Positions 1-52,547 of a DNA stretch of 52,547 bases are shown piece after piece (the first letter of the stretch is position 1; each line of letters opens with the position of its first letter). The translations under genes were made by a program, and so were the position numbers. This DNA is from Ancylonema sp. Lineage: Eukaryota. The stretch lies in NCBI GenBank assembly GCA_050230475.1, contig JBFLGF010000221.1:1-52547 (forward strand). Reading direction: 5' to 3'. A model generated the notes under the pieces. That model was not told the DNA's origin. It did not search any database and was given only the letters and a program-made list of their open reading frames with translations.

Positions 1-104
1 TAAAAATCACGTTTTGAGTGTAAAACCGAAAAAAAAAAAAAAAACTTGTTTCTCTTAGCGAAGAGTCTCTTATGACGAAGTGTCTTATATCGAGGTTTGA
101 GTGT
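1..104. mobile_element. Terminal fragment of a Tc1/pogo-like MITE (ends ...CTTATATCGAGGTTTGAGTG-TA)
   Basis: The reverse complement reads TA-CACTCAAACCTCGATATAAG, resembling the termini of other TA-flanked MITEs here. A near-copy of this end (ATATCGAGTTTGGAGTGTA) is at ~34592-34610. The other end lies outside the window. Confidence 0.4.
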
Positions 105-333
105 ACATGCTCGATATTAAGTTACGCAGAAACACACTTTTTCGAGAAAACACAATGACCTAGGGCTGTTGCAAAGCTTGAGCTCGAATCCGTGATCGAG
201 GATTAAAAAATGTAACATCCAAAAAAACATGGTCATTTTTTCGAAAAAGTCTTTGAGCGTTTACGAAAACGTCTGAGAGATTTCCAACCCGCACTGTATT
301 AGAAGTAAAAATACGCATTTGTATTGCACTATA

Positions 334-895
334 CACCAAAACCTGTCTTAACTAATAATGTCGGGACCGGAAAATATTATTTATCAAGGCAGGTCATTAC
401 CTAAGACAGGCTATTACCTAATGTCCTAAAATCAGTTTTTATTCGAATACGACGGGCAATAGGTTAACATCCAGGTTGGAATCGATCCAAACGTGTATTT
501 TCACAGAGTCATAATCATAATCATAATGATATAGACGAAGTTGTAAATATGAGCCAACCCTCCATATTTGTATCCCGCTTAACTCTAGAAATAGTCGTTT
601 TTGTTTTTTTAATTCATTTTTTATTTTTTATTTATAATCAAATTTTCTTTCGGTTCTTCTTTTTCTCCCCCATCCTCCACATTTTTAACACCTACTCCGT
701 ACAAATATTTTGTACGGATAAGTGCGGATTACGTACTTCATTAATTAGCACGTTGGCGGGACCGGAAAAAAATATTAGATATCACGTTTGAGAGGTTTTT
801 GAATAATTACAATCGCCCAAGGTCGGGACCGGAGATTTTTCTAAATTAAGACAGGTTATTAATTAAGACATAATGAATTAAGACACGTCTTATTG
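334..895. mobile_element. Non-autonomous Tc1/pogo-like MITE
   Basis: TA on both sides and imperfect TIRs (CACCAAAACCTGTCTTAA ... TTAAGACACGTCTTATTG). Subterminal GTCGGGACCGG and AATAATTACAATCGCCCAAGGTCGGGACCGG motifs are shared with the MITE at 18431-19030. Confidence 0.6.
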
Positions 896-1702
896 TAGTT
901 AGTTGTGGATTAGTTTCAATCAGAGTTGTCTACCGGACTGTCGCTCATGCATTTGTGCGGAACAAAACGTGAGATTTCTACTTTTCGGAAGTTTTAGAAA
1001 TTGGTTTTGTAGTATGTTGGTTCTTTGTTTGTTATTTTTTTGTTGTGCCTTTTCTTCTTCCTTCTTCTTTTTCTTATGCGAACACATGACTCGTACCGTG
1101 TAGTATCAATTCGCTCGGGTGGTATGGAAAACGATGTGATATTTTGGTGTTGTTGGAGCCATTCCATGGTACTGTAACGTACGGAGTGTGACCCATGATG
1201 CCTTGAGCCAATTTTCCACCTAGCCTCTGAGCAAGTAGCCAAGATTGGACGCTGCAAAGCATCATTTTTCGTCCAACCTTTTTTTTCAGTTCCCGTTCCT
1301 GTTATTTCCCGTTCTCCTCTCGTCCCCCTCGAAATGCAAATCGAAAGTGTGGTTGCGTGGATAACCAACGCCTTGTACGATCGGAGTCAGTACATTGCAA
1401 TGTGAGGATCGCATCAACCGCCTTCAATGAGTGACTCAAGCCTTTTTCAAGCACAAAGCAGCATCCACACACCATCAACAACTTGTGGCAATTGAACAAA
1501 CAAGAGGCTCATCCACTTCCCATTGAACATACAAACTCACAATCGTCTTCATTATAACATAATGCACATTCCTTACCATGATATTCAAATACGGAATCTA
1601 ATATACATATATAAGCCTCCAAACCCCCCCCTCCGCCCCTACCCAATCCAAATTACGCAGCTCGCGTGACTAAATTTCGGCTCACACGCTTGTTAGAACA
1701 CC

Positions 1703-4700
1703 CTAGGCGTTTCTGAAAACTACTCCTTTCAACTCATACACGTCCATCTTCTTCATCACAACAGGAACACTTCCGTTGTTAAATAAGCGAACACCTGCCG
1801 ACTTTCCGTGTGCCAGTGTGGGATACACCCGGGCGGTCATCACAGTCCGCCCTCCCTGAGCAAACACCTCCACGATAGAGTTGTCCACCTGGAGTCAACG
1901 AGGGGTCAACGATGGAGTCAAACAAAAGTCAACGAGGGGTCAACGGGGGTGTCAAACAAAAAGTAAAGAAGGAGTCAACGGAGGAGTCAAACGAGCGGTC
2001 AACGACCAATCCATGTTCAACACCACTCCCCCCACTACAGTACTATCCGACTTATGTCCACATGTAATCTTCTTCTGGTATGAAGACCCTCGATATAGGG
2101 AACGCTGTACATGGGGGCCGATGAAGAGGTAGCATAGGAAGACGAGCTATTTGACATCCACCATAGCATTACAAAACACGCTCAAATCTACACCACATAC
2201 ATCCACATACATCCACAGACCCCCTCCCAAATCCACCGAAACAAAAAAGTTGCGAAAACGACAACGGACGCCCAACTTGCATTTACACTCTTTTAAACCA
2301 CTCCCCACCCCCAACCCCACCCCCAACCCCACCCCCTACCCCCCCCCCCACTCACAATCACTCTCAACTTCACCTCCCTCTCGCCCGGCATCACCCTCAC
2401 CCTCTCCCCATAAACATTCCTATCCCCATCCACCGCCAAAGATGCCCTGGTCTGATCTGTACAAACCCTGGTCTCCCACTCCCCCCCCCCCTCCCCCCCC
2501 CCGGGGATCATCTCCACGTAGACACCTGTCGCCTCCTCCCCCCCCTCCGCAGCCATGACCAGGATCCCAACCGGCCCAACCGCATTCCGCTGCGCGGAGC
2601 CCCTGGGGGAGCAGCGGGAGGGGGTGACGTGGCCGGATTGGATCAGGCGGTTGGCTGCTGCCACGTCAGCAGGGGAGAGGGTGGGGATGGTGAAGGTGAC
2701 CTCGATGTCCAGCTGCGCGGTTGGGGGGGGGGTGGGGGTGGGGGGGGTGGAATTGAATCTGAGGGTTCTGAGTGGGTATGGAGTCTGGGGATAAGATCAG
2801 GTGAATCATGTATTACGTTTTACTGGATCTTCAATGTATTCTTATTGGGATTTAGATTTTGCTCCTGCTTTTGCTTTATGTGACAAAGTTCAACATTGGG
2901 ATACTGCACTTTGCAGCGAACGATAAGAGGAGAGAAATGATGTATTATTTAACATTATTCAAGAAAGGATGTAACATCATTCAAGAAATGATGTAACATC
3001 ATTCAAGAAATGATGTAACATCATTCAAGAAAGGATGTAACATCATTCAAGAAAGGATGTAACATCAATCAAGAAATGATGTAACATCATTCAAGAAAGG
3101 ATGTAACATCATTCAAGAAAGGATGTAACATCAATCAAGAAATGATGTAACATCATTCAAGAAAGGATGTAACATCATTCAAGAAAGGATGTAACATCAT
3201 TCAAGAAAGGATGTAACATCACTCCTGTGATGCATTAAAACTCTATGTCGTGATCTCAGGACCATCTCAGGGACAGGCTCATCCTAATACAACTGATATT
3301 ATGACTGGAAATTCCCATCCGCATTCGTGGGTAAGCCAATAAGAAGCCGCCACCTGTCCCCCCGCCCCCCCACCTGCGTTCCCCGCACGTGCTTCACCTC
3401 CTCCTCACTCCCTGCCCCCAACTCGATCTCCCCCACCCCAAAATGCGCCCCCCGGAGCCCCTCCACCTCCTCAATCGGCTCCTGAACCAGAAACTTCCCG
3501 GAAAGAGGGTCCAGATACACCTTCCTAGGCAGAGCCTGCACGGACGCCCACCCCTTTTTTATGTCCTCGACCGTCGTATCGGATTCGTTCACCCACCCCA
3601 TCACCACCCTCCTCTCTTTCAGTGGGTCGTAGAACGATTTGGACGCGTAATATCGCCCGTAGTCGTACTGGGGCCCGGTCTGCACGTCCAATGACGCGTC
3701 GACAGGTGTCCAGGTGTGGTGGACGGGATCGTAGTTCCCGACGCTGTAGTGGTCGCTGCGGGAATCGTCGAAGGAGGCTTTGAGGACAAATTTTAGGTCC
3801 GTTCCGAACGCGGACGTGTCGAGGCCGTTCGCGGACGCTTGGTTGACGGGATAGAAATCAGGACACTGAACCTCAAAAACGAACGACGTATACGTCACGT
3901 GAGGCACTCCCAGGATCTTTCCGACTGAAGATCAAGTTGGCGCGAAATAAATCGAAAACTGCGATTCATCCTGCCAATTGAAAACTGATTGTCTGTGATG
4001 CGGTGGAAAGTAGTGTGGTATTATGGAAACTGATATCATGTCCCACATAATGGAGCAGTTTCCGTTTCACTCGGGTCGGCTGAAATCTGATAAGTAAATG
4101 GCTAAACAGTCCGTCGTTTTCTCCTGTCCCAAACAGTTTATCGATGTAGATTGATTTTACTGTTAGTAGTTAGAGACACTGGAGTAATCCCTACCTATCG
4201 CCCTGCCTGCTGGAAACTGTTCAACTACTGTCAACCCGCTCTATACGCACCCCTCAACCTAGGCGCACCGTCCATAAAGGGTCCGGCATCCCACACATTT
4301 CACCACCCTCTGAGAAGGCACACCCTTCATATATGTAACCAACCCTCTTTCAGAACAACAAGGTACCTGTACAACAGGTTGACCATATCGCAGTTTCTCC
4401 TGAGCCTGCTCTTTCTCTCTCACTCTCTATTTTGGGACCAGAAAAAACCCCAACCCCGCCTTCCACCTCCCCACCCCCCCCTCACCTCCCACAATCCCTC
4501 TCTGTTGGGCGCTGTTCTCATCGGTTCCTCCCTCAACCCCCACTCCAAAAAATCGTCCGTTTCATACACCAACGCCACGTCCACCCCCGCCCTCCTCGCC
4601 CCAACCAGCGCCCGCCATCTCCCATCCGCCCCCAACCACGCGGTCGTAGGGTCCCTGAAATTGGACGCGTTCACGCCCGTTGGGGCAGTTACAACGGGAT

Positions 4701-6571
4701 TACGGGGGTCCTTTATCCAGGTCGTTAAAAAGGGGTCGCTGGGGTCTGCTGGGGTGGCCTGGCACTGGGTCTGGACCCCCGTTTTAGAGGCCCCGGTGTA
4801 GAGAAGGACGGGGGTACCGTTGGGGAGGATGGTCGCGGAACCCGACCAGCACCCCCCGGCGTCGTAGGGGTGGTCGGGGAAGAGGGCGGGGGGGAGGTAT
4901 TGCCACTGGGGGGGGGAGGGGGGGTAGGGGGGGGAAGGGGAGCAGAAGATGGGAGGACTACTTTTGATGAGTTCTGTTGACTCTTGATAGACCCTATTGG
5001 ATTTTGTTGACTTTTGTCGACTTTGACGAGTGACAGCTGTCGACCTCCTGGTGGATGTCGAGTCTATAACGACGGATTGCAGGTGTGAATATGTGTGTAG
5101 GGATCGCAGGATCATCTGTCTGCCTTTCTAGAAGACCTGAACTAGAGGGGCAGTCTCGAGTGGCAACACCCATGTCTGCCTCTAAGACCTGCCACGTGTC
5201 TGCCTCTAAGACCTACCACGTGTCTGCCTCTAGGACCTGCCACGTGTCAAGCCATGATGAGTTGGGGACCAGGCTTGGGTCTGCTTGCATGCGGGGACCA
5301 TAGTCGATTTTTCCGACCAGTCCATACGCACATAACGTTGACATTTATGTACGAATCTGGTGAAAAGCGCTTTGGAGGCTATGGAAAGAGGTACAGTCCT
5401 GGCAAAAGAAAAGAGACGCAGCTTATATGCACCCAAAAGCTACCTGGCACTTCTGAGATGTTGATTGGTTGTAGTTGATTTGATGGTTAGTTGGTGTGTT
5501 GGTCGGTTGGTCGCCTTTTACGTGGATCAAGTCGTTGGACACCACGTGTCCCCACTGGATGTTGCTCCAAATGGCGCCGTCCGGATTGTACTGGTAAAAC
5601 AAATGGTAGTAGCCCTTGTAGTACAGAGGGCCTGGGGGGAGGTGCAGACAAGGAGAACGGAATCAGTACTGTCGTGGGTGCCAAAGTCCGAATTCCAAAG
5701 TATTTATGCTGAATGTGTTGCGAGGCTGCTGGTGGAGGAAGCAGAAGAAGAGATTTCGAGGAAGCTTTCTGTCTACTTTCGAAGACAGGCTACGGAACTG
5801 GAGCATTCATGTACAGTCTTCTCTCCGTATGACGAGGTTGTCATTGTATCGAGGGTCGTTTCACCGAGGGAAGAGTGTGGGATTCCACAGGCAGTAGTTT
5901 CACATTAGCAAGTCCCGAAATTACATGATCACAAAAGGCCACTGGAAAGTACGAATCACGTACCGTTTGGATCTGGAAAAGCAGACAGATTCGAGAGGTA
6001 GTGGCCATGCAACACAGGAGGCGAGAGGAGGGGTCAGGGTGCATCAACTAGCCCCACATAAAAAACAACGAGACTTGAACTTGCATACTTATGGCAGCTG
6101 TTTTACCTTGAAGCCTCCGCTTGTTAACAAAATGCCAGCCACGAGACACGAACTAGAAATTACGCGATTTCGCTGTCTCCCTTCCTTCTACATAACCTCT
6201 CCCCACCTTCGCCACATCTAACCCTGATAAAAGAATCGAGGTTCATAAATCGGTTTTAAATGAAGCAGGACCTTCATATATCGGGCAGACATAAGGCCAC
6301 AGATTGACATCACAGCTCAACGTTCTGGTATTCCCGACTCACCATTCATCCAGTTCTTCGCCGGTTGGAAGTGACAGGACGTCCTGTGGATTTTTGCGAG
6401 GTCCTCCCCTTTCAAAAGCCTGTGGCTTCTGGAGATGCTGTCTACGACGGTGGTCGATGGAACTCTAGCGCCAGAACCTTGGTCTATCGCGGAAAGCAAC
6501 GCCACAAAAATAATAAAGATTGGCATGGAGAGGAAGGGATGCATGAAACCTCTTATTAATCTTGCGTCCAT
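1703..6571 (-). CDS. Acid beta-fructofuranosidase / invertase (GH32), 7 exons
   Basis: Exons, all GT-AG and phase-consistent: 6571-6343, 5972-5964, 5631-5522, 4905-4486, 3865-3374, 2712-2356, 1888-1703. The spliced protein has an N-terminal hydrophobic segment, [29 protein letters not shown] (split by an intron), YYASKSFYD and C-terminal [13 protein letters not shown]. Confidence 0.95.
2951..3220. repeat. 22-bp minisatellite (CATCATTCAAGAAAGGATGTAA), ~12 copies, in invertase intron 5
   Basis: Directly visible tandem array. Confidence 0.92.
5173..5248. repeat. 24-bp tandem repeat, ~3 copies, each containing CCACGTGTC (G-box/ABRE-like), in invertase intron 3
   Basis: GTCTGCCTCTAAGACCTGCCACGT is repeated. 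Confidence 0.75.
5964..5972 (-). other. 9-nt micro-exon ATCCAAACG encoding the DPN of the invertase NDPNG catalytic motif
   Basis: The minus strand reads ttttccag|ATCCAAACG|gtacg. It joins exon 1 (AAT G|) to exon 3 (|GC CCT CTG) in frame. Confidence 0.93.
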
Positions 6572-8631
6572 GACTGTCACGTCCGGGGCACAACTGATTC
6601 TGGTCTTAACTTCTGATGACGCAATGTCTCAACAGCGTCGTCGGATGACTGAAAAATGAGTACCAGCGATGCGCCGTTTCCAGATGCTTCCTTAACTTGC
6701 GGATGACAAATAAAGAAACAGATGAAGATTTTGCAAGCCTTTATTCGAGAAAAGCAATGGAGAGAAATAACATTATTAAGTTTTCCGCCAATGGCGCTGA
6801 CAGGAGAAATCCCCGCCTCATGGACGACTAGTTTGACGTTCAAGTGAACCTCACGCTACATGACATGCCTGCCGTGCTACAATCAGGTGCCGGAGACAGA
6901 GACGCAGAATCCTGAAGGAACGTCTCGCAGAATCCTGTCTTCTGCAGCCCACTTCATCCTCAACAGAGAAAACATCTGCGGGGACGACGCCTTTCCCCAT
7001 TCTCAGATGGTGCGGACGGACAACGCCCTGTTGACTATTTCAAACGAGATCTTGCGGACGGTATCGCAGTTGACTGTGTTCGAGAAACCACCGCATTTGA
7101 CGCTAGATTTGCACCAGTAAGGATTGACGCTTCTGCAACGCCTTCTGTTGGTGAAATCCTCACAATCGCCAGGATTGTACGGTGCAACCGAGTGGAACGT
7201 GCGGGCGACGTGCAAAGAGCAGGAGCAGGAGCGGCGAAGCAGAGGTCTTGGAGTGGACCAGGTGTCGACGCAGACTGGAAGATGGTGCTGTTGTCCCCTT
7301 CCCATGAAGGAGATGAGCCACGAATAAAATGATACATACTGATAAAATGAAGGGTGTCGAAATTGCAGGTGCCAAACACTGAACCGCAGATTGTATCTTG
7401 TCGAACCGGAGATTGTATCTTGATATGACAAATTGACATTCCGTCTAAATCTGCATCCAGTCTGTTTTTCCGTCCGTTCACTTTCACTTTCACTTTCACT
7501 TTGCGAGACTCCCAGAGTTGCTGAACGAAGCGAGTCTCTCTGTAATTGAAGCTGGAACCCAGTTTTTCGTCTTAGTTGTGGTCTACAGCACGTCTGAGTT
7601 TCTGTTCTTGCGTCGCCAGTATCTTGCATTCCTAAAAGTTTGCTAAATCTCCTTCCCTGCATGTCCTCCTGTACATGCATGGAATCGCAGAGCCCAGAAG
7701 TTTCTTTTCTAAGGTGAAGATCTCTCCTGCATCTTGGAACCAGCAAGTCATAGTTTTCACGATCCAACTATTAATTCGTCCTAAAAACGCTACCTGGTGT
7801 TTTCCGGGCAGCAAGAACTGCCTCTTACACTATGGCCAGCCATTTCGTTCGTCGCCCCTTTCCTTTCTAAGTCATGGCGGCAAACGAGGTCTCTTTCGCG
7901 AGGTGGTGTAGGGGTCTAGATCGGTTTCCGTCGGGGTTCGTATCCGGAGAACATCGCTATCCTCGTGAAGCTCTGGATTTTACGTAAGTCAGTTGAGACT
8001 GAGGGGCATAGTCTCTCGGAATTATAATTAACCCGTGTAAGGATCTTGTCTCTCCAACAATATGTGTGCCATGTATGACTTCGGCACATTGACTCTTCGA
8101 TACCTCTTCACGGCTAGCTACTTATAGAATGACTCTACCAGCCACCCTGCATTTTAGATACATTGATCAGCTAGGAGGCACCAAAAAGATCAATTCAAGT
8201 TATTCAACCCTTCTAGTTCGATTGATCAAGGTGATTGACAAGAGTAGACTCCAAGACGTTTGATACTCGTCAAAACTCGTCAAATACATTTTATAAACAC
8301 ATGAAGGGTGCTTGTAAACCATCGTTTTCCCTGAGAAGACCGATCGATTGTCCATCTAGCTTGCCTATCTCTTGAATCTAGTGGTTGTTGGTCTCGTTTT
8401 ATTGTGATGACCATCACATATCGTTTTATCAAGGGAGGTAGATGAGTGGGACAGTGATAGAATCATGCAATTAGCATAATCAAACATCTTGTTTTGTTAA
8501 AGATGTTTTGATACTATCTACATAGACTCCACACTTGTTCTTGACGCTCTCGTGATTCTTCTTTACATCTCAAGGTTTGCGAGACTGCAAAATTGGAAGT
8601 TAGAGGCAACCCCGACCCCGCCTTAAACTCC

Positions 8632-11029
8632 ATGACCTCCTTCTTCGATAACGAGGATTTGTTGTCGCAAACATTCGAATACATCCCAAGAGACGACAGG
8701 TGCAATCTCACTCTTGTGGCCAGAAAATGGAAAGGGGTGTCGGAGGCCTTCCCCACGTGGAGAATCGGGTGCCTCGATCTTAAGTTCGAATATGGGCCAT
8801 ATTTTGAGAAAGTCGATGTCGAGACCAGTGGGGAGAGTGAGGAGGTTAAGTGGGCAACATCCGTTTCGACCTTGACGATGATACTCGCCCAGCGGAAATA
8901 CATCGTGGAATGGTCATTTCACGTGACCCGTGTTCCCCCAACCCCAACCTCCTAGGGTGACCTTGCCACGTGTATGACGCACGTACGGCGCCTGTAGCTC
9001 GCATTCTATGAGTCCAACGCTACATACACGTTGCGACTGGCGGATCTCCCAAGCCTGGTTGTCTTGAAAGTCAACACGACGGTCAAACTAACCTCCGTGT
9101 CCCTCCACTTGCCATCATTACAAACGCTTGGGCCGCCCATTGGAGCTCTGCTAAGTCAAATCAACTCGAGAGCTCACAGAGCGTGACGTTGTGTGCCCCG
9201 GTTTGGTGTCGCTTTCTTTACGAACCTAGAATGAGGAGCTATCACCATCCTTGTTGGCATCACTAAACCGTCTCCATCTCTACAATTCGAGTGTGAGTGA
9301 GGATGTGGTGGGGATTGGATGTTGGGACGAATTGGTTAGACCTCGTTTCAAACGTGGAAGCGTATCCTAGACTTATGTTACTCGCTCGTAATAATCGTAA
9401 CCCACGAGCATGCCCTTGAACTCGTAAAGCCGTTATTTTGGGGTTTGATCCGTCTTCCCAGTCCTTTCTCTTATTAGCTTCTGTAGTCAACCCTTACACA
9501 AACTAGTGCAAAAATCGTTGCCTCGATTCAGACTCCTCCATGTCATCATGATCTGATCTCTTCTTCGACTCATGGCTTCGTTTTCCTATTGTGTCCGTAC
9601 AAACCAACTCACTCTTGCGCAACAACGGGAGTGAATTGGTGCTAGACGCATGCCCATAACTCACCGACCTCTTTCTCTTCAACACTCTAGTCTTTCCGGG
9701 ATTGACGAAATGGGCCCTTGACTTGCCGTCCTTGACAACACTTGAACTTTGCGCATTCGCAATCGAGGAGTGGAGCCTTGTGTGCCCGAAATTGGTACAT
9801 GCCAAACTGCACGGTTTGCAAACGCCCAGTGTGATCGTGCAATCGACCCGCTCCACAAGGGTGAGCCCATGGGGTTATTAATGGGGTAATTGTCGCTACA
9901 AGGTTGGGAGTGTTAGGTCCATCTTTAAGGATGTGGTTGGTGGCGCTTGCTCATTGGATGTTGATTGTAGTGCGATTGCTATGAATTAGATGTGTGAAGA
10001 AGACAGGTTTTCTTCTGTTATCCCCTTGTGTGCGCCTTCGCGCTTTTAGTCAGCAGTCATGAAACCGCAAACCCCATAGAGAAACTATGTGATGCACATC
10101 ATTCCATTTCTCTCATCTTTTGCCTTCTTTGACTTGGTCCTTCCAAAATGCACAGATCTCTTCCCCATTTTTTTGAGGACCACGAGACCTTCGTTCTTCA
10201 AAGTTGTCCACTTTTGAAGTCCTTGTTTAATTAACAGTCCGTTAAGCGCGGAATCAGTCACAGTTGATCAGTCCCAAGCCTCCGTATTGTAACCATCACT
10301 GACGGTCAAAGCGTAAAAAGCTGCAAACTAGTCGCTCCCAACTTATTGGAGCTCACCATCAACAACCACCCTCTCCTTGATCGCTCATTCATGACCCTTC
10401 TCTCTCTCCAATCCCTCAAAGTCAGAGATTGCCCTCTCTTGGATGTTTCTTCGATGAAACAACCAACTCTATTGACTCTCGAGTTGGGCAACTGCAAGGT
10501 GATTGTTTCCTGCTATGTGTTCTTCCTTCCAATGTAATGGTGAGAGATGGAAGGTGATCATATATTCCACACGAAACATATTTTTTTTCCATCTTGTACG
10601 AAACTTATTTTTTTTTTTTTTTTTCGGTCACAATTGTAAGTCTTGGAATGTCATGATTATCTTCCATCACACTACTTGTTTCGAAAACAGGTGGCGATGA
10701 CTTTCATTGTTTTCCATGAAAGACCACTGTCTAATCTTCATTTGTACTCTTGGGAGTAGGTAGAGGAGTGGAACTTGCCTGACTTGACGAGGATTCGCGT
10801 GGGGGAAGAAATATTAAAAGAAGTAGGAGAGTTTGAGACGATTGCCGAGGCCGGAAATGAGCAAAGCCTCAAAGTCGGAAGGTTTAGGTTCAAGAGGTCT
10901 AGACCCGACAACCTTGGAGCATATTTTCCTTCACTGGAAGTGGAGTTGACCTCGGTTGCTGACCGATACTTCGAGAGTGTGACTCTATTCATCAACTTAG
11001 GGACCTCCTTGCGTCCAAAGTGGTCATAG
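8632..11029 (+). pseudogene. Decayed F-box/leucine-rich-repeat gene
   Basis: F-box-like start (EDLLSQTFEYIPRDDRCNLTLVARKWK), then LRR-like units (LADLPSLVVLKV, LHLPSLQTL, LDLPSLTTLEL, LVCPKL, LSLQSLKVRDCPLL). In-frame stops (8953, 8995, ~9657) and frameshifts interrupt it. Confidence 0.65.
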
Positions 11030-12485
11030 TAGTTTTAAACTAATTCGTGTCATAAGTCCTAGTGCCCCTCGCAACCCGAGTGTGTCGAATAGTAAGTGTC
11101 CTCTTATTGATAACTAGCTAGTGGGACGAGGTTTGAACTCCATTTTTTGTATAGCCGTGATAACCTCTTGATTAGCCCACAAGAAAACTACAAATGTAGT
11201 CAAGCGGGAGTACTTGGAAGTAGTATGAGTTCATTTATTGAGCCGCTCGTGTGCTTTAAGTTTCTCGATTATTGATTGCAACCAACACAAGCACCAATGT
11301 GATGTGGTTCGAAGGGGCACCCGCAGGCTTTTCGCGGATGCGATGCCACGCTTATTGATTGCTGCAACAATCAAAGATGGCACTTGTAGAAAGTCGCTTT
11401 GTTATTACAGGTCTTTAGCGTATAATTTGAAATGCATCTTGAGGGTTCCCAGAGAACGCACAATTGTAAATGACTCCTGTACTGAGATTTACTTAAGTAT
11501 CAATTTCGGTGTCAGTTTGTTCGTGAAAAAAACAATGCTTAGTAAGCACAGTTGAGACGGGAGGTAAGAACCGAAAAGTTTCAAAAACTGAGAAGGTTTT
11601 TTTTTCAACAACAAATTTGAATCAATTCACTGTACACATACTTGTTTTTTCTTTCTTACGAATCGATGTAAAAAATCAGGCTACGATAAGTTAGGATGTC
11701 TTTGGGTTTCTAGGGATTTTTGGGGTTATTCCAGGTAAGGATAGGGTACCTCAAGGTAGGTTCGGGTTTAGTAAAAGTTTCTCCAAATCAATTTCTGACC
11801 CGACAATTGTTTTTGGGGTTACCACTTTAACGAGGGGAGATAGGCCACATCTTGTAGGGTAAGACGTCATAGGCGGGGAGATGGTGGCCCAGTACGGACC
11901 CATCTAGTGTTTGGCGGTCTTCAAAAGGGGCTTACCGTATAATTTCAGCCAAACAACACGATGTTCGTAGAAAACTGGAAGGAATAGCGACAAGACCACC
12001 ATTGTGTCCCGAAAATTACACAACCGAGTATTAGGAGAAAACTAGAATAATTACGCATATATATTTCGAGGTGAGGGCCTCATGATCCTTCGTCGGAAAA
12101 ACAATACGGCTTCTTAAGAAATGTGCATGTGGTTTGCTCATAACGGAAACGTTGATCGATCATTTTGTATTGATTCCGAATCAATGTTGCATGGATGTCA
12201 ACACTCGTACGAGAGTTTTTTGCCTTCTTTGGAGTAGTGTCGTCAAGTACGCAACTAGTATGCCGGGGGTGAAACTCGATCCTATGAGTAGGGAGGAAGT
12301 AGTGTTGATCTCGTGACTAAAGAGTTTGAAGTTTGTCATGAAGCCGTCCGTCATTATAGCGACCTTGGTAGCGAAGTACCACATGTTTGCACTCGTTTAG
12401 TATGGCGACATGTATAATTATATGTACAATACGTAGACATTTATTTAGGGCACGCCATATCACTTACCCCAAAAACAATCAAATA

Positions 12486-25523: not shown

Positions 25524-27072
25524 GACATGTGGTAGACACGAGGAACCCCTTTTTTGCTACTCACATCGATAGGTGGAGCAGTGAATGGTGCCTCTGCAAT
25601 CTTCAAGTTCTCCCTGACTGCCCAACCCCACCCCAACCCCCCCACGCAAAAAGAGGTACATGGTAAGATACGCCAGAGCACAAGGCGGTATCTAGGTCAG
25701 ATTCCACAATGATTTCGCCATTTTCGCCATTTGCGCCATTTTCGCCGTTTTCGTGTGGGAATTTTCGTGACGTGTGCTGATTTTCATTCACGCAGCAATG
25801 CAACAAATCTGGAAAATCTTGCAAATTTGCAAATGTAAATTCGAATGAATTTGAACAATTTGTATAATATTAATTGAACCGTAAGCTTCGCAAATATCTA
25901 TCAACGTACACCCGAACATACATTGATGCTGGAGTAGCCACTTCTATCAAGTCGGCTCTCGAGTGGCGCCCGAGCTATATGTACTTACATACTATATGTA
26001 CTGAAATACTATATGTACTGACATACTATATGTACTCACATACTATATGTACTTACATACTATATGTACTCACATACTAAATGTACTGACACACTATATG
26101 TACTGACATACTAAATGTACTGACATACTAAATGTACTGACATACTATATGTACTTACATACTATATGTACTTACATACTAAATGTACTGACATGCTATA
26201 TGTACTTATAGACTATATGTACTTACATACTATATGTACTTATAGACTATATGTACTTACATACTATATGTACTAACATACTATATGTACTTACATACTA
26301 TATGTACTTATATACTATATGTACTTAAGCACTATATGTACTTGTGTGTACTTATGACTTCATATGTGATCATACACGATATGTGCTTATGTTATATATG
26401 CATGGCAAGTGAAATCGATGGCAATCAGCTGAGCGCCCTCCTTGAAAAATCAATTTCTAAGGATTTCTTTCCAACTACGCTCGCTGCCACTGATAGTACG
26501 CACAAAGTCAGGGTTCGGATTCGGATTCGGGTTCGGGTTTGGGGTTCGGGTTCGGGTCCGGGTTCGGGCTCGGGCGTAGTGACACGCTTTGTTGCTCTCT
26601 GGATCACTCACAAGCGATGGTCTGGTAACCAGAGTGTGCTAGAAGCAGCAAGCCCGTTATACCGAACAGATAGTCCAGCGAGCTAGGCCCTTGTCTGCAC
26701 ATCAGCAATTACAAACAGGGAGTTAATAAATCTATGAAGGACAGGGTACTCATCTTCTGCAGAATGAGGCTAAGTGAAGTCAGCCAGGACTTATATTGAA
26801 GTTTATTAGACTCCCACAACCGACATGATATGCATCTGATGTGAGGACATACCGATCTGCATCTGATATGCGTCTGATGCTAACTTGAATGATGTGGACC
26901 AAGCATCGTCTTTGGGGCAACTGTCTATACATGTCCATGAAAGCTTCATTGAGTCCAATGAGGCGGCTGCGATGGAACTTCTACCATTCCCTTCGAGAAT
27001 CCTCGACACTCCTCACCTCCTTCGTGTTCGTGAGACTGCATGTCGCCGGACAGGGAATACAGCGTCGGCCAT
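23772..27072 (-). CDS. EMC5: ER membrane protein complex subunit 5 / membrane magnesium transporter, 5 exons
   Basis: Exons 27072-27017, 26694-26612, 25617-25565, 24397-24297, 23871-23772 splice in phase to MADAV...LFGITGLLLLAHSGYQTIAFRENLKIAEAPFTAPPIDVLLELFLG..CLWAS..PG.LQPI..DADNNRLVELPVSSDFMIFSHRAK. This matches the plant MMGT1/EMC5 pattern (LxHAAYS..., PP.DV..E, DFMIFNHRG). Confidence 0.9.
24796..25066. mobile_element. MITE with CCGT termini in an EMC5 intron
   Basis: TA-CCGTACGGGGCACCGTAAATGATTT ... AAATCATTTACGGTGCCCATTACGG-TA. Confidence 0.85.
25976..26345. repeat. 17-bp minisatellite (TATATGTACTTACATAC), ~21 copies
   Basis: Visible tandem array in EMC5 intron 2. Confidence 0.9.
26510..26575. 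repeat. (GGGTTC)n hexamer microsatellite
   Basis: About 10 imperfect copies next to the EMC5 exon 2 donor. Confidence 0.8.
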
Positions 27073-27598
27073 ACTTGACGTGAGGAAGGGCGAAAATAAA
27101 ATAAAATCAGAAGACAACTTGCAGGTCCGGAGTATTGGACAGAAGTACAGCAGTACCGTGTGATCGATTTAGTAGTGCATCAAGTATGCTCGTGGAACGA
27201 CTTCCGGCCCAATTTCCGTAGGGAGTCCTGGAGTTCGGATCTAACCATGTGGGGGATGCCTATAGCCAGGGGCAACCAACACCAGTATTGCGCCAACACG
27301 CGCCAATTTGTGTTTCGCTGTACGCGAAGCCTGTTCGCTATCGGCCAATATCCGTTTTGCCGGGCGTTGCTTGCGGGCAAATAACGTCAGACTTGTATGA
27401 TATAATATATTGTAACGGGTGTATGCATTTAGACAGGATACTAATCTACACGAGGAATTCTGGCAGGATTTACTGTCGCTTTCTCCTCCCTCAACTTCGA
27501 GTGGAAAGTCATCATAGCAGAGACCGCAACAGTCATCGGCTTGCGATTAAAAATTTATTCCTGTCTCATCTTCAGACTTCTAAAATTTCAAAGAATTC

Positions 27599-33871
<6,273 letters not shown>

Positions 33872-34254
33872 GAAAGGATTCAACCCCTTGTCGGTTTTGT
33901 AAATTGAATTAGGATGTCTCCTCGTTTTTATTAGGAAAAATTACCACATCGTTACATCATTTGAGCACTTCGGCCAACTCGTGGTTTTAAGTATTCTTTC
34001 AAAAAATTGGTCGCTCACAACTATTTGAAGTAGATTTATATAGCGTAGCTTGCATCGATGTTGTGCAATTTCTTATATGAATGGATAACAATGGGAGTAG
34101 AGTAAAATTTGTTGATATGTCTATGTGTGTTTGTCTATGTGCAGGCATACATGTATGCATGCATGAATGGATGTATGCATGCACCTATGCTGTATTTATG
34201 TGCATACGAATGTAGTCATGTATGTTGTTTTGCAAGTGTGTATGTATGTATTGG

Positions 34255-34296
<42 letters not shown>

Positions 34297-34314
34297 TGTG
34301 TGTGTGTGTGTGTG
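34255..34314. repeat. (TG)n microsatellite
   Basis: Visible run. Confidence 0.9.
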
Positions 34315-34392
34315 ATTAGAAAGAGGACAAAAAAAAAGTATTTAAAGCAAGATTGTCATCGTAGAGTGTGTCACTATACCAAGACTAGACTA

Positions 34393-34550
34393 CAGTGAAC
34401 CCGTTGTATAGGCACACTATTGATAAGGCACCAGATTCGCCAAACATAAATCATAAGTCCTAGAGAAGTTACCCTCTGTAAAGGCACACACCCTTCATGA
34501 AGGTACCTTAATATGGCCAACTAATTGGGCGCCAATACAACGGTTGACTC
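34393..34550. mobile_element. Small pogo-like MITE
   Basis: TA-CAGTGAACCCGTTGTAT ... ATACAACGGTTGACTC-TA. Confidence 0.6.
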
Positions 34551-34999
34551 TAATTAGAGAAACATATTTCCCTATTTTTCTAGGTTTGTTCATATCGAGT
34601 TTGGAGTGTACCGCGACCTTGTTTGTGTAACGGCCGTGTCCGTTCTTAGTTATGACAGAGGTTGGGGCGCAATCTCAAAATCCTTTGGGGTGCGTGTTGC
34701 TAGGGATAGTAAGTCTAAAAACTCTATGCGTAATTAGGGGTACTTGGGCCCTATGTACAAGAGCACGATAAGAACATGCCGAGAACGCACCTCTGAAAAT
34801 CCCTAAATATTAAGATTCAGAGGCGGTTTGGGGGCGATTTAGGTCCATCCCCCCACCCCACTCGACAACTTAGGGCCTAAATTGCTCTACCGGAGGAAGA
34901 AGAAAAAAAAAAAAAAAAACAAAACAAAACAAATCAAATCAAATCAAATTCGGGGTTTCGGACCAAAACGTACGGACGAGTGATTTTCCGCCATTGCGC

Positions 35000-37900
35000 T
35001 ATGCAGTGATAACTAAGCCCTTCTAAGACTCGCGCCATCGTCGGACGACGAATTAGTTAAGAAACCCGCTGCTAGTGGTTTTGACCTCTTGCTAGTGGTT
35101 TTGACCTCTTGTTCCACGTGGCTGCTCATGTTGCGAGGGGTCGCATTCCGGCGTCTATTTGTCATCTATTAGGGGCATCTCGGCTGGTGGCGTTGGATAA
35201 GGGCGGCGGGGCGGTACGTCCCCTTGCTGTGGGGGAGGGGTTTTATCGTTTGATCACTCGTGCGATATGCCTTCAGATCCGGGAGGCGCTTCACGACCAT
35301 TTCGAATGGCAGTACGGCTTTGCTTTTAATCTGGGGGGTGCGACTTCTTTTGGAAGCGCGTCCATCTTGGGGTGTCATACAGGTGGACGTGAAGAACGCA
35401 TTCAACACCATCCACCGCCAGGCGGTCTTTGAGGAGCTTCGTGATTCGGGGGGGGGGTTGAGTAGTTTGTTCCCGTTTGTGCGAGCTTTTTATGGGGGGT
35501 CTTCCCCCCAATTCTTCCGTGCTATAGTGATCTGGCGGGGGGGGGGAAGAGGTAGTGGAGTTGGCGTCTTCGACCGGGACTCGTCAGGGGGATCCCCTTG
35601 GGGGGGTAGTGTTCGCCCTCGGCCACCAGCAGGCTCTTCGATCCACCGCAACGGCATTTCCGGACTGCGCCTTTCCTTCAATTGGAGATGACACCCATAT
35701 CGTGGGGTCACCTCCCCGATGTGGTGGAGGCTTTTAAAGTTTTTTGTGGAAGGAGCTTTCAAAACTCGGTCTTTCCGTGCAGCCGTCCCAAGTGTGTGGC
35801 ATGGTCACCATCTGGTCGGGAGGTGTTTCCGATTCTTCCGGAGGGGTGCTCTTATGCTACAGATGGCATTCGTGTGTTGGGGGCGCCTTTTGGGACGAAC
35901 CAGTTTGTGCGAGGCTTCCTGGCAGGTGCGTTGGAGGAAGATACGCGGGGTCTTCAACAATTATGCCTCGTTGAGGATCCGCAGGTGGCCCTCCGCCTAC
36001 TTACGCAAGTGTTTACTGCTCGACCATCATATCTGCTGCGTACTTGCCACCCTACCTCTTCCTTCCTCAACCAGCTCGGGGAGTACGATGCGACGCTGTG
36101 GAGGGTTGTAGAGGCAGATCTATTGGGCGGGGTGGTTGGTTGCACTTCGGACCATATTGGTTTGTCGCGTGACCAAGCTTGTTTGCCGATCGCCCGGGGG
36201 GGCGTGGGTTTGGTTCGTACTACTCGGGTTCTTGCCTCAGCTGCTTTTATTGGCTCTTATGCTCTCGCCGCGCCTGCACTCGCATCAACTCAGCCTTCAG
36301 CGGTTTATCATTCGGCCCGTTTTTCAGCACTGTGGACGGACATCGAGGGCGAGGCTTCGGTCCGCTAGTGGACCCGGTGCGGGTCATTGGCTACAGGCGT
36401 CCCCCATCATTCCCTCCCTTCGTATCCCCCGTCCCCTAGTCCTTACTGCCATGCGCCTGCGCCTCGGGTTTCCCCGCCCATGCCTTGCTACCTATGATAC
36501 GTGCGCGTGCGGCAACTCTATGGACGCCCTGGGTACGCATCTTATGCGCTGCAGTCGAGGGGGGGAGCGCACTTCATCTCATGACTCGGTGCGAGATTCC
36601 GTATATCACATCCTCGAGTCGGGTCAGCATGATCAACGAGAACGTACGGGGTTTCTTCCGTCCGCTCCGGGCGGTCGTGGGGGGCGGGATATTGTTATTT
36701 CGGATGTGGTGGAGGGGCATATTTTGGTGGATGTGGTCATTGCTCACCCCACGCGGCGTGACTTGGTGGATCTCGCGGCTTGTCGAGGGTTGGTGGCCGC
36801 ATAAGATGCAGAACGGCGCAAAGAAACTCATTATCGTGATCGCGCGGCAGGGACCAAGTTTATCCCGTTTGCGTTAGAGGCGTACGGTGCGCTTTCCGAT
36901 GCAAGCAATCGGTTATTGGTGGATTGTGCTCACCGTGCGGCGCAACTCAATGGGCGATCGGGACGGAATGTTAGTTTGTTAGTTACTTGGTTTCGGCAGA
37001 GAGTTTGTGTTGCTTTACAACGTTCTCTAGCACATGCAATCCATGCTAGGACGTTGCGATTGCAAGAGGGTATGGCTCTATTACCTCCCCCCCCTCCGCG
37101 GGTGTTATTGTCGTCAGTAGAGTGAAGGATTGTTGCTCGGGTGTTTTAGGGTTGGGGTTGTTTTCCTTCTTTCTGTTCCTTTAGGTTGGTACGATAACGT
37201 TGGTGTTATACTCAGATGGGGTTCCCATCGTGCTTGAATAAAATGCGTCTTTCTTCTAAGCTCCAAAAGTTAAAAGCGCCTGAAATTTCTTCTAACTCCT
37301 TTCTAACTTTAGAACCCGCTTAGAAAGTTCTAGTGACGTGGCAAGTTTTCCGACGTGGCACACAAGGACCCGGAACGAATCAGAAATTACAATGACGCCC
37401 AGTCACCCAACCTTGGACCTCGGGACCTCGGGACCTCGTTGGCCCGCTAGCCAGAAATCCCACTAGAAAACCCGCTGGCTACGAAACCCTCTAGCACTCA
37501 GACCCCACCCGCTCAGTCGCTGGCACGATTTCCCCACATCGAGTGCATGCTCAGCCATTGATTTTGAAATTTTCTCAGATCGGAAGCTAACGTATGCCAC
37601 CAATTTATGGGGGGGGGGGAAACGAATCCGACCTTTCATTCATTATCCTTTACCAATCGCGCGAATTTTGGGATCATGTTTCTATTATCAGTACTGTATA
37701 ATATTTCACGTTCATAATTTTACCTCGTAAACTTTTTCCGAAAGCACATGAAAATAGGAACAGTTTTCACATCTCCGCTTATCAATCGAAAAAGATTTGA
37801 GGCAGAACGGATGATTCGCGGCAAGCTGCTCGCGGTGGAAGGATCGATGGCTCAGAGAGGGAGCTGAAAATAGGCCGACGAGAGGCTACCGGACGGGGTA

Positions 37901-38114
37901 CTAAGTTTCGCTGACGTGGCACTCGATCGATCGGTAGCTGACTGGACTTTTGGTGTAAGTTTAACCGGCGTTAGTTGGTCAGCCATAACAGATGTGCATT
38001 TTTAAGACGCGACATTCGGGCCACAACGAGTTAGAATCGGCCGGCTTTGGGGTCATTAGGACCCCGAAAGTACACGTCCGTACGCCCTTAAAAGGGCTTA
38101 GTTATCACTGCATA
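35000..38114. mobile_element. Element bounded by 28-bp inverted repeats, hosting the non-LTR insertion
   Basis: TATGCAGTGATAACTAAGCCCTTCTAAG (35000-35027) versus CTTAAAAGGGCTTAGTTATCACTGCATA (38087-38114), one mismatch. Confidence 0.7.
35071..37245 (+). mobile_element. 5'-truncated, frameshifted non-LTR retrotransposon with restriction-like endonuclease (CRE clade-like)
   Basis: RT motifs: SRLVALDK..VRPLAVGE, QVDVKNAFN, GTRQGDPLG, FPSIGDDTHI, GIRVLGAPFG. Then QACLPIARGGVG, WL, C-x-C...H-x3-C..H zinc knuckle (CACG..GTHLMRC..SHD), and RLE motifs DIV..VDV, AERRK, FIPFALEAYG. AATAAA at ~37237. Confidence 0.88.
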
Positions 38115-40582
38115 ACGTACGCCCTTAGGGCGTACGGTGGACATCTTACATAAACAACGTGGTGTCTAATCAGATAACGGCCTATCACGAATTCCTTAAG
38201 CTCAATCGGAAATGTGTGCCTTGAACTGCGACATTGAAGACCTTGGCAACCTTGACCTCTCACTAAGTCGTCCGAGGAACTCGGTATTGAGGCTCTTCGT
38301 AGGAAATACTTGTCTCCACACTTGTGGTCCTAAATGATGAAACAATCACCACTCTCTAGGAATTCGATGATGCATCGGGAAAAAACATTGTTCGAATGTT
38401 TGTATAAATGTCATCCGTTAACTTAGGCACGCCACGTTCCCCCCGTAGTTACCCGAATCGAAAAAACCAATTGGAACCGAGGTCCGGCTTGGTCCGATTT
38501 GTGGACCGGGACGGACCGCGCGGTTCTTAGGGTTTTTTTTTTAGGCGGACAATTTTTGGGTGGCGTGTGAAATACAATTTCTCCCCTTTTCTCTTTTTTT
38601 TGGGCCCTATGAGATGTGTCTAGGCGGTATGATGGTTAGGCGCGAGGTAGGTGGCATTCACCGATAGGAAGGATTGAGAAGCGGAGTGGACAATAGAGTG
38701 GGGGGAAAGCTTGTTGGGCGTACATGAAGGGCTTACGGCTACCTTGTGAAATAATAGTCGGTCATGGGTTTGTCTTCATGTCGAATTTGTGAATGTGTTA
38801 TTCTCTCTCATATATATGTTTCATCGGCGATATTTACAAGATGTTAGAATGAAGATAAAGATGTTAGGATGGTTGGATGTTGCAATGCCAAGCAATTATC
38901 ATACGGTGGGAAAATGGATGAAGAACTTGGGGTATGTGTAGTGAGGTGAAGACATGAGTAGTCGAAAGTAGTAAATGGCCACATTAATAGGCGTATGGAT
39001 TGTCTCGTAAATTTGATCGCTTAGTTTCTCAGTAACTCTGGTGAATGATGATAGGGTACACCGTACGGATGGCTACATTGATTTGTTGAAACTTTCAACT
39101 TGACAGCCACTCAATATTCACTCTCAATATTACGAGATCCGCAAATCGTTCTACAACATTGTAACCTTACCTAACAGCATGTGATTAACATGATGTATAT
39201 GGTAAATTATGAAATGGTTGTTGTGGTGATATCACAACAAGTTCAAATGCTAAAAACAGTGTTAAAGGAAAAAGTACTTGGTCAAAATTTCTTTAAAAAA
39301 ACGGGAGAGCACGTAGGTTTTTTGGTTTTCATACATTAATGGCTCGGCAAAAACATCATGACAATGTTCATGGATGCACATTGAAAAAATACACATGAAA
39401 AATCATTTCCAAATTTTGTTTATTAAGGAAAAAAACAAAAACCTGTAACCACTAGTTACCCGCCGGTCCGAGGTTTTGGGCCTCAAAGCACGGACCTCGG
39501 GCCCGGATGCGGACACCTTTGAACCAGGTTCCGAAGGTTCGGGATTCCCCTTGAGATGAAAAAATGTTTGTATTTTATTATTTTTCCTCGTTCGTGGTTG
39601 TAGAATATAAGTGTCAATGTGCGGGGAAATGTGGCAATGTGTGTTTTTATCGAGTGAATACGCAATCAGCGATGCTTTCAATCATTCTCACTTTCTATGT
39701 CATTTTGATGCTTTACTTTTTTTATACATTTCAGTCACCACTCATTGGATGCTCGTTTCGAAGTTATGCAAATGTAAAGAGGTGTTGGGGAAAAATAAAG
39801 TTTTTTTTGTAATCAGCTTCATGGAATACCCATACATGATTGATTTAGTGAATGTGGTTGTCCATTGGCTCTTAGAAAGGTGGTGAGTCTTGCATTGTCC
39901 ACTCGTTTCGAAAATGTGCTTCAAACACATGTAATCCTTGGAATAACAATTTTTTAGGGGCGCCATTATGTTCTTAGTACTAGAAAGTGCAAAAAATATG
40001 TCTATCTTTAGCACTTTGTAGCAATTTAGGAGTAATCCCTAACTGAAATTTTGACAACTCCCCAGAGATAAATTTAGGGCCTAATTGGTTGTCCCTGCGG
40101 TGTTGCTGTTTTTTCGCAGCCCCACGCAGCCCCGTGCCGCGGGGCTGGCCTGCTGCGATTTGCCTGCTGCGGGGCGGGAGTTGCTGCAATCCAAACGGCT
40201 GGATATTCTGACACGCTGAGTGAGACGCTGCCTAAGCTTCTTTCCGAGAAAACGATTTATGCCCCTCCAATAACCCCCGCCTTCCCCGACACTCTATGCA
40301 CGTGTCGTGGAGATATTCCGCCTCCTCCGTCATCACCAGCCAGCAGCAGTCGAGGGGTCAGTAGACAAATGATATGGGTCGTTATTAGATACCCAGCTGC
40401 AGACGACTTACAGGCACAACGCATTTGTCGTAAGTCATTAGCGTACATAGTCCTTAGCGGTTCAATCGCTCTGTTTAGCGCGCATTCAAGCAAGATTTCC
40501 AAAGAAGACCCATAGACAGCGCCGGCCGCTGGGAAGGTCTTCGCTCTGCTTGTTTTTACAATAAAAACAGGTGTACCTTAAT

Positions 40583-42632
40583 ATGCCACGCGGCGTAGAA
40601 GAAGCCCGTCCGCGGCGCGCCCGAAAAATCCAGAATTATGCCGCGCTGGCAGCCGGCAACTTCGACGAAAAATCAGAGGACAGGTCTGATGAGGACCTCA
40701 AAATCAGACGAGCTCGGACCACCGGGTTACGTGGCAGACCGAGTTTGACCGGAGAAAGTCAAGCAGCAACGACTGCTCAGAGGACCCGGAGGAGAGGCGG
40801 TTCGGGGGGTGGAGAAACGGGTTGGAGCTCCCCCGCGCGACCCAAGGTACCCTGCAACAAATACCCCACGCACGACCCTATGCCTGGCCCTAGGACTTAC
40901 GCTCTGACGGCTGTTCAGCGTGCTTTGCGTCACCGCACATGGAACAACAAACCGACTGTCAGGGTAACGGGTACTGTGAACCGAAAACCGTAAACCGTGG
41001 TCAGTTTCAGGCGAAAGAGACAGGCTGACGAGGTAGCAGGTCGTGCTGCCAGTTTGTTCTTGCAGTCACGCACGTGCCAGTTTCCACCTCTATAAATGCA
41101 CAAACGTAGGGCATACTGGCGAACTGGGCGGTGATCGTTTTGGGTCCGCCCTCCTTATCCTTGTCAAAGAAGAACCATTCCGCAGTTTGGGTTTCCATTC
41201 ACTTTGGGCGAGGACCTCAGAGATGACGTGTCACTCTCTGACACCGCCACCAAGGATGCCCCGGATCAGGATATATTCCGGAAACCCGCCAGAATCTATG
41301 CTCCACTCACCGTCCTCCTCCTCCCCCCTCCCAGAAACCGCCCCCCTGCCCTCCACTCGCCCTCTCCCCTTCCCCCTCCGCCCCCTCCTCGGCCTCCGAA
41401 AGCATTCGCGACGACGGCGAAATCGACGACTCCGGCAGCGACGCTGACGTGGCAGAGGAGGATCTGGAGGCGGAAGAGGAGGAGGCTGAGGAGGAGGAGA
41501 AGGAGGAGGAGGAAGAAGAGGAGGAGGAGGAGGAGGAGGAGGATGTGGAACGTGCCGCCAAGAGGAAACGAGGCGGTGCTTCGGGAGTTGGGGTTTCAAG
41601 AGTGGGCCTTGGGGAGGGATCAAGGGCGGTGAGTGAAACGAATCTAGTGGGTGTGGGTGGTAAGGAGGGGGGGTGTTGTTGTAAGTTCTCCTCGGGCTCC
41701 TTCGGTTTTTTGGGGCCTACTTCTCCTTCGTGCTTGTGGCCATCAGCTCCATATGTTCTTATATGGAGAGGGAGATGCAGTTGGTAGTCGTTTACCCAAC
41801 TTCACTTATGTCCCCCACTTTTGCGTGAATTCATCTCCATGTGTCTCATATGTTGCCTCGTCGCCCAAAACTTTCGTTTGGAGTGCGCAGGGCTTGTCCG
41901 TCCTGCAAACCTACTTGCTTCAAGCTTGCATGGTTCATTAAGCCCTTCGTTTCCACTCTCTTTCTCTTACCCCCCCCCCGTCGCCAGCCACTCAAGTCTC
42001 CCGTGAAGTTAGTCCGCGCAAAATCGTCGACGAAACCAAGAACGGCGCGCGAGCGGCTGCTAAAAAAGATGGGGATCGACCACCGAGCCCCCGTCTACGT
42101 CCCCCAAAAAGGCGCACAACCGCTACTGAAAGACCGGAAAAAAGGACAGGGCCAAGGCCAGGGACAGGGACAGGGACAAACGCAGGCCCCGGCGGCCAGT
42201 GGGGCGGCACCGGGACAGTCGAAGAGACCATCTTCGGGGAGGAAGTCGGTGGGGACGGTGCAAGAAATCGACTACCTCCCAGTCCCCCCCGTCCAACAAG
42301 TGCCTCCCAAGGAGGTGCCTTTGAAAAGGGGAGGGGATGTTGAGGGAGAGGAGGGTGTGGGGACGGGAGGGGGGGGGGGGGTGAATGTCGTGGGTGTGGA
42401 GGGGAGCGTGGTTGGGGGTGGGGGTGGGGGTGGGGTTGAGGGTGGGATTGGGGTTGCGGGAGAATTGTCGAAGGGTGAGGAAGAGGTTGATATCGGCGAG
42501 GAGGGTCCGGGCTTGTTTGGCGATGTGGAAGACATGGAGGGTTCGTTGTTTGAGGGGAGAGGGGTGAGGAGTTATAGTGTGGATTACACGTCAAATTCTT
42601 ATTTAGGTGGCTTGTACCCGTATCAATGCTAG
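40583..42632 (+). CDS. Hypothetical low-complexity, acidic/basic, probably nuclear protein, 3 exons
   Basis: Exons 40583-40846, 41335-41628, 41988-42632 join in phase 0 at canonical sites. Poly-Glu tract, KRKR NLS-like motif and KPRTARERLLKKMGI. No recognised domain. Confidence 0.6.
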
Positions 42633-43923
42633 TCGTGGTTGTCGTTATACATGCAGTCGATTAGGTGGGTTTGGCTTGCGTTCATACTGTTGATAGCTTC
42701 ATCGTCGCATTTTTTATGTTATTGCGTAGGCGTATAAGGCAAATATGGGTATACCTCTACTTGTGGTGTTGTGACGTAGCTTGCAAACTAGTCTTACAGG
42801 GTAGAAAAAGCATAGCAATCACAAAAGAAGGCCTTACACCGAGAACGGCTGCGTACTTGTTATATAAATTTTATATGTACAATAAACTCGGATGAGTATG
42901 TTATGGTATAGAGAGCCCATCCGTGTGTCCTACACCCATGCGCTGCAAATGAAAAATGTATATTTCTCTTGTGCACAGCTTAGTCCCGATCAGTCCAAGA
43001 TTGGTCCTTCTACTTCTAAATTATGATCGGATTTGATCGGCCCGTTGGGCGTGTGCATACTAGGGCAACATTTTTTATCGTTATTGATAGATATAAACAC
43101 ACAAGTTCAAGAAGTCAGAAGCAATGTATTCGCGATAGTGATATGCATAGTTGCGTCCCGGACTCGAGGATGTCATAGTGAATGACATCGTGTGCTCATA
43201 ACGGGTGTGCAGCACCGTTGTCAATGTTATAACTTTCTTCTGCCATCGATGCAAGAATAAAGTTCACTTCTTCTTAATCTCTTTGAATGAAGAAGATCAC
43301 GTCATTACAAACGTTGACACAACAAAAGTTCAAGATTGAAGTAGAAAGTATTGATTACAGAATTCAGCATACAAGCTCAGACCTAGTACAGTCGACTGTT
43401 GCCTGGTCAAAGAATCTACTGCTATCGAAACTACTTCGTCAACTGCCAATCATATCTAAGCATTTTGCCACATCAACTAGTTCTTATCGACACTTGTGCC
43501 AGATGGCCAAGTAATCATTGAAACAAGGACATCGGCCTGCAGGCGGCCTGCAGCCTGCCTGCATTTGCTGAATAACGACAAAACTAAAGCTAAATTCCCG
43601 GTATTGCTGCTAACGATATAACGACAAAAGTTCACAGCCCTTAAAAACTAACAATCAAGGGGTAGGAGCCTTTTATGACATGAATAGTTAAGTTGCCGTT
43701 ATAGCGGGACAAATGTTCTGAGAGCTTCTGTTAAGGTACGGAGATCACAAAGTCGCCGTCAGCCGCCGTTGTGTGGGTTGGATGTCATTGGTTCCCTAGG
43801 ATTTCATGTCTTGCCATAAGTCCTTAGCCGATAGCCACCAAGTTTAGCCAACAGGGTGCCGCTGTCACGCGTGGTGCGACCGCTGTTGTAGGTTTTCGGG
43901 CCAGCGCCGCTCTTCGAGACAGT

Positions 43924-46140
43924 TGGTGCCCTCCTGCTAGATGTCCAAGTTAGACACATTGTGTTCACTTTCCGGAAACTCTTCCCGGAACACTTTATTC
44001 ACTCGCACGTGTATTTTGCTCATATCATGACTTTTTGCAGTGTAACGTGATTATTTGCTGTTAGAATACCAATTAGCCACAGTGTGCGCCAGTTTCGCTG
44101 CGCATATCGGCAACCATTGCAATTCCTTGCTTTGGATAGTAGTTTCCGAAAAGTTCCTATCTTCGGATCGCAACATCCAGCATATATTAGTAACATGAAT
44201 GTCCTGGTCCCGGATTCATACCGGTAGATTGGCCAGAGGTTCTCCTCAAAGCACAAATGGGGGATTTCATTCACCAAATTCGGAGCAATCAGAAATTGAT
44301 TTCGCTGACTATCAACTAGATTTCAGCGCGCTCTACGAGGGCCTTAGACGTGCAAATCAGATTCCGCGCGTCTTCCGTGAACTCGCAGAAGCCAACCTTG
44401 CCGCATAATTTCCCTTTCCTTCGTGTGAACAATTTGTACCCGCTGCTGCCATCCCTGTTGGCGTTGTTTATCAATTAGACGACAGTGACAACGAGGCTGG
44501 CATGGCGGACGCCCGTCCACCCAAGTACAACGGGGAGCTCGGCAAGCAACAAGATGCCTTCTTCGACCATTCGCGTACACATTTCCGTCGCATGTGTTTG
44601 CGAAAGGACCGGGTCCTACATTCTTTTGAAGGTTACGGACAATTGGAGTTTCTGGATATTGATCTGCGCGACTGCCTTGGCCCGGACGCGTTAGAAGTTC
44701 TGAATACCTTCCTCCACGACGCTGTTCTCATCCCTCCAGTAGCCGGCCCGGAACGAGTCGCAGCACAAGCATTGGCAGCCGCGCGTACGGCCTGGCGAGA
44801 TTTATGTGCAGATTGGTTGGAAGGAGCCCGTGGGGCTAAGTCCAATGTACTTGTCGCACCAGAGCCAGCGGACAGAGAGGACTTCTTTGCTGCGCTTCGC
44901 CGACGCTTCATGGCTAATTGCGGGCACGCGTATCGCGACTTGATGAACTACAGCCTACTGGCAAGAGACACGGTGCACAGCCAGTTTGTGCGACTGGAGG
45001 CCCTTGCCAAACCTACGGAAGACGGAGGCATGACGCAACCAGCAGACAACGCGATTCGCTACTACCACTTCCTCCCTGAACCAGCCAAGTCAGTGATGAG
45101 ACCAGACTACGAGAAAGAACAGCAACGACGTTGGGAAACAGAGCCGCGCCTCCCTCTTATGACGCGACAAGAGATCCGGGATATGGCCCAAAAGGCGGAG
45201 AACAAAGCCAATACCGAAACCTCGGATTGGATCCCACCTTGCCTGGAAGGTATCTGCTGCCTACACCAAGAAAGGCGTCTCCGAACCTTGGCTATTCCCC
45301 TCTCCATGGCTTCCAAACTCTTGTCCCAGTCCTCCCCGCGCCTCAGACACTTGCCCTCGACACCCGTATCTGCCACATCTGTGGGCAACCAGGGCATGTG
45401 AAGTCCAACTGTCCACATCACGCGGGAGGACAACAACCCGTACAACCGGTGGTGATTCATCCAGCGATGCCCAAGACAGCCACGCCGGCAGCACCTGCAG
45501 CACCCGGAGCAGCCTGCGGCCGATGGAACATCACCAACCAGAACCGCACCCCCAACGCACAGTGTGCACATTGTCTAAAGATGCACCACACGGAGGAGCA
45601 GTGCATAGCAAAGAAGAAGGGTGTACCTCGAGCGAGCCCCGTTCCTTTTCCTGGCTACACCTTTGGACAACATCTGCAGCAGGTTGAGGAACAGGGACCG
45701 GAAGGGTCCACTTCTCAGGAGCCAGAGCAGCAGCCAAGACCACAGCAGCAGAAGCAGCATTCTGCCCAACAACCACCCTCGGCGCCCCATTATCCAGCCT
45801 ACAACGCTGGTGCATAATACTACGAGTATCAAGGTGAAGAAGGGTACCAGGAGATGCAAAATGCGCAGCTGCCGCAGATTTCTTTCCCAGCCCATGCAGG
45901 AGGCATGAGGATCGATGCCACAATAGGAGAGTTGCGTGGTGTGGCGCCGCGAGCTGAAAACAGGGCCCGGGTATTGTGTATCCAGTCCGGGTCTTCAGAC
46001 CTTGGATCGGGTCCACGTGGAAGTCACCTGCAGCTGTTTCAGCGCCAGCCTCCCCTCTCTACCTTCTATCCTCAGCCGGAGATGCAGAACGAACGACTGC
46101 AGCAGCTTTCCCTTCTCACCAGACAAGTAGTGCTGAAGAC
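43924..46140 (+). mobile_element. Decayed LTR-type retroelement A: candidate PBS and gag
   Basis: ...GAGACA-GT-TGGTGCCCTCC (LTR end plus PBS-like) at ~43916-43935. Gag from ATG 44502 (PPKYNG), frameshift at ~45230, two CX2CX4HX4C knuckles (CHICGQPGHVKSNC, CAHCLKMHHTEEQC), TAA at 45815. The frame continues to ~46140, just before the gap. Confidence 0.75.
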
Positions 46141-46153
46141 TGTGTCATACTTA

Positions 46154-46154
46154 N
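46154..46154. other. Assembly gap / ambiguous base (N)
   Basis: Single N between the two retroelement segments; base composition changes across it. Confidence 0.9.
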
Positions 46155-49039
46155 ATGGCGTAATGCCACGCTACCAAAAATTTCAAAACCAGATTTTGAG
46201 CCGAATTTTCAGCACGTGGTTTAGTTTTTATAACCCAAAGTGGTAGTTTTCGGTCTGACTTAAGCCAGTACGTTCATGTCTGGTTGGTCTCGTGATCAGA
46301 ATCAACGCTTCGTTCGGAGAGAAGCAAGCGTAGGGGGAAGTGGTAGTGAAGACTCTAGTAGTGAGTCAGCGCGCGATAGATCGCGATCGCGGTCACAATC
46401 AGCAGGAATACAGGAGTATGTTAATTCTCAGGGTGTGGCTGGACTGCCAGATCTTCAGCTTGTTTTGTATCAAGCCCCGAATCCTGCGCCACCAGCACCT
46501 TTACCAGCCGGTTATTTTTCTTTACAACTGGTCGGGCTCGAGGAGGATTCAGAGATGGAGAGTACGATGGTTGTGCAAAAATATTCGGGAGGGGGGGGTG
46601 TGGTGCAGCGGCACTTTATTCAGACAATGAAAGCGGTGCAGCGGCACTTTATTCAGATAAATGGGACGCGGTCATGAGGAACCCACATAAATTCTTGAGT
46701 GGGGAGAATGGACAGCTAGAATTCCTTAAGGAAGCTATTGCATACCTAGAGGGGGAGGCTCGGCCAATACATGATGATTACCGACGACCACTGGATCACA
46801 CTGATCCAGATAACCCGAGTTGAGCTATCGCAATCGTAGTGGAGGTTGTGCGGGATATATATCGAGCATACTATGGGCAGAAGGCTAGCTGGCAGCTAAT
46901 GCGGCTGACCTCTGGACTTTTGGGACCACCCGCTGCACCCATTCAAGCGGAACGTGCTGATCTGGAAGGATTCTTCTAGAAGGTGTGGACGAGGTTTGCT
47001 ACGGCGGGGTCTCAGTGGCTTGTGGAATTTCAAAACTACAAGCCAACACCAGGGGCAACCGCCAACTCCATCTATGACGACCTCTCGAGGATCACCATCA
47101 ATATGGTGCCTCAGATGGTTAGTGCGCGGTAGGGAGCGTGTTTCTATGAGGACTGTCTCCCCGGAGGGCTCAAGCGGGTGATCAGCCCGAAGTTGAGGGC
47201 TGAGGAGGAGCGACGCGATGGAGCAAGTCTCCCGAAGATGAGCATGGCAGATGTCAGGGACATTGCCGCATCTCAGGAGAGGGCGCAGATGTCGCGGGAT
47301 GCGGAGCTGCGGATGTTTGGCCTATTGCCAAGTCAGAAGGAGGGGGAAAAAGAGGGAGGGGGAAGAGAGGAGGGGAAAAGGAAGTCGAGAGAAGGAGGCG
47401 GAGGGGGGGGATCTGGGAATGGAGGAGGAGGAGGGGTTGGGAGTGGAAAGGGTGGGAATAGAGGAGGAGGGATGGGGGGGGAAACCCTCGTCAAGTATTT
47501 CACTTGTGACGGGCTGGGGCACAGAGCTGCAAACTGTCCCACAAGGAAGCGAGAGGAGACGGCGGGGAGGCTGAGGGAGGCACTCAAGACCGCAGCAGCA
47601 GGACGCGCGAAGGGTGTGAAAGCACCCTTCGCCGCCAGATTTGGGACGGCGAGGGGAGTGGCTATGTCGATGCCGCGGGTTCACATGAAAGAGTGAGCAA
47701 CCTGCAGTTTCTGTGACAAACAGAACCACACTGAGGCGCAGTGTTGGGCAAAGCACTCCGAGCTTCGTCCCAAGAACTACAACCTAGGGGGGGCACTTGA
47801 GGCCAAGCGACCACGACAGGGGTTGGCAATGGCGGTGACCCACGCCAGATGCTGGCAATGGGGGTGGGTGAGGAGGGTGACGTAAACGGTGTGGAACTGG
47901 GATTCTATCTGGGGGAGATGTGGGTTGCCATGGACGTGCCAGTGGTGCACGTGAGGCCACCGTTCCAGATGATGGCACCACGCGCACGAGGAGGGCGGCC
48001 TGGAGGAGGGAATGCTGGACCAGTGCGCGCCTCCGACAGGCTGTGGAGCACGGAGAGGGGAGAGGGTAGCAGCCTAGCAAGCAGACTGGGACCCAAGAGT
48101 GCGGGAAGAGCTCAAGGAGGGACACGACAAAGGTCGCCGGGGGCGGGTGATTTGAGGCGGGTGATTCAGAACGTGGGGCAACGTTTGGAGCAGGAGGAGG
48201 CAGTCGTGAGGGGAGTGCAAGCAGCCGAGACTCTTGCGGCGGAAGCAACGGGTGCAGAGAAGAGGGGTCCAAGGAGACCTAGGAGGGTGATCTTCGCGCA
48301 GAACACTCAGCCACGCGATATCCTGTACCCGTCGGAGAGGGCAGATAGAGGGCCAGCAGTTCAGATCCGACCAGGGATGAGTGTCACGGGTGTGACAACC
48401 CCTCCGTCAGCAATGGTGTCAGGTATGCCAGCGGTGTTTGTCGGGGAGAACAGTACTGTGAGGGTCCCTATGTGATACCCTCCAGGAATGGACAGTGCAG
48501 CGGGAAGAGCATTGCAGGAGGCAACAGATGTGCTATTTGGGTCTTCTGATTGGCGGGCTGAGTACGGCAGATACGGCCGGGAGCCAGTTTCCATAGAGGT
48601 GGCGAAGGAGGGGATACAGGAGGTGGTGCATAATGCAAAGGAGAGGGAAAGGCTAGTGGAGTTAGAGGCAGCCAGCAAGTACCTTGACGGGAAACTTGCA
48701 TAATCGCTCCCAATCATGACGGGGAGGTTAGAGGTGGTACGGGAACTTAAAAAGATGGCTGACTCCGGAACGGACATAGACCAGGGAAAAATGATTCAGA
48801 TTATGGGGAGGGGTTTGGGACCACAAGGGGAGCTGCTGGCAAACATGCTGGCAGAAAATTTTTAAAGTCTTGAGCGAAACTTTCACAAGCTTCAGGAAGA
48901 AATCTCACAAAAAAACATGGATCAATACGGGGGGTTGAGGTCATTAGTGGAGGGAGATCCGCTACACGCTAGCTGGGTAGGAGGGGGAGGAAAGAAGGGG
49001 CCTTGGAGTGTGGCAACACTTCTAGTCAAAAACAGGGAG

Positions 49040-49350
49040 TTGGTGGTGAACGGTATCACTCCGATGGGCATGGTGATCCTGGATTCGGGGGCCACTAAAC
49101 CCATGATTAGCTCTCGGATGGCAAGGCGTATGGGGATAACGGACGAGCAACTGACCGTGAGGGTGTCATTTGTCACGGCAGCAGGGAAGATGTCGACACG
49201 CCAACGCATGACGAGGGAAAAATTGAGTTTCACCCTGGCCGCTGGAACATAGTATGAAACCACATACGATGAGGTAGTTTTTGTGGTGGACACTGAGTGT
49301 TACGACGTGTTGCTGGGGATGGAGGTGATTGGCCCTATTGGGGGGGTGTA
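49040..49350 (+). pseudogene. Retroviral-type aspartic protease domain
   Basis: MVILDSGATKPMIS...FVTAAG...FVVDTECYDVLLGM, with a TAG at 49250. Confidence 0.85.
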
Positions 49351-50368
49351 TGACTCGTGGGTAGAGGTTTTTACATGGAGAGTAGACTACCATCGATCAG
49401 CAGCTGAGGGGGGGGGAAAGACCAGAGGGGTTTTGCCAGCTCAGGGGAGACTGACAGAGAAGGAGTGCAGGGCAGCGCGCTCAACACTGCCTATGTAGGC
49501 TATGGCGTTGGGTAGGATTCACAGGGAGTGGTCGGGAGAGGTGCAGATGCATTCTCACCTCTACAGCTTAGATGCTGAGGAGGGTCAGTTTGAGGATGCG
49601 GAAAGTGATAAGTCCTACGAGTGGGAGGAAGTGGAGGAGGGGGATATGGGGGGGGGTGAGAGTGAAGGGGTGGTGGAGTTAGAGTGGGAAGGGGAGGTGC
49701 AAAATCTGGCACTGCTCACTCTGCTGGTGCAGATGGAGGAGCAGGCAGCCCGGGGGTGGGATATGGATGGGGAGATAGCTCGAGGGGTGGCGCTCGATGA
49801 GGCCAACCTCTTGCTGGAGGAGGAGATTGGGTGGAAAAAGTCCGGGGTGGGCTGAGGAGGGGTATGGGGGGGGTAAAGGGAAGCCTGGGAGAAATTTCAG
49901 GGCATGGTGGTCACAGAATTGGGAGATAGCCCAAGGGAAGGGGGGCCAACCGCCCAACTGCGGCTGGAGGAGGGCCAACCGCGGCTGGGGCCCCAACCGC
50001 AGCAGATGCTAGGAGAGGGGGGGGAGGGGGAGATTCAGAGCTGGGGGAAGCACACGAGTGTGGTGCAACCTGACCCTAGAGTAATGGTGGGGGGGGTGGA
50101 TGTGAAAAGCGCGCGGCAAAGTCAGCCCCAACCACGGTTGGGGGAGCTGACTGGTGAGCCTAGTGAGGTAGATCTGCGCGCGGTAGCGGTGGAGCAGGTG
50201 GATGCAACACGGCGAGCGGCGGCAGCTTTGAGGTTGCTGAAGGCGAGGGAGAGCTTGCTGGGACAGGCCAAAACACAGAGAACCTGGAAGTGGGTGGGGG
50301 CATCGGTGAGAGGAGCAGCACCGATTAACACCAGGGTTGTGAGCCTCAGGGAAGAGGCAGCGGAAGAG

Positions 50369-51435
50369 GGAGTTCACATTGTCGAGCTTTTCAGTGGCAT
50401 CGGGCTGGGGGCCACTAGATCAGCCTTGGCGGCAGGATTGAGGGTGCGGCTTGTGTCGTGCGCTGAGAGGAACCCCATCTCCAACCGGATCAACGAGGGA
50501 GTGATCTAGAAGATGATCCTTGAGTACCCAGGCCAGATCAACAGGGGGGCATTCATCGGCTGGGAGAAGAGGTTGCCATAAGATGTGGGGCTGATCAGAG
50601 AAATGGCGCTGGGGAACCTAATTGCGCAGAACGGGGAGATGGATATAGTGGGGGTTGGCTAGGAGTGCCAGAGCATCAACCGGGGGGGCAGGCAGGAAGG
50701 GTACGCAGACAGGTGATTCCAGTATTTCTACGATTTGGTGCGCATCCTCGGATGGCTGCAGCACCATCGAGAGAGATCGCCAGTCTACTTTCTGGAAAAC
50801 ACCTACCCGGGGGAGTTGGCAAAGATGCCTGAGTCGGTGCAAAAGACTGCACGTCTGATAGAGTCCTTTATTGGGCTGGGGGTGGTTCTGGACGCGGGGG
50901 GGTTGGGGGCAGTCAGCCATCGGCTGCGCTACTTTTGAACGAACGCTATGGACCGGGATGAGTTGCAAGAAGCAGTTCCGCAGGATCTGCAGCCAAGCCC
51001 AGCGTTGAGGGAGATCTTGAGGGAGAATCACATCCCCAAGGAACTTGCTTTCACCGACTTCCCACCTCAGGTCGGGAGGAATTTCCGGGGAGAGGAGAGG
51101 ATCCTGATGCCGACAATTGTTAGCTTTCAGGGGAGCTATGCCTTCAGGACCCAGCGGGATGGCAACCCAGGGGAAGAACATGTGTACAACACCAACACCC
51201 ACAGGTGGGAGGAGCCAGATGTGGGTGAGAAGGAGCAGCTGCTGGGGTTTCCGGAAGGGACCACTCGCTAAGTGTGGAGACCTCGCTCTGGAGCCCTAGT
51301 GACTGTAGCGAGGGTCCTCACAACTCGGGCGGAGGGGGTTTCCGCGAAGCAACGAGCGGAGAGGCTGGCGAAATGCATGGAGGGCAACACCATGAGATGG
51401 TTGGGGGCTGTGTGGGGAGCCAGCATGAGCAGCTA
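50369..51435 (+). pseudogene. C5 DNA cytosine methyltransferase domain within the retroelement pol region
   Basis: One frame gives motif I VELFSGIG, II CAE, III LP*DV, IV DIVGVG*ECQS, V D.RF..F, VI YFLENT, VIII LDAGGLGAVSHRLRYF*TN, IX EKEQLLGF..GTT, X QR..LAKCMEGN. Stops at 50507, 50579, 50660, 50714, 50936, 51269. Confidence 0.9.
51263..51327. mobile_element. Miniature TG...CA insertion with 5-bp TSD (ACTCG)
   Basis: ACTCG-ctaag-TGTGGAGACCTCGCT..AGCGAGGGTCCTCACA-ACTCG. Removing 60 bp restores GTTRAEGVS and removes the 51269 stop. Confidence 0.7.
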
Positions 51436-52547
51436 GGGAGTCGCTGCCACCCAACCCCTAAAAGATCAGGGGTTGGGGGGGCCAACCGCAGCCCACGGGG
51501 GGCTGCGGGATGGTGCGGTTGGGGCGCGGTTGTGGGCAACTGGCCAAGGCACACATAATTGGAGCTGGGGAGCTCAGGAACAAAATGGTGAAAACCAGAA
51601 GAGTGATTTCGAAAAGGACAGTCCTCCAGCATACGGAATGTATGCTGGTCTCTTAGGAGGAGGGGAGATGGCGGAGGCACAAAAAGTGGTGCAGACGTTG
51701 CTAGACTTCTATGCTGAAGCTGAAAATTTGGGAGCAGCTAGAGGGCATCAATTCAAACCAGGAAATTAATTGGGTTCAGCCAGATTCGAAGGGACCAGCT
51801 CAGGGCAGCATTTATCATTGTCAGCTGGACTACCCGACAAAAATATAGCTGAGGGAGATGCTGATGGGGCGATTTTGCACCTCCAGCCATAAAAATCTGT
51901 AATTTTGGGATCTAGTAGGGAAGAGGCTAAGGAACCAGGATCACTCAACATATCAGAATTTGGACAAAGTAGCAGCCTAGGAGATCTAGGTAGCTCTGAC
52001 AGCCAAAAAGGCAAAAATTCTGTCCATAATTCAAAAAAAGAGTTGTTAAACCCTAGGGTTTTGGAAACAGAAGCAGGTTTTCGAACTGGTAGTGAGGATA
52101 GGGTAGGGTTTTCCAATAAGCCATCCCATGTACTCATAAATTCAAAATTAAAGATTTCCAGCCCTTTTTACTACTCTGAGTGTAAAATGGATTTGGCCAG
52201 ATCTGAAACCCAAGATTTGGATTTGCAGACAGGGGTTTTGGGGGGGGATGTCATGGATTTTATAAAACATAGAGGGGGGAAACAGCTATCCATAGCACCA
52301 TTGCACTCTAGATTTGGAGCAAAACCGAGGCTTGCAGAGCTGCAGATGGCTGCTCTGGGGGAGAGGCAGCGGTTGGGGCAGGTTGGGGGTGGGGGCAGTT
52401 GGGGCCCCACAGGAAACTTCAGAAAATCATTAAAAAAAAAAATTAAAAAAAAATATATGGGGATTTTGAGGGGAATGGTAAAAAGTACTCAGGGGTAGGA
52501 GTGAGCACTAAGGGTGGGACCTTAAACCCAAAACCTGATTTTTCTGA

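Follow-up and report, generated by a model that had tools for sequence, protein, structure and literature searches.

A decayed Ty3/Gypsy-type retrotransposon copy with its own DNMT3-type methyltransferase and a candidate readthrough stop directly after the enzyme

Positions 46155-52547 of the window (the whole stretch of 52,547 nucleotides that was analysed, from Ancylonema sp.) are one decayed copy of a many-copy Ty3/Gypsy-type retrotransposon bearing its own DNMT3-type methyltransferase. What is new relative to known elements is that the frame ends in a TAG directly after the methyltransferase (DNMT). We give an even chance to the whole explanation proposed here, namely that this TAG and two predicted hairpins behind it act as a readthrough signal into an RT-RNase H-integrase part predicted beyond the window. 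A Gag-like frame is followed by a retropepsin and then by a C5 methyltransferase, all on the + strand, and the features are the following.

46276..47852, + strand, degenerate Gag with its ATG at 46276 and four in-frame stops, found by tblastn with the gag regions of relatives
47505..47744, + strand, two zinc knuckles, from motifs and from PF00098 in relatives
49040..49381, + strand, retroviral-type aspartic protease (PR), from PF13650, PF13975 and tblastn
50288..51433, + strand, DNMT3-type C5 cytosine methyltransferase domain in the frame of the protease, with six in-frame stops
50381-50404, + strand, DNMT motif I
50663-50674, + strand, DNMT motif IV (Glu-Cys)
50786-50803, + strand, DNMT motif VI
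50915-50935, + strand, DNMT motif VIII
51227-51250, + strand, DNMT motif IX
51263..51322, no strand assigned, 60-bp insertion between motifs IX and X (55 bp and a 5-bp target-site duplication)
51371-51400, + strand, DNMT motif X
51434..51436, + strand, TAG terminating the PR-DNMT frame, candidate readthrough stop, one codon past the end column of the sister clade
51437..52498, + strand, low-complexity in-frame continuation with no known domain
51450..51508, + strand, two predicted RNA hairpins beginning 13 nt past the stop

The left boundary at 46155 is simply the base following an assembly N at 46154. This N cuts the 5' end of the element and the window cuts the 3' end; no LTR pair was found by self-blastn and a repeat finder, and a search for tRNA genes found none.

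The copy possesses a Gag with a CCHC knuckle followed by an aspartic protease, as in Gypsy elements, and we are highly confident that it is a DNMT3-bearing member of the Gypsy lineage. The gag knuckles and the retropepsin with DSGA reported by the first-pass annotation were both recovered. The first knuckle (47505-47537) has lost its first Cys and reaches only E 0.041 with PF00098, the second (47703-47744) reads CX2CX4HX4C, and PF00098 is matched above cut-off in relatives P0010 and P0013. The protease carries ILDSGAT at 49076-49096 and matches PF13650 (E 2.3e-08, above cut-off) and PF13975 (E 1.4e-07). Over Gag, the best tblastn E-values were 2e-14, 2e-08 and 1e-16 with the gag regions of P0010, P0011 and P0013, respectively. 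The Gag frame shifts where a stretch of 23 nt (46602-46624) occurs a second time, at 46635-46657, and the 23 nt are absent from this site in one contig of run X3.

As it stands, the copy is dead and functionless. Besides the four stops in gag, there are six in-frame stops in the DNMT and seven further ones in the protease region, that is, 13 stops besides the terminal TAG in the approximately 1,210 codons of the PR-DNMT frame. Gag and PR-DNMT lie in different frames, with the shift near 47800-47850; if the shift were native, the DNMT would not be made at Gag level in this copy. On the population side, 12,852 contigs of run X1 map on the 6.4 kb, covering 30 of 30 bins, and about two thirds of them are 90-99% alike; summed contig depth was not taken as a copy number, and runs X3 and X4, with small shares, were not drawn on for habitat. 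Placement of the host got no further than streptophyte level: for the DUF1995 gene a single relative was found, at 68% identity, and the Atlas clusters were a mixture of Chlorophyta and Streptophyta, with recognition below threshold. We rejected a mis-assembly of unrelated parts, and also chance motifs, since the window protein matches a 45-sequence family profile, built from close relatives with the window protein itself left out, at E 5e-71 (hhalign).

The methyltransferase begins about 1.0 kb past the protease on the same strand and in the same frame, and its motifs I, II, III, IV, VI, VIII, IX and X lie unpermuted at 50381-51400 without an intron, as the first-pass annotation had described. 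The same annotation had called the enzyme complete and Dcm-like. Neither description holds: the domain is interrupted by its stops and by the 60-bp insertion, and by profile and fold DNMT3A/B rank first. PF00145, which had been proposed as a check, gave no match to the copy at E 0.1, while eight of the nine relatives scanned match it, seven of them above cut-off. The DNMT is 38-44% identical to those of its relatives. Against PDB profiles the family profile scored 88 bits for DNMT3A, 72 for DRM, 39 for M.HhaI and 29 for DNMT2; bacterial C5-methyltransferase entries ranged from 18 to 39 bits, the entries 3lx6 and 3me5 at 18 bits being, we take it, Dcm. No DNMT1, MET1 or CMT entry occurred among the 56 PDB profile matches. 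A structure model of the intact relative P0004 (pLDDT 95.6) returned DNMT3A, B or C in all 33 Foldseek rows listed. Judged by profile score and by predicted fold, DNMT3 is thus nearer to the methyltransferase than DNMT1/CMT, DNMT2 or the bacterial enzymes are.

A Dcm-like origin was rejected, since bacterial entries score far below DNMT3A and no relative was found in prokaryote genomes. The other origin considered at first reading was a retrocopy of a host MET1, CMT, DRM or DNMT2 gene. A DRM retrocopy was rejected because DRM aligns in two swapped pieces while the motif order here is unpermuted; MET1, CMT and DNMT2 were rejected on the PDB matches given above. The linkage of gag, protease and DNMT in five relatives (P0010, P0011, P0013, P0015 and P0017), the family contigs over the whole 6.4 kb, the unpermuted motifs and the lack of a DNMT1/MET1/CMT match together argue that the gene is not a host-gene retrocopy. 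The first-pass annotation had also asked whether any other copy links a DNMT to gag-protease, and these five do.

The relatives define the class of the element. P0010 and P0013 are Gag-knuckle-PR-DNMT in a single frame, P0012 is PR-DNMT-RT-RH-INT-PHD, and both P0012 and P0014 have RT, then RNase H, then integrase; the integrase of the relatives is of the DDE type with an H2C2 finger, and a PHD finger is also present. The annotation had placed the element in a class that de Mendoza et al. (2018) had already described, and the PR-DNMT-RT-RH-INT-PHD relatives bear this out. This class is that of KnitGypsy-Dnmt3 of Klebsormidium nitens (PMC5890265), which is likewise Gypsy-type and has many copies and a streptophyte-type host; the Dnmt3-related domain in its polyprotein is unpermuted and lacks introns. 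The two differ, on a comparison of descriptions, in that one ORF of KnitGypsy-Dnmt3 holds the DNMT together with RT and RNase H (review file of PMC5890265), whereas in the window copy the frame stops after the DNMT. KnitGypsy-Dnmt3 also has a DIRS-like repeat layout.

Is the TAG native, or is it one more lesion in a decayed copy? In the sister clade (11 rows, support 99/99), eight rows stay in frame up to the C-terminus, and all eight share a single end column. Beside this clade groups the window copy (84/92), which ends one residue later, while P0027, P0022 and P0030 end 1-2 residues past the same column. In a more distant subfamily, the loose end of two X2 contigs likewise has TAG GGA after the DNMT. 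On this evidence the stop is probably native to the family. The competing reading is an ordinary single-frame element like KnitGypsy-Dnmt3, in which Pol runs unbroken as PR-DNMT-long linker-RT-RH-INT and the TAG is a private nonsense change. It would account for the five relatives that continue past the stop column (P0011, P0012, P0006, P0008 and P0113), for the X1 loose end at this site that has no stop (three contigs, agreement 0.71), and for the ORF that Gypsy DNMTs share with RT according to the review file of PMC5890265; DNMT and the RT-containing part are fused in P0011 and P0012. The copy is also rich in private stops and its TAG is one codon off the sister-clade stop; given the 13 further stops among roughly 1,210 codons, one would fall near that column by chance in about 5% of cases. 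However, the copy groups with the stop clade and not with those that read on, the hairpins come right behind this site, and among the best 40 of 88 differences the TAG and the two core stems are free of changes while the neighbouring positions 51410 and 51441 do differ. We therefore consider a private nonsense change improbable.

Behind the stop, stems of 10 bp (51450-51477) and 9 bp (51486-51508) are predicted from the single sequence, and in a fold window that we phased on the stop the region has a z of -3.56, with none of 200 shuffles as stable. None of the other windows, of 63 tested along the element, has a lower z; a further window, at 51934, reached -3.37. The frame continues with two stops in 328 codons, where 14.1 are expected (0 of 2000 shuffles); at one of the two, 51767, the loose ends of 28 X1 contigs read across without a stop, and family contigs cover the region. 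Differences are evenly spread over codon positions there (12/10/14), and the peptide has no Pfam match and no similarity to the linker of P0006 (E 0.61). Features of the readthrough type thus co-occur: a conserved in-frame stop, an open frame behind it and a predicted 3' RNA structure. In murine leukemia virus, structure 3' of the stop drives readthrough, according to PMC2754532.

Native stop and downstream Pol could also be reconciled by splicing, internal initiation or a frameshift, with the hairpins serving packaging or termination. The stem lies 13 nt past the stop, compared with the 8-nt spacer and pseudoknot given for murine leukemia virus in a reference title in PMC2754532, and Rfam returned no match at E 1, as this alternative would allow; the downstream frame, however, is the frame of the DNMT and, starting with the codon right behind the stop, is nearly open, and we regard such expression as quite improbable.

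Whether Pol lies downstream at all bears on another alternative, a non-autonomous element that, of the usual set, encodes just Gag-PR-DNMT and depends on an autonomous partner for RT and integrase, the downstream frame being an accessory or relic ORF. TR-GAG elements are the model for it: they are non-autonomous and carry Gag, some with protease, without RT. We know of no methyltransferase in TR-GAG elements, while the window copy has a DNMT and an in-frame continuation. No RT, RNase H or integrase was found within the window, which ends 1.1 kb past the DNMT, nor did nine RT-bearing relatives used as tblastn queries give a match within it. RT is thus absent from more than 350 codons (over 1.1 kb) after the stop, while in P0012 only about 95 residues separate the DNMT from the pre-RT region; and the eight informative sister-clade proteins all end at the DNMT, none linked to RT. 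On the other side, the frame behind the stop keeps the phase of the DNMT and has few stops, as expected for a Pol continuation, a structured signal follows the stop directly, and P0010 occupies 3.6 kb of a contig of 8,494 bp, which leaves room for RT-RH-INT. We judge the non-autonomous element unlikely, and put an RT downstream, reached by readthrough, at an even chance or slightly below.

Under the readthrough reading, in active members most ribosomes would halt after the DNMT, so that the enzyme would reach roughly the level of Gag and be packaged in the particle, while occasional readthrough would supply RT and integrase. The protease probably releases the DNMT, which probably methylates CG sites of the new cDNA, and the insert would then arrive marked like host DNA. 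A conserved stop directly after the DNMT defines the natural C-terminus of the enzyme; it would also make the enzyme far more abundant than RT, and such an excess speaks for a role within the particle. PMC5890265 poses as an open question the reason for which retrotransposons retain an enzyme of silencing.

Activity on the element's own cDNA is, in our opinion, slightly favoured. The model for it is SymbioDIRS-Dnmt3 of Symbiodinium, also with a Dnmt3 domain in Pol, for which de novo CG methylation was shown in yeast (PMC5890265); it differs in being a DIRS element with a tyrosine recombinase, while relatives of the window copy have a DDE integrase and a PHD finger. The domain might instead be inactive as a methyltransferase, a DNA- or RNA-binding particle part or a passenger. 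Motif IV has Glu-Cys instead of the usual Pro-Cys in the window copy and in 87 of 138 rows, with Pro-Cys in 36 of 138, and KnitGypsy-Dnmt3, the one charophyte enzyme assayed, gave no activity in yeast, a result its authors call inconclusive (PMC5890265). Glu-Cys is a family variant; it reduces confidence in activity and not in kinship. Against inactivity, the SAM-binding residues, the catalytic Cys (135 of 138 rows), the motif VI Glu (143 of 144) and the motif VIII Arg residues (141 and 143 of 144) are near-invariant among relatives of 26-45% identity, and the catalytic, motif VI and motif VIII residues are retained in the window copy. The confident DNMT3 fold of the P0004 model also speaks against an inactive domain, as does CpG depletion, and we hold inactivity very improbable.

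The CpG observed/expected ratio is 0.58 in the element; the remainder of the window has 0.89 and a neighbouring LINE-like stretch 0.95. GpC stands at 0.96. In L001, a related locus, the CpG ratio is 0.53. Upstream of 43500, two of 29 windows are as low as the element (0.47 and 0.63). Self-methylation would be compatible with this depletion, and the loss could stem from host enzymes. Differences of the C-to-T type (17 CHH, 10 CHG and 2 CG among the 75 places listed) are uninformative as to context, because only the best-supported rows enter, so that a site changed in many copies is lost from the list.

The DNMT module had 560 database matches and occurs in two domain orders: in a second clade, the DNMT, with the same Glu-Cys, is placed between RNase H and integrase. 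The metagenome search yielded one locus, L001, of this other order. The search of viral contigs found no DNA of a relative: L002 was a chance match without a tblastn match, and L003 is an RT-integrase element without DNMT. Its number of matches, its two orders and its Glu-Cys motif show the module to have a wider spread and more variety than the literature describes. In a literature search over titles and abstract openings, mostly outside subscription journals, no retrotransposon DNMT followed by a stop or by readthrough was reported, nor was a DNMT3 between RNase H and integrase. It is possible, though we lean against it, that a plant-lineage clade shifted the Gag/Pol switch behind a captured DNMT3, making Gag, protease and methyltransferase in large amounts and leaving RT-RNase H-integrase to hairpin-driven readthrough, and that the enzyme, carried in each particle at the level of a structural component, methylates cDNA before integration; together with the second clade, retro-DNMT3 would then be a mobile module of large extent among Gypsy elements of the green lineage, well beyond one published charophyte family.

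Type C retroviruses and Tj1 of Schizosaccharomyces japonicus also have an in-frame stop before Pol, required for transposition in Tj1 according to PMC4600332. In these elements the stop closes Gag, while in the window copy it lies past protease and DNMT and readthrough is a proposal. EpiLTRs/DAM-LTRs are likewise LTR elements with captured DNA methyltransferases (bioRxiv 10.64898/2026.05.21.726589), but their DNMT is sister to DNMT4 and sits beside a DAM domain and a chromodomain; the authors themselves describe it as distinct from the streptophyte Gypsy-DNMT3.

The shared stop, the hairpins and the Glu-Cys motif were absent from the first-pass annotation. Finally, the 60-bp insertion corresponds to a 20-residue gap in all five relatives aligned; seven X1 contigs skip 60 nt there with five shared letters, and loose ends occur at 51266 and 51322. 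It probably represents one end of a repeat of higher abundance.

The stretch of the element that is present starts immediately behind an assembly N (46154) and extends to the window end, with two frames:

from ATG 46276: Gag frame, with a frame shift at a 23-nt duplication, two knuckles and 4 stops
from 47801: second frame, encoding the aspartic protease (PR) and the methyltransferase (DNMT); retropepsin PF13650 at E 2.3e-08, DNMT 1.0 kb further on

The first-pass annotation had described this succession of knuckles, retropepsin and DNMT, and also the canonical order of C5 methyltransferase motifs I to X; both were confirmed. It had called the DNMT complete, which does not hold: in-frame stops interrupt the DNMT at 6 places, one of which falls within a 60-bp insertion (window 51263-51322; 55 bp plus a 5-bp target-site duplication) that is absent from all five aligned relatives and skipped by other family copies among the run contigs. 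The PR region has 7 further in-frame stops, and in this copy Gag is not in the reading frame of PR. At 4 of the 17 internal stops other copies read another letter, among the best 40 of 1,282 difference rows, and stop-free fragments with 83-89% identity exist (P0021, P0023, P0025, P0028 and P0029). The window copy is dead, a fossil, and loose ends of run contigs at 47834 suggest that it differs from other copies there.

The element is one member of a family: run X1 contributes 12,852 contigs that map to the 6.4 kb, covering 30 of 30 bins, and so do contigs of X2, from the same sample, and of X3, which belongs to another study. Relatives were searched for among 1.84 billion representatives, and the best 150 of 560 matches at E 0.001 were used. 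With X at its stops, the DNMT domain retrieves 5 relatives of similar length and 6 longer ones, all 38-44% identical to it. The PF00145 check proposed for this X-containing domain gave no Pfam match; 8 of 9 scanned relatives matched that profile.

The DNMT had been labelled Dcm-like, an identity that is ruled out. In a profile of 45 relatives, DNMT3A (88 bits) and DNMT3B rank above DRM (72), M.HhaI (39) and DNMT2 (29), with no DNMT1-type entry among its 56 matches; the 33 rows listed for the predicted structure of P0004, an intact relative (pLDDT 95.6), are all DNMT3A/B/C. An alignment of 161 non-redundant rows shows hardly any variation at the catalytic Cys, the motif VI Glu and the two motif VIII Arg. 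The position just before the catalytic Cys, covered by 138 rows, holds Glu in 87 of them and Pro in 36. In the Atlas, a Chlorophyta-rich DNMT cluster lies near P0004.

That such retrotransposons were already reported, as first noted, is correct: the class is known, and the element belongs to it, as KnitGypsy-Dnmt3 of Klebsormidium in the accessible parts of PMC5890265. The link of Gag-PR with DNMT recurs in P0010 and P0013, which read Gag-knuckle-PR-DNMT in a single frame, and P0012 reads PR-DNMT-RT-RH-INT-PHD. Among 170 collected proteins, DNMT precedes the reverse transcriptase (RT) in 7, PR-DNMT occurs without RT in 11, DNMT follows RT/RNase H or immediately precedes integrase in 63, and DNMT stands alone in 84. 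The metagenome locus L001 (3-6350) has the full order RT-RH-DNMT-INT-PHD, read both by eye and by script. In a FastTree of 96 DNMT domains, from which near-duplicates and domains below 230 or above 450 residues (P0012 among them) were left out, the two orders split at the midpoint root, except for the PR-linked P0141 on the other side, and the window DNMT falls with the PR-DNMT group. The clade whose members have the same DNMT3-type domain behind RNase H and ahead of integrase is large and stands apart from that group, which suggests either a shift of the domain inside Pol or two separate captures. In two further proteins, P0034 (1,775 aa) and P0050 (2,159 aa), the DNMT sits close to the C-terminus and the scan for Gypsy domains gave no match; they are possibly another element class.

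The PR-DNMT frame ends at TAG 51434-51436, and RT, RNase H and integrase gave no match anywhere in the 52,547-nt window. In an IQ-TREE of 29 hand-picked rows from the PR-DNMT side, an 11-row clade (99/99) contains 8 rows whose frame runs through to the C-terminus, and all 8 end at one column; of the other 3, two are cut short and one drops out of frame before it. P0026 and the window copy attach to this clade with 84/92 support, the window copy ending one residue beyond the column. Of the neighbouring group, P0012, P0006, P0113 and P0008 read past the column, and P0022 and P0030 stop two residues behind it; the outgroup P0027 ends one residue after it. A chance stop so near the column has odds of ~5% at the stop rate of the window copy (13 in ~1,210 codons). 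Among the 40 of 88 differences shown, the window TAG is absent, though 51410 and 51441 are present. An X2 loose end (2 contigs) of a more distant subfamily has TAG GGA after the DNMT, the same as the window copy; an X1 loose end at the DNMT end (3 contigs) is without it.

The 100 nt after the TAG contain two predicted hairpins (z -3.56; 0 of 200 shuffles), the lowest z of 63 windows along the element on a grid phased on the stop; another window reached -3.37. Behind the TAG the same frame stays nearly open: 328 codons contain 2 stops where 14.1 would be expected, none of 2,000 shuffles being as open in any frame, and loose ends from X1 (28 contigs) run across the first of the two positions without a stop. 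The peptide matches no Pfam family and does not resemble the linker of a relative. In the accessible parts of PMC4600332 and PMC2754532, type C retroviruses and Tj1 use readthrough, and the element resembles them in its conserved stop, 3' structure and in-frame continuation. From this stop anatomy we infer, by analogy, that readthrough is the likeliest mechanism, with RT predicted to lie behind the stop.

The element has a CpG observed/expected ratio of 0.58 and L001 one of 0.53; the rest of the window has 0.89, a LINE-like stretch has 0.95, and the value for GpC is 0.96. The LINE-like stretch (window 35254-36877), which served only as CpG control, has degenerate frames, presumably of non-LTR-retrotransposon type; they include a Cys/His motif close to the end and gave no Pfam match. 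In active family members Gag-PR-DNMT would be the bulk product; PR would probably free the DNMT inside the particle, and the released enzyme would then probably methylate CG sites of the cDNA, as judged from SymbioDIRS-Dnmt3 of Symbiodinium, which methylates CG in yeast and for which cDNA methylation was proposed (PMC5890265, accessible parts). Host enzymes could be an alternative cause of the CpG depletion. Against DNMT activity count the Glu-Cys change in the putative active site and KnitGypsy-Dnmt3, which had no activity in yeast, a result that the authors of that paper called inconclusive.

Neither the shared stop with hairpins and the Glu-Cys motif nor the RT-RH-DNMT-INT order was found in the accessible parts of PMC5890265, PMC12344493, 10.1101/2021.11.30.470311 and 10.64898/2026.05.21.726589, or among the titles and abstract openings that literature searches listed; within this literature, these three features are what is new relative to the known class.

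The 55-bp insert has inverted ends, a contig depth ~10x that of the element, and flanks varied on one side with a shared extension on the other; it is probably one end of a highly abundant repeat. Another Gag, related to the main one and also bearing two knuckles (window 44409-46153; PF00098 E 6.4e-05; match to the main Gag at E 4e-06; E 1e-12 by tblastn with P0013), has a frame shift near 45200-45350 and is cut at N 46154; its base skew differs and it is therefore another subfamily. Similar short motifs upstream of both Gag frames, TGGTAGTTTTCGG (46241-46253) and TAGTAGTTTCCG (~44137-44148), are candidate primer-binding sites.

The neighbouring genes point to a streptophyte host:

2300-5900, minus strand: plant-type GH32 invertase
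8545-8955, plus strand: F-box protein
14655-15875, minus strand: DUF1995 protein, single exon
16390-20800, plus strand: ferredoxin-dependent bilin reductase

Introns of these host genes have long G runs at the start and short tandem arrays inside.
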